This document shows positions 1-64,000 of a stretch of DNA of 64,000 nt, piece by piece. This DNA comes from Candidatus Sysuiplasma jiujiangense. Lineage in GTDB: Archaea; Thermoplasmatota; Thermoplasmata; Sysuiplasmatales; Sysuiplasmataceae. How positions within the stretch are numbered: the first letter of the stretch is position 1; each line of letters starts with the position of its first letter. A program made the translations under genes and the position numbers. Location: assembly GCA_019721075.1 (NCBI GenBank), contig JAHEAD010000008.1:1-64000 (forward strand), in the 5' to 3' direction. The notes below the pieces were generated by a model. It worked only from the letters and a program-made list of their open reading frames with translations. It made no database searches and had not been told where the DNA came from.

Positions 1-44
1 TTGTAATCTATGCCTTGTTCCCGCGCCCAATCCGCCAACTTCAT
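1..44 (-). mobile_element. tnpA: 5' end of IS607-family transposase TnpA (serine recombinase with N-terminal HTH), running off the window edge
   Basis: Minus strand from ATG at 44 reads MKLADWAREQGIDY..., resembling the typical IS607 TnpA N-terminus (MKLxxWAxxxGIxY). Only 14 codons are visible and it is not in the ORF track. Confidence 0.6.
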
Positions 45-130
45 TTGACCCTACATAAGCACATATGGTATTGAAGTTTCCTGCTGCTAATTACCCTTTC
101 AGCCGCCCCCGGCACACAGCTGAATCGGGT

Positions 131-397
131 TCAGTCGTCCTGTCCCGGAACTCTGTGCTCCCTGTAATGCTGAAAAATTTTATCATACTTGCCTTCCGCT
201 TCCCTGGTTCTTTCCTCAACCCATTTCTGGATATCTTCTTTTGATGTCTTCTTCAGGCAGTCGTCGCACCACCATCCGAGAATGTACAGATTGGATGTGT
301 GGAAAAACTTCCCCTTGGGGTGCTCGTCGTATTTAAGCTCGCCGCAGTTTACACATTTCTTCCTTATTTCGGTTCCCAATTGAGACCCTGTGTACAT
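131..397 (-). CDS. Small putative zinc-binding protein
   Basis: CVNC...CDDC pair followed by a charged helical tail; divergent from sdhA across an AT-rich spacer. Confidence 0.55.
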   Translation of the reverse strand: MYTGSQLGTEIRKKCVNCGELKYDEHPKGKFFHTSNLYILGWWCDDCLKKTSKEDIQKWVEERTREAEGKYDKIFQHYREHRVPGQDD

Positions 398-486
398 TGT
401 ATGAAATTAAGAATATTAATCTTTCTGAAAATGTTCAGCAGACAGGGCTGTCCCGGCCGGAATGAGATAAAGCGCACGCGGCGGCA

Positions 487-540
487 ATTAATAAATTAAT
501 ATAAAATAATATATTGTTATGTAATAAATAGATTTAAATT
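487..540 (+). promoter_or_regulatory. AT-rich promoter region of the sdh operon (TATA-like TTTAAA at 533-538)
   Basis: TTTAAA about 28 nt upstream of ATG 567 with no SD, consistent with a leaderless archaeal transcript. Confidence 0.5.
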
Positions 541-566
541 GTAGTCAAATATCATAAACCCTGCCG

Positions 567-2318
567 ATGGTCATGGAAATTCTTGATTATGATGTCATAA
601 TACTGGGTTCCGGCCTTGGAGGACTGACGAGTGCAATTCACGCGAGCCTTAAAAGTGGCAGGAAACTCAGAATAGCCATCATTACCAAATTGCACGCCAT
701 GCGCAGCCATTCGGTTTCAGCAGAGGGCGGCATTTCGGGCGTTCTGTATCCTGATCTGAACAGCGATTCCAAGGAGTTGCATGCTTACGACACGGTGAAG
801 GGTTCGGACTATCTCGCAGATCAGGATGCGGTGGAACTGCTGGTTGAAAGCGCACCGGGGGAAATCAGATTCTATGATCACATTGGAGTCGCCTGGAACA
901 GGGATGATGCAGGACACATACAGCAGAGGCCGTTCGGCGGAATGAGTATTCCCAGAACAGCATTTGCAGCAGACAAGACAGGTTTCTTCATGATGAGAGC
1001 GCTGTATGATGAGATTACAGGGTTTGAGAATGTGCATGTCTACCATGAACATTTTGCCACAAAGATGTTCATGGATGGAGGCAGATTTGCGGGGCTTTTC
1101 GCAATTGACCTTGCAACGACTAATTACAAGCTCTTCACCGCAAAAGCCTGTGTGATTGCAACCGGAGGATTCTCAAGAACATATCAATTTACTACTACGG
1201 CGCATTCAAGCACTGGTGACGGCATTGCTATTGCTTACAGGGCGGGACTCCCTCTCAAGGATATTGAATTTGTGCAGTTCCATCCGACAGCGCTGGTACC
1301 CAGCGGAATCCTCATTACTGAGGCCGCGAGGGGGGAAGGAGGCTACCTGAGGAATAACAGGAACGAGCGATTCATGGAAAAGTACGCTAAAAGCAAGATG
1401 GAACTGGCCCCAAGAGATATTGTCTCGCGCGCGATAGTCACCGAGATAAGAGAAGGAAGAGGCTTTGTCCATGAGGAGACAGGCCTGAAATACGTTCATC
1501 TTGATCTCACGCATCTTGACAGCAAACTTCTCGATGAGCGGTTGCCTATGATTCGGGAACTGGGAATAAAGATGCTCAACATTGATCCGCATCGCGAACC
1601 TCTTCCCATCAGACCAGCTGCACATTTCACAATGGGAGGGATACACACAAACACGCGCGGGGAAGTCATGGCTGAGATTTCAGGCAAAACGGCTGGCGGG
1701 CTATGGGCAGTTGGTGAGTGCGGATGCGTTAGCGTGCACGGATCCAACAGGTTGGGCAGCAATTCTCTGAGCCAGTGCTCGGTCTGGGGAAGATTGGCAG
1801 GAAATGCGATTCCTGAATATGTTAACAGTGCGGGCGGCGGCTACGACAGGAAGAAACTCATGGTGGAGGCGGAGGAGGAAGAGAGGAGGATCAACGGACT
1901 GATCGAAAGGAAGGGTAATGTGAATCCATACGAGCTCCAGACAAGACTTCAATCAACAATGGACGAACTCGTTTATGTTTACAGAAAAACATCGGATCTT
2001 CAGAAGGCGCTTGCAATAGTGAAGGAGTTGAGGAAACAGTATGCGGACATTTATGTTTCAGACAAGGGAAGGACGTTTAATGCAAATCTGAGAGATGCCC
2101 TCCAGATTGAGAATCTGATCGATCTCGCGGAAGTAATAATTGAGGGGGCGGTTCGCAGAAAGGAAAGCAGGGGAGCTCACGCAATGGAAGAATACCCGGA
2201 GAGGGACGATAAAAACTGGCTCAAACATACTATCGCATTCAGGACCAGGGACGGTGTGAGGATTGCGTATCTACCCGTGACGCTCACAAAATGGAAACCT
2301 GAAAAGAGGGTGTACTGA
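567..2318 (+). CDS. sdhA: Succinate dehydrogenase/fumarate reductase flavoprotein subunit
   Basis: GSGLGG FAD motif, RSHSVSAEGG (covalent-FAD His), QFHPT, TEAARGEGG, HFTMGG, HGSNRLGSNSL, ESRGAH. Confidence 0.95.
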   Translation: MVMEILDYDVIILGSGLGGLTSAIHASLKSGRKLRIAIITKLHAMRSHSVSAEGGISGVLYPDLNSDSKELHAYDTVKGSDYLADQDAVELLVESAPGEIRFYDHIGVAWNRDDAGHIQQRPFGGMSIPRTAFAADKTGFFMMRALYDEITGFENVHVYHEHFATKMFMDGGRFAGLFAIDLATTNYKLFTAKACVIATGGFSRTYQFTTTAHSSTGDGIAIAYRAGLPLKDIEFVQFHPTALVPSGILITEAARGEGGYLRNNRNERFMEKYAKSKMELAPRDIVSRAIVTEIREGRGFVHEETGLKYVHLDLTHLDSKLLDERLPMIRELGIKMLNIDPHREPLPIRPAAHFTMGGIHTNTRGEVMAEISGKTAGGLWAVGECGCVSVHGSNRLGSNSLSQCSVWGRLAGNAIPEYVNSAGGGYDRKKLMVEAEEEERRINGLIERKGNVNPYELQTRLQSTMDELVYVYRKTSDLQKALAIVKELRKQYADIYVSDKGRTFNANLRDALQIENLIDLAEVIIEGAVRRKESRGAHAMEEYPERDDKNWLKHTIAFRTRDGVRIAYLPVTLTKWKPEKRVY

Positions 2319-2319
2319 T

Positions 2320-2733
2320 ATGGCTGACGAAAAAAGGGTGTATGATCCGCGGGGGAAAATGGTCAGCCTGACAAGGCTCACGGCCTTTGACAGGGAAGCC
2401 TTCTACCATCTTCTTTCCTACAGGGCATTCATTATCTTTTCGATCATTACATTTATCTTTTTCATTCTGAGCCTTGCGATAGACTCTCTGACATCCGTGT
2501 GGAAGGCGCTGCTCGTCATTGTATGGCTTCTGATGACCTCGCAGGTATACGAGTCGGTGAAGGCCTTTGCGCTTGTCGGGAGCGGCGGCAGGGCCTTCGG
2601 CCACCTCAATGAGTCGTTCGTCAGCTCGATGATGAAGAAGGAGGAGGGGAGAAAATGGCTTGCAAAACTGCCTTACGCAGTGGTTGTGCTTTGGCTGCTG
2701 GGTTTTGTAATATTTGCTGCGGAGATGCTCTGA
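2320..2733 (+). CDS. Three-TM membrane protein, probable divergent SdhC-like anchor
   Basis: Three hydrophobic helices; lies between sdhA and sdhB, 1 nt after the sdhA stop. Confidence 0.7.
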   Translation: MADEKRVYDPRGKMVSLTRLTAFDREAFYHLLSYRAFIIFSIITFIFFILSLAIDSLTSVWKALLVIVWLLMTSQVYESVKAFALVGSGGRAFGHLNESFVSSMMKKEEGRKWLAKLPYAVVVLWLLGFVIFAAEML

Positions 2734-2746
2734 TGGAGGCGGCAAA

Positions 2747-3742
2747 ATGAGAAGATCCTGGGTTTCCATGGTGACCGTTTACGCCCCGATGCTTGGTGTG
2801 CCTCTCCTTCTCTACATCTACATGATCCTTAATTTATTTCATACAGGAATAGCGGCCAGGATAGTTCTCTCCCTGATTATGCTGGGTCTGATAATATTCG
2901 GAGTAATGAGTTTCAGGGACGTTTTCATAGAGAGGGAGAGACCTCCGAATTTCATAGATCTGAAAGATGGCACATCCGTCCGGAGCGCTTTCCGGGATAG
3001 TGCTGCGCCTGAAGGAACCAGACTCGTCGAATTTGATGTCAGGCGTTTTAATCCGGAGACCAGGGCACTTGACAGAGTAACATTCAGTACCAGGGTGCAC
3101 CGTTTTTCGACCGTTCTTGACGCACTTCTAGACATAAAGGAGAAACAGGACAACACGCTTTCCATGAGATATAGCTGCAGAATGGGGATCTGCGGCTCGT
3201 GTGCAATGGTGGTTAACGGAAAACCGGTGCTTGCATGCGAAACCAATGTAATGCAGATTGCCGGTGAGGGAAAGCTTGAAGTCTCACCGATGCTCGGCCA
3301 TCCTCTCCTGAAGGATCTTGTTACTGATTTTGACGATTTTTTTGCCAGGCACATAAGCATAAAACCCAGCATCGTCAGGAAGGACGAGCATGAAAAGTAC
3401 ACCGCGGAAAAGGAATACCCGCAGTCCAAGGATGAACTCAGCAGATATCTCCCATTCTCATACTGCATAATGTGCGGCCTTTGCGTGGATGCGTGCCCGG
3501 TGGTCAACACCAATCCCGGATTCATAGGGCCGCAGGCACTCGCGCAGGTGCAGAGATATTTTGCAGATTCCAGGGATGAACTTGGCAGCAAGAGGCTGGA
3601 AATGGTAGATAAACTCAAGGATGTCTGGGACTGCGAATTTGCAGGCGCCTGTTCTGTGGCATGCCCCAAGGGCGTTGATCCGGCATTTGCGATACAGCTG
3701 CTGAAGGCGGAGATCGTGAAGAATGATCTCTCAGGCAGATGA
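2747..3742 (+). CDS. sdhB: Succinate dehydrogenase Fe-S subunit with N-terminal two-TM extension
   Basis: SCRMGICGSC...LAC (2Fe-2S), CIMCGLCVDACP, CEFAGACSVACP; GGAGG SD before ATG 2747; about 60 hydrophobic N-terminal residues. Confidence 0.92.
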   Translation: MRRSWVSMVTVYAPMLGVPLLLYIYMILNLFHTGIAARIVLSLIMLGLIIFGVMSFRDVFIERERPPNFIDLKDGTSVRSAFRDSAAPEGTRLVEFDVRRFNPETRALDRVTFSTRVHRFSTVLDALLDIKEKQDNTLSMRYSCRMGICGSCAMVVNGKPVLACETNVMQIAGEGKLEVSPMLGHPLLKDLVTDFDDFFARHISIKPSIVRKDEHEKYTAEKEYPQSKDELSRYLPFSYCIMCGLCVDACPVVNTNPGFIGPQALAQVQRYFADSRDELGSKRLEMVDKLKDVWDCEFAGACSVACPKGVDPAFAIQLLKAEIVKNDLSGR

Positions 3743-4008
3743 TTACAGATCCATGATGAAAATTGCGTTCCCGGTGCTGTAGAACCTGCCTGCGGCGATC
3801 TGAACATCCACCGTTTGCGATGGCTGTGGCAATGTCCTGGAAAGCGTATACGGAGATAGCGCAGATACAAAATATGCTGGTGCAGAATTACTGCCTTCCT
3901 CCGCTGTAAAGGCGAGCCGGGACTAAAAATGAATAAGTGGAACTGCATTCACCGTCCGATCTGTCCGGCACATCATCAAGACAGTCGTCATGGAGAGGGA
4001 CAATCCAT

Positions 4009-5499
4009 ATGAAAGCGCTAATGGTTCAGGGAACATCTTCGGGCGCTGGAAAAACGACAGTTTGTACAGCCCTCTGCAGGATTTTTGCAGACATGGGATA
4101 CAGCGTTGCTCCATTCAAAGCGCTTAACATAAGTCTGAATTCATGCGTTGCATCGGATGGTGGCGAGATTGCCTCGGCACAGAGAGTTCAGGCAATTGCT
4201 GCGAAAACCGAACCGGTTTCGGAAATGAATCCGGTCCTGCTCAAGCCCGATTACGGAGGATGCCAGGTAATTATCTCAGGGAGGTATGCCGGCAGAATAG
4301 AAAGGGCCGGGAGTTTCTGCTGGAAACAGGAGAAGGCAAAGGAAGCCATCAGGAATTCCATAGACAGGCTTTCGACGTACGACATTGTTGTGATGGAAGG
4401 CTCCGGTTCTCCTGCTGAAATTAATCTTGCTGACAGAGACCTGGCCAATGCTTATGCTGCAGGAATCGCGGATGCCTCTGTCATGCTTGTTTCGGATATC
4501 GACAGGGGCGGAGCATTTGCCTCAGTTCTCGGCACGTGGGAACTGCTCGATGAGGACAGCCGCAGGAGGACATTCGGCTTCCTTTTCAACCGGATGAGAG
4601 GAAACGGCCGGATACTCAGAAAGGGCACAGTAAAGATAGAAAGCAGAACTGGAATGAATTACCTCGGTTCAGTCCCGTTCATGGAAGAGCTGTCACTGCC
4701 TGAGGAGGATTCTCTTTCACTGAAGGATAAGGGCACAGGAAGAGGAGATATCAGGATCAGTGCAATAAGGACGCCGTTTCTGAGCAATTACAGCGACTTT
4801 GCGCCTCTGATGTTCGAAAAAGGCATATCATTCAGGTTCGCAAACGACGTGGAGGACTGCAGAAGTTCAGATTTGATCATAGTGGGTGGGAGTAAAAACA
4901 GCTCTGAGGATCTTCAGTTCATCAAAAGGGAAGGGTTTGATTCCATGCTTTGGGACTGGCATGAAGATGCACGCCCTCTGTTTGCAATATGCGGCGGATA
5001 CCAGATGCTGTCCGGAGAGATAATTGACACCGGGCATATCGAATCGAAGCGCGACAGAACCTGTGGTGTAGGAATTTTCAACGCAAAAACCAAAATGTCG
5101 TCCGTAAAAATCACTTCAAATGTCGAGGGGGAGATCCTCAACCCAACCGGCATGCGGGCAGAAACGGTGAAGGGATACGAACTGCACTTCGGTGTAACTG
5201 AAACCCGGAACAGTAACAGATTCATCCGAATAAGGGAAAGAGACGGCAGGATTGACGGAGGCTTCGACGGCGAGATTGACGGATCGGCAACGGGAACATA
5301 TGTGCACGGACTCTTTTCCAACACTGGTTTTTTTCAGCGGGTGCTCGACTCAATATGCGAATCAAGGGGTATTGAAAAGATAGCTGTCAGTGGCGAAATT
5401 GAAGAAAAGGCGATAAAACGCATATCGCTTGCGGTGAAGAGATCTGTCAGCCTCGACGTTATCTTGAATGCGCTGGAGCTCAGGAGCAGGAAGCGCTGA
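4009..5499 (+). CDS. cobQ: Cobyric acid synthase
   Basis: MVQGTSSGAGKT, MNPVLLKP, EGSGSPAEINL, DIDRGG, ICGGYQML, GTYVHG; start refined to ATG 4009. Confidence 0.92.
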   Translation: MKALMVQGTSSGAGKTTVCTALCRIFADMGYSVAPFKALNISLNSCVASDGGEIASAQRVQAIAAKTEPVSEMNPVLLKPDYGGCQVIISGRYAGRIERAGSFCWKQEKAKEAIRNSIDRLSTYDIVVMEGSGSPAEINLADRDLANAYAAGIADASVMLVSDIDRGGAFASVLGTWELLDEDSRRRTFGFLFNRMRGNGRILRKGTVKIESRTGMNYLGSVPFMEELSLPEEDSLSLKDKGTGRGDIRISAIRTPFLSNYSDFAPLMFEKGISFRFANDVEDCRSSDLIIVGGSKNSSEDLQFIKREGFDSMLWDWHEDARPLFAICGGYQMLSGEIIDTGHIESKRDRTCGVGIFNAKTKMSSVKITSNVEGEILNPTGMRAETVKGYELHFGVTETRNSNRFIRIRERDGRIDGGFDGEIDGSATGTYVHGLFSNTGFFQRVLDSICESRGIEKIAVSGEIEEKAIKRISLAVKRSVSLDVILNALELRSRKR

Positions 5500-5685
5500 C
5501 TAGAATTTCATTTTGTGAGCCGAAAGTGCATGCTCCCTGGCCTCATCGAATGACTTGAACTGTGTATTGTCCGCGGGGCAGGAAAGATGTTTGACCGCAC
5601 CATGAAGAATCCATCCCTCGTGCCTTGCAAAAGGCTGACCGCAGATCCTGCATTCAAGTAGAACCAAGGTAACCCCATTGAGCAT
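5500..5685 (-). CDS. Small Cys/His zinc-finger-like protein
   Basis: CRIC...HLSC...F...EHALSAH pattern; fills the gap between argH and cobQ. Confidence 0.55.
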   Translation of the reverse strand: MLNGVTLVLLECRICGQPFARHEGWILHGAVKHLSCPADNTQFKSFDEAREHALSAHKMKF

Positions 5686-5723
5686 CTATTTTCAGTTTAA
5701 TCCTGTTTGTGTAACAAAATATG

Positions 5724-7148
5724 TCATGCAATTGAGCCGAGAAGCCTCTCCTCGGTTTGACGTTTTCTGGCAAGCTCACGATTGAGCCATTTTTTCCCCG
5801 AGGCAACCGCCGCATTGGCGGCGGTTATCTGCTCCCTTATACTTTTCAGGCTGCTGGCACCCCGCGAACTGCGCAGTTCAACCGATTCTGCCGCATCTTC
5901 AGGAATGCCGGCGGAAATTCCGTTTCGCCTCAGCGAGGTGCGGAAATCGCTTCCGCTCTCAACAGCCTCGAGGATAGCACGTCCCACTGCCTCGTGCGCT
6001 TCCCGGAAGGGCATGCCTGCACGCACCAGGCTGTCGACAACCTCAACAGAAAAGGAGAACTCGTCAGCTGCTGCACCTGCCATCCTCGCCCTCCTGGACC
6101 TGACAGCAAGCAGCAGCGGAGCAGTTACAGACAACATTGATGACACAGACTCGAACGATTCAAAAAGGGGTATCTTCACATGCTGCAGATCGCTCGCATA
6201 GCCCAGGGGGAGGGAATTGAGAATGAGCATTACATCGATGAGATTCGCAATCACATGCGATGAGCGCCCCCTTATGTGCTCAGCAATATCAGGATTTTTC
6301 TTGTGCGGCATTATGCTGCTGCCTGTCGAAAACTCGTCAGACAGTTCGATGAATGAAAACTCCGAGGTGCTCCAGAGAATTATCTCCTCCGCGATCGAGC
6401 TAAGGTGCTCAGCCACAACAGCATTGGAATAGCAGGCGTCGAGAACGAAATCTCTGTCCGAAGTCGCGTCAATCGAGTTCCTGAACGGTTCGCCGAAACC
6501 CAGAAGGGAAGAAGTATATCCGGAATCAATACCGTGTGTCGTCCCGGAAATCGCCCCCGCACCCAGAGGCGACACGCTGTTTCTCTGAAGATCCGCAACA
6601 ATTCTGTTGAAGTCTCTCCTGAGCTTTTCGAAATGGGCAAGCAGTAGATGGGAGAAATAAACAGGCTGCGCATGCTGCAGATGCGTGTATCCTGGTAGAA
6701 CTGTTGACACTTCCCTCCCTGCAATGGACAGCAGTGCTTTCTGAAGATCCAGGAGAAGAGCGCAAGTGTTCAATGATGCCTCCCGGACGAATAATCTCAG
6801 ATCCGTTGCAATCTGGTCGTTTCTGCTCCTCCCGGTATGCAACTTGAGGCCGGAACGGCAGAGGCCGGTCAATCTTCTCTCGACGGCCATATGGACATCT
6901 TCCTCACCTGAAAGGAAGTCTGACCGGTCTTTCAGATATTCCTGATAAATGGTTCGGAGACCGGAAACAATTTCATCTTTTTCCGTTCCGGAGAGTATGC
7001 CCGCCTTTTCAAGCGCCATCGCGTGCGCTATGCTCCCGAGAATATCATGCCTTACTATTTTTATATCTTCGGGAGAGCGGCTGAAGCTTTTTGCCCGGGG
7101 ATCAGGCTGTTTTCTGAATCTTCCGCTCCAGAGTTCTTTCCTTGACAT
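5724..7148 (-). CDS. argH: Argininosuccinate lyase
   Basis: LWSGRF, EDVH, HTGRSRNDQ, PGYTHLQHAQP, GSSIMPHKKNPD. Confidence 0.95.
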   Translation of the reverse strand: MSRKELWSGRFRKQPDPRAKSFSRSPEDIKIVRHDILGSIAHAMALEKAGILSGTEKDEIVSGLRTIYQEYLKDRSDFLSGEEDVHMAVERRLTGLCRSGLKLHTGRSRNDQIATDLRLFVREASLNTCALLLDLQKALLSIAGREVSTVLPGYTHLQHAQPVYFSHLLLAHFEKLRRDFNRIVADLQRNSVSPLGAGAISGTTHGIDSGYTSSLLGFGEPFRNSIDATSDRDFVLDACYSNAVVAEHLSSIAEEIILWSTSEFSFIELSDEFSTGSSIMPHKKNPDIAEHIRGRSSHVIANLIDVMLILNSLPLGYASDLQHVKIPLFESFESVSSMLSVTAPLLLAVRSRRARMAGAAADEFSFSVEVVDSLVRAGMPFREAHEAVGRAILEAVESGSDFRTSLRRNGISAGIPEDAAESVELRSSRGASSLKSIREQITAANAAVASGKKWLNRELARKRQTEERLLGSIA

Positions 7149-8373
7149 GAATGGATTCAAGCTCCCTTGCCGCTACACCTCTCATATGCAGGCCAGATAT
7201 GTAGATGAACCCTTCAGCAGCCTTCTGATTGAACGTATCCTTCCTGCCGTATGTTGACAGATCGTGGGAATATATTGAATTGGGAGAGATTGTGCCGCAT
7301 ACTGTTGACTGTCCTTTGTAGAGTCTGACCTTCACCTTTCCCGTGACATTCTGCTGTGTTTTGTCTATGAAATGACAAACCGATATCCTGAGGTCGCTGA
7401 ACCACATGCCGTTGTATACAAGTTCTGAAAACTTATTTTCCACAATGGGCTTGAAGAGAAGTGTATCCTTCGAAAGGACAAGGCTCTCCAGCGCCCTGTG
7501 TGCCTGAATTAAAACAGAGGCGGCAGGACATTCATAGTTTTCCCTTGACTTTATTCCCACATACCTGTCCTCGACATGGTCTATACGGCCTATGCCGTTT
7601 GCCCCCGCTACAGCATTGAGTTTCGCTGTAAGTTCGGCGATGCTCATCTCTTCCCCGTTGAGGGCGATCGGGAGACCGGAAGCAAATTCGATTTCCATAG
7701 TTGTCGGCTCGTCCGGCCAGTCCTCCGGGTGTGATGTCCAGTCGAATATCTCCTCCGGCGGGGATACCCATGGGTCCTCAAGTTCGCCCCCCTCGATGCT
7801 TCTTCCCCAGAGATTTTCATCGGTGCTGAACCTCGAAGCCTGCGATCTTTTCAGCCTGATGCCATTTTTTCTGGCAAATTCGATTTCATCCTCCCTGTTC
7901 ATCTCCCATTCCCTTATTGGTGCAATGACCTTCAAGGACGGGTCAAGGGCGAAAAATGTCAGCTCGAACCGTACCTGGTCATTGCCTTTGCCCGTACAGC
8001 CATGGGCAACATAGGAGGCACCGTACTTCTTTGCAACTGCGGCAACCTTTGATGCAATAAGCGGCCTGGCCAGAGCGGTCGAAAGTGGGTATTTCCCCTC
8101 ATAGAGTGCATTCGCCTTAATTGCGTGGGAGATGTATTCCTGAGCGAATTCGTCCTTCGCATCCACAATCATGGAACGAAGAGCGCCATTTTGTTCCGCC
8201 CTCGATGCAGCCTCGTCGAGATCTTCCCTCTGTCCTACGTCGACAGAAACAGTCACAACCTCCACGGCGTACCTGTCTCTTATCCACTTTATCGCCACAC
8301 TTGTGTCAAGTCCCCCGGAATAGGCAAGAACGGCGATTTTCTGTCCATTTCGCTCTGAAGTCACGTATGCCAT
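7102..8373 (-). CDS. argG: Argininosuccinate synthase
   Basis: LAYSGGLDTS, HGCTGKGNDQVRFE, DENLWGRSIEGG, GIKSRE; start taken at ATG 8373. Confidence 0.95.
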   Translation of the reverse strand: MAYVTSERNGQKIAVLAYSGGLDTSVAIKWIRDRYAVEVVTVSVDVGQREDLDEAASRAEQNGALRSMIVDAKDEFAQEYISHAIKANALYEGKYPLSTALARPLIASKVAAVAKKYGASYVAHGCTGKGNDQVRFELTFFALDPSLKVIAPIREWEMNREDEIEFARKNGIRLKRSQASRFSTDENLWGRSIEGGELEDPWVSPPEEIFDWTSHPEDWPDEPTTMEIEFASGLPIALNGEEMSIAELTAKLNAVAGANGIGRIDHVEDRYVGIKSRENYECPAASVLIQAHRALESLVLSKDTLLFKPIVENKFSELVYNGMWFSDLRISVCHFIDKTQQNVTGKVKVRLYKGQSTVCGTISPNSIYSHDLSTYGRKDTFNQKAAEGFIYISGLHMRGVAARELESIHVKERTLERKIQKTA

Positions 8374-8473
8374 GGGAGTGCCCATTGATACCGTGAAGTT
8401 AACAGTAATGTAGAGGCTCGGACTGTAAGGCGGCACATAAGTCTGAAAATCGACAAGACCTGCCCTCCGGCAT

Positions 8474-9124
8474 TCAGCTTACCAGGCGGCTCAGCACATT
8501 ATATGCCCTGACCATATCCTCTTCGGGAACAACAAACGTGGTTTCGGTGCTGCAGCTGACGACCTCAAGACAGTTTATTCCGACTTCTGCGAGCGCGGAG
8601 GAAAACCTGACCAGAACACCGGGTGTTTCAACAATCGACTCAGGGCTCTGTATGGTAATTTCACTGAGCCTGTTTCTGGTACTGACAACGAGGTCGGAAT
8701 CGAGTATGGCAAGTGTTTCGTCCATCATTTCTTCGCCGAGTATAATCGTAAGCACCCTGCTTCCCTGCTGAACAGTCAGTATGCTGTTGCTTCTCAGAAG
8801 GGTGTTTCCCTGAATTCTCTGAAGAGCCTGAAGTGTCCTGGGTTCGTTTCTTGCGCTGATTATGGATACTTTCGATTTGGTCATTACCCTGCTGTTCCTC
8901 ACAGTTGCTATTATCGCATTTTCCTTCGCTTTCTTTCCCTGGAGTTCCATCTGATATCTCCGGCAGGCAACCATCACAGCTTCTTCATTTTTCGCACCTG
9001 TTTCGTTCATTATTTTCCTGGCAAGTGCGGAGAAATTCACAATATCATATGACAGGCAGTCTATGACGCTCGGATGCTCGCTGATATATTCCCTTGTTAT
9101 TTCTGCGGATGACTTCTCTTGCAA
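8474..9124 (-). CDS. Archaeal ACT-domain protein with N-terminal helical domain, putative amino-acid-responsive regulator
   Basis: IVNFSALARKI HTH-like segment; C-terminal ACT-like ETPGVL...LAEVGINCLEVVSCSTE; probable TTG start at 9124. Confidence 0.75.
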   Translation of the reverse strand: MQEKSSAEITREYISEHPSVIDCLSYDIVNFSALARKIMNETGAKNEEAVMVACRRYQMELQGKKAKENAIIATVRNSRVMTKSKVSIISARNEPRTLQALQRIQGNTLLRSNSILTVQQGSRVLTIILGEEMMDETLAILDSDLVVSTRNRLSEITIQSPESIVETPGVLVRFSSALAEVGINCLEVVSCSTETTFVVPEEDMVRAYNVLSRLVS

Positions 9125-9188
9125 TTGAATCTCTATTTCGCATATTCTAATTGAAATAAAAATTAATCGGTTCACTTTTGCACGCAAA

Positions 9189-10397
9189 TCACCTGGCAGT
9201 GGAACAAAACGACTTTACCGCCGCTGCCAGCGTGTCTATTTCCTCCTCCGTTATAATCAGAGGGGGAAGAAGCCTGACAACTGTGTCATGCGCCACATTA
9301 ACAAGCATGTTCCTTTCGAATGCATAGTCTGCGAACTTCCTTGCGAAATCACCGCTGAATTCCATTCCGACCATCAGTCCCTTTCCCCTTATTTCCACCA
9401 GTTTGTCAAAATTCCTCAATGACGCATCGAGCTTTTCCCTGAGATACGCACCCCTGGACACTACTCCTTCCAGGAATCCGGGGGAATCTATTATTTCGAG
9501 TGTCGCAATGCCTGCAGCCGTTGCAAGGGGATTGCCACCGAATGTCGAACCATGGTCGCCCTCACTTATACGGGCGGCCACTTCGTCGCTTACAATGGTT
9601 GCTCCGATGGGGACGCCGCCTGCAAGACCCTTCGCAAGCGTAACGATATCCGGCCTGCATGCCTGCTCCCAGGTATGCGCAAACATCCTGCCTGTCCTTC
9701 CAATGCCCGTCTGTATCTCATCCATAATGAGGAGTGAGCCGTTATCATGAACAAGCTGTGAAACACGAGTCAGGAAACCGGCAGGCGGAACAACGACGCC
9801 ACCTTCTCCCTGAATCGGTTCGAGTATAACCGCAGCAACATCATCGTCAAGGTGTTCCTTGAGCGATTCGGCAGAACCGTAATCGAAAAATTCAACGTTT
9901 CCATAAATCAGCGGTTCAAAACCTTTCCAGTATTTCGGCTGGCCTGTCACAGAAAGGGCCATGGCTGTCCGGCCATGGAACGAGTTGGAAGCTGAGACGA
10001 ATTTTTTCCTGCCCGTCGCCTTGACAGCGAACTTGAGTGCTGCCTCATTGGCTTCCGCACCGCTGTTGCTGAAAAATACTTTCATTTTCCGGCTGCTGAA
10101 GAAACCTGCGATCATGGACGAAAGCAGTGACTGATTGCCTATCTCGTAGAGGTTGGACGTGTGAATTATGCTGCTTGCCTGATTGCATATCGCAGAAACG
10201 AGCTTGTGATTGGAGTGACCAAGCACATTTACAGCTATTCCGCCGACAAAGTCAATGTATTCCCTGCCGGTGGAGTCCCAGACCCTGCTTCCCTTGCCAT
10301 TCGTGAATGATATGCCCTTCCTTCTGTATACACGCAGAAGGCTGTCCTGGTTTTGCACTGCCCTGTCCGATGATTCAACTTTGTATTTCTGTGCCAA
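9189..10397 (-). CDS. argD: Acetylornithine aminotransferase
   Basis: NSGAEANEAA, FHGRT, EPIQGEGG, DEIQTG, LAKGL, HGSTFGGNP; arg operon context. Confidence 0.92.
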   Translation of the reverse strand: MAQKYKVESSDRAVQNQDSLLRVYRRKGISFTNGKGSRVWDSTGREYIDFVGGIAVNVLGHSNHKLVSAICNQASSIIHTSNLYEIGNQSLLSSMIAGFFSSRKMKVFFSNSGAEANEAALKFAVKATGRKKFVSASNSFHGRTAMALSVTGQPKYWKGFEPLIYGNVEFFDYGSAESLKEHLDDDVAAVILEPIQGEGGVVVPPAGFLTRVSQLVHDNGSLLIMDEIQTGIGRTGRMFAHTWEQACRPDIVTLAKGLAGGVPIGATIVSDEVAARISEGDHGSTFGGNPLATAAGIATLEIIDSPGFLEGVVSRGAYLREKLDASLRNFDKLVEIRGKGLMVGMEFSGDFARKFADYAFERNMLVNVAHDTVVRLLPPLIITEEEIDTLAAAVKSFCSTAR

Positions 10398-11193
10398 TTA
10401 TCACACCCTCCCTGTAAAAATTGATGAGATTAGCAGGATTTCTGCCGTCCACTATCGCAACCTTCCGGACACCTGAGTTCAGCGCATTTCTTGCCGCCTT
10501 GAGTTTCGGAATCATCCCGCCCTGAAGCTTTCCGGAACTCTCCAACAGATTTATGCTTCCGGCATTAATGACGTTCTGCACTACAGAATCCACGATAACG
10601 CCGCCCACGTCTGTTGCGAGTACCAGTGATCCGGCGCCGACGGCCGACGCCACTTCGGAAGCGAGTTCGTCTGCGTTTATGTTGTATAAATTGGATGAAC
10701 TGTCCGCGGCCACGGGATAGATAACGGGAACAGCCCCTCCACGCACGAGGGAGAGCAGAAGAGTAGTATCAACGTTTTCCACTTCGCCGACAAATCCCAA
10801 ATCAACACCTTCAGGGTCAGGTTTCTTTCTGCATTTCACAATGGACGATGCAAATGCTGGCAGCGGTACTGCATTGATGCCATGGGCAAGGAGCGTAATC
10901 GCAATTTCGTTCGACTTTTTTGACAGAGCCATCTGAACAATGTCGAGAACCTCCCCGGTTGTGATCCTCAGCCCTCTGTACTTCCTGGTATCGACAGAAA
11001 GGCGGGAACACAGCCGATCAATTTCAGTGCCGCCTCCGTTGACCAGAATGACATCGTGCCCTCCCTTTTTTGCCGTCTCGACGACTTCTGCCAGTGCTGC
11101 GGCGCCGTCTCCGCCCTGCAGTATGCTTCCTCCTGCCTTGATTACAGTGAGGAGACTGGTTTCATGTTGAGTATGCAGAGTTGATCCTGACAT
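10375..11193 (-). CDS. argB: Acetylglutamate kinase
   Basis: IKAGGS, VNGGG, GLRIT, DLGFVGEV, NINADELA, GGMIPKL; start uncertain (see findings). Confidence 0.9.
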   Translation of the reverse strand: MSGSTLHTQHETSLLTVIKAGGSILQGGDGAAALAEVVETAKKGGHDVILVNGGGTEIDRLCSRLSVDTRKYRGLRITTGEVLDIVQMALSKKSNEIAITLLAHGINAVPLPAFASSIVKCRKKPDPEGVDLGFVGEVENVDTTLLLSLVRGGAVPVIYPVAADSSSNLYNINADELASEVASAVGAGSLVLATDVGGVIVDSVVQNVINAGSINLLESSGKLQGGMIPKLKAARNALNSGVRKVAIVDGRNPANLINFYREGVIIGTEIQS

Positions 11194-12385
11194 AGTCATA
11201 GCTGAGGTCACATCCCATTGCAATCGCACTTTCCTTCCCGGCTCCCAGATCTATCAAGATATTTACTTCCCTTTCTTTCATCGCCTCTGCCGCCCTTTCT
11301 GAATTTGCCCCTACAATTCCACCCGAAATTATCCTGCATCGTCGTTTGCTGCCAATCCACACGTTAAGACGTGAGAAATCCGCAGTGCATCCTGAGTTCC
11401 CTATTGCGGAGGCTATTCTTCCCACATTCGGATCGCTGCCGAAGACCGCACATTTAAACAGGCTGGACGACACAACAGCTTTCGCGGCAAGTCTTGCATC
11501 GGGATGGCTTGCAGCGTTGATTACCTCGACCACGAGCAGATGGGTTGCTCCCTCGCCATCCTGCGCTACCATTTTTGCCAGTTCAAACATGACTTTCTGC
11601 AGTGCCTCCTCAAAAAATCTGTCCCGGCGGACAGGTGGGCCTCCGGCGGCCCCGTTCGCCATCAGCAGCACCGTGTCATTTGTGCTCTGGTCACCGTCTA
11701 TAGATACCATATTGAAGGTCTCGTCGACCGTCCTTTCCAGACAGTGCCGGAGATAGGCTTCCGTCACGGGTGCATCCGTCGTGATGAATGTCAGGGTTGT
11801 TGCATGAAGCGCCTTCATATTCGGTGCAATCATGCCGGAGCCCTTTGTCATTCCGCCTATCCTGATTCGTCGCCCATCCGTGAGTGTCTGTTCCACCGCA
11901 AACTCCTTCTTTGACTTGTCCGTTGTCAGAATTGCTTCGGCTGCTCTGCTTCCGGCACTTAGTGATTTGGAGATTGCGCCGGATGCAGACCTGATGCCCC
12001 TGTATATTTTCATCATCGGGAGTTTTCTGCCTATTATACCCGTGGAACATACAACAATACTGCTCTCATCCAGACCCAGCAGTTTGGACGTGTAAGCGCA
12101 CATGCTCCTGGCATCCCTGATACCAGCTTCACCCGTAAGCGCATTCGCATTTCCGCTGTTAACCACAACCCCCCTCAATTTTCCCCGCGAAAGTTTCAGT
12201 TTCTCGGAAGTCACTATCACGGGAGCGGCCTTCAGCGAGTTTGAAGTAAATACTCCGGCCGCATTGCAGACAGTGTCGGATACGATGATGGCTACATCTG
12301 CCTTTCCCGATTTTCTCAGACCTGCCCTACCTGAAGCGGCGGAAAAACCAGATGGTGCTGTAACACCGCCCTGAATTACTCTCAA
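11162..12385 (-). CDS. argJ: Ornithine acetyltransferase / N-acetylglutamate synthase
   Basis: NSGNANA, STGIIG, KGSGMIAPNM..ATTL, IDGDQSTNDT, DGEGAT, CDLSYDYVRINSAYST. Confidence 0.95.
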   Translation of the reverse strand: MRVIQGGVTAPSGFSAASGRAGLRKSGKADVAIIVSDTVCNAAGVFTSNSLKAAPVIVTSEKLKLSRGKLRGVVVNSGNANALTGEAGIRDARSMCAYTSKLLGLDESSIVVCSTGIIGRKLPMMKIYRGIRSASGAISKSLSAGSRAAEAILTTDKSKKEFAVEQTLTDGRRIRIGGMTKGSGMIAPNMKALHATTLTFITTDAPVTEAYLRHCLERTVDETFNMVSIDGDQSTNDTVLLMANGAAGGPPVRRDRFFEEALQKVMFELAKMVAQDGEGATHLLVVEVINAASHPDARLAAKAVVSSSLFKCAVFGSDPNVGRIASAIGNSGCTADFSRLNVWIGSKRRCRIISGGIVGANSERAAEAMKEREVNILIDLGAGKESAIAMGCDLSYDYVRINSAYST

Positions 12386-12387
12386 AT

Positions 12388-13404
12388 TTACCTACCCACC
12401 CCGGAGGGGCCGAATTTGAGTCCTGCGTCTTCAGGAAAAGACATCATTATGTTTGCATTCTGAACTGCCTGACCGCTCGCACCCTTTACCAGATTGTCGA
12501 TAAACACCATCAATATCGTATTCATGCCTGCCTCGATTATCTCAATCATACAGTGATTCGACGAATTTACCATGTTCAGGCTGCAGTTGCTGCCAATATG
12601 CACAAATTTTGAATCTCTGTAGTATGAAGAGAGCTTTTCTGTGACTGAAGATGCACTCGTATCGAAGAGATATATCGTTTCTTCAATTCCCCGAACAATC
12701 GGAATCAGGTGAGGAACAAAAACCGGTGAGAGGCACTTTCCGTAAACGGACAGCATTTCGTTAATTTCTGCGATGTGCCTGTGATTGTTCACATTGTACG
12801 GTCTTATGTTCTCTGCGATATCCGGATGATGTGTCGGGAATGTAGGTTCCTTTCCGGCCCCTGAAGTTCCGCTCTTTGCATCTATGACCACATCACCGCC
12901 TATCATGTCGGCCACAGGCAACAGTGCAATCAGGGCTGCAGTGGAATAACATCCGGGGTTGGCAACCAGGGATGCCTCGCTTATCCTTCTGCTCATTGCT
13001 TCTGTCAGTCCATAAACACTATTCTCAAGATTCTTCTGATCCATGTGCTTCATTCCGTAATACCGTTCAAAGGACGATGTATCGTGAAGGCGGTAGTCTG
13101 GGCCAAGATCCACAATCCTAAGTCCTGAATCAATGAGTTGCGGGACTATCTTCATGCTTTCACCTGCGGGAAGACTTATAAATACGATATCACAGTCCGA
13201 TACGGATCTGAAATCACTTTTTCCGGAAACCACAACACCATCATGCTTCATCCATGGGTAGACCGCTGAGAGTTTCCTCCCCGCCATACTGTCGGACTGG
13301 GCATAAGCGATTTCAAAACCTGGATGACCGTCCATTATACGGAGGAGCTCATAGCCTGCGTACCCGCCTGCGCCGATTATTCCCGCCTTCTTCTCATCAG
13401 ACAT
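12388..13404 (-). CDS. argC: N-acetyl-gamma-glutamyl-phosphate reductase
   Basis: GAGGYAG, ANPGCY, AKSGTSGAGK, HRHIAEI, DNLVKGASGQAVQNAN. Confidence 0.95.
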   Translation of the reverse strand: MSDEKKAGIIGAGGYAGYELLRIMDGHPGFEIAYAQSDSMAGRKLSAVYPWMKHDGVVVSGKSDFRSVSDCDIVFISLPAGESMKIVPQLIDSGLRIVDLGPDYRLHDTSSFERYYGMKHMDQKNLENSVYGLTEAMSRRISEASLVANPGCYSTAALIALLPVADMIGGDVVIDAKSGTSGAGKEPTFPTHHPDIAENIRPYNVNNHRHIAEINEMLSVYGKCLSPVFVPHLIPIVRGIEETIYLFDTSASSVTEKLSSYYRDSKFVHIGSNCSLNMVNSSNHCMIEIIEAGMNTILMVFIDNLVKGASGQAVQNANIMMSFPEDAGLKFGPSGVGR

Positions 13405-13563
13405 TATACAGAGGCGCTCATTGAAATGCGGGACTTATTCACTGTGTCCCATTCTGTACAGTTGAACAATTGCGTTGTCTCCAGCGTGACAAAGGACAGT
13501 CACAAATTTATCGCCTGTCCCATTCCGGATTGTTTAAGAGGGAGGTTACGGTTGCAGGAACCG

Positions 13564-13956
13564 ATGTCAAAATGGCTTTTCAAGGAGGAACCTGAACACT
13601 ACAGTTTCGAAATGCTGCAAAGTGATCGGTCGACGTTGTGGGATGGTGTGAGAAATAATCTTGCATTGAAAAATCTGAAGATGGTGAAGAGGGGAGAAAA
13701 AATAATTTATTACCACACTGGTCAGATCAGGGCAGCTGTGGGTATTGCAGCAGCGGACACAGATTCTTTTAATGATTCCGATGGCTTTCCTGTGGTGAAG
13801 ATAAGGGCAGAACAGAGATTCAGAAGACCCGTAACACTCTCGGATATCCGGGCGACCGGAAAATTCGACAATACCCCGCTCGTCAGGCTGCCCAGGCTCT
13901 CGGTAATGGAAGTTGAGGATAGCCTTTGGGAATATATAATGGGCGCCGGTTTGTGA
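13564..13956 (+). CDS. EVE (PUA-like) domain protein
   Basis: WLFKEEP, WDGVRNNLA, YYHTG, RLSVM; GGAGG SD upstream. Confidence 0.88.
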   Translation: MSKWLFKEEPEHYSFEMLQSDRSTLWDGVRNNLALKNLKMVKRGEKIIYYHTGQIRAAVGIAAADTDSFNDSDGFPVVKIRAEQRFRRPVTLSDIRATGKFDNTPLVRLPRLSVMEVEDSLWEYIMGAGL

Positions 13957-14064
13957 CATGATTGCAGCGGTTGCATCTTTTTTAACGATACCAGGTGTCT
14001 TACCTGCTCTGTTTTCCAAAGACAGGATTCTGCCTTAAATATTAAGGCGGTTTCCGTCCATGTC

Positions 14065-14604
14065 ATGAGAAATATACGTATTGCAGGCTTTGGCGGAAGC
14101 CTGAGGAAAGGATCTTACAACAGAATGCTCCTGCAAAGCGCGAGCGCACTGATGCCAGGAAACTCAGAACTCAGGATACTCGATATTTCTCAAATTCCAC
14201 TGTTCAACCAGGATCTTGAGTCAAACCCTCCCTCCTCTGTCAGTGAATTCAAGAAGGGCATTAAGGAGGCTGACGGTGTTCTGGTTGTCACGCCTGAATA
14301 CAATTACTCAATACCGGGCTTTCTCAAGAATGCGATAGACTGGGGCTCCAGACCTTACGGAGACAACGCCTTTGACGGAAAGCATGTGGCGATGATGAGC
14401 GCCGGAGGCAGGCTGGGAGGTGCACGGGCCCAGTATCATCTCAGACAGGTATTTATTTTCCTCAACATGAAACCTGTGAACCTGCCGGAAGTTTTTGTAA
14501 TGAATCCTGCTGCCGTCTTCGGTGACGACGGAAGCATCAAAGATGATCGGGTTAAGGAGAATATCAGGGAATTGCTGGCCAAACTTGTTGAATCCTGCAG
14601 TTAA
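14065..14604 (+). CDS. NAD(P)H-dependent FMN reductase (ChrR/SsuE-like)
   Basis: GSLRKGSYN, TPEYNYSIPGFLKNAIDW, GGARAQYHLRQ. Confidence 0.9.
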   Translation: MRNIRIAGFGGSLRKGSYNRMLLQSASALMPGNSELRILDISQIPLFNQDLESNPPSSVSEFKKGIKEADGVLVVTPEYNYSIPGFLKNAIDWGSRPYGDNAFDGKHVAMMSAGGRLGGARAQYHLRQVFIFLNMKPVNLPEVFVMNPAAVFGDDGSIKDDRVKENIRELLAKLVESCS

Positions 14605-14745
14605 CATCGGGAGCGAACAGCCGGACAGTGCGCCTTCATTCCAGGTCCTTCACATTATCAGTTCGCACGGTTAACAGCCATTTCTATCATCATGTTTAAG
14701 TCCAGACGCCGGAATAGCGTAACTGCCCAAGGAAAGGGAAGCACG

Positions 14746-15432
14746 ATGAGGGAAAAGAGATATCTCATAATCAACCTGAAAAGTTACCGTGAATCATTTG
14801 GAAATAATGCAATAGAGATTGGAAAGCATTCATTTGAAGCCTCAAAGAAATTTGGTGTGGAAGTAGTTGTCTGTCCTCCCATTCCCTGGCTGAACGCAGT
14901 TGCGGAAACCGGAGCAACAGTTTTCGCACAGCACTGCGACAGCCACGAACCTGGCCCTTTTACAGGCTTCACTTCGCCGGAAATGATCAGTGCTTCCGGA
15001 GGGCGGGGAGTACTGGTCAATCACAGCGAGCACAGAATAAAACTTGCGGACATAGAAAGCATAGTGGAGAAGAGCAGGGCACTACAGCTCATCGCGTTGG
15101 TATGCGCAGACACACCTGGCAGCGTTGCAGCGGTTAGCGCCCTTCATCCAGACTTGGTGGCGATTGAGCCTCCTGAACTCATCGGCACAGGAATATCCGT
15201 TTCGAAGGCGAGACCCGAAGTAATTACAAAATCCATCCAGTCCGTAAGGCAGATAAGCGGTGAAACACCTGTGATTGCAGGAGCGGGAATAACTTCTGCG
15301 GCGGACGTCAGGAAAGCTTATGAGCTTGGAGCATCCGGAGCACTTGTAGCCTCAGCCATAGTCAAATCAAATGACAGGAGGGAGCTGATATTCAGCATGT
15401 GCCAGGAGCTTTCTTCAGCGGAAATAAAATGA
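14746..15432 (+). CDS. tpiA: Triosephosphate isomerase, archaeal type
   Basis: INLKSY, NHSEHR, AIEPPELIGTG, GAGI, LVASA. Confidence 0.93.
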   Translation: MREKRYLIINLKSYRESFGNNAIEIGKHSFEASKKFGVEVVVCPPIPWLNAVAETGATVFAQHCDSHEPGPFTGFTSPEMISASGGRGVLVNHSEHRIKLADIESIVEKSRALQLIALVCADTPGSVAAVSALHPDLVAIEPPELIGTGISVSKARPEVITKSIQSVRQISGETPVIAGAGITSAADVRKAYELGASGALVASAIVKSNDRRELIFSMCQELSSAEIK

Positions 15433-15462
15433 GAGCACCCTCGTACACAACGGCATACATTC

Positions 15463-17013
15463 CTAAACGGTTTGTCTGGAGACCGAGAGGATCCCTTCAG
15501 CCTCCCTTTCGGCTTCCCAGATTTTTCCGCCCGACGTGTCGAAAACAATTGTCTTCATATTTGTAAATTCATCGATGCTGTATCCTATACCCTCCCTGCC
15601 GAGGCCGCTTTCCTTCACCCCGCCGAAGGGGAAGAAACCGACACCATGGGAAGGATAGTTGTTCACTGTGACTTCTCCAACTTCAAGTCTCTTTGCGACT
15701 TTCCATGCTGAATTCAGGTCTTTCGTGAATACGGCGGAATCGAGTCCATACTCGGATCTGTTGGAAATTTCAATTGCTTCATCAACAGTCGCGAATCTGT
15801 GCACGGGAATGACCGGGCCGAACGTTTCCTCCCACATTATTCGCGCCTCCAGAGGGACGTCTGTGAGCAGCGTTGGTTCCATGAAGTTCCCATGGCTCTT
15901 TCCGCCGTGTACAAGTCTTGCTCCTTTCCCGACGGCGTCGTCTACCAGTTCATGCACGTGTTTCACAGCCTGCAGATTTATCATTGGACCGATCAGCGAC
16001 TTTTCATCGCTTGGATCCCCTACAGTCCAGGACTTGATGCCTTCTCCCAGCAACCTGCAGAACTGTTCATAGATATTGCTCTGGACAAGGACTCGGCTGA
16101 TGGCATCGCATCTCTGACCCGCATTTTTCAGAGACCCTGCCAGGGTCTTGGAGGCAGCATCGTTGATATCAGCATCGTTGAGAACAATAGCAACGCCTTT
16201 TCCTCCGAGTTCAAGATGTATTTTCTTTATACCGGAAATTTTTGTGAGTTCTTTTCCGACACCTGTGCTGCCGGTGAAAGTGACGACATCAACAATCGGA
16301 CTCTCTGCCAGGTAGCTGCCAAGCGAGCCCTTTCCCGTAACCAGGTTTATGGAGGAAGGGGGAAGGCCCGATTCCTGCATAATCCGGGTCATCAGGATTG
16401 GAGGGATTGGATCAACGCTTGGCGGCTTTATAATTACAGAATTTCCCGCAAGAAGAGCCGGTATGGCTTTCGTGAATGTTATAAACAGCGGATAATTGAA
16501 GGGTGAAATTGCGAGAACGAGGCCGACGGGTTCCCTGATTATCAGAGCATATTTGCCGACATTCTCCTCTGCCCAGTCTCCCGGTATATAATCGCCAAAA
16601 ATCTTCCTTGTTTCCTCAAACGTAAGCGAAAGCCTGTGCATCGTGGAATGTATTTCGCCGGCAGCATCCGACATAGTTTTTCCATTGTTGACGACAATAG
16701 AATTTCGGAGCGTCTCAAAATTCTCTTCAATGAGTTTGGACGCCTTGGACATCGCATTCATCCGCTGGATGGCCGGCATTCTCCTTATAAGCGGCTTCGC
16801 AGCGAAGGCATCCTTCAGCACTATGTCCGCATCAGAAGCGGAAGCCACAGATGTCCTCGCAATAATTGAGTCGTCTATAGGGCTCCTTACTTCATTGAAA
16901 TCCCCCGATTCGGGGAAATACCATCTGCCCCCCGAGTATATCTTGAAATTCGGTATTCCGTCATCTGCAATTTCATACGTTTCTCTAAAAAAGTCGTTCA
17001 GTCTTAATTTCAT
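15463..17013 (-). CDS. gapN: Non-phosphorylating glyceraldehyde-3-phosphate dehydrogenase (ALDH family)
   Basis: GDYIPGDW, ISPFNYPL, LELGGK, AGQRCDA, WEETFGP, HGVGFFPFGG; adjacent to tpiA. Confidence 0.8.
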   Translation of the reverse strand: MKLRLNDFFRETYEIADDGIPNFKIYSGGRWYFPESGDFNEVRSPIDDSIIARTSVASASDADIVLKDAFAAKPLIRRMPAIQRMNAMSKASKLIEENFETLRNSIVVNNGKTMSDAAGEIHSTMHRLSLTFEETRKIFGDYIPGDWAEENVGKYALIIREPVGLVLAISPFNYPLFITFTKAIPALLAGNSVIIKPPSVDPIPPILMTRIMQESGLPPSSINLVTGKGSLGSYLAESPIVDVVTFTGSTGVGKELTKISGIKKIHLELGGKGVAIVLNDADINDAASKTLAGSLKNAGQRCDAISRVLVQSNIYEQFCRLLGEGIKSWTVGDPSDEKSLIGPMINLQAVKHVHELVDDAVGKGARLVHGGKSHGNFMEPTLLTDVPLEARIMWEETFGPVIPVHRFATVDEAIEISNRSEYGLDSAVFTKDLNSAWKVAKRLEVGEVTVNNYPSHGVGFFPFGGVKESGLGREGIGYSIDEFTNMKTIVFDTSGGKIWEAEREAEGILSVSRQTV

Positions 17014-17383
17014 TTATTGTTTCACTTCTCGTTTTAATTATCTAATCAAGTTTACGTACAACCTTCTCTCTCTTATATTTTGACATGCCCTGCAGGAATT
17101 GAAAACAAGAACAAAAGGCAAATCGTGGTCTTTAACCGCTCAAACCGGAACTAGCTTGTGCTGAAAGGAGCGGGAGACGGGGATTGCTTTCAGACGGCGA
17201 AATCGAAGACGGATGCGCTGACCTATAGCTGTAGCATGCATTGAGACCAAACTTCGCAGATATAAAAAAAGCAATCCGGACAGCACAGTCCGAAACAGAG
17301 TGAAAAATAAATTGCCTGAAAAAAGTTTGCAAATGTTTAGGCAGATCGAATCCTTGAACGGAGAAGAGGTGCTCTCTCCAACA

Positions 17384-19468
17384 CTATTTGTCCTGGACCT
17401 GATGTCGTATTGATTCAACAACATCAGGATTCGCAAGCGTTGTAACATCGCCAACAGGCAGTCTGTTGGAAATAGAGGCAAGGACCCTTCTCATTATCTT
17501 GCCGGACCGTGTCTTTGGCATATCCGGCACAATATGAACAGCCTTCGGTCTTGCAATTTTGCCTATCGTTGTTTCTATAGAGTGAACGACCTTTTCCTCT
17601 ATGTGTTTTCCGGACTCCACCCCTGGTTTAAGGGATATGTATACATCGGGTATTTTTCCCTTTATTTCATCAGTGACCGGAACAACGGCCGCTTCTCCGA
17701 CTTCCTGCACGAGCAGGCATGCCGATTCTATTTCCTTTGTCCCCAGCCGATGGCCCGCAACGTTGATAACGTCGTCTATCCTTCCAAGGATTCTGATGTA
17801 GCCGTCCATTGCCTGGACAGCGCCATCGCCGGCAAAATATGGCCAGTCTCTCCAGTTCTTGCTCTCCGGATCCCTGTTGTATTTCTGGTAATACTGTTTC
17901 ACGAATCTGTCTGGATCTCCCCAGATTGTCTGCATTATTCCCGGCCAGGGATTTCTAATGCAGATATTGCCCGCCTTGCCCGTGCCTGGAGGAATCTCGT
18001 TCCCGTTTTCATCATATATCACCGGGAAAATACCTGGAACTGGAGGGCCCGCGCTGCCCGGCTTCATCCTGTCTAGCGCAGGCTTCGTTGAACATAGGAA
18101 ACCGCCGTTTTCTGTCTGCCACCAGGTGTCGACAATGACCGCTTCCCCCTTTCCAACCGAATTGTAGTACCATCTCCAGACTTCCGGCTCAATTGGTTCT
18201 CCCACTGTTGTCATATGCTTGAAATGATATGAATACTTCATTGGTTCATCGGGACCCGCCTTCCTGAGCATCCGTATGGTCGTCGGTGATGTGTGAAATA
18301 TATTCACATTCAACCTTTCCGCAATCCTCCAGGGACGGCCGGCATCAGGGTAGGTCGGAACGCCTTCATATATTACTGAAGTAGCGGCAAGGGACAGCGG
18401 ACCGTAGACAATGTAGGAGTGGCCGGTGATCCAGCCTATATCCGCAAAGCACCAGTAAACGTCCTCCGGATGAATGTCCTGTATATATTTCGATGTGCCG
18501 GCAACATAAGACAGATATCCGCCAGTGCTGTGCTGGCATCCTTTTGGTTTACCGGTTGTTCCACTCGTGTACATCAGGAAAAGAGGTGCTTCCGCCGGCA
18601 TCGAAACGGGTTCAACAAGCTTTCCCCGAAATCGCTTGAGTAAATCGCCGACAAGGAAATCCCTTCCTTCGATGAGTTTTGCCTTTGTTGAAAGCCTGTT
18701 TGGGAATCTGCTCCAGATGAGAACTTTTTCCACCTCATGTCCATCCTTGGAGGCAGTATCGACTGCAATATCGGCATTCGGCTTGTGATCCAGGAATTTT
18801 CCGTTCCTGTAGTATCCGTCCATGGTGATCAATATTTTGCTGCCTGAATCGGCTATCCTTGTCCCGCATGCCTCTCCGCTGTAACCGCCGAAAACAACAG
18901 AATGAATGGCACCCAGTCTTGCTAAGGCAAGCATCGTTACAGGAAGCTCGGGGACCATTGGCATGTGGACAGTTACCCTGTCACCAGTCTTTACACCTGC
19001 AAAATCCCTCAGCAATGCCGCAAACTCGTTTACTCTCACATAGAGTTCCTGATATGTGATGACCTGTGTAGGTTCGTCCTCAGGTTCAGGGACAAAAATG
19101 AGAGCGGCCTTGTTTTTGTATTTTGCAAGATGGCGGTCTATGCAGTTATAGGAAACGTTCAGTTTTCCCCCGACAAACCACTTCCAGAATGGCGGTTTGG
19201 CAAAATCAAGTGTTGTATGCCAGTATCTGTCCCAGGTGAGCAGATCCGCATACTCCTTGAAGCATTCGGGAAAATTCTCCATACTGAATCGTTCATTTAT
19301 CGACGGGTCAGTCAGATTGGCCTGTCCGATGAATTTAGGAGAAGGAGTGTAATATTCCTCTTCCTTCCAGTGCACGGCTATTTCCGCTTCGGTCAGTTCT
19401 GTCTCTTCCTCTCTTGCCTTGAATTCAGTCTTTTCTTTAACCAATTTCAACATCCCCGTTATGTACAT
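17384..19468 (-). CDS. acs: Acetyl-CoA (acetate/propionate-CoA) synthetase
   Basis: YTSGTTGKPKG, ADIGWITGHSY, DTWWQTE, GHRLGT, PKTRSGKIMRR; true start may be a few codons downstream. Confidence 0.95.
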   Translation of the reverse strand: MYITGMLKLVKEKTEFKAREEETELTEAEIAVHWKEEEYYTPSPKFIGQANLTDPSINERFSMENFPECFKEYADLLTWDRYWHTTLDFAKPPFWKWFVGGKLNVSYNCIDRHLAKYKNKAALIFVPEPEDEPTQVITYQELYVRVNEFAALLRDFAGVKTGDRVTVHMPMVPELPVTMLALARLGAIHSVVFGGYSGEACGTRIADSGSKILITMDGYYRNGKFLDHKPNADIAVDTASKDGHEVEKVLIWSRFPNRLSTKAKLIEGRDFLVGDLLKRFRGKLVEPVSMPAEAPLFLMYTSGTTGKPKGCQHSTGGYLSYVAGTSKYIQDIHPEDVYWCFADIGWITGHSYIVYGPLSLAATSVIYEGVPTYPDAGRPWRIAERLNVNIFHTSPTTIRMLRKAGPDEPMKYSYHFKHMTTVGEPIEPEVWRWYYNSVGKGEAVIVDTWWQTENGGFLCSTKPALDRMKPGSAGPPVPGIFPVIYDENGNEIPPGTGKAGNICIRNPWPGIMQTIWGDPDRFVKQYYQKYNRDPESKNWRDWPYFAGDGAVQAMDGYIRILGRIDDVINVAGHRLGTKEIESACLLVQEVGEAAVVPVTDEIKGKIPDVYISLKPGVESGKHIEEKVVHSIETTIGKIARPKAVHIVPDMPKTRSGKIMRRVLASISNRLPVGDVTTLANPDVVESIRHQVQDK

Positions 19469-19897
19469 TTTTTAAAACAATGACCAACATGCAACTGCCT
19501 GATTTCTGGTCGAACATACGGATAAGTGACAAATTATTTCACCATCAAAGGAATTTGAAATGTATATGGAGAATGCTCGTCAGACACCACTCCCGCAGAC
19601 CATTTCCAGATAAATCGCTAATGCCTTTGTCGAATATATATCTTCGCACTTTTGCGTCAGCTGAATCAATATCAACAACACCGTTATGCAGGTTAATTAT
19701 AAACAGAGATTAAATAATCGAAAGACATTCGGGAGTAGGGGGTATGGCAACAGATAGGGTTCGATTCGAAGTTCTGTGCGGATGAGTGGATTGCGATATT
19801 GAATATGGACTGAAAATCAGACAGTATGGATTATTCCCGGATAACTGGGATTTCCATGAGAATATAGAAATAGAGAAGAATTCGGAGGTAGAAAAGA

Positions 19898-20488
19898 ATG
19901 GATAAATTAGCTAACCCGGCACCTCTTGGTCTGGCAGGATTTGCATTGACCACCTTTATCTTGAGCTTATACAATGCAAAGATGCTGCCTGCGGGCGGTG
20001 CAGGAGTTGTTGTGCCTATTGCTTTTGCGTACGGCGGAATAGCGCAGATGGTCGCCGGCGTGTGGGAGATGAAGGCTGGAAATACATTCGGTTACACCGC
20101 ATTTTTCACATACGGTGCGTTCTGGGTGTCATACGCTTTATTGCTGACCCTGCTTGGAGCCGGGCTCATAAGCATAGGCTCGGGCAATGCTGCGGGCGGT
20201 GCAGTTGGCATCTTTCTCGCAATGTTCGGAGTGTTCACATTCTACATGTGGATTGCGACGTTCAGGCTCAACTGGGCGCTTTTCACAGTATTCCTGCTTT
20301 TGTGGATAACGTTCTTCGTTCTTGCAGCAGGTTCGTTCGGCAACAGTGCAGCAACTACGCAGGCCGGTGGAATACTTGGGTTACTGACAGCAATCGCCGC
20401 CTTCTATGCATCTGCTGCAATAGTAATAAACGAAACCTTCGGCAAAACGACGGTGCCGCTTGGAGGAGCTCCCCTAAAGGCAAAGTGA
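19898..20488 (+). CDS. satP: Acetate uptake transporter, SatP/GPR1/FUN34/YaaH family
   Basis: ANPAPLGLAGF signature, YGG, NTFG, YGAFW; six TM helices; divergent from acs. Confidence 0.9.
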   Translation: MDKLANPAPLGLAGFALTTFILSLYNAKMLPAGGAGVVVPIAFAYGGIAQMVAGVWEMKAGNTFGYTAFFTYGAFWVSYALLLTLLGAGLISIGSGNAAGGAVGIFLAMFGVFTFYMWIATFRLNWALFTVFLLLWITFFVLAAGSFGNSAATTQAGGILGLLTAIAAFYASAAIVINETFGKTTVPLGGAPLKAK

Positions 20489-20535
20489 CGGGGCGATACG
20501 GACTTGGGCGGTTTCCGTTCAGGTTGAAGCTGCGA

Positions 20536-20554
20536 ATGCCGGGAAACTCGGCAT
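20536..20554 (+). terminator. Short hairpin downstream of satP
   Basis: ATGCCGGG-AAA-CTCGGCAT forms an 8-bp stem with one G-U pair; no U-tract. Confidence 0.25.
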
Positions 20555-20774
20555 AACGCGGCTCAAAACATTTTAATTAACCTCCAGCATTCTGATTATT
20601 CAGGTTGCATCTCGCAATTGAATCAACTGCAAATTCGGTTGAAAGACGATTGCTTTCTCACCAATCTGATAAATTGATTTGCTCCGTGCGATTCCTGACA
20701 AAGGCATGACTTCAAAAACATTAAGTATTAAATTCTGTTAAATTTAAAAAATCTGATTCGAAGTGGGATCACAG

Positions 20775-21563
20775 ATGCTAGAAGTTGAAAGGTTTCTATC
20801 TCCGGACACTGATGCTTCCAAGCCATACATTGTTGGCCACAGGGGCTCTCCAGCGACAGCGCCGGAAAATACGCTTGCTTCGTTTTCCGTAGCCATCGAA
20901 ATAGGCGCTGACGCAATTGAGCTTGACGTCCACCAGACAGCCGATGCCGTTCCTGTTGTCATCCATGATGAAGCACTCGACAGAACAACTGATGGAACCG
21001 GCATGGTTAACTCAAGGGATATTGAATACATAAAGCACCTCGACGCCGGAAAGTGGTATTCCCGGGAGCATGCAGGGGAGAAGGTTCCAACGCTTGAAGA
21101 GGCGCTGGAACTGATTTGCAGAAACAAAATTGCACTTGTTGAGGTGAAACATGGCTCCGATTTCTATCCGGGGATTGAGGAAAACATTGTCGCAACTGTC
21201 AGCGAAAGGAAGGAGTGGAAAAGGAGAACGGTGTTCATAGCTTTTGATCCATCTTTGCTTCAGAAAATCAATGAACTCGACCCTGACCTACGCACAGGAC
21301 TGCTGATACTGGATCCTCCTGAAGAATATGTAGAGGTAATCGAGGATTTTGGCATATCATCAATCTTCCCCAGATGGGAGAAACTTAAGAATGATTCCAT
21401 AAGGTCTGTCCATGAGAAAGGCTATTCGGTGCATCCCTGGGTTATGGATACGGAGAGTGATATGAAGAAAGTTCTTGCCATGGGTGCTGACAGCCTGTCG
21501 TCCAATCACCCCGAAGTCCTGTCAAGGATAATCGCAAGCATAAAAAACAATGGCAATTCATAG
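20775..21563 (+). CDS. Glycerophosphodiester phosphodiesterase
   Basis: GHRG, PENTLASF, IELDV, VIHD, VEVK. Confidence 0.9.
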   Translation: MLEVERFLSPDTDASKPYIVGHRGSPATAPENTLASFSVAIEIGADAIELDVHQTADAVPVVIHDEALDRTTDGTGMVNSRDIEYIKHLDAGKWYSREHAGEKVPTLEEALELICRNKIALVEVKHGSDFYPGIEENIVATVSERKEWKRRTVFIAFDPSLLQKINELDPDLRTGLLILDPPEEYVEVIEDFGISSIFPRWEKLKNDSIRSVHEKGYSVHPWVMDTESDMKKVLAMGADSLSSNHPEVLSRIIASIKNNGNS

Positions 21564-21688
21564 CCTTTTGCGCCTTTGAATCCTGTACCGTTTTGCAGTT
21601 TTTCAGGATGCCCGGGAGCATTTGACTGAAAATCGACGAAAATATATTATTGGGGCCGCCTATACAGAATACAGGGGATCTGATACCA

Positions 21689-22279
21689 ATGGAGACAGAA
21701 AAGAAAGCACTGTTTTCGGAAGGAAATGTGCCGCCAGGCGGAACCTGCCTTTCCTCCTTCGTAGCTGTGACATCAGACTCTAGGCTGCTTACAGGCAGAA
21801 TGGCAAAACCGGAGATATGGGTGGAACGTTTCTTCGTGGGTGAAAATTATGCACCGAGGATTGCCGAGAGCGGCAAAAAAATCCTGCCAGCATCTCACCT
21901 GAAATGGTACGAGTCTCCCATTGAGGCGGCTGAAAGGGTGATCAGGGAGCAGCTCAACATGAAGGCCGGCGGAGGCAACCTGAAGCTGATCGATGTTCAA
22001 TCCCATCTGAGCGGGGATCCGAAAAATCAGTCACAACCTGCCCACTGGGACATCTGCTTCGTTTACCAGCTCGCTGTGCCAGGTTCCGTCGAAAGGAATT
22101 ACAGTCCGCCTGAATGGTTCGCAGAACTTGAATTTACGCCGCTGAGAAAACTCTCCGGAGATAGTTTTGCAAGAGGACACGGAGATGTCCTTGATGCGGC
22201 AAGGAAAAAACTGTCTGTTTCAAAGTCAGGCAAAAAGATGAGAGCATCTGCAGGGAAGACGCGCAAGAGGAAAAAGTAA
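21689..22279 (+). CDS. Nudix-fold protein with degenerate Nudix box
   Basis: LPASHLKWYESPIEAAERVIREQL; HWDICFVY; basic C-terminal tail. Confidence 0.65.
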   Translation: METEKKALFSEGNVPPGGTCLSSFVAVTSDSRLLTGRMAKPEIWVERFFVGENYAPRIAESGKKILPASHLKWYESPIEAAERVIREQLNMKAGGGNLKLIDVQSHLSGDPKNQSQPAHWDICFVYQLAVPGSVERNYSPPEWFAELEFTPLRKLSGDSFARGHGDVLDAARKKLSVSKSGKKMRASAGKTRKRKK

Positions 22280-22369
22280 CCAGTCTGCCGATCAACGGAC
22301 TTTAAGCGCTTTGTATAATTCCCATCCGCCGTTCCATAAGCGGGATACTCACGGATCGGATCGATGCAC

Positions 22370-22849
22370 CTATTGCGTACGGACTGCCCATTCAATTTCT
22401 CCTATGAAAACGGCATCTTCCCGGTGGATCCTCAGGCAGACTACCCCTCCACCGGGAATACTGATACGGGATGGGGCTGCTGCTCCTGACAGATATGAAA
22501 TAATACTCCGGAGCGAAGGAATGTGACCTACCAGTATCTTGTCTCCATTATTTAAAGAAAGGAATAAAGGAAGGAAACTGCCGGCATCACCTTCCGGCTC
22601 GAGCCTCTCTTCTACATCAAAGCCGATGTTGAATGCCGAGGCTAGTATCCGGGCAGACATAACAGCCCTTGAGAGCGGAGAAGAGGCAATGGCTGCAATC
22701 CTTTCAGAATGCATACGAATCAATTTCGAAGCATTTTCAATCTGTGCCCTTCCATGTTCCGAAAGAGGTGGATCGGGGCCCGAGACGCCTGCATCGGGTT
22801 CGCCGTGACGCACAAGATAAAGAGAGAACTCGTCCAATTTTATCTGCAT
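22370..22849 (-). CDS. sixA: SixA-like histidine phosphatase
   Basis: LVRHGE, SSPLSRA, LVGHIP. Confidence 0.8.
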   Translation of the reverse strand: MQIKLDEFSLYLVRHGEPDAGVSGPDPPLSEHGRAQIENASKLIRMHSERIAAIASSPLSRAVMSARILASAFNIGFDVEERLEPEGDAGSFLPLFLSLNNGDKILVGHIPSLRSIISYLSGAAAPSRISIPGGGVVCLRIHREDAVFIGEIEWAVRTQ

Positions 22850-22912
22850 CCTTTCCGCAGGAATAAGTTTTGAATGGAAAGAGTTATTTGTTATGCACGT
22901 ATCCCCCCATAG

Positions 22913-23329
22913 ATGAAAGTTTCAATGCTCTTCGGCGGGCTCTTCTATACATTCAGAGGTGTTGTAATCCTCTTCCCGTTTGTGGTGCCTTCTGTTCTTG
23001 GTATACTTTCAATACACTCGGCATTCACGGGTTCAACGCTCACTACCGAGGAACCCATATGGGTGCTCGCTGCGGCATCTGTTATCATAGCATTTGTTGA
23101 GGAGCATTACTTCAGGGAGAGGGAGTACGAGGCATTCATAATTTCGCTTGTAGGGACATGCCTTGTACTGGGAATCGCACTGCTGTTCTACACATCTGAT
23201 ATCAGTATTCTCCCGTACCTGGCATATTCACTCTTTGCCTTTGGTGTAATCGATTTCATCCTCGGATTCGAATACCACAAGCCCGGCCATAAAGGCAGGA
23301 TGAAGAAAAGGGACAGGATTACGTCATGA
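22913..23329 (+). CDS. Hypothetical four-TM membrane protein
   Basis: Four hydrophobic segments; fills the space between sixA and gltA. Confidence 0.65.
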   Translation: MKVSMLFGGLFYTFRGVVILFPFVVPSVLGILSIHSAFTGSTLTTEEPIWVLAAASVIIAFVEEHYFREREYEAFIISLVGTCLVLGIALLFYTSDISILPYLAYSLFAFGVIDFILGFEYHKPGHKGRMKKRDRITS

Positions 23330-24610
23330 TGAAATCTTCCTCAGTCCGTAGCCGTTGTAAATCTGCCTTGGCCTGACAAGTTTCTGCTCCGGATCATTAA
23401 TCATTTCCTCCCACTGTGCCAGCCATCCAGGCATTCTGCCAACCGCAAAAAGGACGGGAAACATTGAGGTGGGAAAACCCATTGCCTCATAAATGATCCC
23501 GGAATAGAAGTCCACATTAGGGTAGAGCTTTCTCTTGATGAAATAATCGTCCTCCAGCGCGATATTTTCCAGTTCCAGGGCAACATCAATCAGCGGATTC
23601 CTGCCGGTCACCTGGAAAACATCCTCTGCAAGCCTCTTTATTATTTTCCCCCGTGGATCGAAATTCTTGTATACACGGTGGCCAAAGCCCATAAGCCTCC
23701 TCTTCCCGGATTTCACCTGATCTATGAGGGCCGGTATCCTGTCTTTTGTTCCCACCTCCTTCAGCATCCTGAGAACCTGTTCGTTTGCACCGCCATGTAA
23801 CGGGCCGTAAAGAGCGGCTGCAGCAGCGGAGGCCGAGCTGTATGGATCCGATTGCGAGCTGCCGACTGCCCGCATTGCATTTGCACTGCAGTTCTGTTCG
23901 TGGTCCGCATGGAGTATGAAGAGAGTATCGAGCGCCTTTGCGAGAACGGGGTCTGGCCTGTATGGCGTGCCGTGTGACGGCCTGTACACCATGTTGACAA
24001 AATTTTCAGTGTAGCTCAGTTCGTTGTCAGGATAGACATAGGGAAGACCCCTCGAATGTTTGAGTGCAAAAGCGGCAATCGTAGGCATCTTGGCTATGAG
24101 TCTCACAATCTGCTTTCTACGGACGTCACGGTCGAAAATGTTTTTGGCCTCCGGGTAAAATGATGAAAGTGCTGCAAGGATGCTCACTAGCATTCCCATC
24201 GGATGGGCATCGTAATGGAACGCATCGATCAGTTTTTTTATGTTCTCATTAAGCATCGTATGCAGTGTAATTTCTGCTTTCCAGGCATTGAGTTCGGACT
24301 TGTTCGGAAGCTCCCCGTTAAGCAAAAGATAGCTGACTTCGAGAAAACTGGATTTTTGAGCGAGTTCCTCTATCGAATACCCGCGGTAACGCAATATACC
24401 CTTTTCGCCGTCGATATATGTTATTGAACTCCTGCAGACCGCGGTGTTCATCAGACCAGGATCGAAGGACATAAGTCCAAAATCGTCCTCGGACAGCTTG
24501 ATGGTCCTCAGGTCAGTTGCATTCACAGTGCCGTCCTTAATCTGCAGCTCATATTTCTTGCCCGTTCTGTTGTCTGTCACAGTCAGAGAATCAACCATTT
24601 TATCAGCCAA
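23324..24610 (-). CDS. gltA: Citrate synthase (type II-like, long N-terminus)
   Basis: FDPGLMNTA, LHADHEQNCS, GPLHGGAN, MGFGHRVYK, YPNVDFYSG. Confidence 0.92.
   Translation of the reverse strand: MADKMVDSLTVTDNRTGKKYELQIKDGTVNATDLRTIKLSEDDFGLMSFDPGLMNTAVCRSSITYIDGEKGILRYRGYSIEELAQKSSFLEVSYLLLNGELPNKSELNAWKAEITLHTMLNENIKKLIDAFHYDAHPMGMLVSILAALSSFYPEAKNIFDRDVRRKQIVRLIAKMPTIAAFALKHSRGLPYVYPDNELSYTENFVNMVYRPSHGTPYRPDPVLAKALDTLFILHADHEQNCSANAMRAVGSSQSDPYSSASAAAAALYGPLHGGANEQVLRMLKEVGTKDRIPALIDQVKSGKRRLMGFGHRVYKNFDPRGKIIKRLAEDVFQVTGRNPLIDVALELENIALEDDYFIKRKLYPNVDFYSGIIYEAMGFPTSMFPVLFAVGRMPGWLAQWEEMINDPEQKLVRPRQIYNGYGLRKISS
24381..24428. repeat. 48-bp exact direct repeat, copy 1 (within gltA)
   Basis: ccgcggtaacgcaatatacccttttcgccgtcgatatatgttattgaa is identical to 25729-25776. 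Confidence 0.95.
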
Positions 24611-24689
24611 GCTTATGAACAGCCTAGCGACATATTAATTTAAAATGTTGCCGGAATCCGTGACAGCGACTGACTATCAACCGGAACAT

Positions 24690-25820
24690 TCAGGCAATGT
24701 GCGGTTTTTCCAGTCTGCGGTAGCCGTGCCCTGAATAAACAGCCCTGGGCCTCATTATACGACCGCCGTTTTCAATGTACTCTGACATCTGCGCTACCCA
24801 GCCGGCGGTTCTAGAAAGGGCGAACAGGGCGGTAAACATATGAAGCGGGAAACCGATGCAGTTGAAAACTAGCCCCGAGTAAAAATCGGTGTTCGGGAAA
24901 ATATGCTTGTGTGAAAAGCTCTGTACGCCAAGTTCCTCCAGCCTTTCTGCAGTCCTCAGCAGTTTAATCTGTTCGCCAGTCCTTGAGAGTTCTTTTGCCA
25001 TTGATTTGAAAACAGACATTCTTGGATCGTATGTACGGTAAACACGATGGCCGAATCCCATTAGTCTCTTTTTACCTTCAATCACATTCCGTCTGAACCA
25101 TTCGTCGACACTGCCGGGGCTGCCTATGTCTAGAAATTGCTGATAAGCTGCTTCCGCAGCGCCTCCATGGAGAGGACCCCGCAGAGCAGCTATTGCCGCA
25201 GCGACAGATGAATACATGTCGGATAATGTTGAGCAGGAAACAAGTGCCGCAGTAGTGGAAGCAGGGACCTCGTGATCCGCATAGAGAACGAGTGCATTGT
25301 TCATTATATCCACCTTTCTCTCATCCAGGCTTCCGTCAAAACAGGCTGCGAGGAAAGACTTCGCATAGCTTTCAGACGGTTCGGCCGGCTTGAGCTTTAA
25401 ATCCTGGCTGTGCCTGTAAGCAGCCGCTACGACGGACGCTGCGCGACCGATTATTTCAGGTATTTTGTTCTTTACGTTCTCCACATTCCAGCTGAAGTTG
25501 TTCTCTTCCGACGACATTGCTGCAAAGGCTGTTTCATAAACAGACAGGGGATCCGCGTCGCGCGGCAGAGCGGTGATGACATCTTTGACATAGTCTGGCA
25601 GCCTGAATGAACGCTGTATATCTGAGGAAAAATGAGAGAGTTCCGGGGCCGATGGAAGTTCGCCGAAAATCATCAGATAGGCAACCTCCTCAAAAGAACA
25701 GTTTTCAACCAATTCGTTTATATCATAACCGCGGTAACGCAATATACCCTTTTCGCCGTCGATATATGTTATTGAAGTCTCCTTTATGTAAACATCTTCC
25801 AGACCATTGCTTATTTCCAT
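24690..25820 (-). CDS. prpC: Citrate/2-methylcitrate synthase (short archaeal type)
   Basis: GLEDV, YADHEVPAST, GPLHGGA, GFGHRVY, FPNTDFYSG; downstream of prpDB. Confidence 0.8.
   Translation of the reverse strand: MEISNGLEDVYIKETSITYIDGEKGILRYRGYDINELVENCSFEEVAYLMIFGELPSAPELSHFSSDIQRSFRLPDYVKDVITALPRDADPLSVYETAFAAMSSEENNFSWNVENVKNKIPEIIGRAASVVAAAYRHSQDLKLKPAEPSESYAKSFLAACFDGSLDERKVDIMNNALVLYADHEVPASTTAALVSCSTLSDMYSSVAAAIAALRGPLHGGAAEAAYQQFLDIGSPGSVDEWFRRNVIEGKKRLMGFGHRVYRTYDPRMSVFKSMAKELSRTGEQIKLLRTAERLEELGVQSFSHKHIFPNTDFYSGLVFNCIGFPLHMFTALFALSRTAGWVAQMSEYIENGGRIMRPRAVYSGHGYRRLEKPHIA
25729..25776. repeat. 48-bp exact direct repeat, copy 2 (within prpC)
   Basis: Identical to 24381-24428. 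Confidence 0.95.
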
Positions 25821-25854
25821 TTGATTTTCACCCTTGGATTAATTTGCCACCAAC

Positions 25855-25869
25855 GATAAGTTTCTTATC
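25855..25869. promoter_or_regulatory. Palindrome overlapping the prpC promoter region
   Basis: GATAAG-TTT-CTTATC, 35 nt upstream of the prpC ATG. Confidence 0.35.
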
Positions 25870-25922
25870 TGCCGGATATAGAAGGAAGTTGTTTTTAAAC
25901 TTGGCTCAAACGGCGTCTGGAG

Positions 25923-25950
25923 TCTGCTGATGATTGACACAGTCAGCAGA
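25923..25950. promoter_or_regulatory. Inverted repeat between prpB and prpC
   Basis: TCTGCTGA-N12-TCAGCAGA. Confidence 0.3.
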
Positions 25951-26018
25951 ACAATTTGTGGTTTTTGCGCCGCGCGGAAGTACCGTAAATACCAGCAGTG
26001 AAGCGCGAAATGGAGCAG

Positions 26019-26870
26019 TTACTTTGTTCTTCCGGATTTGATTGAAAATGTTCTGTCTTTCATTTCATAATCGCCGTAATGAATCACATCATACTGCTGA
26101 CTTCGGGTCATGAGCTCACTCATGACTCTCTTCTGGCTCCCGTCTGACTTCAGTGCACTGTAAACAGTTTCCGCCGCCCTGGCAGCAGCCCTGAAGGCTG
26201 TAACCGGGAAAATCACATACCGGTATCCGCTCCTGCGGAAGAAATCTGAAGGCAGGAGCGGCGTTTTGCCGAATTCAGTCATATTGGCGAGCAGCGGCGT
26301 ATCGATGCTCTGTGAAAATGTCCTGAATTCCCTGCGATTCAATAGAGCTTCAGGAAAAATTATATCTGCTCCGTTTTCGGCATATGATTTTGCCCTTTTG
26401 ATTGCTCCGCTCATTCCCTCCACGGCCCTGGCGTCTGTTCTTGCAATTATGGCGCAATCTCTGCGGGCATCGATCGCCGCTCTTATTTTCTGATTCATCT
26501 CCTCAGTTTCAACGAGTTCCTTGCCGTCGAGGTGACCGCACTTCTTTGGCATCTTCTGATCCTCTATCTGTATCGCATCCGCGCCTGAACGTTCGAGTAT
26601 ACGCACTGTGCGCCAGACACTGATCGCATTGCCGAATCCTGTATCAGCGTCGACCACAACCTCCACGTCCGAGACATCCTTGATGAGTCTTACCATTGCG
26701 CTGAGTTGAGTGAGACTCACCAGTCCAATGTCTGGTATTCCCAGAGATGATGTAAACGCACCGCCAGAGAGGTACACAGCGTTGAAACCGGCCCTTTCAG
26801 CCTGCAATGCAGTGAACGGGCTGAAAACGCCTGGAATGATCATAAACCTGTGCTTCAGTATATCAGACAA
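26019..26870 (-). CDS. prpB: 2-methylisocitrate lyase
   Basis: YLSGG, DADTGFG, IEDQ..PKKCGHLDGK, ARTDAR, NMTEFGKTP. Confidence 0.93.
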   Translation of the reverse strand: MSDILKHRFMIIPGVFSPFTALQAERAGFNAVYLSGGAFTSSLGIPDIGLVSLTQLSAMVRLIKDVSDVEVVVDADTGFGNAISVWRTVRILERSGADAIQIEDQKMPKKCGHLDGKELVETEEMNQKIRAAIDARRDCAIIARTDARAVEGMSGAIKRAKSYAENGADIIFPEALLNRREFRTFSQSIDTPLLANMTEFGKTPLLPSDFFRRSGYRYVIFPVTAFRAAARAAETVYSALKSDGSQKRVMSELMTRSQQYDVIHYGDYEMKDRTFSIKSGRTK

Positions 26871-28155
26871 TCTGATCCACCTTCAGCCTGAGGCAGTTAT
26901 GAAGTCTCTGCAGCAGTCCGCTGTCACCGGAAAGCCGCATGAATTTTGCATCGACTTCGGTGTCGTTCAGCGGATTTTTCCAGTGACCCTCAGGCACGTT
27001 CATTTCGCCCTGATGTATTCCGTTCGAAGCATGAACAACTATTCTGGTTGGAAGTGCGGAGGGATATGCTTCTGTGTAATCGCGCCTCTCTCTCACTTCC
27101 ACCCTGCTCATTAGCGTCTTTATCCTGCTGTCATTGATAAGGCCGTAGCTTTCCAGCCAGAAATTTCCCGTCACGAGGGCTGCAGATACTATGAACGGCA
27201 GGCTGTGGTCCGCTGTCTCCCTGTTCTTCGGGTTCCATTTCTCATCATCGGCAAGTATTGATTTCCCTGCTTCGTATGTTTCTATCTCAACCCGGGAAAT
27301 TTCGGAATCCCCGATTTCATTGTGGAGCTCCAGTGAAATATCGACGGCAGACTGAGCGTGATATTCCACAGGATATTTCTTGATGTGTGTGCGCAGTATT
27401 GCGTCCGCTTTCTTCATGCCACTGAAGACGGTCATGTCCATTTCCGGCAATACAGAATTTCTCAGGCCGAACTTTCCTGAAATTGGTGTGGCTGGAGCCG
27501 TGAAACCGTTCATTGTTGCTATCGCTGCGAATGTTGAGTTTCTGCTGGAGTTTGCCGCAGCCCCCGCTTTCCACATCGAGAGATCGCCGACTCTGCTTTC
27601 ACGGAGTGCCACGTGCGGAACAGCGGCGATGGAAATCGTGTTTATTGTCTGCTTCTCGTCGAAGTTCAGCAGCTTTGAAATCGCTGCTGCCATTCCAATC
27701 TGAAGGAAATTAACATGGTCGAAACCATGCTTCCTCAGTGATGCAGAGTCGCAGAATCTCGTGCTCACTTCATAGCCTGCGGCTATCGACGTGACAAGCG
27801 CTTTGCAGTCAGCCCTGACAAGTGAGCCCAAGGCAAGGAGGGCACCAATCATGTCGCTTGGATGCAACGGTTCTCTTGAAAGATAGGTGTCGTTGAAATC
27901 CAGATATCTGATAAGGAGTGTGTTGTAAAATGAGGCGGCATCCGCAGTCGCGCTTCCGTTGCCGATGATGTGCGCATCACCTGGATACAGTTTCAGTATG
28001 CCTCTGAATGCATTTGCAGGAGGGGAGTCCACTGATGCGTAAGACACACCAATCGAATCAATGATCCTCCTCTTTGCTTCGTGGACCACTTTCTCATCGA
28101 GATCATCAAATTCCAGATCCCTGACGAACAAGGCGATATCCTCTTCAACTGTCAT
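26863..28155 (-). CDS. prpD: 2-methylcitrate dehydratase (MmgE/PrpD)
   Basis: RYLDFNDTY, HPSD, LSMWKA, KYPVEYHAQSA, RETADHSLP. Confidence 0.92.
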   Translation of the reverse strand: MTVEEDIALFVRDLEFDDLDEKVVHEAKRRIIDSIGVSYASVDSPPANAFRGILKLYPGDAHIIGNGSATADAASFYNTLLIRYLDFNDTYLSREPLHPSDMIGALLALGSLVRADCKALVTSIAAGYEVSTRFCDSASLRKHGFDHVNFLQIGMAAAISKLLNFDEKQTINTISIAAVPHVALRESRVGDLSMWKAGAAANSSRNSTFAAIATMNGFTAPATPISGKFGLRNSVLPEMDMTVFSGMKKADAILRTHIKKYPVEYHAQSAVDISLELHNEIGDSEISRVEIETYEAGKSILADDEKWNPKNRETADHSLPFIVSAALVTGNFWLESYGLINDSRIKTLMSRVEVRERRDYTEAYPSALPTRIVVHASNGIHQGEMNVPEGHWKNPLNDTEVDAKFMRLSGDSGLLQRLHNCLRLKVDQIV

Positions 28156-28210
28156 GATGTGCTGATTTGGTCCTGTTTATTTATATTTAGCAGTTTGGTG
28201 ATTTTATTTT

Positions 28211-28849
28211 TCATGTTGAGATTTCGACCAGGACGAGCCTGTATTTATTCAGATATCTGCCGTTGATGCCAAGCTCAAGGATAATTTTCGAATTCCCAAG
28301 GGAACGGTAAAAACGATCATCAAAAAACAGGTCCCCGAACAGCAGGAAACCTCCATTTTTCACAGCCGCAGTCAGCTCAAGGACACCTGAAGCAAATTCT
28401 GAACCCAGATTGTGATACACCAGATTCGTGCATACGATGTCAAACTTCCCCGCCATAACCGGAAGCATTCTAACATCACACCTCACAAGATGGATCCTGC
28501 CACTGAGACCAAGCTGCCCGATATTTCTCCGGGCTTGTGCAATTCCGCCGCCGATCAGGCTTGAATCTGAGTAGTTGTCGGCTGCGAAAATCTCAGCCTC
28601 CCGGAAACGGAGGCAGGCAAGAGCGGAAAGAAAGCCCAGGCCTGATCCTGCATCCAGGATCAATTTCGGTCTGAATCCGAGATTGTCTATGTAATCGAAC
28701 ACCATGTCAAGAAGGATTGCTACACGTTCCCTGGTCCGCTGCGATCCTTCATAATCGGTATGATGATATGTCCCGAAATCGACTTTTTCCCAGACTTTTT
28801 CCATCAATGCAGTTAGCGGGCCAGCAAGTTTTAAATTCTTGCTTCTCAC
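28211..28849 (-). CDS. Class I SAM-dependent methyltransferase
   Basis: ILDAGSGLG motif I, FDIV, NLVYHN, VKNGG. Confidence 0.8.
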   Translation of the reverse strand: MRSKNLKLAGPLTALMEKVWEKVDFGTYHHTDYEGSQRTRERVAILLDMVFDYIDNLGFRPKLILDAGSGLGFLSALACLRFREAEIFAADNYSDSSLIGGGIAQARRNIGQLGLSGRIHLVRCDVRMLPVMAGKFDIVCTNLVYHNLGSEFASGVLELTAAVKNGGFLLFGDLFFDDRFYRSLGNSKIILELGINGRYLNKYRLVLVEIST

Positions 28850-28951
28850 CGGATTAGTGACAGTTCCCTCATGGAAACTATGTCCAGAAAACGAGGCTCA
28901 ATACTGTTCATAACATTGTAAGTCCTGCTGGCAAAAGTACACATGCCGGCA

Positions 28952-30136
28952 TTATGTCCGGATGGAAAAGTCGAGTTTTACCTGTTTCCTGAACTCTTCA
29001 TCCTCCGTAAACTCTGCGGCAGTTTCAACCAGTATTTCTATAATTTCGCTCAGGGCCGCTCTTGCCAGCGGGGATTTCGCAGCCTCAAGTGACTGATGAG
29101 AATGCCAGGGAGTTCCTGCCGGAGCTATCCGGTATCCCACTTCAATGGCTGGAACGGTCTGAGATACATTTGCAAAATCAGTTGAGCCTCCAGGCTGTTC
29201 CTTAAGTGCCTGTTCTATTTCCATTATCTGGTGCCCCTTCTCAATAATATGTTCCCTGATTTTTGCAGCAAGCGGTATGTTTACCTTCGTTGTTGAAAAC
29301 AGAGGTCCGCGGAGATTGAATTCAAAGGTTGTTTCCGTTGCATGCGCGGCGCCTTCAATAACATATCTGAAACGACTGATAACGGACTGAAGATAGGAAG
29401 TATCAGATGATCGGAGTCCGTAAATCATGACTGCCTTGTCCGGAGTCACATTAGATGCGCTGCCGCCTTCCTTGATAATGCCATGTATCACAACATTTGC
29501 ATCTCTGCGCACGTGCTGCCGAAGCATGTTCACTCCGGTAAATGCGAGTATGGCCGCGTCAAGGGCACTCCGGCCGCTGTCAGGTGTGGCGGATTCGTGT
29601 GCAGCTTTCCCGTGGAACACTATCTCAATGTCCTGGACTGCGAGACTCCCTTTACCGACATCCCATTCGTCACCAGGATGCGAGCCGAGAACAACATCAA
29701 CATCGCTGAATGCGCCGCGCTCTGCAAGGATCGCCTTTGAACCGGAATAAACACCGCTCCCTTCCTCGTCAGGTGTTCCGATTACCATTATCCTTCCGTT
29801 TCGAATCCGTTGGGCAGCACCGATTGCGGAAAAAACAGCTGCGGATGCAATCAGATTGTGCCCGCAGGCATGCCCTATCCCCGGAAGCGCATCGTATTCG
29901 GCAAGAAATGCGATCGACGGTTGACCGCTTCCCACACTCAATTCCGCTCTGAACGCGGTCGGTATTCCAAGATAGTTCCTTGAAACGGAAAAACCACTCG
30001 AAGCTAGAATACTGCACAGAAGTTCGACCGATTTGAATTCGCTGCTTCCAGGCTCAGCAAGTTCATGGATTTTGAGTGCCAGCCACCATTGATCAATGGT
30101 GTCCATCTGCGTGGAGACCATAGGCATGTCATGCAT
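28952..30136 (-). CDS. M20 family amidohydrolase (AbgB/PM20D2-like)
   Basis: AEYDALPGIGHACGHNLI, GTPDEE, GKAAH, GGSTDFANVS. Confidence 0.88.
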   Translation of the reverse strand: MHDMPMVSTQMDTIDQWWLALKIHELAEPGSSEFKSVELLCSILASSGFSVSRNYLGIPTAFRAELSVGSGQPSIAFLAEYDALPGIGHACGHNLIASAAVFSAIGAAQRIRNGRIMVIGTPDEEGSGVYSGSKAILAERGAFSDVDVVLGSHPGDEWDVGKGSLAVQDIEIVFHGKAAHESATPDSGRSALDAAILAFTGVNMLRQHVRRDANVVIHGIIKEGGSASNVTPDKAVMIYGLRSSDTSYLQSVISRFRYVIEGAAHATETTFEFNLRGPLFSTTKVNIPLAAKIREHIIEKGHQIMEIEQALKEQPGGSTDFANVSQTVPAIEVGYRIAPAGTPWHSHQSLEAAKSPLARAALSEIIEILVETAAEFTEDEEFRKQVKLDFSIRT

Positions 30137-30503
30137 AACTGTTTTATAATAAGTTATACGGAAAACAGGTAGCTGGGATACGGCGGTATTGAGCGATCTT
30201 TCTGAACATGAAGGCAGACCTTATGCCAAACGACGGATTTTGCCTTCCGCTTTTCGATTTAGAGAGTCGGATCTGAAGTAAAAACACAGGATTAACAAAT
30301 TTCTGGTCCGCAAGGGATTAGTATCACTGGTCTCCGACACATGGCAAACTGCAAGACAGCTGATCGAAGGACAGCAGAAACGGGACTGATGCTTTTGCTG
30401 CTTTTGCTGAGCCGCCATCCTCCATGAGGCGCCTGCGTCTGACTGAAAAACGTTAATCCGATGGACTCTGGAGCAATTGTTCGTTAAAGCCGGCCTGTTT
30501 CAT

Positions 30504-30944
30504 TCATCTTGCAACTGGAAACGTGGATGACCACGATCCCACGATTGCGGTGTTGTTGCCTGTGTTGAACTCTATGCCGTTGTCCATCATGCCGTAAGTG
30601 ATGTGCACAACCTCGCTGACCATGCTGACCGTGCCGTTTGGCGCATAGGCGAATGTGGCGTTCTGCGCCATGATGGTGGCGATGACGGTTCCCGGCTGCG
30701 TGTTTTGCAGATAATTCATATGGCTGGCTTCCATCTGCATGATGCCTATCGCGAAGATGATGATTACAGCAGCGACAACGACTGGGATTGTTATTTTCAG
30801 CGCCTTCATGTGTGCCTTGCCCGAAACGGCAGGAATCACGGCGCCGACAAAGGCGATGGCGATGCCGGCGACTACCAGCGTCATTGAAGGCGAAACAATT
30901 CCATAGTAGAGGCATGCCCCAGCTATCGGTATGCTGATGAGCAT
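30504..30944 (-). CDS. Orphan membrane protein (three TM helices plus extracellular tail)
   Basis: Hydrophobic N-terminal half; third gene of a co-oriented cluster; may start at ACG 30965. Confidence 0.6.
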   Translation of the reverse strand: MLISIPIAGACLYYGIVSPSMTLVVAGIAIAFVGAVIPAVSGKAHMKALKITIPVVVAAVIIIFAIGIMQMEASHMNYLQNTQPGTVIATIMAQNATFAYAPNGTVSMVSEVVHITYGMMDNGIEFNTGNNTAIVGSWSSTFPVAR

Positions 30945-31022
30945 GCTCTTCCTCAGTTCGTTCGTTCGGATTTCACTTCCTTCTGCCCTGATTTTGCATT
31001 GCGCTCTGCCGTATGCTCAGCC

Positions 31023-31538
31023 TCACGCAGGAACAGGTATTGCATGATATTGGACGGAATCGCCCGCAGGCACTTGAAGGACAATAGGGGAAACTATGGT
31101 GAACGTGTCCACACCATTCACCTCCGGCGTAATCATGACTTCCCACGTCAAATTGCCTGGCGGAACCGAGAAGTTGAGCGCCCCGGACAGCGAATATCCC
31201 GTCTCCCACGCTGTTTTCACAAGGCCAGTACTGTTCGGCTGTGAATATATGAGAAACGGATTGAAGTATATCAGCGAAAGGGAATATCCGCCCGTCGAGT
31301 TCCATGCGCCTTTCACTGTGACAGGGGCGGCACCCTTTACCCTCAGCGAGAAGAGCATGATCGAGCCTGAACTGTTGACTGAGCCGTTGGAATAAAGGGG
31401 CATCTTCCATCCGGCCGGCAACACCGTCAGCGTACGGGCATGACTGTCCGGCGCTCCCAAGGTCAGATAGGCCGTCACGCCTGCCGTTGCTGCGATTAGC
31501 AGTCCCGCAACAATGATTGCAATGTACTTTGCCATCAT
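31023..31538 (-). CDS. Orphan exported/membrane-anchored beta-rich protein
   Basis: Signal-anchor MMAKYIAIIVAGLLIAATAG; N-x-S/T sequons; ATGA overlap with the upstream gene. Confidence 0.65.
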   Translation of the reverse strand: MMAKYIAIIVAGLLIAATAGVTAYLTLGAPDSHARTLTVLPAGWKMPLYSNGSVNSSGSIMLFSLRVKGAAPVTVKGAWNSTGGYSLSLIYFNPFLIYSQPNSTGLVKTAWETGYSLSGALNFSVPPGNLTWEVMITPEVNGVDTFTIVSPIVLQVPAGDSVQYHAIPVPA

Positions 31539-32506
31539 TCACCTGAAGGGATTGCAAGCGAATTATTTAACGGTACCAAAAGCTGAATTGAAGCAGGCGA
31601 TGTGCTGTCCCAGTAAAAATATCCCCAGTATAACGTGAGCGTTGTTCCTGAATTTGTATACGACACATTCCAGTACGACCACTCCCAATCACCTGCTGGG
31701 ATACCAACGTAAGTTGACTTATTACCACCTAATACTTGACCATTGAAAATAAATCCTTTTGTATCTTCACAAGTAAAACCCACTCTATAGAAAAACCAAC
31801 CGCCATATGAGTATGGCGCTTCAAACGTACCACGTGCTTCGCCACTCACAACACATGATGAAGTGTATGCCTGGTATACGTTTAGCCCTTGCTGCCACTC
31901 TTCATTATCGCCAAACGGGTTGTAAGATGCATATGAGGAACCTGACCATGTATTCGTGTTTCCCCCACTTATTGGATATGGACAGTAATCCGCGAGTACG
32001 AACAGGTATGGGTAATCCAGCAATATCTGCGAGGCGGGTATTGCATTTACGTCAGGGCTGATGAGCGCCCCGACAACCGTGCCGCTGACACTAGTTACAG
32101 ACTCATAGTAGCTGTTCTGCGCTGATATACTGGCAATGACTACTGTGTTGCTCAAATCATAAGTCAGATAGCTGACCTCTATAACGACTGTTTCATCGGT
32201 CCTCTGGTCTTCCAGATAAATTACTCCATTGTGCACTATAACGATAATGCTGAAAGACGCGAGGGTGTAACTCTGCACACCATCAAGAAAATCGATAGAT
32301 GCGATCACTATTCCTGGGGCCAGCAGGCTATAGTAGCACCGTGTTGAACTGGATGCAACTTGCATGGATACCATATTGCTTCCTTTACCGCCTGCAACAG
32401 ATGCCGCTGCTGCCTGGGTATGCGTAACCAATACTATGAACGCAAAAAAAGAGACTGCAACAAGCAACAGTACAATTGCGACGGAAATTGCCTTGTACCT
32501 AAATAT
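31535..32506 (-). CDS. Orphan secreted S/Y/T-rich protein
   Basis: The 310-aa ORF extends in frame to ATA 32506, giving a complete signal peptide (FRYK-AISVAIVLLLVAVSFF...AAAA). Confidence 0.65.
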   Translation of the reverse strand: MFRYKAISVAIVLLLVAVSFFAFIVLVTHTQAAAASVAGGKGSNMVSMQVASSSTRCYYSLLAPGIVIASIDFLDGVQSYTLASFSIIVIVHNGVIYLEDQRTDETVVIEVSYLTYDLSNTVVIASISAQNSYYESVTSVSGTVVGALISPDVNAIPASQILLDYPYLFVLADYCPYPISGGNTNTWSGSSYASYNPFGDNEEWQQGLNVYQAYTSSCVVSGEARGTFEAPYSYGGWFFYRVGFTCEDTKGFIFNGQVLGGNKSTYVGIPAGDWEWSYWNVSYTNSGTTLTLYWGYFYWDSTSPASIQLLVPLNNSLAIPSGE

Positions 32507-32523
32507 ATGATGAATAAAGCGAT

Positions 32524-32706
32524 ATGTATGGGTTACTATGCCCCCCCACTATAGCAGGCTTAGGCAAAACACCGAGAAAGAATGTCAATATTTCACTTGA
32601 CAAAGAGACATATGAACATTTTATCGCATATTGCAGGCAGGAAGGGCTGATCGCAGGAAGGCAAATCGATAAAATGATAGCAAATTACATCGGGATAAAG
32701 GGTTAA
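32524..32706 (+). CDS. Ribbon-helix-helix (CopG-like) DNA-binding protein
   Basis: KNVNISLDKETYEHFIAYCRQEG...GRQIDKMIANYI fits a beta-alpha-alpha pattern. Confidence 0.65.
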   Translation: MYGLLCPPTIAGLGKTPRKNVNISLDKETYEHFIAYCRQEGLIAGRQIDKMIANYIGIKG

Positions 32707-32793
32707 AGGAAGGGGCGCAATGATTGCAAACTTCATCGGCACTACCATGGTGATGATTGCGATGCCGGGGTCGATTTCCCTCCGAGTTAAAAA

Positions 32794-32866
32794 TGGGCTC
32801 ACCCGGATTTGAACCGGGGACCTCCGCTGTGTGAGAGCGACGTCATAACCGCTAGACCATGAGCCC
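32794..32866 (-). tRNA. tRNA-Val(CAC)
   Basis: GGGCTCA acceptor stem pairs with TGAGCCC-A; anticodon arm TCGCT-CTCACAC-AGCGG; T arm CCCGG-TTCAAAT-CCGGG; no encoded CCA and no intron. Confidence 0.97.
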
Positions 32867-32878
32867 CGGTATATGGCA

Positions 32879-33613
32879 TCAGGAAGCCTTTTTTAATTCT
32901 TCCCTCTTCCAGTCGGTAAATTGTGAAAGTTTTTCCGTTGAGAGTGTTTTTGCAATCGTTTCCTTTGCGCCTGAAAGAACGGCGCCTCTTCCCCTGGGTG
33001 GATAGTTTGGATGCGACATGAGTAGTGAGTCGAATTCATACTTCAGCAGATTTGACGCACTTTCCCTCATCCTGTCAATACTGGAGTCCAGGAGATTGAC
33101 ATTGAGCACTAGCTGATCCGCAAGATACCATGTCTTCCTGTCGCTCTCTGTTGGCCAGCTCATCAACTCGTTGCTGAATCTGTCCCTGTTTCCCCACCAG
33201 AACATATCGCCACAGAACAGTATTCCCTTTCCCCTTTTGAGCAAAAGACATGACGATCCGGGAGAATAACCTGGAGTGGGTATCAGGACGGTATCCTCAC
33301 GCAATGCGTACTCTGAACCAAATTTGAGATCAGGTGTGCAGCCCTTCACCAGCTTTGCGTCTTCTTCATGAATAATGAGTTTCGCGCCAAATCTGGATTT
33401 TATGCCACATGCATCACCGAAGGCTCTGATATGAGTAATGAATAAGTCCGATATTCCGCCATTATTTCTGATAAAGTCCTCATCGTCCTTCCCGAGTTCC
33501 GGGGCGTCAACCAGCAGATTTCCACCGTCATGTTTTATAAAATAACCGGAATTCCCGAACGACTTGAGAGAATAGCGGTTGATGAGATATACGCCGGGGA
33601 GGACTTCATTCAT
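32879..33613 (-). CDS. Metallo-beta-lactamase-fold protein with degenerate metal motifs
   Basis: NLLVDAP, FITHIRAFGD, TPGYSPGS, FCGD, LMSHP. Confidence 0.75.
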   Translation of the reverse strand: MNEVLPGVYLINRYSLKSFGNSGYFIKHDGGNLLVDAPELGKDDEDFIRNNGGISDLFITHIRAFGDACGIKSRFGAKLIIHEEDAKLVKGCTPDLKFGSEYALREDTVLIPTPGYSPGSSCLLLKRGKGILFCGDMFWWGNRDRFSNELMSWPTESDRKTWYLADQLVLNVNLLDSSIDRMRESASNLLKYEFDSLLMSHPNYPPRGRGAVLSGAKETIAKTLSTEKLSQFTDWKREELKKAS

Positions 33614-33771
33614 AATGACAACTAAAAGTAACTTGCTTAATAATTTTATCACGCCTATATGAGTATTGAAGCCAATTTCACAACCGGAGGAGAAAAGCGC
33701 CCGGGCGCTGTGAGGACAACGGACAAAGTGTTAACTTTGTTCATGCATGACGGATCGGCCGATGACGTAAG

Positions 33772-34404
33772 ATGAAACTGAATGAACTGAAATCCAAGCT
33801 TGAAATGCTTTTGCCGATTGCCGATCCTTCGCCATCTCTGGAGCAATATTCAACCCCCGTAAATGCTGCATCGGCAATACTTTATCATGCGGCAATGAGC
33901 GGCGATATTGAAGGAAGGAAAATCGCAGATCTGGGTTGCGGTAACGGAATATTTTCAATAGGTTGCGCACTGTTGGGAGCATACCGTACAATAGGCGCTG
34001 ATGTGAGTCCGGCATGCATTAAAACTTCGAAGGAGAATGCAGCCAGAATCCTGGATAGTGCCTTACTGAAAAAAGTACACTTCAAAAAAGCCAGCATCCT
34101 CGAGATAAAAGGCAGATTTGACACGGTATTCCAGAATCCGCCTTTCGGCTCACAGTCCAGAAATGCAGACATTCCGTTCATAAAGAAGGCACTTGAACTT
34201 GCAGATGTGGTGTATACAATTCATATTTCAGCAACAAGGGCATTTATAGAGGAAAAGATAGCGGAATACGGGGGGAGGATTGAGTTTTCGGCAGAATTCG
34301 ATTACAGCATGCCGAGAATGTTCAAATATCACACGGATGACAGGCGAAAATTCCGTCTAATCCTTTATAAAGCAGTGAAGAATAACAAACAACGAGATAG
34401 ATGA
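33772..34404 (+). CDS. METTL5-family N6-adenine RNA methyltransferase
   Basis: LEQYSTP, DLGCGNG, NPPFG; adjacent to csl4. Confidence 0.88.
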   Translation: MKLNELKSKLEMLLPIADPSPSLEQYSTPVNAASAILYHAAMSGDIEGRKIADLGCGNGIFSIGCALLGAYRTIGADVSPACIKTSKENAARILDSALLKKVHFKKASILEIKGRFDTVFQNPPFGSQSRNADIPFIKKALELADVVYTIHISATRAFIEEKIAEYGGRIEFSAEFDYSMPRMFKYHTDDRRKFRLILYKAVKNNKQRDR

Positions 34405-34961
34405 AAGGAAAATTGGTCGTCCCAGGCGACGTGGTAGCAATTGCGGAAGAGTATTCACCTGGAAAGGGAACATACGAATCCGATGGAAAAATTATAGCGA
34501 GCGAGACCGGCGAGCTCATTCTTGACAGCAGAAACCATGCGGCAACAGTGTCACCTTTTAATCCGGTGGCTGAACCAAAGAAGAAGGATATTGTTTATGC
34601 CACAGTATCAGATGTGAAGAGTTCCATGGCGATATGCGAGCTAATATCGATTGAAGGAAAGGAGAGGTCTGTGACTGGAAACAGGGATGCTACGCTCCAC
34701 GTGTCGACAATATCACAGCAATATGTTGAGTCGGTGGGACAGGCAGTACGAACAGGGGACATAATAAGGGCTGAGGTCATACAGTCGAGTCCTTCCATTC
34801 AACTCAGCACAGTCAATGCACATATGGGCGTGGTGGCAGCATATTGCAGCCGCTGTCATTCAATGATGAGGCTGAAGGATGGCCATCTTTACTGCGATGA
34901 ATGCGAACGATCGGAAAAGCGTAAAATTGCCGACGACTACGGCTCCGCTGCATTCAAATAA
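34401..34961 (+). CDS. csl4: Exosome RNA-binding subunit Csl4
   Basis: VVPGD..EEY.PGKGTYE, S1 domain, CSRC...CDEC..EKRKIA. Confidence 0.92.
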   Translation: MKGKLVVPGDVVAIAEEYSPGKGTYESDGKIIASETGELILDSRNHAATVSPFNPVAEPKKKDIVYATVSDVKSSMAICELISIEGKERSVTGNRDATLHVSTISQQYVESVGQAVRTGDIIRAEVIQSSPSIQLSTVNAHMGVVAAYCSRCHSMMRLKDGHLYCDECERSEKRKIADDYGSAAFK

Positions 34962-35030
34962 TGTCGTGCCTGCGGAAACAGAAAGGGTTAAAGCCTCAGT
35001 GTATTAGAGTATTTCGAGGGTAAATAACAC

Positions 35031-35240
35031 ATGCCCAAGGACAAGGCACAAAGAAAGAATCGTGTGCGAGGCAGAGAACAGGAGCAGCTGCGTAAAGAAA
35101 TAGACTCCCTGCGTGTTGAAATCAAGGAAATGAAGGAAATTGTTAACATGCTGCTCAACATGGTGATAGATACAGAGGAAGAAGAATACCCGGGCATGCA
35201 GTTCCCGGATTTTGACGAGCGTTACAGTCAGAACAATTGA
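35031..35240 (+). CDS. Small coiled-coil acidic hypothetical protein
   Basis: GAGGG SD; heptad pattern; co-oriented between csl4 and glyA. Confidence 0.7.
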   Translation: MPKDKAQRKNRVRGREQEQLRKEIDSLRVEIKEMKEIVNMLLNMVIDTEEEEYPGMQFPDFDERYSQNN

Positions 35241-35249
35241 GGCGCCACT

Positions 35250-36449
35250 TTGAGACATGACATAATCGAGCTTGCTAAGAAGCATGATCAATGGCGAAAT
35301 TCCAGCTGCATCAATTTACAGCCGTCCGAAAACATACTGAGTCCTGCCGTGAGGAGGCTGCTCGCGTCTGACATGGCGAGCCGGTACACATTGAGAAGTA
35401 ATGAATTCATAGGGAATGGAGGTGCGTCCAACAGCTACGGCGGAACAAAATACATGGACGAGATCGAGAGGCGTGGAGAGGAAACTGCTTCAAAGCTTTT
35501 TGGCGCAAGGACATCGCTCAAACCGCTGTCGGGACACATTGCCTCGCTCCTGATGATTGCAAGCGTGTGCAGGAAAGGGGACACAATAATGGCTGTGTCT
35601 TCAGCGGACGGCGGATACGACGGATACGGTCAGTCATACATACCTGACATGTTCTCACTGAAATTCAGACCGTTACAGTTTGACAGGGAGATATGGAACG
35701 TTAAAGGGGAGGAAACTGCCGAAGACATTAGAAGGTACAAACCGAAACTGGTTGTGCTCGGGCAGAGCTTTATACTTTTCCCTTACGACATCGGTCCAAT
35801 CAGTGACGCCTGCAGGGAGGAAGGCACCGTGCTTGCCTATGATGCATCTCATGTGCTTGGTCTCGTGGCAGGCGGAAGATTCCAGAGACCGATACAGGAG
35901 AGGTGCGACATTCTCATTGGAAGTACTCATAAGAGCTTCCCCGGCCCGCAGGGGGGTATCTTCGCAACAAACGACGATGGCATCTGGAAGTCGTTCGTGT
36001 GGAACTGCACCTGGCGGCTCATAGACAATGCTCACTGGAACAGAATTGCCGCTCTTTCACAGGCCATGGAGGAAATGAGAAGGCATGCAAGCAATTACGC
36101 TGCCAGGATAGAGGCCAATACTCAGGCGCTGGGCAGGAGTCTTGGCGAAGAAGGTGTCGTCTGCAAGTTCAGCGGAATTGGCTATTCCAGGTCACACCAG
36201 CTGCATCTTGACTCTGATGCGCTGGCAAGCATGGATCTGTCGTTAGCAAAGCTGAATGAAGAACTTGAAAAAAATGATATCATAGTCGACACGACAGGGA
36301 GAATAGGAACTTCCGAAGTGTCCAGGCTGGGCATGGGTGCCAGGGAGATGCGGTTAATATCCGCCCTTGTCGGAGGCGCGCTCAGGGGCGAAAATGTGAA
36401 AGCGGAAGCAAACAGATTGAGAAAAAGATTTGATGTGCACTACTTATGA
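35250..36449 (+). CDS. glyA: Serine hydroxymethyltransferase, archaeal type
   Basis: INLQPSEN, YGGT, YDASHVLGL, GSTHKSFPGPQGG, RIGTSE. Confidence 0.88.
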   Translation: MRHDIIELAKKHDQWRNSSCINLQPSENILSPAVRRLLASDMASRYTLRSNEFIGNGGASNSYGGTKYMDEIERRGEETASKLFGARTSLKPLSGHIASLLMIASVCRKGDTIMAVSSADGGYDGYGQSYIPDMFSLKFRPLQFDREIWNVKGEETAEDIRRYKPKLVVLGQSFILFPYDIGPISDACREEGTVLAYDASHVLGLVAGGRFQRPIQERCDILIGSTHKSFPGPQGGIFATNDDGIWKSFVWNCTWRLIDNAHWNRIAALSQAMEEMRRHASNYAARIEANTQALGRSLGEEGVVCKFSGIGYSRSHQLHLDSDALASMDLSLAKLNEELEKNDIIVDTTGRIGTSEVSRLGMGAREMRLISALVGGALRGENVKAEANRLRKRFDVHYL

Positions 36450-36973
36450 TGCAAGGTGACAAATCAAAACCGTTTGTACTGGATACCAGCGCAATGTATA
36501 ACGGCACGGATTATCCAGCGGACGCAATCCTCTTTTCCACGCCGAAGGTTGTAAGCGAGGTTAAACATGTATACCGTTCCAGCAGGGCAGAACTCTTTGT
36601 AGACACACGATTGAAAATCATTGAGCCGGCTGCGCGCAGTGTTGAAAAGGTCGTTGAAGTCGCAAAGAAGAACGGAGATATCGCCAGGCTGTCACCTGCA
36701 GACATTGAGGTACTTTCACTTGCTTATGAACTCAACGCAGTCGTAATAACCGAAGACTATTCAATTCAGAACACTGCTTCGGGACTGGGAGTCGAATTCC
36801 GCTCACTCTACATACCCCGGATTGCAAGCTATATCGAGTGGACACTCGTATGTGAATCGTGCAGGAGAGAATCGTGCAGCAGGGAAGAAAGGGTTTGCAG
36901 AATTTGCGGGGGGAGAATGATAACGGTCAAAAAGAAAAGCAGACCAATTTCAGATTCACGCAGGGGTCAGTGA
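36446..36973 (+). CDS. nob1: Nob1 PIN-domain endonuclease
   Basis: VLDTSA, LSPADIEVLSLA, TEDYSIQN, C-terminal CxxC...CxxC. Confidence 0.9.
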   Translation: MMQGDKSKPFVLDTSAMYNGTDYPADAILFSTPKVVSEVKHVYRSSRAELFVDTRLKIIEPAARSVEKVVEVAKKNGDIARLSPADIEVLSLAYELNAVVITEDYSIQNTASGLGVEFRSLYIPRIASYIEWTLVCESCRRESCSREERVCRICGGRMITVKKKSRPISDSRRGQ

Positions 36974-38481
36974 TCCTTGCCTGCCTTGGAATAGGTTACA
37001 ACCGCAACCAGCGATAATGCAATGATTGACGCGGCGACGAAGCTGCCGGATTCAAAGAACGGAGCATACGGCATATCGTGCGCGACGTATGGCGGCTGAT
37101 GCAACTGGCTCAGGTTGAAATTTGAAGAGCCTGTTCTTGAATAAGGCAGTGAGGAAAAGGGAAATTGCGGTTGGACCGGAAATGTCCCTGACAGCGAAAC
37201 CGATGGCAATGCAGAGATGGGAAAATGTAGCGATGCCGGGATCTGGAGGTCTGCAAAATTGACATTTATGGGAGGTCTCGGCTGAGCCGCATGAAGGGAA
37301 TAGAATGTGAACATATCCAGAGGCACATCCGACAGGGAGACAAATCTGTTCAATGGCGGCATGTTCCAGTTGTAATCGATGAACGCCAAGAGCGAAGCGT
37401 GATTCATCGGTGTGTTCGAAATATAATCTTCCTTTGCATACGGGGAAACAAGGATCAGGGGAACCCTGAAGCCAAGCTGCTGGCCATCAATGGATGGCGG
37501 GGGGACATTGTCATAAAATCCTCCACCCTCGTCATAATTTATAAACACAGCCGTGCTGTTCCATTCAGGGCTGAACATTATCTTCTGCAGAATAAAAGTG
37601 AGCCACAGCTCACCGGCAAGCATGTTGTCTGAAGGATGCTGGCTGTAGCCTGTCACGCCGAGTCCTATAGGTTCGAGATAGCTGACAGCCGGCAGTGTGT
37701 TGTTCTGAAGTTCGCCGAAGAAGGAGGTCCAGCTCCGTATGTTTGAAGAATATGCTGAAACACCGTAGACATAGTCGAGGATGATTGTTCCGAGCGTGGG
37801 GTCATAGACGTAGTAGCCCCATGAAACATGGTATCTGTTGAGTTCTGAGAATATCGTTTCCGAATACGGGATGTACGGAGGTGGGCCATAGTCGTTTATC
37901 ACGGGGGAATAGCCTGCAATGCCGTACAGCCTGTTTGGCATTGTCGCGGTCAGCGCACTTGAAAAGTACATGTCACCTATTGCATACTGCTCCGCAATAT
38001 CCCACTCTATTGCGAGCTGGGAGGAAGTGTAGTATGTCAGCGACTGTACACCGGAATTCAGTCTGAATCCGTTCATTTTACCGCCGTTCCAGTCGAGATG
38101 GTAGGCAGTATACCCTTCAACAGGATCAGGGGTAGAAAACACACCTGGCCGGACCGCGGTGAGGTTGGAAAGGCCGCCGGCTGTCAGCAGGTTATCGGGC
38201 ACCGTGAGCTGGGAGGTGATGTTTTCGGCTGAAGAATTGCCGCCCGAAGGGTATGAACCGAAGATGTTGTCGAAACTGTGATTCTCCATTGTTATCAGGA
38301 TGACATGCCGTATTGGTGTTGTGGTTGAGGAGGATGCACCCGCAGCTGAGGGCAGAAACGCCGTAAGGACGAGTGATGCAATGAGTAATGAAGAAGCGCA
38401 TGCCGCAACACGTGAACGGGCCTCCCGCCTGCCGCCGCTGACAGCGCTTCGGACCGCAGCACAGACAGAAGTCTGCCTAAT
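36967..38481 (-). CDS. Exported phosphoesterase (phospholipase C/acid phosphatase family) with C-terminal membrane anchor
   Basis: PIRHVILITMENHSFDN, TMPNR, SQHP, YDEGGGFYD, GFRVP; the frame extends upstream of ATG 38289 to ATT 38481. Confidence 0.85.
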   Translation of the reverse strand: MRQTSVCAAVRSAVSGGRREARSRVAACASSLLIASLVLTAFLPSAAGASSSTTTPIRHVILITMENHSFDNIFGSYPSGGNSSAENITSQLTVPDNLLTAGGLSNLTAVRPGVFSTPDPVEGYTAYHLDWNGGKMNGFRLNSGVQSLTYYTSSQLAIEWDIAEQYAIGDMYFSSALTATMPNRLYGIAGYSPVINDYGPPPYIPYSETIFSELNRYHVSWGYYVYDPTLGTIILDYVYGVSAYSSNIRSWTSFFGELQNNTLPAVSYLEPIGLGVTGYSQHPSDNMLAGELWLTFILQKIMFSPEWNSTAVFINYDEGGGFYDNVPPPSIDGQQLGFRVPLILVSPYAKEDYISNTPMNHASLLAFIDYNWNMPPLNRFVSLSDVPLDMFTFYSLHAAQPRPPINVNFADLQIPASLHFPISALPSVSLSGTFPVQPQFPFSSLPYSRTGSSNFNLSQLHQPPYVAHDMPYAPFFESGSFVAASIIALSLVAVVTYSKAGKDH

Positions 38482-39043
38482 GCACTACACCTCTTCCAGT
38501 TTTAATCAGCGAGCCAATAAACAAAATAAAAAGCAGCGTGAATTCGAACACGACAGGCGCAAGAATTATCAGAGGCATATATCTGTAGAACAGTATGAGA
38601 TATACAGAGAGGAGCACAGCAACGACAACCAGATTCTCCAGTCCCATGAATATCGAATTTACAGACAGAACTTTTCCGATTCCTAAGGATTTGAGATAGA
38701 CAGAGGAAGTGAAAAGTAATCCCGACATAGTCAGAAACGAAAATACCATGGTAACGTTGTCGGCAATAACCGGATTGTTATAAGAATAGTAGAAAACCGG
38801 AATGACGCAGACAACTGTTATAAGAAGCGAGTACAAGATGCGGGCCGGCGTTTTGCAGAAGTAGACAGATGCTGCAAACGGAAAGACCAGGGAACCGGTT
38901 ATGATGCCGCCTAGCACGTAGGGGATGGCCGTAGCCGTTCCGACTGCATAGATGAAACCGGAGAGGTAAATCACAGCCAGGGAAAGTGTGGCTCCCCAGA
39001 CCGTATAGAATAAATTTAAAATGACCTTTTTGCCTTTCAACAT
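38477..39043 (-). CDS. Hypothetical six-TM membrane protein
   Basis: Highly hydrophobic; TATA-like CTTATAAA about 30 nt upstream; overlaps the start of the phosphoesterase gene. Confidence 0.7.
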   Translation of the reverse strand: MLKGKKVILNLFYTVWGATLSLAVIYLSGFIYAVGTATAIPYVLGGIITGSLVFPFAASVYFCKTPARILYSLLITVVCVIPVFYYSYNNPVIADNVTMVFSFLTMSGLLFTSSVYLKSLGIGKVLSVNSIFMGLENLVVVAVLLSVYLILFYRYMPLIILAPVVFEFTLLFILFIGSLIKTGRGVVH

Positions 39044-39112
39044 TTCACGGGCGGGAGAATCAGCATCTCCGTTTTATAAGCATCTTTCCAGCAATGATTA
39101 CCAGTAAATTTG

Positions 39113-39143
39113 TAACAACAAATTTTGTAGTAATATGTTTATA
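39113..39143 (+). promoter_or_regulatory. Imperfect palindrome plus TATA box upstream of ribB
   Basis: TAACAACAAA-T-TTTGTAGTAA (39113-39133) followed by TTTATA (39138-39143). Confidence 0.5.
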
Positions 39144-39162
39144 TCCTGCCTGATTAGCAGAT

Positions 39163-39861
39163 ATGGTGAAAATGATACACGAACCACTGGAAAGCCAGAT
39201 ATTGGCAGCAGCAGAGGAGCTGAAAGCGGGAAACATCATATTTGTCCATGACTCATCTTCGAGAGAGAACGAGGTAGACATGGTTGCGTCGGCCTATATG
39301 TGCACCCCTGAGATGATTTCAACAATGAGGGAGAGAGCAGGAGGATTAATTTGCTCTGCAATAGGGAACGAGGTTGCGGCCAACATACATCTGCCATTCA
39401 TGCATGAAATACTCGAACTTTCACATGAAAAATATCCGGATCTCACTTCCATGATAGAGACAAGAACGCCATACGGCGGCAGACCTGCCTTCTCCATATC
39501 CGTCAATCACAGGGATGTCTTCACCGGTGTCAGTGACGGCGAAAGATGTATGACAATCAGGCAGATAGGCAATGTTGCGAAACTCGCGGCCGAAGGGAGA
39601 GATGCGAACAGTGAGTTCTATTCAAAGCTCAAATCTCCCGGCCATGTGCCTCTTCTGATTGAGGCAAGGAATTCGCTCGCGGAGAGACGCGGGCACACAG
39701 AACTTTCAATCAGGCTCGCCAGGATTGCTGGACTGCCACCGGCTACAGTGGTCTGCGAGATGCTTGACTCCCGCACGCACAAATCACTTGATCTGGAGAA
39801 AGCAAGAAGAATTGCCGGTGAACTGAAGCTTCCGATCATCGAGGGCGAGATGCTTCAATGA
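39163..39861 (+). CDS. ribB: 3,4-dihydroxy-2-butanone 4-phosphate synthase, archaeal type
   Basis: DSSSRENEVD, AGGLIC, FTGVSDGER, SPGHV, RRGHTE, VCEML. Confidence 0.93.
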   Translation: MVKMIHEPLESQILAAAEELKAGNIIFVHDSSSRENEVDMVASAYMCTPEMISTMRERAGGLICSAIGNEVAANIHLPFMHEILELSHEKYPDLTSMIETRTPYGGRPAFSISVNHRDVFTGVSDGERCMTIRQIGNVAKLAAEGRDANSEFYSKLKSPGHVPLLIEARNSLAERRGHTELSIRLARIAGLPPATVVCEMLDSRTHKSLDLEKARRIAGELKLPIIEGEMLQ

Positions 39862-39871
39862 GGAAAAATTG

Positions 39872-40342
39872 ATGAAAGGGAAGCGGGAAGATATCCGGGC
39901 AGCAATTGTCTGCTCGACGTTTAATGAAGACATAACCTCCAGGATGTTTGAGGCTGCGGTAAGGGAATGCGACCGCCAGCATATGGAGGTAAAGGCATCA
40001 TGCAGGATTCCCGGAGTTTTCGACATGCCACTCTTCGTGGACACTCTACTCCTGAGGAGGGATGTTGACTGTGCCATTACCCTTGGGGCAGTAATAAAGG
40101 GCGAAACTGACCATGATGACCTCATTGCAAGAACTACAGCTGCTGCAATTGTGAACATTGCACTGAAGCGGGGCAAGCCGGTGGCCCTGGGTATTACCGG
40201 CCCGGGCGTGTCATGGGAGCAGGCGGAGGCGAGGGCAGAGGAATATGCCATCAGGGCGACAGCGGCAGCAGCTGAAATGGTCAGAACACTGAGAACCATG
40301 CCGCACGCAGAAGACAGAGGCATGATGAAGACAAACGGTTGA
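39872..40342 (+). CDS. ribH: 6,7-dimethyl-8-ribityllumazine synthase
   Basis: FNEDIT, PGVFDMP, LGAVIKGETDHD, GITGPG. Confidence 0.93.
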   Translation: MKGKREDIRAAIVCSTFNEDITSRMFEAAVRECDRQHMEVKASCRIPGVFDMPLFVDTLLLRRDVDCAITLGAVIKGETDHDDLIARTTAAAIVNIALKRGKPVALGITGPGVSWEQAEARAEEYAIRATAAAAEMVRTLRTMPHAEDRGMMKTNG

Positions 40343-40364
40343 AACGGGGACTGAGATTCTGGAC

Positions 40365-41630
40365 GTGGAGAAACCGCAGGAAAGTATACTGATACAAAAC
40401 ACAACTGTGCTTGAGGGGTGTGAACTGAAACTTCTCGAATCTGTTGACATCTTCATTGATGGCGGCACTATAACGGATGTAGCCGAATCAGGCAACGCAG
40501 ATTATTCAAAGAACGGGATAGGCAGAGTAATCGACGGCCGCGGAACTGTTGTCATCCCGGGATTCGTAAATGCACATGTGCACCTAAATGATGCACCGCT
40601 GAAGGATGCAGGCGCAGGAATGACGCTTGAGGAGATGGTGCATCCGGTCAGCGGGCTGAAGCGGTCTGGCATGCTGAAGTACAGTATGGAAGAGAGACTG
40701 AGGAGCGTTTCTTCGGCCCTGGCAGAAATGGCGCAATCCGGCATAACAGGTGCCATAGATTTTCATGAGGAGGATTACAGCATCATAGCACGATTGAAGG
40801 CATCGCTGCCGTCTGCTTCGCCTGCGGTACAGTTTCTTGGAAGACCGGCTGTCTATTTTTCGGAAAAGGAGATAGTGGAAAACCTGATGCTTGAAACTGA
40901 CGAAATTGACGAGGGCAGACAAAGGCTCGAGCCTTTTGACGGAATAGCACTGAGCGGCTGCAACGAATACAGCGACGGAGCCATGGAACAGATACACGGA
41001 ATGGCCAAAGGAAGGATGACCGGAATACATGCCGCCGAAACCATAAGATCTGACAGACTATCAAGGAAAATGACAGGGGAGAGCGAAGTAAAGAGGGCAA
41101 TCGAGCATCTGAAGCCTGATTTTTTTGTACACCTCACGCATGCTGATGATGATGATCTCCGCATGATCTCAAAACAGGCAATAGGATCTGTAATCTGCCC
41201 GAGATCAAATGCGCTGTTTGGAGCCGGCATCCCGCCCGTCGGGAAGCTCATGGCATTGAAAATACCGGTTGCGCTGGGAACAGACAACCTCATGCTGAAT
41301 TCCACGGACATGTTCAGGGAAATGGATTTCGCGTCAAAGGTGGCAGATATTGCTTCGGGTGAGCCTGGGACTGTCGAAGACGTCGAAGTGCTCAAAATGG
41401 CGACGCTAAACGGTGCAAACCTGATGAGCAGGGGCAGAAGTCATGGATGCATAGAGGCGGGAGGCAAGGCAGATCTCGTAGTGATCGATCTTAAATCAGA
41501 AAGAATGGAAGGAACGAACGATGTTGTGTCGGCAATCGTTCACAGAGCCGGCATCAGCGATATCATGTATACAGTAAAGGCGGGTAAAATTATTTACGAA
41601 AGACATTGCAGGGGAAGGGGGGTGGGGTGA
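40365..41630 (+). CDS. Amidohydrolase-superfamily metal-dependent deaminase
   Basis: PGFVNAHVHLND, DFHE, GIHAAE, VHLTH, CPRSN, LGTDN. Confidence 0.85.
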   Translation: MEKPQESILIQNTTVLEGCELKLLESVDIFIDGGTITDVAESGNADYSKNGIGRVIDGRGTVVIPGFVNAHVHLNDAPLKDAGAGMTLEEMVHPVSGLKRSGMLKYSMEERLRSVSSALAEMAQSGITGAIDFHEEDYSIIARLKASLPSASPAVQFLGRPAVYFSEKEIVENLMLETDEIDEGRQRLEPFDGIALSGCNEYSDGAMEQIHGMAKGRMTGIHAAETIRSDRLSRKMTGESEVKRAIEHLKPDFFVHLTHADDDDLRMISKQAIGSVICPRSNALFGAGIPPVGKLMALKIPVALGTDNLMLNSTDMFREMDFASKVADIASGEPGTVEDVEVLKMATLNGANLMSRGRSHGCIEAGGKADLVVIDLKSERMEGTNDVVSAIVHRAGISDIMYTVKAGKIIYERHCRGRGVG

Positions 41631-42230
41631 ATGTTCACAGGCATCGTGGAAGGAACTGCGATCGTAGTCGGTGCATATCGGCGGGAAGGAAACATGCGCC
41701 TGAGCGTGAGATTCAGGAGCAATGGAAGGGCCTACAGAACAGGAGAGAGCATCGCCATAAACGGTGCATGCCTCACTGCGGCTTCAGTCAGGAAGGATAC
41801 AGTTTCATTCGACGTGATTGCCGAAACACTCAGAAAGACGAATCTGGGGGAGATCACAAAGGGCGACGTGGTAAACTTTGAAAGGAGTATGAGAAGTGCG
41901 GACCTGATTGGAGGACATCTCGTCGCCGGTCACATAGACGGAACCGGGAAAATATCGGAGATAGAGAATGAGGGCGGCTCTGTCCGGATGACAGTCCGGG
42001 TCCAGAAGAATATAGGCTCGATGATTTCAGAGAAGGGATTCGTTGCCGTTGACGGCGTAAGCCTCACTCCCGCGGATGTTTCAGAGAGCAGATTCAGCCT
42101 GTATCTAATTCCGGAAACCAGAAGGAGGACCACGTTTGGCGTAAGGGAAGTAGGAGACAGGGTAAATATTGAAATTGACATATTTGCGAAATACATAAAA
42201 AAGTTTGTAGACGTCCGGATGAACACGTAA
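41631..42230 (+). CDS. ribE: Riboflavin synthase, bacterial alpha-type
   Basis: MFTGIVE, GESIAINGACLT, GGHLVAGHID, KGFVAVDGVSLT, VNIEID. Confidence 0.93.
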   Translation: MFTGIVEGTAIVVGAYRREGNMRLSVRFRSNGRAYRTGESIAINGACLTAASVRKDTVSFDVIAETLRKTNLGEITKGDVVNFERSMRSADLIGGHLVAGHIDGTGKISEIENEGGSVRMTVRVQKNIGSMISEKGFVAVDGVSLTPADVSESRFSLYLIPETRRRTTFGVREVGDRVNIEIDIFAKYIKKFVDVRMNT

Positions 42231-42388
42231 ATCAGCCTGCGGTTGGGCCTGGGGATAGGGTGTCCTTGCATTCCGGCAGCACAAAAAGGAACGCGGACGG
42301 TGATTTGCCAGGGTCCGGCTGTCAATATTATCATATTATGAACTAAGATGGCAAACTTAAATACTGGAGCATGCGACTTTTTATCCAA

Positions 42389-43705
42389 ATGGCGTACGAC
42401 ATAGAGTTTGGCTGCAGGGCGCTGATAAACGTTATTGTCTCGAGGGAAACGAGACAGCGAATGGCAGAGGGAAATATACAAAAATTGCCAGAAAAAAGGC
42501 TGCTGGAATATATAAACTCACTAATAGATCTGGGATGGGTAAAAGAGGAAAGAGGCGACAAGAAAGATTCAGATTATGTTGTGTACGCATTTACGGAAAA
42601 GGGAAGAAGAATATATGAGAATCCATCGGAACTCCTGAACCTGTCGGATGCAGAGCAGGAACATGTTTCCTTGCTCAGGAGACTGGATGCGCTGAAGAGG
42701 GACGATTCAATTTCGATGATGCCCCAGACACTCATGGCACTTTCTGATCTCTGCCTGGGCAATGGAAGGTATGACAGCGCACTCATGTATGCAATGGATT
42801 TGCACAAAAGAGCGGAGGAACTCAAAAGCACTTTTTTTGTCGGTGAAGCCTCGATACTGATGGGGAGGGTGGAGAATGCCAGGGGAGAACTTGAATCATC
42901 GCTGAAATATTTCATAAACGCAACTGACGCATTCAACAGGATAGGTGAGGTATCCAGGGAGGCTGACAGTCTGAGATATGCAGGTGGCGTCTTGTTGAAA
43001 ATGGGAGATTACAAGCAGGCCATGATGATGTTTGAGCAGAGCAAAGACAAGTTCTTCCACATCAGGCACATGATGGGAGTTGCCAAAGCTAAGGCTAACC
43101 TTGGCATACTTCATTCTCTGACGAAGAATTACGATACAGCGGAGAACTACTGGAAGAATGCGCTTGAATTTTTTGAGGCTCTTGAGGATAAAGAGAGTCA
43201 GACAAAGATATTGAATAACCTTGGCGCGATGCTTATAATGACAAAGAAATATGATGAGGCAGTAAATTATCTGAGAAAAGCAATAACTATCTCAAGAGAA
43301 GATAAAAACAAATATTCAGAATGCATAGGTATTCTCAATTTCGCCTATGCAAATGCTAAACTCGGCAAGTATGAAATTGCAAGGCAGGCTGTTGACTCAA
43401 TTAATAATGCACTCAAAGAGGGATTTGACACTTATCTTCTCGCATACAATGAACTTGTAATGGCAATTTACACAACCTACAGAGGAAGCTGGAACGAAGC
43501 AGAAAAAAGATTCCTTGCGGCCATTAGATTTGCGACCACTTCAGGGAATGCAGAACTCATTTCTGAATGCCATGAAGAGTACGGCAGAGCACTTATGCAA
43601 AAAAATGAGCGTGAAAGGGCCGCGACTGAATTTACGGCATCAGTCTCGGTTTCGGAAAGCATCGCTATTACTGAACTTAGAAAAGGTTTGTCAAACGGCA
43701 CATAG
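42389..43705 (+). CDS. Winged-helix plus tetratricopeptide-repeat protein
   Basis: LLEYINSLIDLGWV...YAFTEKGR wHTH signature followed by multiple TPR units (ANLGILH, LNNLGAML, A..Y..KA). Confidence 0.8.
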   Translation: MAYDIEFGCRALINVIVSRETRQRMAEGNIQKLPEKRLLEYINSLIDLGWVKEERGDKKDSDYVVYAFTEKGRRIYENPSELLNLSDAEQEHVSLLRRLDALKRDDSISMMPQTLMALSDLCLGNGRYDSALMYAMDLHKRAEELKSTFFVGEASILMGRVENARGELESSLKYFINATDAFNRIGEVSREADSLRYAGGVLLKMGDYKQAMMMFEQSKDKFFHIRHMMGVAKAKANLGILHSLTKNYDTAENYWKNALEFFEALEDKESQTKILNNLGAMLIMTKKYDEAVNYLRKAITISREDKNKYSECIGILNFAYANAKLGKYEIARQAVDSINNALKEGFDTYLLAYNELVMAIYTTYRGSWNEAEKRFLAAIRFATTSGNAELISECHEEYGRALMQKNERERAATEFTASVSVSESIAITELRKGLSNGT

Positions 43706-44298
43706 ATTTGTAATTCACAATGGGTCCCAAAGTGGCAAAATATAACCTCCCCCTCTTTTTTTTGCAAAGGCGCGCAGGGCAACAGCCGGGCTGTAATCGA
43801 AGCCTGAAATCGTCAGCCTCCTCCAGCTGAGATTGCAGAAAGCAACAGCTATTGCTACCCACGAAGACGTGGTCTTGCTTACTATACTCGTCCCCTCGCA
43901 GTTCGGTTATCAGCAATTGCTCATTTAAAACATGTGTTCGATTGGGAACAACGAATTCGGTTTGGGATCCAGAATATGGATAAAGAGAGGTCCGACAGAA
44001 TTGATTAATTGCCACGTCAAATCACATTGTTAGAGACATAAGGCTGATTTCATTTTGGCTTGAAAAACGGTAAAAAAATCCAGTGCCAGTGATCTGTAAT
44101 TAATTTGACCGAAGATATTTTTTCCTAACCAATGTTTCACATCGAACAGAAATGTTTATCAAGTCGATAAATAATATAATTGTAATTAAATTAAAATATT
44201 TAGCAAAAGAAGTTCTTACTAAAATCGTATCAACATTAGTTTAATCGTAACCATTTTCATGCCAATAGGTCAAATATTGCGTATGCCTGTGTTTTTCC

Positions 44299-44850
44299 GT
44301 GCCCCGGATTTATGCATATATTGCAGGAGAAGACGATCCCAAAAAGTGCACTGCAAAGAAAATGGCCAGATTCAATCTTGCAACTGCAGTTCGAAGAATT
44401 TCGGCACTGCCTTCAGAGGCGGTTGTCCTTGATCCCGGGGCGCCCAAAGCCGTGTCGGCGGAGGACAGGAGCAGGATGGAAATATCAGGGATTGCAGTTC
44501 TTGATTTTTCCTGGCGAAATATAGAGGAAAGTATGCCGTCCCTCAAATTCCCTTACAGGAGGGCATTGCCATATCTTGTTGCTGCGAATCCGGTTATGTA
44601 CGGGCGGCCGTGTCAGCTCAGCAGCGTCGAAGCTGTTGCGGCTGCATTGTTTATTTCAGGTTTCAGAGATCAGGCCTTAGAAGTGCTTTCAAAATTTTCC
44701 TGGGGAATGCGTTTCATTGAGCTCAATCGTGAACCGCTCGGGAGATATGCATCTGCAGAGACGAGTGCAGAGGTGGTATCGATACAGTGGGATTATGCAG
44801 GCATGGAAGATCCATGGTCGCCACAGAAGCCGGTTCATTCACAGAAATAG
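44299..44850 (+). CDS. tsr3: rRNA aminocarboxypropyltransferase Tsr3 (DUF367)
   Basis: DDPKKCTAKK, LDFSW, RALPYLVAANPVMYG, LSSVEA, FSWG..F..LN. Confidence 0.93.
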   Translation: MPRIYAYIAGEDDPKKCTAKKMARFNLATAVRRISALPSEAVVLDPGAPKAVSAEDRSRMEISGIAVLDFSWRNIEESMPSLKFPYRRALPYLVAANPVMYGRPCQLSSVEAVAAALFISGFRDQALEVLSKFSWGMRFIELNREPLGRYASAETSAEVVSIQWDYAGMEDPWSPQKPVHSQK

Positions 44851-44870
44851 CCTGAGCCGGGGTCATAAGA

Positions 44871-44884
44871 GTTCCAGTGGAAAC
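44871..44884 (+). promoter_or_regulatory. ORB-core element (putative Orc1/Cdc6 binding site)
   Basis: GTTCCAGTGGAAAC in the tsr3-mcm spacer; no 3' G-string. Confidence 0.5.
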
Positions 44885-44996
44885 GCCATTTCTACTGCTT
44901 CTCATGCAGGTGCCCGCATGCTTTGTTTTCGGCAATCGGCCGATCAAGTTTATCTATCAAGTCATTTCTCACTGTCAGTGAACCCGTGAGATACAG

Positions 44997-47087
44997 ATGG
45001 CTTATTCTGCAGTGATTCAGTACAGCGAGGAGGCACTCGTAGCAAAATGGGAGGAATTCTTCAATGAAACGGGTCTCAGAAGCCAGATAATGATCCTTGC
45101 AGACAAGTATCCGGAAGAACGGAGTGTGATGGTTCAGTTTTCCATCATAGACAGGTTCGACCCGGATTTTGCAGTCTTCCTGCTGGAGGATCCGACAAAG
45201 TCATTTCTTGCCTCACAGAAGGCCATAAAGAACCAGCTGGCACCTGAACGCCAGAACGTTTTGCTCAATCTGCGGGTAACCGGTCTCCCTGCAGACTCCC
45301 ACATTGACATCAGGTATCTGAGGAGCAAACACCTGGGCAAATTTGTGTGTATAGAGGGACTGGTGAGAAAGGTCACGGAAGTGCGACCAAGGCTGCTTTC
45401 TGCGGCATTCAAGTGCGTGCGATGCGATGAGATAAATATCGTAGAGCAGGAAGGTATGATTCAGAGGGAACCACTTGAATGCTCGAAATGCGGCAAGGGA
45501 CCAGGGGCCACGAAGTTCACTCTCATTCCTGAGGAGAGCACGTACATAGACACACAGAAGATAGAAGTGCAGGAGCCACCGGAGGGGTTGCGTGGAGGGG
45601 CCCAGCCGGAAAGACTCGAAGGGCACCTGATGGACGACATAACCGGAAGAATTTCCCCGGGTGACAGGGTAATTCTTAACGGAACACTCACAGGTGTACA
45701 GAAAACAGGACCACAGGGAAAATCAACACTTTTCAATATAATGCTGCAGGTCAATTCAGCAGAATACAGGGAACATGAATACGACGAGATCCAGATCACG
45801 CAGGAGGATATTGAGCAAATAAGGGAAGTCGCATCCAGAGGCGACATACTGCACGAGATTGCATCGTCGATATCCCCGACCATATACGGCTTCGATTTTG
45901 AGAAAGAGGCGTTCACGCTGCAACTGTTCAGCGGTGTATCCAAAGAGATGCAGGACGGTACGCGTATAAGGGGAGATATACACATACTTCTTGTAGGCGA
46001 TCCGGGACTGGCGAAGAGTCAGCTACTGAGATATATGTCCGAGCTTGCACCGCGTGGCATATATGCCAGCGGAAAGAGTTCGTCCGCCGCCGGACTCACA
46101 GCTGCAGCTGTCAAGGATGAGTTCGGCGAAGGGAGATGGACTCTTGAAGCCGGCGCCCTCGTTCTTGCGGACAAGGGAATAGCCTGCGTCGATGAGCTTG
46201 ACAAAATGACAGACTACGACAGGAGCGCAATGCACCAGATTATGGAGAGCCAGATAATCACCGTCGCAAAGGCGGGCATAACGGCGACGTTACAGGCCCG
46301 CTGCTCCATACTGGGTGCTGCCAACCCCCGTTACGGAAGATTCGAGGATGAGCAGCTCATCGCCGACCAGATCGATCTTCCTCCTGCGCTTCTCTCAAGA
46401 TTCGACATGATATTTGTCCTCAAGGACAGACCTAACAGCGCAATTGACAGGAATATAGCGGATCATATTCTCAAGGCGCACAGAGTGGGTGAAAAAAGAA
46501 AAGTCCAGAGACTGCCTGAAGGCATTTCCGAAGAAACCGTTACGGAGGAGAGCAAACTTGTCGAACCGCGATTCGACAGGCAATTCCTGAGGAAATACGT
46601 TTCGTATGCAAAGAGAATCAATCCGGTTCTCAGCGACGATGCAATAAAGCTCATACAGGAGGAATATCTCAGAATACGTAAGATGGGCGAAGGGCAGGGC
46701 GCATCTGTACCCATAACGGCGAGGCAGCTTGAAGCATATGTGAGACTGTCTGAAGCAAGCGCAAGGGGACGGCTGAGTACCACGGTTGAGCGAGAGGATG
46801 CCGACAGGGCAATACGGATTGTCGGTTACTACCTTGCAAAGGTTATCGGTGGAGACATAGACAGGATTGCAGGTGAAATGAGCCACAGCCAGAGGGCCCA
46901 TGTAAGCGTCATCCTTGATATTGTCAGAAAGGGCGGGGCAGATGGCATATCATTGGAGGAAATACTCGCCGAATCCGGCAGATACAATATAAGTGAGACT
47001 GAAACCCAGAGGCTCGTGGAGAAACTGTCCAAGGCCGGAGAATTATTCGAAATCAGGTCAGGTATTTACGGCCTGGTCCAAAAGTGA
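44997..47087 (+). CDS. mcm: MCM replicative helicase
   Basis: CVRC...CSKC zinc finger, GDPGLAKSQ, SAAGLTAA, VDELDKM, ALLSRFD, ITARQLE; no intein. Confidence 0.97.
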   Translation: MAYSAVIQYSEEALVAKWEEFFNETGLRSQIMILADKYPEERSVMVQFSIIDRFDPDFAVFLLEDPTKSFLASQKAIKNQLAPERQNVLLNLRVTGLPADSHIDIRYLRSKHLGKFVCIEGLVRKVTEVRPRLLSAAFKCVRCDEINIVEQEGMIQREPLECSKCGKGPGATKFTLIPEESTYIDTQKIEVQEPPEGLRGGAQPERLEGHLMDDITGRISPGDRVILNGTLTGVQKTGPQGKSTLFNIMLQVNSAEYREHEYDEIQITQEDIEQIREVASRGDILHEIASSISPTIYGFDFEKEAFTLQLFSGVSKEMQDGTRIRGDIHILLVGDPGLAKSQLLRYMSELAPRGIYASGKSSSAAGLTAAAVKDEFGEGRWTLEAGALVLADKGIACVDELDKMTDYDRSAMHQIMESQIITVAKAGITATLQARCSILGAANPRYGRFEDEQLIADQIDLPPALLSRFDMIFVLKDRPNSAIDRNIADHILKAHRVGEKRKVQRLPEGISEETVTEESKLVEPRFDRQFLRKYVSYAKRINPVLSDDAIKLIQEEYLRIRKMGEGQGASVPITARQLEAYVRLSEASARGRLSTTVEREDADRAIRIVGYYLAKVIGGDIDRIAGEMSHSQRAHVSVILDIVRKGGADGISLEEILAESGRYNISETETQRLVEKLSKAGELFEIRSGIYGLVQK

Positions 47088-47392
47088 TTTTATTGTTTTC
47101 CATAAAGATCCACAAGATGCCGAAAGAGACAATACTGGCGGTGTGCGACAGCGAAATTCTTGGCTGTAAATTCTCGGACGGAGAAAAGAGAATTGAAGTC
47201 TACAGGAGCTTCTACGGCGAGAAGGAAATAGCAGAAGAAAATCTGGAAAAATATCTGGTCAATGCAACGATAGTAAATCTCGTCGGACAGAGGGCGGTAT
47301 CGCTTGCAATCAGTCTGGGATACGTCGATCCTGAAAGAATACTAACAATCGGAAACACTGTTCATGCCCAGTTTGCGGTTCTCGGGAGATGA
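47084..47392 (+). CDS. DUF424 family protein
   Basis: LAVCDSEILG, FYG, ATIVNLVG, G.TVHAQ. Confidence 0.85.
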   Translation: MILLFSIKIHKMPKETILAVCDSEILGCKFSDGEKRIEVYRSFYGEKEIAEENLEKYLVNATIVNLVGQRAVSLAISLGYVDPERILTIGNTVHAQFAVLGR

Positions 47393-47398
47393 CGTTCG

Positions 47399-48145
47399 GT
47401 GGAGCGGAATATGCGGAGAGTACTGAAGTGTGTGATGCTCGATTTCGGCGGGACAATGATGTACCTGCGAAAGCCGTTTGAAGAAATACTGAATGAAGGC
47501 AATTTGGCTGTTTTCGAATTTGTCAGGGAACATGGCGCAGATGTTGACCTTGGTGAATATACGGAAACAAGCAGGAGGATTTTCTCAACATTCAAATCGT
47601 TTGAAGACGCAGAAAACAGGGACATCCCGGATACAGAGAAATATTACGCTGTTGCCTCGGAACTTTTTCCGGACATTACTGCAGCAGAGACAAAAAAGAT
47701 GTCACAGACTATGAGTGGTTTGTTCTGGGATATTGTATCAAAATACCAGCTTCCTTCCCGGGGGCTTGCCGATGTGCTCAAGGAACTCAGGAATGGCGGC
47801 AAGAAGCTCGGAATTGTCTCGAATCACCACAACGGAGCCTCGCTGAGAAACTGGCTTTCGCAAGAGAATTTTGACAGATTCTTCGATGCAGTAGTTGTTT
47901 CCTCGGAGGTTGGATTCCGTAAACCGGACATCAGAATTTTTAAATTTGCTCTGAGCAGACTCGGTGCGCTTCCAGGCGAGACGCTCTTCGTGGGAGACGA
48001 CATCAGAAACGACATTATTGGCGCAAGAACAGCAGGAATGGAGACGGTTCTGTTCTGCGGCAAACCGGCCAATTCGAACGGTTATGAATCAGAAGCAAAG
48101 GGACACGCCATAAAGAATTTCAGAGAACTTCTGGACATCATTTAA
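47399..48145 (+). CDS. HAD-superfamily hydrolase
   Basis: LDFGGT, IVSN, RKPD, VGDDIRNDI. Confidence 0.85.
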   Translation: MERNMRRVLKCVMLDFGGTMMYLRKPFEEILNEGNLAVFEFVREHGADVDLGEYTETSRRIFSTFKSFEDAENRDIPDTEKYYAVASELFPDITAAETKKMSQTMSGLFWDIVSKYQLPSRGLADVLKELRNGGKKLGIVSNHHNGASLRNWLSQENFDRFFDAVVVSSEVGFRKPDIRIFKFALSRLGALPGETLFVGDDIRNDIIGARTAGMETVLFCGKPANSNGYESEAKGHAIKNFRELLDII

Positions 48146-48362
48146 ATTTCATGACCCGATATCACACTGCCGATCACCCGGACTTTCTGTCCTTTCACAA
48201 AAATGATTTGCCAGCAGTGACCTGCGCCTTGCCCGGCTTCTGCAGAAATGGCGGGCACAGGCACTTCCCAAAGATAGCAGCTGGATTCGAATTCCGGCAT
48301 TCTGGCAATTCATGATCCGACGGCGCCAGTCTTGAAAAGCTCCGTTTCAAATAAGTTTATTA

Positions 48363-49028
48363 TTGGGCTCATCCCTCCTCCTCATGAGGGAGAGGATGGG
48401 TGATTTACTCGGAATCCTGAGTGCGGTGTACGGTTCGTTTTCTCCGTGGAGCATTGCTTCGCTCCTGTCGAAGGATATTGGAGCCAGACCGGATCCTGGC
48501 GTGCTTCTTTTCATACTTGCACTGGCAGTCGGCCTGATAATTGCCGGTAGAAAGATGTGGAACATGATATTCATCAGCTACGGTGCGGCGGCCGGATTTG
48601 CGCTTTCGCTTTTTCTGTTCAACGCCCTCGGTCTTTCCGGCGCATGGCTTGTCGTGCTGATCGTAGTGCCCGTAGTTTCTGCTGTCCTCTTTTACAAGCT
48701 GTCCAGGCTGTTTGTATCCGCAGCCATAGCCGTTACCGGGGCCGGCATAATTCTTTCACTGACACATTCACTGGCATATTCGGTGGCATTATCAGTTGCA
48801 GCTTTCGCGGTTGCATATATATTCTACAGGAGCCTTTCATCGTTGCTTGCAGCGCTTCTTGGATCGTCTCTGCTCCTGCTGTTTTTCATTGAACTGGGCA
48901 TACCGTCCGCTTCGCCGCTGGTTCTTTCGCTGATCTGCTTCACCACAGGAATACTGCTCCGTTATCTGGTGTCTGTTATCGAAGGGCTGTCCGAAAGAAA
49001 GCGCCCGCTTTTTCTCAATGCAGGCTGA
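48363..49028 (+). CDS. Multi-pass membrane protein (DUF4203-like)
   Basis: About seven hydrophobic helices; start uncertain (ATG at 48384 or 48396 likely). Confidence 0.65.
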   Translation: MGSSLLLMRERMGDLLGILSAVYGSFSPWSIASLLSKDIGARPDPGVLLFILALAVGLIIAGRKMWNMIFISYGAAAGFALSLFLFNALGLSGAWLVVLIVVPVVSAVLFYKLSRLFVSAAIAVTGAGIILSLTHSLAYSVALSVAAFAVAYIFYRSLSSLLAALLGSSLLLLFFIELGIPSASPLVLSLICFTTGILLRYLVSVIEGLSERKRPLFLNAG

Positions 49029-49030
49029 TT

Positions 49031-50053
49031 TTAAGACGGCTTCAGCAGATAAAGCCTGTCGCCGAGTCTGACCACACCAACTTCCTTTCCCCGGGACAGA
49101 TTTTCTCCACACCTGATGCTTTCTTCCTCGGCTGAATTCCTTTCCATCACCGTAACAGATCCCTTCCCTGCAGCGGTGATGATCGCCGTGCTTTCGATTT
49201 CCCTGCCGCCGATGAAACGGAGCCTTTCCAGCTCGGCCGGTTGGACCTTCAAGCGTCTTCCGTCCTCCATCGATTCGAGAACAACTCCTCCTGTGGTATC
49301 AACGACTCTGTAGAATCTGTTCTCGAATTCAACATAGTCACGCGCAGAAAACATCGGTACGCGGATGAGATAAGTCGTTCTGAATATATTTTTACCGTCC
49401 TTCTGTCCGTACAGTGTGCGGGTTCTGGATACACCGGAACCGTATCGCTGTGCGGTGCTCCTTGCTATGGCATACCCTGCTGAACTCGAGCTCAGATTTA
49501 TGTCGAATCCCCCCCTCGTTGCCTTTATGCTCGATATGAAAAAATTAGGTTCGCGCTTTTCCAGCTCCTCCCCCAGCTTCCTGACATGATCCGCGGCGCC
49601 GGCAAGCACTTCCTTCCGTTCGTCCCCCAGCGCCCTGATCTGTATTGTTGATTCAAAATAATGGCCGCTCCTTCTGCTGCAGGTCGGGCAGGTGTTTCTG
49701 CGGATGTGAACAGCGACGTCATTTTGCTCATCTTTCAACATTCCGTCCTTCTCTGCAGTGACCGATATATGCAGCCGGGATGATAGCCGATCGTCCCTGA
49801 ATCCTGTTGCGCTGTACGACACAATTTTAGCCCCTCTCGGCAGAACAATGCTCTTCCTGACATCCGAGCAGACGTATGACCCGAGGTCGGGTGCAGCTAC
49901 CCAGTGCGCACCGTTTTTGACCCGCCCGCAGGAAGGGCATACATCAAAGCTGGCTGATGCGGGGACAGTTGCTATCGGCTCTCCCTGGGAATAGCAGTCT
50001 CTGCAGAATACAGCCCCTTTTACGGCCTCCTTACCGCATTTGATACAGAACAT
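49031..50053 (-). CDS. nmd3: NMD3-family ribosome biogenesis protein
   Basis: Four CxxC pairs, GHYFESTIQIR, GGFD, RTTYLIR. Confidence 0.9.
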   Translation of the reverse strand: MFCIKCGKEAVKGAVFCRDCYSQGEPIATVPASASFDVCPSCGRVKNGAHWVAAPDLGSYVCSDVRKSIVLPRGAKIVSYSATGFRDDRLSSRLHISVTAEKDGMLKDEQNDVAVHIRRNTCPTCSRRSGHYFESTIQIRALGDERKEVLAGAADHVRKLGEELEKREPNFFISSIKATRGGFDINLSSSSAGYAIARSTAQRYGSGVSRTRTLYGQKDGKNIFRTTYLIRVPMFSARDYVEFENRFYRVVDTTGGVVLESMEDGRRLKVQPAELERLRFIGGREIESTAIITAAGKGSVTVMERNSAEEESIRCGENLSRGKEVGVVRLGDRLYLLKPS

Positions 50054-50090
50054 TGCAGATCGAAAAGACGGTCAACCGACTAATTAACCT

Positions 50091-51032
50091 TTACCCGGTC
50101 ATTGATCTGCGTCCTGGTATCTTTGAGACTGCACTTGCCTCCTTCTGCCAGCTCTCGGGTGCCGGTGTACCCCAGAAAGTCTGGCGTCTAGGATCGTCGA
50201 TGTTCCACCTGACAGGCGGAAGGCCGGGATCAGCAGCCATATAGTCTCCCGTGTAAAGCTCGATCCTGTGTTTGTCTGTGTCCCTCAGATAAAGGAAAAA
50301 TGCATTGGTGATACCGTGCCTGCCCGGTCCCCTCTCAATGTTGGCGTAACGACCCCTGGATGCCATTATGTCAGCACAGTCCAGTATGCTGCTCCTGTCC
50401 GAAACAATGAATCCAGCATGATGGAAACGCGGTCCCTGGCCCCGCATTATCGCCAGATCATGGCTGGAATATTTTCTCCTTAGCCATGCGGACTGGATAA
50501 ACCCCTCCTCGTCAACGGTGTACTCGGAGAGAATAAAATTCAATCTGCCTGTATACCATTCCACCGCAGAAGGAACATCAGGCGTGAGTATATTGAAATG
50601 ATCAATCCTCATAATTTTCCCTCCCCTGTAGGCGTCGAAATGCTGCAGCTTCCAGTCAACCTTCTCTATGCTGTAAAAGAACTCTACCGGAAAACCAAAA
50701 GGGTCCTGAAAGCGTATTGTTTCGCCAAGTCCCTCCTCCACCCCCTCTTCGGCAATAAAATCCAGTCCCTCGGAATCGAGGAATTTCTTCGCCTTCCCGA
50801 CATCCTTCTCAGTCCTCAGGCTGAAAGCCATATGACCCAGCGAGGGACTGTCACCCTTCCTTAGCACAAGGCAGTGATGGATTCTGTCCTCAATCCCGCG
50901 AAGGAATATACTTTCACCGGCTGACTCAGTCTCGATAAAACCCAGCAGGTCGACATAGTAGCGTCTGGCTTCCTCAAGATTGGTCACAGCGTACTCAATG
51001 TGCGACGCCCTCACTATATCGATTTCATCCAT
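50091..51032 (-). CDS. hpaD: Homoprotocatechuate (3,4-dihydroxyphenylacetate) 2,3-dioxygenase
   Basis: RIDHFN, HDLA, PRFHHAGF, ERGPGRHG, HRIELY, RRQTFWG. Confidence 0.9.
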   Translation of the reverse strand: MDEIDIVRASHIEYAVTNLEEARRYYVDLLGFIETESAGESIFLRGIEDRIHHCLVLRKGDSPSLGHMAFSLRTEKDVGKAKKFLDSEGLDFIAEEGVEEGLGETIRFQDPFGFPVEFFYSIEKVDWKLQHFDAYRGGKIMRIDHFNILTPDVPSAVEWYTGRLNFILSEYTVDEEGFIQSAWLRRKYSSHDLAIMRGQGPRFHHAGFIVSDRSSILDCADIMASRGRYANIERGPGRHGITNAFFLYLRDTDKHRIELYTGDYMAADPGLPPVRWNIDDPRRQTFWGTPAPESWQKEASAVSKIPGRRSMTG

Positions 51033-51041
51033 CGTTTCACC

Positions 51042-52490
51042 TCATTTGTTACGTTCCAGAAAGTCGATCACCATCTGCCTGTAACCGGATGTGTCATACC
51101 ATGAGTAGAAGGCGCTGGCCATGCGTACCGGATCGCCAAAAAAGAAGCGTTCATACATCTCCTGCCTGGAGCCGAATGAGCTGCCCGCAATGTCCCATGC
51201 AAGCTTGAATAGGCGGACCTTTTCCTCAGCAGAAGCATTCCTTCCCTGATAATACTTGTCTATGTGGTCCCTCATCTCGCTCTCCATGTCTTCTGCCGTG
51301 GGGAGGGCCATCAGACCGCTGGCTCCGAGCTGCTGGATAATCTCCCTGATTGAAGGGTAGACACGCGGATAGATGTTTCTGCCGACATTGAGATACTTGA
51401 ATCGTGGTGTCATTATGCCCCATCTGTTTACACTGCTCTCCTTCTCAGCAGCCGTGAGAAGGGCGCGCATTGTTTCCAGTATCATCGCGACCCTTGCAAC
51501 CTTCTCCTGGACGTGCTGAAACTGATCCAGTCCTATTGCATCGACCATCATGGATATGACACCAAGTATGAACTCCGTCTTTGCAATCTCCCTGATGACA
51601 ACCTGATGTGACATGTGCACAACTGCTTCCGTTCTTTCATGCAGGACATTTGCCCTTTCGGCATCCTCGAGCAGAAATATCCTCTCACTCGGAACAAGCA
51701 CATCGTCAAAGAGGACTACCGCATCCATTTCCTCAAATCTGTATGCGAGCGGATGATCGAATTTTGAATCAGAGTTGAAAGGCTCCCTGCATATGAACTT
51801 CAAGCCGGGTGTATCAACAGGAAGGGCAAATGCAAATGAATACGGCATGTCGTCGGATCCTGCCTTCAGCACGGTGGACGGAAAGACGATTATTTCATCG
51901 GCAAGGGGGAAGGTTGCAAGCATCCTTGCACCTCGAACAATGATGCCATCGCTTCGTTTTTCCACAATGCGCGCTGCAAGAAAAGGGTCCTTCTGTTTTG
52001 AGACAGAAACAGATCTGTTGATCTGGGGGTTTATGAGTGTATGCGTCATTAGCAGATCGTTTTCGCGCACATATTCGTAGTAGTTCCTGATGTTCTCGCC
52101 GAATGCTCTGCCGGATGAGGCAAAAAATTCTGATGCCGATGCCATTGCCATGATGCTGCTGTTCAGGTAGTCTGGTGTTCTTCCAAGCATCCCCCCGGAA
52201 AAATCCGCCCATCGCTTCATCATGTTCCTGCGTGACTCTATGTCCTTCACCGTAAGCGGCTGAAGAAAACTCATCCCGACCCTGTCGCCGGTTTCAGGCG
52301 AGATATAAGTCATTTCGTTCTCGAGTTCGGGGTCGCACTGCATGTCATAAAGCCTTGACATGGTCAGTGCCATTTGCCTGAAGGCGCCGTGCTGTGTTAT
52401 GCCGGTAGTCACTTTCTTGCCGCCTATCCAGACTTCTCTTTTCGTCCTGTCAAGGTCTCTCAGGTAGTCCCGTCCACTTCTTGCCGGCAA
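51042..52490 (-). CDS. hpaB: 4-hydroxyphenylacetate 3-monooxygenase, oxygenase component
   Basis: GRTPDY, HTLINPQINR, GARMLAT, RFEEMDA, RQEMYERFFFGDP. Confidence 0.92.
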   Translation of the reverse strand: MPARSGRDYLRDLDRTKREVWIGGKKVTTGITQHGAFRQMALTMSRLYDMQCDPELENEMTYISPETGDRVGMSFLQPLTVKDIESRRNMMKRWADFSGGMLGRTPDYLNSSIMAMASASEFFASSGRAFGENIRNYYEYVRENDLLMTHTLINPQINRSVSVSKQKDPFLAARIVEKRSDGIIVRGARMLATFPLADEIIVFPSTVLKAGSDDMPYSFAFALPVDTPGLKFICREPFNSDSKFDHPLAYRFEEMDAVVLFDDVLVPSERIFLLEDAERANVLHERTEAVVHMSHQVVIREIAKTEFILGVISMMVDAIGLDQFQHVQEKVARVAMILETMRALLTAAEKESSVNRWGIMTPRFKYLNVGRNIYPRVYPSIREIIQQLGASGLMALPTAEDMESEMRDHIDKYYQGRNASAEEKVRLFKLAWDIAGSSFGSRQEMYERFFFGDPVRMASAFYSWYDTSGYRQMVIDFLERNK

Positions 52491-52520
52491 TTGAATTCCC
52501 TTACAGGTACCTGCTTTTCT

Positions 52521-54014
52521 TTATTTAGCTGACATCCTGCCAAAAACAGGTATGCTATGGTTTCCCAGTGCAACATGGACAGTCTTTTCCTCCATGTAAA
52601 AGTCGAAGCTGTAGGTTCCGCCTTCCCTTCCGATTCCGCTGCTTTTCGAGCCTCCGAACGGCGTCCTTAAATCCCGTACGTTGTGTGAATTTATCCAGCA
52701 CATGCCGACATCCAGTGCGGATGCGACCCTGTGGACTCTCTCGACATTTCTGCTCCAGACATAGGATGCGAGCCCGTACTCGACATCGTTGGCGGCAGCT
52801 ATTGCCTCCTCCTCGTCTGAAAATTTCATGGCGGATAAAACTGGCCCGAATATCTCCTCCCTGGCTATTTTCATACTACGCTCCACGTTTCCGAAGAGGG
52901 TAGGTTCGAGGAAATTCCCTTTTCCGAATTGCGACGGTCTCCTTCCGCCGGCAAGCAGTTTGGCACCCTCTTTCCTTCCCGAGGAGACATATGACATAAC
53001 GCGTTTCCAGTGATCCGGATGTATTAGCGGGCCCAGTTCCGTTTCCTCATCGAAGGGGTCACCTACTTCTATTGCATTCACCCTGTCTGTCAGCGATTCA
53101 ACAAAATCATCATATATTGTATCCTGCAGGAGGAGCCTGGAGTTTGCAGTGCATCTTTCGCCGTTGAGGGAAAATACTCCAAAAACAACGGCGTCAAGTG
53201 CGCGGTCCATATCGGCGTCGTCGAATACGATTGCCGGCGACTTCCCGCCGAGCTCCATCGAGAAACGCTTGAGGGAGGATGCGCCGTTCCTCATAATTTC
53301 CTTTCCGGTGGTTGTCTCTCCCGTAAACGAGATTAGTCTGACGTTTCTGTTTGCAACCAGTGATGATCCGGCTGTCTCGCCAAGGCCTTGGACAACATTG
53401 AACGCACCCACCGGCAGCGATGTCCTGCTGATTATCTCCGCAAGTTTCGACGCACTCAGGGGAGACCATTCGGCCGGCTTCAGGACGCAGGTGTCTCCTG
53501 CTGCAAGACATGGAGCGATTTTCCATGTCTCGAGCATCAGCGGGGTATTCCAGGGCGTTATGAGGCCCGCGACGCCGGCAGGTCTCTTTTCCGTATAGTT
53601 CAGGAACTGTCCCCTGAACGGGAAAGAGTGGCCGGAAATCTTCGTTGCCATCCCGGCAAAGAATCTGAAATTTTCCGCTGCCCTCGCAATCTGCCCCTTC
53701 GTCTGCCTTATGGGTATGCCTGTGTCAAGCGTCTCGATTTCAGCAAGTTCCTCAGAATTGGCCTCAATTCCCTCAGCAATTTCCATGAGTACATTGGATC
53801 TGTCCACCGGTAGAATTCTGCTCCATTCACCTTGGAATGCGTTCGCGGCAGCTGCGACAGCCTCGTCGATATCGGCAATGTCTCCGGCCGAAACCTGTGC
53901 GATGACCGAATTGTCAATTGGACTTAAGTCTGCAAATGAGCTACCGTTCCTGTTGCTGACGAAACTTCCGTTGATGTAATGCTTAACCGTTTGTCTTCTT
54001 GCCATGCTTTTCAT
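52521..54014 (-). CDS. hpaE: 5-carboxymethyl-2-hydroxymuconate semialdehyde dehydrogenase
   Basis: ITPWNTP, KPAEWSP, FSLNGERCTANSR, NVRDLRTPFGG. Confidence 0.92.
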   Translation of the reverse strand: MKSMARRQTVKHYINGSFVSNRNGSSFADLSPIDNSVIAQVSAGDIADIDEAVAAAANAFQGEWSRILPVDRSNVLMEIAEGIEANSEELAEIETLDTGIPIRQTKGQIARAAENFRFFAGMATKISGHSFPFRGQFLNYTEKRPAGVAGLITPWNTPLMLETWKIAPCLAAGDTCVLKPAEWSPLSASKLAEIISRTSLPVGAFNVVQGLGETAGSSLVANRNVRLISFTGETTTGKEIMRNGASSLKRFSMELGGKSPAIVFDDADMDRALDAVVFGVFSLNGERCTANSRLLLQDTIYDDFVESLTDRVNAIEVGDPFDEETELGPLIHPDHWKRVMSYVSSGRKEGAKLLAGGRRPSQFGKGNFLEPTLFGNVERSMKIAREEIFGPVLSAMKFSDEEEAIAAANDVEYGLASYVWSRNVERVHRVASALDVGMCWINSHNVRDLRTPFGGSKSSGIGREGGTYSFDFYMEEKTVHVALGNHSIPVFGRMSAK

Positions 54015-54272
54015 TGACACAGCTCCGCCCAACCGTTAAAATACAGTTGGTTGACAGCGATAATGGCGTTACATAGGATTAAACATATCCTGCGAACCGC
54101 GGAAACGAGCTGATTCCAGGCTCTTGAACGCCATTTCTTTTACGGGGCCAGAACCGGTGTCTCCGTACAGAGCGCCTGATTTCACCCTGGGGGGAACGGA
54201 ATTGGGACTACGAAATACGATTGCAGCGGCTCAACAATCAAATATTCGGAATAAAATAGACGGCCGAAACAG

Positions 54273-54809
54273 ATGGACGGCGGAACTGACATCAGGAACA
54301 GGGTAAACGAAAGCAGAGGACTGCTTAAAAAAATACAGCTGCTGGTTCCCGGTTTCAGAGGATACAGGCAGCTTGAAGATCTTAGGGTTGCAGATGAACT
54401 TCTTCGCAGACAGGTTGCGTCGCTGCTCCAGTCAGGTGAGAGCAGCATCAGGAGCGCAAGATCAGCTATTGCGGCAAGGGGAGACTACGGTTCCCTCCAG
54501 CCCGTGGCATCGCTGCTCTCCAAGCTGCAGCTGCTCGAAGGTGAGATTATCCATGCTGAACAGGGCTACTCAGGCATCTCCCCCGCGATAAGGATGGATC
54601 AGTCGAAGCTTGAATCACTGTATGACTACGACTATGCATTCATATCTTCCGCATCAAAATTTTCCTCGGATGTTGCCGCATTCCCCTTAAGTTCGCTCAC
54701 CGGGAACGAGCTTGTTGCGAGAATAACGCTTCTGTCCGGGGAAGTTGATGAGATAAAGGGGAAATGGAACGCGCGGATGACAGCTGTTGAAAACATAAAG
54801 GTCGTGTGA
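54273..54809 (+). CDS. Conserved-looking all-helical hypothetical protein
   Basis: VPGFRGY..E..R.AD.LLR, GYSG, LYDYD; first gene of a three-gene operon. Confidence 0.75.
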   Translation: MDGGTDIRNRVNESRGLLKKIQLLVPGFRGYRQLEDLRVADELLRRQVASLLQSGESSIRSARSAIAARGDYGSLQPVASLLSKLQLLEGEIIHAEQGYSGISPAIRMDQSKLESLYDYDYAFISSASKFSSDVAAFPLSSLTGNELVARITLLSGEVDEIKGKWNARMTAVENIKVV

Positions 54810-54814
54810 GACAA

Positions 54815-55966
54815 ATGTTCGGTAAAAAATCAAAAGAAATACCGTATTCCGGCGGAAGCGTTGCTGGCTCGATAACCATTGCCTGGGAAACTCAGTTCAA
54901 GCAGGACAATGTTATGTGGAAGGTCCCGCGCCTTATAAGGCTCAACGACAATATCGTCGTAAGGGAGGATGAAATTGCGGTTTTCTACAGAGATGGGAAG
55001 GTACTTGCATATTTTGACAAGCCGAACAGATACGCGCTGACTGATTTCAACGCGCCGATAGTCGGACCGCTCCTAAAATTTTTCACAGGTGTCCAGCAGC
55101 AGGCCGAAGTTTACTATCTGCAGAAGAGATTTTTTGACAGCAAATTCGGAAGCACAGAACCGTATGAATTCACGGATGCCCTGTTTGGCGTCGTGAGTCT
55201 CCGTGTCTTCGGCGAGTACAGATGGCGTGTGTCAAATCCTGAGAATTTCATAAACCAGTTTGTAGGCACTTTCAATGAAGAAACGATGGAACAGGTGGAG
55301 AGCAGGCTGAGGGAGCAGATGGTCCTGCTCGTATATGCCGCCATAGGAAAGATGAAAGACAGCGGACTCAAGATAACAGACCTTGCCGCCAATCTTCCCA
55401 ATATAGAGCAGGTGGTTCTAGGTTCATCCGCGGACCATTTCCAGCAGTACGGAGTTGAAATCAACAAGGTTCCGGGGCTTACAATAAGCCTGCCGGACAG
55501 CGTGCAGAAGGCAGTGGACACAAGATCCGAAATGTCGGTGCTGGGTGTAAATTATATGCAGTATCAGGCAGGGCAGGCGATGGTGGATGCGGCAAAGAAC
55601 CCTTCAGGGGTTGCTGGTGTGGGAGCGGGACTTGGCGTGGGCATTGGAGCCGGAGCCGGCATGGGTTATGCGATGGGAGGTCAGATGATGGGCGCAATGC
55701 AGCCATCAAGGCAGTGCCCGAAATGCGGTGCGCTGATTACAACACAAACAAATTTCTGCCCCAACTGCGGTGCTCCGCTGCAGCAGGCGCAACCGGCCCA
55801 GCAGACAGTCAAATGCCCCAGGTGCAACGCAGACATTCCATCGGGAAGCAAATTCTGCCCCAACTGCGGTGCAGATGTGAAACCAGCGCCTGTCAAGTGT
55901 GCAAATTGCGGGTTTGAAATACAGACGAAAACGAAATTCTGCCCGAATTGCGGCAAGCCTCTGTGA
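54815..55966 (+). CDS. SPFH (YdjI-like) domain protein with Gly-rich hairpin and C-terminal zinc ribbons
   Basis: VVREDEIAVF..DGK, KFGSTEP, GAGLGVGIGAG, six CxxC motifs. Confidence 0.85.
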   Translation: MFGKKSKEIPYSGGSVAGSITIAWETQFKQDNVMWKVPRLIRLNDNIVVREDEIAVFYRDGKVLAYFDKPNRYALTDFNAPIVGPLLKFFTGVQQQAEVYYLQKRFFDSKFGSTEPYEFTDALFGVVSLRVFGEYRWRVSNPENFINQFVGTFNEETMEQVESRLREQMVLLVYAAIGKMKDSGLKITDLAANLPNIEQVVLGSSADHFQQYGVEINKVPGLTISLPDSVQKAVDTRSEMSVLGVNYMQYQAGQAMVDAAKNPSGVAGVGAGLGVGIGAGAGMGYAMGGQMMGAMQPSRQCPKCGALITTQTNFCPNCGAPLQQAQPAQQTVKCPRCNADIPSGSKFCPNCGADVKPAPVKCANCGFEIQTKTKFCPNCGKPL

Positions 55967-55978
55967 GGTGACTGATGC

Positions 55979-57016
55979 ATGTATTGCCTTAAGTGCGGTG
56001 CACAGCTCCCTGATGATGCAGCTTTCTGCTACAAATGCGGGACAAAGGTCCCATCTGCCACTACGCAGCCGAAGCAACCTGCCGCCGCAGATCCGGCGGA
56101 TTCGCAGAACAATTCCCGGGCAGTGCTGGCGGACGCAGGGGCTACCGAGCTGAAATGCCCCGGCTGCGGCGCGCCGATCAAGCCGCAGTTCGGTGAAATG
56201 GTCGTTACTTGCGAATACTGCGGTTCAAGCGTCTCACTCGGTTCAGGAGGATGGCGCGGTGTGGAAAAGCATACAATGCTGCCTCTGAAACTCACAACAA
56301 AGGAACAGGCGCTCGAAAATATAAGGAGCATCATGGACCGCGGACTGCTCAAAAAACATCTCGAGGAGGATTCGGTAAACGAAGATATGACGCTGAGCGT
56401 CGTTCCTTACTGGATTGTGCCTGTTTCGGCCAGAACTGCATACACAGCAGTCGATGCCGCAGCAGAGGTGGGCAGTATAGCCACCACTGCGGCCCTCTTC
56501 GGCCTCATGGGCGGAGCATTCGGCGGAGGAGGAAGGAATTCGGGATTCGGGACTGGGATGATGGAAGGCGCCATGTTCGGCGGAATGGCGATGGGCGGCT
56601 TCGGCGGAGGACGCAACACAATACGCTCTTATTCGCTTGACCAGAATTACCAGTTTCCGGTCGTCGCAATGAAGGCGTTGAATGAATACCAGCCAAGGGA
56701 TTATCAGTTTTCACTCCAGGAGAGGACGCTCTTCAGTACCACAGCAATACCAAAATTTGCAAAGATACTGAACGGTGACGTAGGCGAGGATTCAGCCAAA
56801 AATTCAGCCAAAACAAACGTCGACCAGGTGCAGTCGGAAAAGGTGCACAGACAGCATCACATGGTGCAGAAAATGGACACCCAGATGGACGTTTCGGATC
56901 CTGAACTGCTGCATGCTCCTGTCTGGTTTGCAAGGTTCAACCATAAGGGAAAAAAGATCGTAATCGTGCTTGACGGCAATTCCGGCGGCGTGATTAACAG
57001 CATAGGCCTCGACTGA
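55979..57016 (+). CDS. Zinc-ribbon protein with glycine-zipper insert (YdjG-like)
   Basis: CLKC..CYKC, CPGC..CEYC, VPYW, P.W.., DGNSG; GAGGTGA SD. Confidence 0.75.
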   Translation: MYCLKCGAQLPDDAAFCYKCGTKVPSATTQPKQPAAADPADSQNNSRAVLADAGATELKCPGCGAPIKPQFGEMVVTCEYCGSSVSLGSGGWRGVEKHTMLPLKLTTKEQALENIRSIMDRGLLKKHLEEDSVNEDMTLSVVPYWIVPVSARTAYTAVDAAAEVGSIATTAALFGLMGGAFGGGGRNSGFGTGMMEGAMFGGMAMGGFGGGRNTIRSYSLDQNYQFPVVAMKALNEYQPRDYQFSLQERTLFSTTAIPKFAKILNGDVGEDSAKNSAKTNVDQVQSEKVHRQHHMVQKMDTQMDVSDPELLHAPVWFARFNHKGKKIVIVLDGNSGGVINSIGLD

Positions 57017-57046
57017 TTTCCGGCACGACCAGTTTGAACGGCCGCA

Positions 57047-58228
57047 TCAGTAGCTTTTCCAGGTACCGCCTATTACCCACACGGGCTCATCGGGATTGAA
57101 ATATTCCTGTCCCTCCACCTTGAGTTGTTCCAGCATTTTTTCATTCACGCTTATGCCGAGGCCCGGCTTCTTGCTTACGCTGAAGTGCCCTCCCTCGACA
57201 GGCGTTGAGTTTCCGATGAGATCCCTCTTCCATCCCGGAAAGAAGTCGTAGAATGCTTCCTGAATAAGGAAATTTGGTATTGACGCATCGACCTGGATAG
57301 TCACTGCATTCTGTATCGGCCCGAAAGCGTTGTGGAATGCCATTTCTATGCCGTAAGATTCAGCGATTGCAGCCATCTTCCTTGCCTCTGTCACGCCGCC
57401 ACAGTTCGTTATGTCCGCCTGGAAAAAGTCCAGTAGATCGCGTGATGCAAGAGCAACAAAATGCTGTTTTGTCAGAACCCTTTCACCCAGTGCCACTCTT
57501 ATGCCGGTGCTGTTCCTGTACTTCTCCAGGCCGTCGAAATCCTCAGGATGTACCGGTTCCTCCGCGAAGAGTGGATTGAATGGCTCAATCGCCTTTGCAA
57601 TTCTGATTGCTGAATTTGGATTGAATCTGCCATGGTGTTCTATCATAAGGTCAACTTTATCTCCGGCGGCATCCCTGACAGCTTTAAGCCTCTCAACCGC
57701 CTGGCGTATTCCATTCTCATCAATCCAGTCAAAATACGGGCCGAATATGTCGAATTTCAGGCCCGTATATCCCATCTTCACGATTTCCTTTGTCCTTTTC
57801 GCCCATTGGTCCGGCGTGACGCAGTTGCTGTACCATCCATTTGCATATACCCTTATTTTGTCCCTGAAATTCCCGCCGATAAGCCTGTGAAGAGGTGTTC
57901 CCAGGCTCTTGCCAATAATGTCCCAGCATGCGATATCAAACGCGCTGAGCGCTGTTGTGCTCTCAAATGACTCGGACAGATAAAAATCGTGTTTATACCA
58001 TTCCCACCTGTTTCGCTCCACATCAAACGGATCCCTGCCCTTGTAGACCCTCCCGACTTCCTTAAGGGAGGAGACCACGGGCTCGACCCTTAATGTCGGT
58101 ACCGCTTCTCCATAACCCACAATACCGTCTGATGTCGTGACCCTGACCACAATAGCAGAAGAAGCCCATGTCTGCCCGCTGGCAACCTCCTTCCCGAGCT
58201 GATAAATTTCGTAGTCGCTTATTTTCAT
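57047..58228 (-). CDS. Enolase-superfamily acid-sugar dehydratase (archaeal gluconate dehydratase-like)
   Basis: GYGEAVPTLR, DIACWDIIGK, YANGWY, LKFD, EHHGRF, EEP, LGER, FHNAFGP. Confidence 0.8.
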   Translation of the reverse strand: MKISDYEIYQLGKEVASGQTWASSAIVVRVTTSDGIVGYGEAVPTLRVEPVVSSLKEVGRVYKGRDPFDVERNRWEWYKHDFYLSESFESTTALSAFDIACWDIIGKSLGTPLHRLIGGNFRDKIRVYANGWYSNCVTPDQWAKRTKEIVKMGYTGLKFDIFGPYFDWIDENGIRQAVERLKAVRDAAGDKVDLMIEHHGRFNPNSAIRIAKAIEPFNPLFAEEPVHPEDFDGLEKYRNSTGIRVALGERVLTKQHFVALASRDLLDFFQADITNCGGVTEARKMAAIAESYGIEMAFHNAFGPIQNAVTIQVDASIPNFLIQEAFYDFFPGWKRDLIGNSTPVEGGHFSVSKKPGLGISVNEKMLEQLKVEGQEYFNPDEPVWVIGGTWKSY

Positions 58229-58253
58229 AGTGAGGCATAGCACATGGGATAGT

Positions 58254-58268
58254 AAAACATTATGTTTT
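58254..58268. promoter_or_regulatory. Perfect palindrome upstream of the dehydratase gene
   Basis: AAAACAT-T-ATGTTTT, 26 nt upstream of ATG 58228. Confidence 0.35.
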
Positions 58269-58300
58269 CACTGAAATGATAAAACTGCCTGTCACGCAGA

Positions 58301-59044
58301 TCAATATTCTGATGCGACGCGATTGGTCAGCCTTCCTATGCCCTCAATGTCCACATCCACTACGTCGCCCGGTTTGATCGGCGAAATACCCCTTGGCGTG
58401 CCTGTCAGGATGATGTCGTCCTCATAAAGCGTCATGAATGCGCTCAGGAATTCCACAATCTCACCGACAGTGTGAATGAACATCAGCGTGCTGCCCTCCT
58501 GCTTAACCTCACCGTTGACGGTTGTCCTGATCTGCAACCCTCCGTCCAGGTCTATATCTTCAGCGGATGCAACCCAGGGACCGAGCGGACAGAATGTGTC
58601 GAACCCTTTTGCCTTAACCGGGGGCCTGAATGTATTTGTGATAAAGTCCCTCGCCGTGACATCGTTTGCTACGGTGTATCCTCGAACAAAGTTCAAAGCA
58701 TCGGACGATCTTACGTTACGCGTTTTCCTTCCTATTACGACCGCCAGCTCACCCTCGTAATGTACATAGGTCGCGCCTGAGGGATAAATTATGTTTTCCA
58801 TATGCCCGACGAGGGTATTCGGCGGCTTGAGGAAAATGAGCGGGGACTCTCCGGGACTCAGTCCCAGCTCATCCGCATGATCTCTATAGTTGAGTACCAG
58901 CCCTATTACTTTTGATGGCCTGACAGGCGGGAGGAAACGCACCTCATCCACAGAGTAATAGCCACCCGTCTCATCAAACAGGCGTTTGCCTTCTGCAGTC
59001 CCGGTATGCTCCTTGCCCGAAAACACAAACCTTACGTATTTCAC
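58301..59044 (-). CDS. hpaG: Fumarylacetoacetate hydrolase family protein (HpaG-like decarboxylase/isomerase)
   Basis: LNYRDHA, HYEGEL, ANDVTARDF...FRPPVKAKGFDTF, TGTP. Confidence 0.75.
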   Translation of the reverse strand: MKYVRFVFSGKEHTGTAEGKRLFDETGGYYSVDEVRFLPPVRPSKVIGLVLNYRDHADELGLSPGESPLIFLKPPNTLVGHMENIIYPSGATYVHYEGELAVVIGRKTRNVRSSDALNFVRGYTVANDVTARDFITNTFRPPVKAKGFDTFCPLGPWVASAEDIDLDGGLQIRTTVNGEVKQEGSTLMFIHTVGEIVEFLSAFMTLYEDDIILTGTPRGISPIKPGDVVDVDIEGIGRLTNRVASEY

Positions 59045-59943
59045 ACCATCACTTCCCTCTTAAGACCGTACGTTTCGAGCAGTTCTCTGAGTTTTGATCT
59101 CTTCCGTGCGGGGAGTTTCAGCAGCGGCGGCCTGAGTATGTTGTTCGCCAGACCAAGCATTTCCATGGCTGCTTTCAGCGGAACAGGATTGGTTTCCCAG
59201 AAAATTGCCTCGTTGATTGGAAAGAGCCTGAAATGAAGTTCCATGGCCTTCTTCCACTTTCCTGAGACTGCGAAATCGTACAAGGCGGCGACTTCCCGGG
59301 GCAGGATATTTGCAGTCGCGCTGAAGTGCCCGGCACCGCCTATTGCAAGCATCGGGTAGCAGAGCGATTCTATTCCGGAATATAGCAGAAAATCAGGACC
59401 GCACTTAGATAATATGGATGTTGCTGCATCCATATCCCTGCTGGACTGTTTGATGCCGATTATATTGCTGTTCGACACGTTGAGTCTGTAAACAGTTTCC
59501 GGCAGAATATCGGTTGCTGTCCTGCCCGGGATATTGTATATTATCAGGGGAAGAGAAACAGACCGGGCAATCCTGGAAAAATATTTTAAAAGCGCCTCCT
59601 GGGACGGTTTGACATAATATGGCACAATAACCAGGGCTGCATCGGCCCCGATGCGCTCCGCACGCTTTGTAAGCCGCATAGTGTCCGTAAGATTATTTGT
59701 TCCCGTGCCGGCAATGAACGGAACGCGCCCATTAATGAATTCGGCAGTCCGTTCGAAAAGCTGTTCCCTTTCCTCTAGCGAAAGGGAGGTGGGCTCACCG
59801 GTGGTTCCAGCTACGGAAATGCAGTGTGTTCCATTACGAATCTGCCAGTCTACCAGTCTAGAAACGCATTCGAAATCTATCGAATTGTTGATTCTGAAAG
59901 GAGTCACCAGCGGAACAATGGAACCGCGCAGTTCTCTGTTCAT
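59041..59943 (-). CDS. hpaI: DapA-family aldolase, probably HpaI-type 2,4-dihydroxyhept-2-enedioate aldolase
   Basis: GTTGEP, YNIPGR, GIKQS, YSGIESLCYPMLAIGGAGH; overlaps hpaG. Confidence 0.65.
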   Translation of the reverse strand: MNRELRGSIVPLVTPFRINNSIDFECVSRLVDWQIRNGTHCISVAGTTGEPTSLSLEEREQLFERTAEFINGRVPFIAGTGTNNLTDTMRLTKRAERIGADAALVIVPYYVKPSQEALLKYFSRIARSVSLPLIIYNIPGRTATDILPETVYRLNVSNSNIIGIKQSSRDMDAATSILSKCGPDFLLYSGIESLCYPMLAIGGAGHFSATANILPREVAALYDFAVSGKWKKAMELHFRLFPINEAIFWETNPVPLKAAMEMLGLANNILRPPLLKLPARKRSKLRELLETYGLKREVMV

Positions 59944-60082
59944 CGATTTCAGGGATAATATCCGCTGGACTTTCTTAATATTGACTGATCGCCTTATTCC
60001 AGACGAACCGCATGTGGGATGGCATCAACACCGTGCATGATGCCGGCAAGCCATGGCTTACAGCAACAGGCAGTTATTTTCC

Positions 60083-61078
60083 CTAAATCCTGCTGCGTAT
60101 CAGAAGCATGTCACGGAAAACTGCGCGTGCTGTGCTTCTCCCGCCTGCCCCCGAACCCGTGAGCGTGACAACATCGCCGCCGTCGATGTGGTACGAGAGC
60201 GCATTGAGAGTTCCGTTTATATTGAGTCTGTCCGAAACTGGTATCGCTACTGGAGAAACAGATGCTCGACCATCAAACTCGGCTATCAGCCTTATGGTAT
60301 TTCCCGCGCGCAATGCTTCGAGCATGTCTTTGCCTGAAATTTCGCCGATACCTTTGACCGTAACATCGCCAAGACGTAGCGACGCGCCGCAGAGCCAGTT
60401 AGCAAGTATTACGATCTTTGCGGCTGCATCTGTACCGTTGATGTCGTTTGAGGACTCCGCTTCGGCAATGCCCAGGCGGCGAGCTTCGGCGAGTGCAATA
60501 TTCTGAGAAACTCCTTCCGTCATTCTGGAAAGTATGAAATTTGTTGTTCCGTTCAGAACGCCTCTGAGGGCACGTATTCTGTTAGGGAAAAGACATTCTT
60601 TTCCAAAATCAAGGAAGGGTGTCCCTCCTCCAACTGTCGCGCCAAATTTCAGCATGACACCGTTTTCCTGCGCTGCCTCCAGTGCTTCCGTCATCCGAAT
60701 TGCCATGACTGCCTTGCTTGCCGTAACATAGTGCATACCGGCTCTGAAGGAAGAACGCATGATTTCAAGCGAAGAGTCGCACTCACGGTAGTCTGTAGGC
60801 AGGCAGTCCACGACAATATCGGCATCCGTCTCTTTGATCAGTTCGCGGATCCTGCCCCCCTGACAGAAATTAGGGAGGGTTGATATCGTCCCCTCTTTCT
60901 TGGAGTTGAGAACAGATGCGAACTTCAGTCCGTCAGGGTGCGACGCGAATCCGGTGGAGTCGGCAACTCCGATCAGCTTGAAATCGCCTGTTGTGCGAGA
61001 CTGATGGAAGCCACTCTCTTCCATGATAGAAAGAAGCGATCGCCCGACTTCACCCAGTCCAATTAAAATAAATCTCAA
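60083..61078 (-). CDS. hom: Homoserine dehydrogenase
   Basis: GLGEVG, VTASK, ATVGGGTP, LNGTTNFIL, D.NGTDAAAK, GAGGRSTA. Confidence 0.9.
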   Translation of the reverse strand: MRFILIGLGEVGRSLLSIMEESGFHQSRTTGDFKLIGVADSTGFASHPDGLKFASVLNSKKEGTISTLPNFCQGGRIRELIKETDADIVVDCLPTDYRECDSSLEIMRSSFRAGMHYVTASKAVMAIRMTEALEAAQENGVMLKFGATVGGGTPFLDFGKECLFPNRIRALRGVLNGTTNFILSRMTEGVSQNIALAEARRLGIAEAESSNDINGTDAAAKIVILANWLCGASLRLGDVTVKGIGEISGKDMLEALRAGNTIRLIAEFDGRASVSPVAIPVSDRLNINGTLNALSYHIDGGDVVTLTGSGAGGRSTARAVFRDMLLIRSRI

Positions 61079-61097
61079 AATAAAGCACTCCTGATTT

Positions 61098-62297
61098 TCA
61101 AATAGCTGTCAAAATCTTCCGCAATTCGGCGGAGGACGAAATAACTGTGGAGTCGAAGGCTCCGGAAACGCTGACATCCTTGAGTCCGTTTCCTGTCGCA
61201 ACGCAGACGACTGTTTCGCCCTGCTTGAAAAGATGTCTGGATGACAGCCTGATTAGAGCCGCAACGGTGGAAGCGCTGGCAAGCTCCGAAAGGATCCCTT
61301 CCTTCTCCGCGAGCATTTTCCTGGCATCTATGATCTCGCGGTCCGTGACAGCGATTGCAAGCCCAGCCGATTCCCTTACAGCGGATAAGGCCCTCTTCCA
61401 GTTTGCTGGTTTTCCGATCCTTATTGCGGAAGCCTCGGTTTCAGGCGATTCTGTAAACTCTATAGAACTCAGACCTTTCTCATATGCGTGCACGATCGGA
61501 GATGCACCCTCTGCCTGGACAGCGACTATTTTCGGGAGCCCGGAAATCACGCCGATTGATCTGAACTCCTTGAATCCCTTCCAGTATGAACTTATGTTTC
61601 CACCGTTTCCAACCGGGATAACGAGCCAGTCGGGAGCAGCGGAAAGCTGATCGCATATTTCGAATGCGGCAGTCTTTTGTCCCTCTATCCTTAAGGGGTT
61701 TACGGAATTCATTATTCCCGTTCCATCAGTCCCTTCATTCTCCTTCACTATTTCAAGCGCCTGATCGAAATTACCTTTCGTTTCAACGATCCTGGCGCCA
61801 TAGGCAACACATTGAGCGAGTTTGGTTTTGGCGACTTTGCCCCGGGGGACAACGACGACCGTGGGAATGCCCGCTTTTGCACCATATGCCGCCATTGAAG
61901 AAGCCGTATTTCCTGTTGAAGCACACATTGCGATCCGTACACCTGTCGCCTTTGCCACGGTCATGGCGACACTCATTCCCCTGTCCTTGAATGAACCGGT
62001 GGGATTTTTTCCTTCATTCTTGACAAACAGTTCTTCGATCCCCATAACCTCTGCCAGGTTTTCAGCGTAATGAAGCGGTGTACCGCCTTCTGACAGGGAG
62101 ACTATCTTTTCCTCATCTACCTGGGGGAGAAGTGCGGAATAGCGCCACAAATTGAAATCCTGCGGCGGCGGCAGCAAACTGCTTACCTTAACCTCACCCT
62201 CGCTCATCCATTCGAGCAGCCCTCCGCATTTCTTGCATGACAGAAGTACAGATGAGGCTGAAATGACAGTCGAGCAGTCAAGGCAGATGAAATTCAT
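61098..62297 (-). CDS. thrC: Threonine synthase
   Basis: EGGTPL, NPTGSFKDRG, ASTGNT, EGQKT, PVGNGGN, TGNGLKD. Confidence 0.93.
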   Translation of the reverse strand: MNFICLDCSTVISASSVLLSCKKCGGLLEWMSEGEVKVSSLLPPPQDFNLWRYSALLPQVDEEKIVSLSEGGTPLHYAENLAEVMGIEELFVKNEGKNPTGSFKDRGMSVAMTVAKATGVRIAMCASTGNTASSMAAYGAKAGIPTVVVVPRGKVAKTKLAQCVAYGARIVETKGNFDQALEIVKENEGTDGTGIMNSVNPLRIEGQKTAAFEICDQLSAAPDWLVIPVGNGGNISSYWKGFKEFRSIGVISGLPKIVAVQAEGASPIVHAYEKGLSSIEFTESPETEASAIRIGKPANWKRALSAVRESAGLAIAVTDREIIDARKMLAEKEGILSELASASTVAALIRLSSRHLFKQGETVVCVATGNGLKDVSVSGAFDSTVISSSAELRKILTAI

Positions 62298-62873
62298 TTC
62301 AGCACCGTGTTTACCGGAAAGCGGAAAGACTACGGTATTTTAAAAGATTGTATCGAATCGATGACAGCACGGTATAATTTTCAGCATAAGGCAATAAACC
62401 GAAGGAATCGTGACGGATCCCGGTTTTGCAGTGAACGTACCAGATCAATTCACGGACCGGGCAGTGGCAATGTCACGGAAGCGCGATGACCTGCTGATTT
62501 ATACCTGCTGCGGTCAAATATGTCATCAGCTCCCAGCGGCACACTTGCAGGTAACAATCAGTCACGGCTTCGCATCTTCAGGCCAGCGGTTGCGCTGCCT
62601 GGTGCTTTGCTGTTCAGACGCCTATGGAACAGCTACTGACATCCTGTTTTATGGAAGGGATTAATGAACCTTCATAGCTGAATGCATAATTATTGCAGCG
62701 CCGGAGACAAAAACAGAGCGGGAACCAAATAGGGTGCAGGCAATGTGCTTTTGCCTCTGCAGAGACAAAAGAACGACACATACAATTGAACTGCCAGAGC
62801 GTACAGGTCAAATTGTGGCAGAGTCTCGATGTCCAAAGTTTAATAGCGACTGTTGCTTTTCGTGTGTTGAAAG

Positions 62874-63572
62874 GTGATACAGACGACAAAATTGACCTGG
62901 CTGGGCCATTCCGCATTTCTGCTTGAAGGAAAGAACAGAATACTGTTTGACCCGTTTATTTCCGGGAATCCTGTTGCAAAATCCAGGCCCGCCGAGATAA
63001 AAACCGATATCGTTTGTGTTTCGCATGGCCACGGCGATCACGTGGGCGACTCTGTAGACATTGCAAAGAGAAACAAGGCCCCAATTGCGTCAATTTTCGA
63101 ACTGGCTGTTAGATTTGATTCTCAGGGAGCCAAAGTGGAACAGATGAATATCGGCGGCGGCGTCAGAATTATGGATAGCAGCATAAACATGGTAAATGCT
63201 CTGCACTCGTCTGATGTATTTGAGGGGGAAGCGCTTCAGACAGGCGGTTCGCCGGCCGGTTTTGTGGTGGAAAGCGGCGTCACTGTTTATCATGCGGGGG
63301 ACACGGGATACTTCGGCGATATGAAATGGATAGGAGACTTCTACAGGCCGAAGGTTGCAATACTACCGATTGGAGATCGATTCACGATGGGGATCAGAGA
63401 GGCTGCGTTTGCTTCATCGGTTATTGCGCCGGAAATCGTGATTCCTATGCACTACAGTACGTTTCCCGCAATACAGCAGGATCCGTCGAAGTTTGAGGAG
63501 GAGGTCAGGCGGATCAGCTCTGGAAATATAAGGGTAAAGGTTATGAAGGTCGGCGAGACAATAGAGCTCTGA
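62874..63572 (+). CDS. UPF0173 metal-dependent hydrolase (MBL fold)
   Basis: WLGHSAF, DPFI.GNP, SHGHGDHVGD, HAGDT, PMHY.TFP; start may be ACG 62883. Confidence 0.9.
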   Translation: MIQTTKLTWLGHSAFLLEGKNRILFDPFISGNPVAKSRPAEIKTDIVCVSHGHGDHVGDSVDIAKRNKAPIASIFELAVRFDSQGAKVEQMNIGGGVRIMDSSINMVNALHSSDVFEGEALQTGGSPAGFVVESGVTVYHAGDTGYFGDMKWIGDFYRPKVAILPIGDRFTMGIREAAFASSVIAPEIVIPMHYSTFPAIQQDPSKFEEEVRRISSGNIRVKVMKVGETIEL

Positions 63573-63583
63573 AAGGATATCCA

Positions 63584-64000
63584 ATGAGCCAGGATCGCCA
63601 GACGAAAGGAGATATGTCGACAGCAAGAGGCATAGCAAAGGCCATTGCCGACACGGCCTACAGCGCTTATGAAAAGCGTCTCCTGGCGGAAGTGAGGAAA
63701 TTCCCTGTTCCAAGGCATGTGGCTGTAATAATGGACGGCAACAGGCGATATGCGGAAGAAATGGAATTGCTGCAGAATGAAGGGCACAGGAGGGGCAAGG
63801 ATAAACTGGAGCAAATGCTTGACTGGTGTCTGCTGCTGGATATCAGGGTGCTGACTGTCTATGCATTTTCCACGGAAAACATGAAGCGGAACAGCGACGA
63901 GGTAGAATCGCTGATGAATATGTTTGAGGAGAATTTCAAAAAGGTGGGGGATGATGCGCGAGTGCACAGGCATCACATACGGATAAGGGCCATAGGGCAG
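63584..64000 (+). CDS. uppS: Polyprenyl (undecaprenyl-type) diphosphate synthase, partial at window end
   Basis: Manual translation: PRHVAVIMDGNRRYA...GHRRG...TVYAFSTEN..R...EV; absent from the ORF track because there is no stop in the window. Confidence 0.92.
   Translation, partial: MSQDRQTKGDMSTARGIAKAIADTAYSAYEKRLLAEVRKFPVPRHVAVIMDGNRRYAEEMELLQNEGHRRGKDKLEQMLDWCLLLDIRVLTVYAFSTENMKRNSDEVESLMNMFEENFKKVGDDARVHRHHIRIRAIGQ

Follow-up and report, generated by a model that had tools for sequence, protein, structure and literature searches.

Archaea already have a named candidate for the deamination step of riboflavin synthesis. In the SEED riboflavin subsystem, the predicted pyrimidine deaminase of archaea goes under the name 'PyrD' (Osterman, Overbeek and Rodionov 2010; Rodionova et al. 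2017, PMC5397151), and its locus tags include MJ0699, HVO_2483, Nmar_1613, and PTO0711. Its activity was a prediction in the relevant sections of PMC5397151 (2017) and was still so in those of PMC8305020 (2021); an experimental test of a PyrD-family deaminase was not found in the literature searched. The first-pass annotation of the DNA described here singled out an amidohydrolase gene within a riboflavin operon as a possible archaeal pyrimidine deaminase. Its premise, that this enzyme has not been firmly assigned in archaea, agrees with the sections of PMC5397151 and PMC8305020 that deal with the step, but the candidate family had already been named PyrD. The deaminase idea is thus a rediscovery, the role having been proposed for the family in 2010 and again in 2017.

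Other described enzymes resemble this protein in reaction type or in fold. The RibD/RibG and Rib2 deaminases (EC 3.5.4.26/Rib2 reaction) remove a 2-amino group by means of metal-activated water, the same type of reaction as is proposed here, and the fungal Rib2 substrate carries the same ribityl side chain (PMC8256712). Their cytidine-deaminase fold (PF00383, with HxE and PCxxC motifs) is nevertheless unrelated to that of the amidohydrolase, and any relation would be functional only; on sequence grounds, the amidohydrolase would have replaced the RibD deaminase domain non-orthologously. The solved COG0402 enzymes include MTA/SAH and adenosine deaminases (4f0r, 4gbd, and TM0936), an isocytosine/8-oxoguanine deaminase (7ww2), guanine deaminases (6ohb and 2i9u), and atrazine chlorohydrolase (4v1x). 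They have the (beta/alpha)8 fold, N-terminal beta-sandwich, and catalytic residues in common with our protein but differ widely in sequence, and the family studied here has conserved pocket residues of its own.

Organization of the operon

The window, i.e., the whole stretch of DNA that was analyzed, comprises 64,000 nucleotides of a Candidatus Sysuiplasma jiujiangense contig. Within it, ribB, ribH, the amidohydrolase gene, and ribE lie head to tail with intergenic gaps of 7, 22, and 0 bases (Table 1), and both the ORF calls and the family matches bear out the tight co-orientation that had been described. The amidohydrolase ORF begins with GTG. Its TGA (41628-41630) directly touches the ribE ATG at 41631, just as the first-pass annotation had it; the junction, GGGGTGGGGTGAATGTTC, reads TGAATG. 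A ribE Shine-Dalgarno sequence had also been placed within the amidohydrolase gene, at its 3' end, and a purine-rich GGGGTG/GGTGA run is indeed seen there. Divergent from ribB is a gene for a 188-aa membrane protein, which has only two homologue clusters and no Pfam family; matches to it in the protein atlas were uninformative.

Table 1. Features of the riboflavin operon and its upstream region (window coordinates).
Feature	Position	Strand	Description and evidence
Conserved promoter element (24-bp block + TATA-like box)	39110-39143	+	Alignment of three ribB upstream regions
ribB	39163-39861	+	232 aa; PF00926 169.7 bits; TIGR00506 184 bits (cut-off 177.45)
ribH, 6,7-dimethyl-8-ribityllumazine synthase	39869-40342	+	157 aa; PF00885 115.5 bits; TIGR00114 111.8 (cut-off 84.6)
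Amidohydrolase, nucleobase-deaminase type, PRK07213-like, 'PyrD' candidate family	40365-41630	+	421 aa; PF01979 117.5 bits
ribE, bacterial/eukaryotic-type riboflavin synthase	41631-42230	+	199 aa; PF00677 153.9 bits; NF006767 210.9 (cut-off 155)

Alignment of the sequences upstream of ribB in the window and in two relatives with the same gene order (L005 and L057) revealed a 24-bp block, TTGTAACAACAAnnTTTGTAGTAA (39110-39133), that is invariant but for two positions and is followed by a TATA-like TTTATA at 39138-39143. The remaining spacer is poorly conserved in the same alignment, and the element is likely the operator and TATA box of the rib operon. One half of the block, AGTAA, is similar to the Thermoplasmata RbkR operator given in the supplement to PMC5397151, but the other half is not. 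The RbkR palindrome TTACT-N8-AGTAA matched 14 times in the window versus 15.06 expected by chance; one match, at 39098-39115 in the ribB spacer, has two mismatches and was discarded as evidence in view of this chance-level count. The block found by alignment differs from it in sequence. An RbkR-like protein is encoded on contig 34 of the genome. Because the TATA-like box lies only ~20 nt upstream of the ATG at 39163, the true start of ribB may be the ATG at 39172, which would make the mRNA leaderless.

Motifs and predicted fold of the amidohydrolase

The HxH, HxxE, H, and D motifs recognized in the first-pass annotation correspond to NAHVH (H71 and H73), GIHAAE (H222 and E225), VH (H256), and GTDN (D307), and all six residues are invariant in the 56/56 family members aligned. 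In the one-metal deaminase subgroup of amidohydrolases, HxH follows strand 1, HxxE follows strand 5, and the H and D follow strands 6 and 8, respectively. The AlphaFold model (pLDDT 90.2, pTM 0.91) has eight strand-helix units forming the (beta/alpha)8 barrel, together with an N-terminal beta-sandwich, and places each catalytic residue at the end of its expected strand. The best Foldseek matches (4gbd, 4v1x, 4f0r, 7ww2/8is4, 1p1m, and guanine deaminases such as 6ohb; TM 0.78-0.84) are deaminases or dechlorinases of purine, pyrimidine, and triazine rings. Profile E-values against COG0402 enzymes in the PDB reach 2.6e-46, although the protein shares just 17-23% sequence identity with the solved deaminases; a PDB sequence search returned no solved structure from within the family, the best matches being other COG0402 enzymes. 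Pfam matches were limited to PF01979, PF07969, and, weakly, PF00962, and PF00383 was not among them. Sequence and model together place the protein in the cytosine/guanine/adenosine-deaminase subgroup of amidohydrolases, with a predicted mononuclear metal site.

Among named families, the protein is closest to NF005552 (PRK07213, a 'chlorohydrolase' equivalog); its 284.6 bits fall 9.4 short of the cut-off of 294, and the next family scores 129.7. The same cut-off is missed by 95 of the 97 matches from the same phylum, including rib-clustered copies in two genomes from the same class as the window (G063 and G073), and it therefore takes in less than the whole PyrD family. Public names of the relatives are generic ('cytosine/adenosine deaminase-related', 'chlorohydrolase'). 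Seven residues conserved specifically within the family (D76, K99, F133, E135, R160, N308, and M310) differ in the genome's own COG0402 paralogue; in the model they are located either in the loop that follows strand 1 or where strands of the barrel end C-terminally, on what would be the substrate face, and D76, K99, E135, R160, and N308 may contact the substrate and its phosphate.

Comparison with proteins of the Nitrososphaeria operons by phmmer gave E-values of 1e-62 to 1e-78. In the phylogenetic tree, a long branch parts all 56 family rows from the 5'-deoxyadenosine-deaminase-like paralogue of the genome. The window protein falls in a separate branch of seven sequences (SH-aLRT 93), set apart from a 28-member clade of its own phylum, and its orthology with the other family members is therefore putative.

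Riboflavin pathway genes in the genome

The assembly searched comprises 2.29 Mb in 55 contigs and is 97.2% complete. The absence of ribD, reported initially for the window, extends to the whole assembly: a search for a RibD deaminase domain, proposed in the first-pass annotation as a check on its reading, found none, and at E <= 1e-45 there was no RibD match. The sole PF00383 match in the genome is a 163-aa protein on contig 1 that scores 36.1 bits on RibD; it is dCMP-deaminase/ComEB-like, has unrelated neighbor genes, and was rejected as an alternative deaminase. Rejected likewise was the second COG0402 paralogue, which resembles 5'-deoxyadenosine/MTA deaminases (PRK06380, 498.2 bits; PRK07228, 318.8 bits) and scores no higher than 102.5 bits on NF005552; the genome thus already provides for that role. 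Contig 23 encodes GTP cyclohydrolase II (RibA, 218.6 bits) and a stand-alone reductase of the archaeal type (ArfC; TIGR01508, 206.6 bits versus a cut-off of 186.45). GTP cyclohydrolase III was not found in the assembly.

Distribution and gene neighborhoods of the family

Among 151 genomes of the same phylum, 97 carry the amidohydrolase family (E <= 1e-40) and 32 a bifunctional RibD (E <= 1e-45), and none carries both; the two are mutually exclusive in this sample. RibH is present in 148 of the 151, and the family is also absent from the two genomes of the same class (G078 and G136) that are without RibH. At these thresholds, 22 genomes have neither the family nor RibD, and 20 of them have RibH; five of the 22 were checked, yielding three sub-threshold matches (1.8e-40, 1.3e-35, and 1.3e-32) and two weak ones. 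In a set of 151 Thermoproteota genomes, the stand-alone reductase was detected in 54 and the family in 35, all 35 with the reductase and none with a bifunctional RibD above cut-off. The other 19 reductase-bearing Thermoproteota lack the family, and five that were checked gave weak matches only (1e-13 to 1e-27). For the five Archaeoglobales in the table of PMC5397151, a reductase is given, whereas PyrD and RibD are both missing; some archaea must therefore use another deaminase solution.

Conservation of the gene neighborhood, a further check that the first-pass annotation had named, was found at most of the loci retrieved. At least one same-strand rib gene is present at 74 of 80 loci encoding an amidohydrolase relative (Nitrososphaerota 68/68, Thermoproteota 3/3, Thermoplasmatota 2/2, and Bathyarchaeota 1/2). 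No rib neighbor was seen at the loci from four Chloroflexota, one Spirochaetota, and one Bathyarchaeon, and one Chloroflexia copy lies within a sugar-utilization-like locus; the tie to riboflavin thus does not hold throughout the family. At least three rib gene orders are represented. The order ribB-ribH-amidohydrolase-ribE is that of the window, L005, and L057; ribE-ribB-ribH-arfA-amidohydrolase-arfC, with domains confirmed, occurs in Nitrososphaeria; and ribH-[gap]-ribB-amidohydrolase with a divergent arfC occurs in G063 and G073. Linkage depends on the lineage: a rib neighbor was seen within 1.5-kb flanks for none of the 29 best same-phylum matches, and in only 2 of 12 regions when the flanks were 7-8 kb. 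PMC5397151 includes a single Methanomassiliicoccales genome, in which PyrD (H729_04910) is distant in number from the rib tags (H729_03695-03710).

By gene position, the window amidohydrolase family is PyrD. In a Nitrosopumilus genome, the genes for GTP cyclohydrolase III and the reductase flank a relative that scores 335.8 bits on NF005552; in the table of PMC5397151 this slot is occupied by Nmar_1613, between Nmar_1614 and Nmar_1612, and the gene order in G063 and G073 mirrors PTO0714-PTO0710 of the same paper. The window protein is homologous to the slot protein, clusters with rib genes, and comes from a genome that has the reductase and no RibD; in both cases the same function is proposed, on the same grounds of clustering and co-occurrence. 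It differs from the published members in length (421 aa versus ~340-400 aa), in its sub-cut-off NCBIfam score, and in its seven-sequence branch, and its gene order with bacterial-type RibA and RibE is absent from the operon listings in the supplement to PMC5397151.

Proposed function and alternatives

Every computational check that the first-pass annotation proposed favors reading the amidohydrolase as the probable deaminase of the riboflavin pathway, a function that is predicted from sequence, model, and gene context. Its substrate is probably 2,5-diamino-6-ribitylamino-4(3H)-pyrimidinone 5'-phosphate. RibA would supply 2,5-diamino-6-ribosylamino-4(3H)-pyrimidinone 5'-phosphate, the side chain of which ArfC would reduce from ribosyl to ribityl, presumably before deamination. 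The amidohydrolase would then hydrolyze the 2-amino group to give 5-amino-6-ribitylaminouracil 5'-phosphate; after dephosphorylation, RibH would condense the product with that of RibB, and RibE would form riboflavin. In the active site, a water bound to the predicted metal would be held by H71, H73, H222, and D307, and, activated via H256 and E225 of the HAAE motif, would attack the pyrimidinone at C2, in the manner of guanine and cytosine deaminases. The amidohydrolase gene would be co-transcribed with ribB, ribH, and ribE, and translational coupling is probable.

The order of reduction and deamination might instead be bacterial, the enzyme acting on the ribosyl intermediate before the reductase and standing in for the RibD domain rather than for Rib2. 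The reductase, however, belongs to the archaeal/fungal equivalog and scores above its cut-off, the Nitrososphaeria relatives are placed between arfA and arfC, and reduction by the TIGR01508 family precedes deamination in Methanocaldococcus jannaschii, according to PMC5397151. These points make the bacterial order unlikely, even though the pathway here starts with a bacterial-type RibA and ends with a bacterial-type RibE, the genome uses neither GTP cyclohydrolase III nor the archaeal RibC, the window clade stands apart from the phylum's main clade, and side-chain specificity is not fixed by sequence. A broader scenario is also unlikely: a separate deep branch may travel as a self-contained ribB-ribH-deaminase-ribE cassette with bacterial-type RibA and RibE, having replaced the usual copy of the phylum, with a possible ribosyl preference (i.e., the bacterial order) and a clade-specific 24-bp operator unlike the published RbkR sites.

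It is quite improbable that the enzyme is a salvage or detoxifying deaminase of a different 2-amino- or 6-amino-heterocycle (guanine, 8-oxoguanine, isocytosine, a pterin, or 5'-deoxyadenosine/MTA) and that its location among rib genes is accidental or merely co-regulatory. Rib linkage recurs in three gene orders across phyla, the 97 genomes with the family do not overlap the 32 with bifunctional RibD, and genomes without RibH (G078 and G136) lack the family too; the protein shares little sequence identity with the solved deaminases, and the genome has a separate 5'-deoxyadenosine/MTA-deaminase-like paralogue. Against this stand the heterocycles used by the nearest solved structures, which are of just such a kind, the generic public names, the many main-clade members of the phylum without rib linkage, and the Chloroflexia member in a riboflavin-unrelated locus. 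The amidohydrolase superfamily is chemically versatile, so that another hydrolysis in the pathway, either dephosphorylation of 5-amino-6-ribitylaminouracil 5'-phosphate or the formamide hydrolysis of ArfB, might also be considered. Here the HxxE motif and one-metal ligands are the signature of the deaminase subgroup, and the top structural matches are all deaminases or dechlorinases. GTP cyclohydrolase II is used, and III was not found, so no formamide hydrolase is needed; a separate ArfB is listed for Nitrososphaeria in the table of PMC5397151. Even with the archaeal phosphatase step unassigned in the supplement to PMC8305020, we regard such a role as very improbable.

Significance

Among the catalytic steps of riboflavin synthesis in archaea, the pyrimidine deaminase, together with the phosphatase, is the last to lack an experimentally assigned enzyme, and the same deamination lies on the shared route to the F420 chromophore. 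Conceptually, the window adds little to the PyrD proposal; it contributes a third, independent operon arrangement, to which the present analysis adds the pattern of mutual exclusion with RibD over 151 genomes and a list of family-specific pocket residues. If the predicted function is true, a cytidine-deaminase-fold enzyme would have undergone clean non-orthologous replacement by a TIM-barrel enzyme, and thousands of archaeal genes now called 'chlorohydrolase', 'cytosine deaminase', or 'amidohydrolase family protein' could be renamed.

The rib operon and the riboflavin pathway of the host genome

The amidohydrolase lies third of four co-oriented genes, ribB-ribH-amidohydrolase-ribE, as the first-pass annotation had described, and the Pfam and NCBIfam profile matches from which gene identities were taken agree with that order (see the table). 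PF00962 scored 23.7 bits on the amidohydrolase, which is under the Pfam cut-off for that model. At the junction, GGGGTGGGGTGAATG, no base separates the amidohydrolase stop codon from the start codon of ribE, and a purine-rich stretch resembling a Shine-Dalgarno sequence falls within the amidohydrolase gene; both details had been noted earlier, and the two genes may well be translationally coupled.

Features of the rib operon and its upstream flank, with pathway genes elsewhere in the host genome
Feature	Position	Strand	Description
Divergent gene upstream of ribB	38477-39043	-	188 aa, several hydrophobic segments
Conserved block and TATA-like element 5' of ribB	39110-39143		24-bp TTGTAACAACAAnnTTTGTAGTAA, then TTTATA; from alignment with L005 and L057
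ribB	39163-39861	+	232 aa; PF00926, 169.7 bits; TIGR00506, 184 bits (cut-off 177.45)
ribH	39869-40342	+	157 aa; PF00885, 115.5 bits; TIGR00114, 111.8 (cut-off 84.6)
Amidohydrolase	40365-41630	+	421 aa, GTG start; PF01979, 117.5 bits; PF07969, 69.3 bits
ribE, bacterial/eukaryotic-type riboflavin synthase	41631-42230	+	199 aa; PF00677, 153.9 bits; NF006767, 210.9 (cut-off 155)
RibA, GTP cyclohydrolase II	contig 23		218.6 bits
Stand-alone reductase			220 aa; passes archaeal equivalog TIGR01508, 206.6 (cut-off 186.45)
Riboflavin kinase, CTP-dependent			221-aa frame

The assembly comprises 55 contigs and 2.29 Mb and is 97.2% complete; no GTP cyclohydrolase III was found in it. The first-pass annotation had reported no ribD in the window, and the rest of the genome likewise yielded no RibD deaminase domain (no TIGR00326 match at E <= 1e-45). 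The sole PF00383 match in the genome, a 163-aa protein flanked by a peptidase-like gene on one side and thiolase-like genes on the other, was rejected as a RibD deaminase, as it resembles ComEB/dCMP deaminase (85.6 bits) and scored only 36.1 bits on RibD. Because RibA, the reductase, and the kinase were found and the RibD deaminase domain was not, exactly one catalytic step of the pathway is left without an enzyme; one unassigned deaminase-type enzyme, the amidohydrolase, sits inside the rib operon.

Enzyme type, fold, and conserved residues

The best NCBIfam model for the amidohydrolase is NF005552 (PRK07213, "chlorohydrolase"), at 284.6 bits slightly below the 294-bit cut-off; the second-best family scored 129.7 bits. 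The only other NF005552 match in the genome (102.5 bits) is a 5'-deoxyadenosine/MTA-deaminase-like paralogue (PRK06380, 498.2 bits; PRK07228, 318.8 bits). An AlphaFold model built with 15 homologues (mean pLDDT 90.2, pTM 0.91) was compared with the PDB using Foldseek, which returned solely COG0402-type enzymes (TM 0.78-0.84, 17-23% identity): adenosine and MTA/SAH deaminases (4gbd, 4dyk, 4f0r, TM0936), atrazine and triazine hydrolases, isocytosine/8-oxoguanine deaminase (7ww2, 8is4), and guanine deaminases. Searching PDB sequences by profile turned up no closer relative (best E = 2.6e-46, over partial length), and the family is therefore without a solved structure.

The HxH, HxxE, H, and D motifs seen in the first pass are all present, as H71-x-H73, G-I-H222-A-A-E225, H256, and D307, and these six catalytic residues are invariant across 56 aligned family members drawn from four archaeal groups and bacteria. 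Also invariant in this alignment are D76, K99, F133, G193, R280, G305, N308, and M310, and nearly so are P94, G97, E135, R160, C278, P279, and E319. At several of these positions the paralogue encoded by this genome has another residue (M at 76, D at 99, Y at 135, E at 160, S at 308, and T at 310); from the secondary structure of the model, the differing residues follow barrel strands 1, 2, 3, and 8 or sit in the loop after strand 1, and would lie on the substrate face. K99 and R160 might serve to bind a phosphate.

Relatives, their neighbourhoods, and their distribution

A word-based protein search with the amidohydrolase scored 8000 candidates and gave 1387 proteins at E <= 0.001; among the 120 matches listed, functional names were generic, and the few names bearing an organism were all archaeal (Methanomassiliicoccales, Bathyarchaeia, Nitrososphaera, Thermoproteota). 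In species-representative genomes, a scan confirmed 538 stretches; ORFs of the best 80 of these were screened using RibB, RibH, and RibE from the window, plus ArfC (the stand-alone archaeal-type reductase) and RibA from the same genome, as queries. At least one same-strand rib gene was found in 74 of these 80 loci: 68/68 in Nitrososphaerota, 3/3 in Thermoproteota, 2/2 in Thermoplasmatota, 1/2 in Bathyarchaeota, 0/4 in Chloroflexota, and 0/1 in Spirochaetota. The most frequent order, at 54 loci, was RibE-RibB-RibH-[one gene]-amidohydrolase-ArfC; in one Nitrosopumilus locus, the intervening gene is GTP cyclohydrolase III by Pfam, with RibD_C as the flanking gene. Conserved rib linkage is thus borne out, but its strength depends on lineage, being strong in some and absent in others, since no rib neighbours were found in 29 loci from a sample of the window's phylum (1.5-kb flanks), and wider regions showed them in only 2 of 12.

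That sample comprised 151 genomes at least 85% complete. RibH occurred in 148, the amidohydrolase family (E <= 1e-40) in 97, and bifunctional RibD, counted when the match began at profile position 1, in 32; comparison of the lists gave no genome with both family and RibD. RibD was limited to four families of the phylum (9/11, 1/1, 2/2, and 20/20 genomes), in whose genomes no amidohydrolase family member was found at E <= 1e-40. Two genomes of the window's class without RibH (G078 and G136) also lack the family. Neither enzyme was detected at these thresholds in 22 genomes; of five examined, three had matches just below threshold (1.8e-40, 1.3e-35, and 1.3e-32) and two had weak matches only. 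Among 151 Thermoproteota genomes, the family occurred in 35 and the stand-alone reductase in 54, including all 35 with the family, the two genes often being adjacent; none had bifunctional RibD over the cut-off. Five of the 19 with the reductase and without the family were examined and gave weak matches only (1e-13 to 1e-27). All these counts are patterns rather than statistics because related genomes are not independent.

A Chloroflexia copy (L062:1862-10980) follows genes for a GntR regulator, an ABC solute-binding protein, and two permeases, and precedes those for a zinc alcohol dehydrogenase, an FGGY sugar kinase, and a DeoC-type aldolase; RibD gave no match in that genome at E <= 1e-20. 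This suggests that the bacterial branch may have a different, catabolic role.

Probable promoter region and flanking genes

The 24-bp block and TTTATA upstream of ribB are kept in two Thermoplasmata assemblies, L005 and L057, the remaining spacer not being conserved, and are probably the operator and TATA box of the operon. Likeness to the published RbkR site (PMC5397151 supplement) is limited to the block's AGTAA half. The riboflavin kinase of this genome, in a 221-aa frame (G000:C34:30576-30935), is of RbkR size. The 188-aa divergent protein matched no Pfam family and had only two homologue clusters in a large protein search; its positional counterparts in L005 and L057 are 33-34% identical, and our guess is a transporter tied to flavin metabolism.

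Both assemblies share the window's gene order and flanking genes, with large neighbours at 58-64% identity, and the entire rib-operon neighbourhood is syntenic within the window's clade. Upstream, window 34000-39000 and L057:800-4600 match in gene order and orientation at 60-64% identity (proteins of 399, 175, and, on the opposite strand, 440 aa). Downstream of ribE lies a TPR-repeat protein (window 42371-43705; L005:4971-6299, 58% identity); a shorter, unrelated-looking TPR protein adjoins ribE in a Nitrosopumilus genome (L012:2768-3472), which may be coincidence. DNA near-identical to window 39000-42400 occurs in 20 metagenome runs, which belong to six studies with the labels mine drainage, mine tailings, or sediment; the assembly may derive from five of these runs. 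No RNA runs were among the 20 listed.

Relation to PyrD and proposed function

Rodionova et al. (2017, PMC5397151) state that Archaea apparently lack orthologues of the RibD deaminase domain. For Thaumarchaeota their supplement gives the operon ribB-ribH-ribA-pyrD-ribD and for Sulfolobales ribB-ribC-ribH-arfA-pyrD, with PyrD tags including MJ0699, HVO_2483, Nmar_1613, PTO0711, and H729_04910. Nmar_1617 to Nmar_1612 (RibE, RibB, RibH, ArfA, PyrD, ArfC) agree at every gene with the Nitrosopumilus order seen here, in which the PyrD slot is occupied by an amidohydrolase scoring 335.8 bits on NF005552, and PTO0714 to PTO0710 (RibH, RibC, RibB, PyrD, ArfC) match the order in G063 and G073, both from the window's class. 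By gene order, PyrD therefore corresponds to the window's amidohydrolase family, and the deaminase reading is a rediscovery of a published predicted assignment. HVO_2483 was still listed as a prediction in 2021 by Pfeiffer and Dyall-Smith (PMC8305020), and no experimental test of PyrD-family function was found in the openly accessible full-text literature. The five Archaeoglobales rows of the supplementary table (PMC5397151) list the reductase and neither PyrD nor RibD; with the 19 Thermoproteota genomes that have the reductase and no clear family member, they suggest that some archaea may have yet another solution for this step.

The first-pass proposal that the amidohydrolase deaminates a riboflavin-pathway pyrimidine is well supported computationally by operon, pathway gap, rib linkage, and RibD exclusion; adding fold and catalytic residues, we consider this function likely, the substrate being presumably the pathway intermediate. 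Steps would run from RibA through ArfC, the amidohydrolase, and a phosphatase to RibH, which would also use the RibB product, and then RibE. Guanine and cytosine deaminases would be the model for the chemistry: H71, H73, H222, and D307 would bind one metal, and water activated via H256 and E225 would attack C2 of the 2-amino-4-oxopyrimidine. The reductase type, together with a passage in PMC5397151 on Methanocaldococcus jannaschii, where the reactions are described as running in reverse order, points to a ribityl rather than a ribosyl substrate.

A quick maximum-likelihood tree was built from 57 rows; its root is uncertain because the genome's own paralogue, on a long branch, was the single distant outgroup. 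Six sequences, all from assemblies of Thermoplasmata and Methanomassiliicoccales, join the window's copy in one group (SH-aLRT 93). The remaining 49 rows form another (SH-aLRT 96), which includes Nitrososphaeria and Bathyarchaeia operon copies, bacterial copies, and a 28-member clade of the window's phylum (SH-aLRT 100), a type of which no copy was found in the window's genome. The window contributes a divergent clade to the family, as well as a third operon arrangement.
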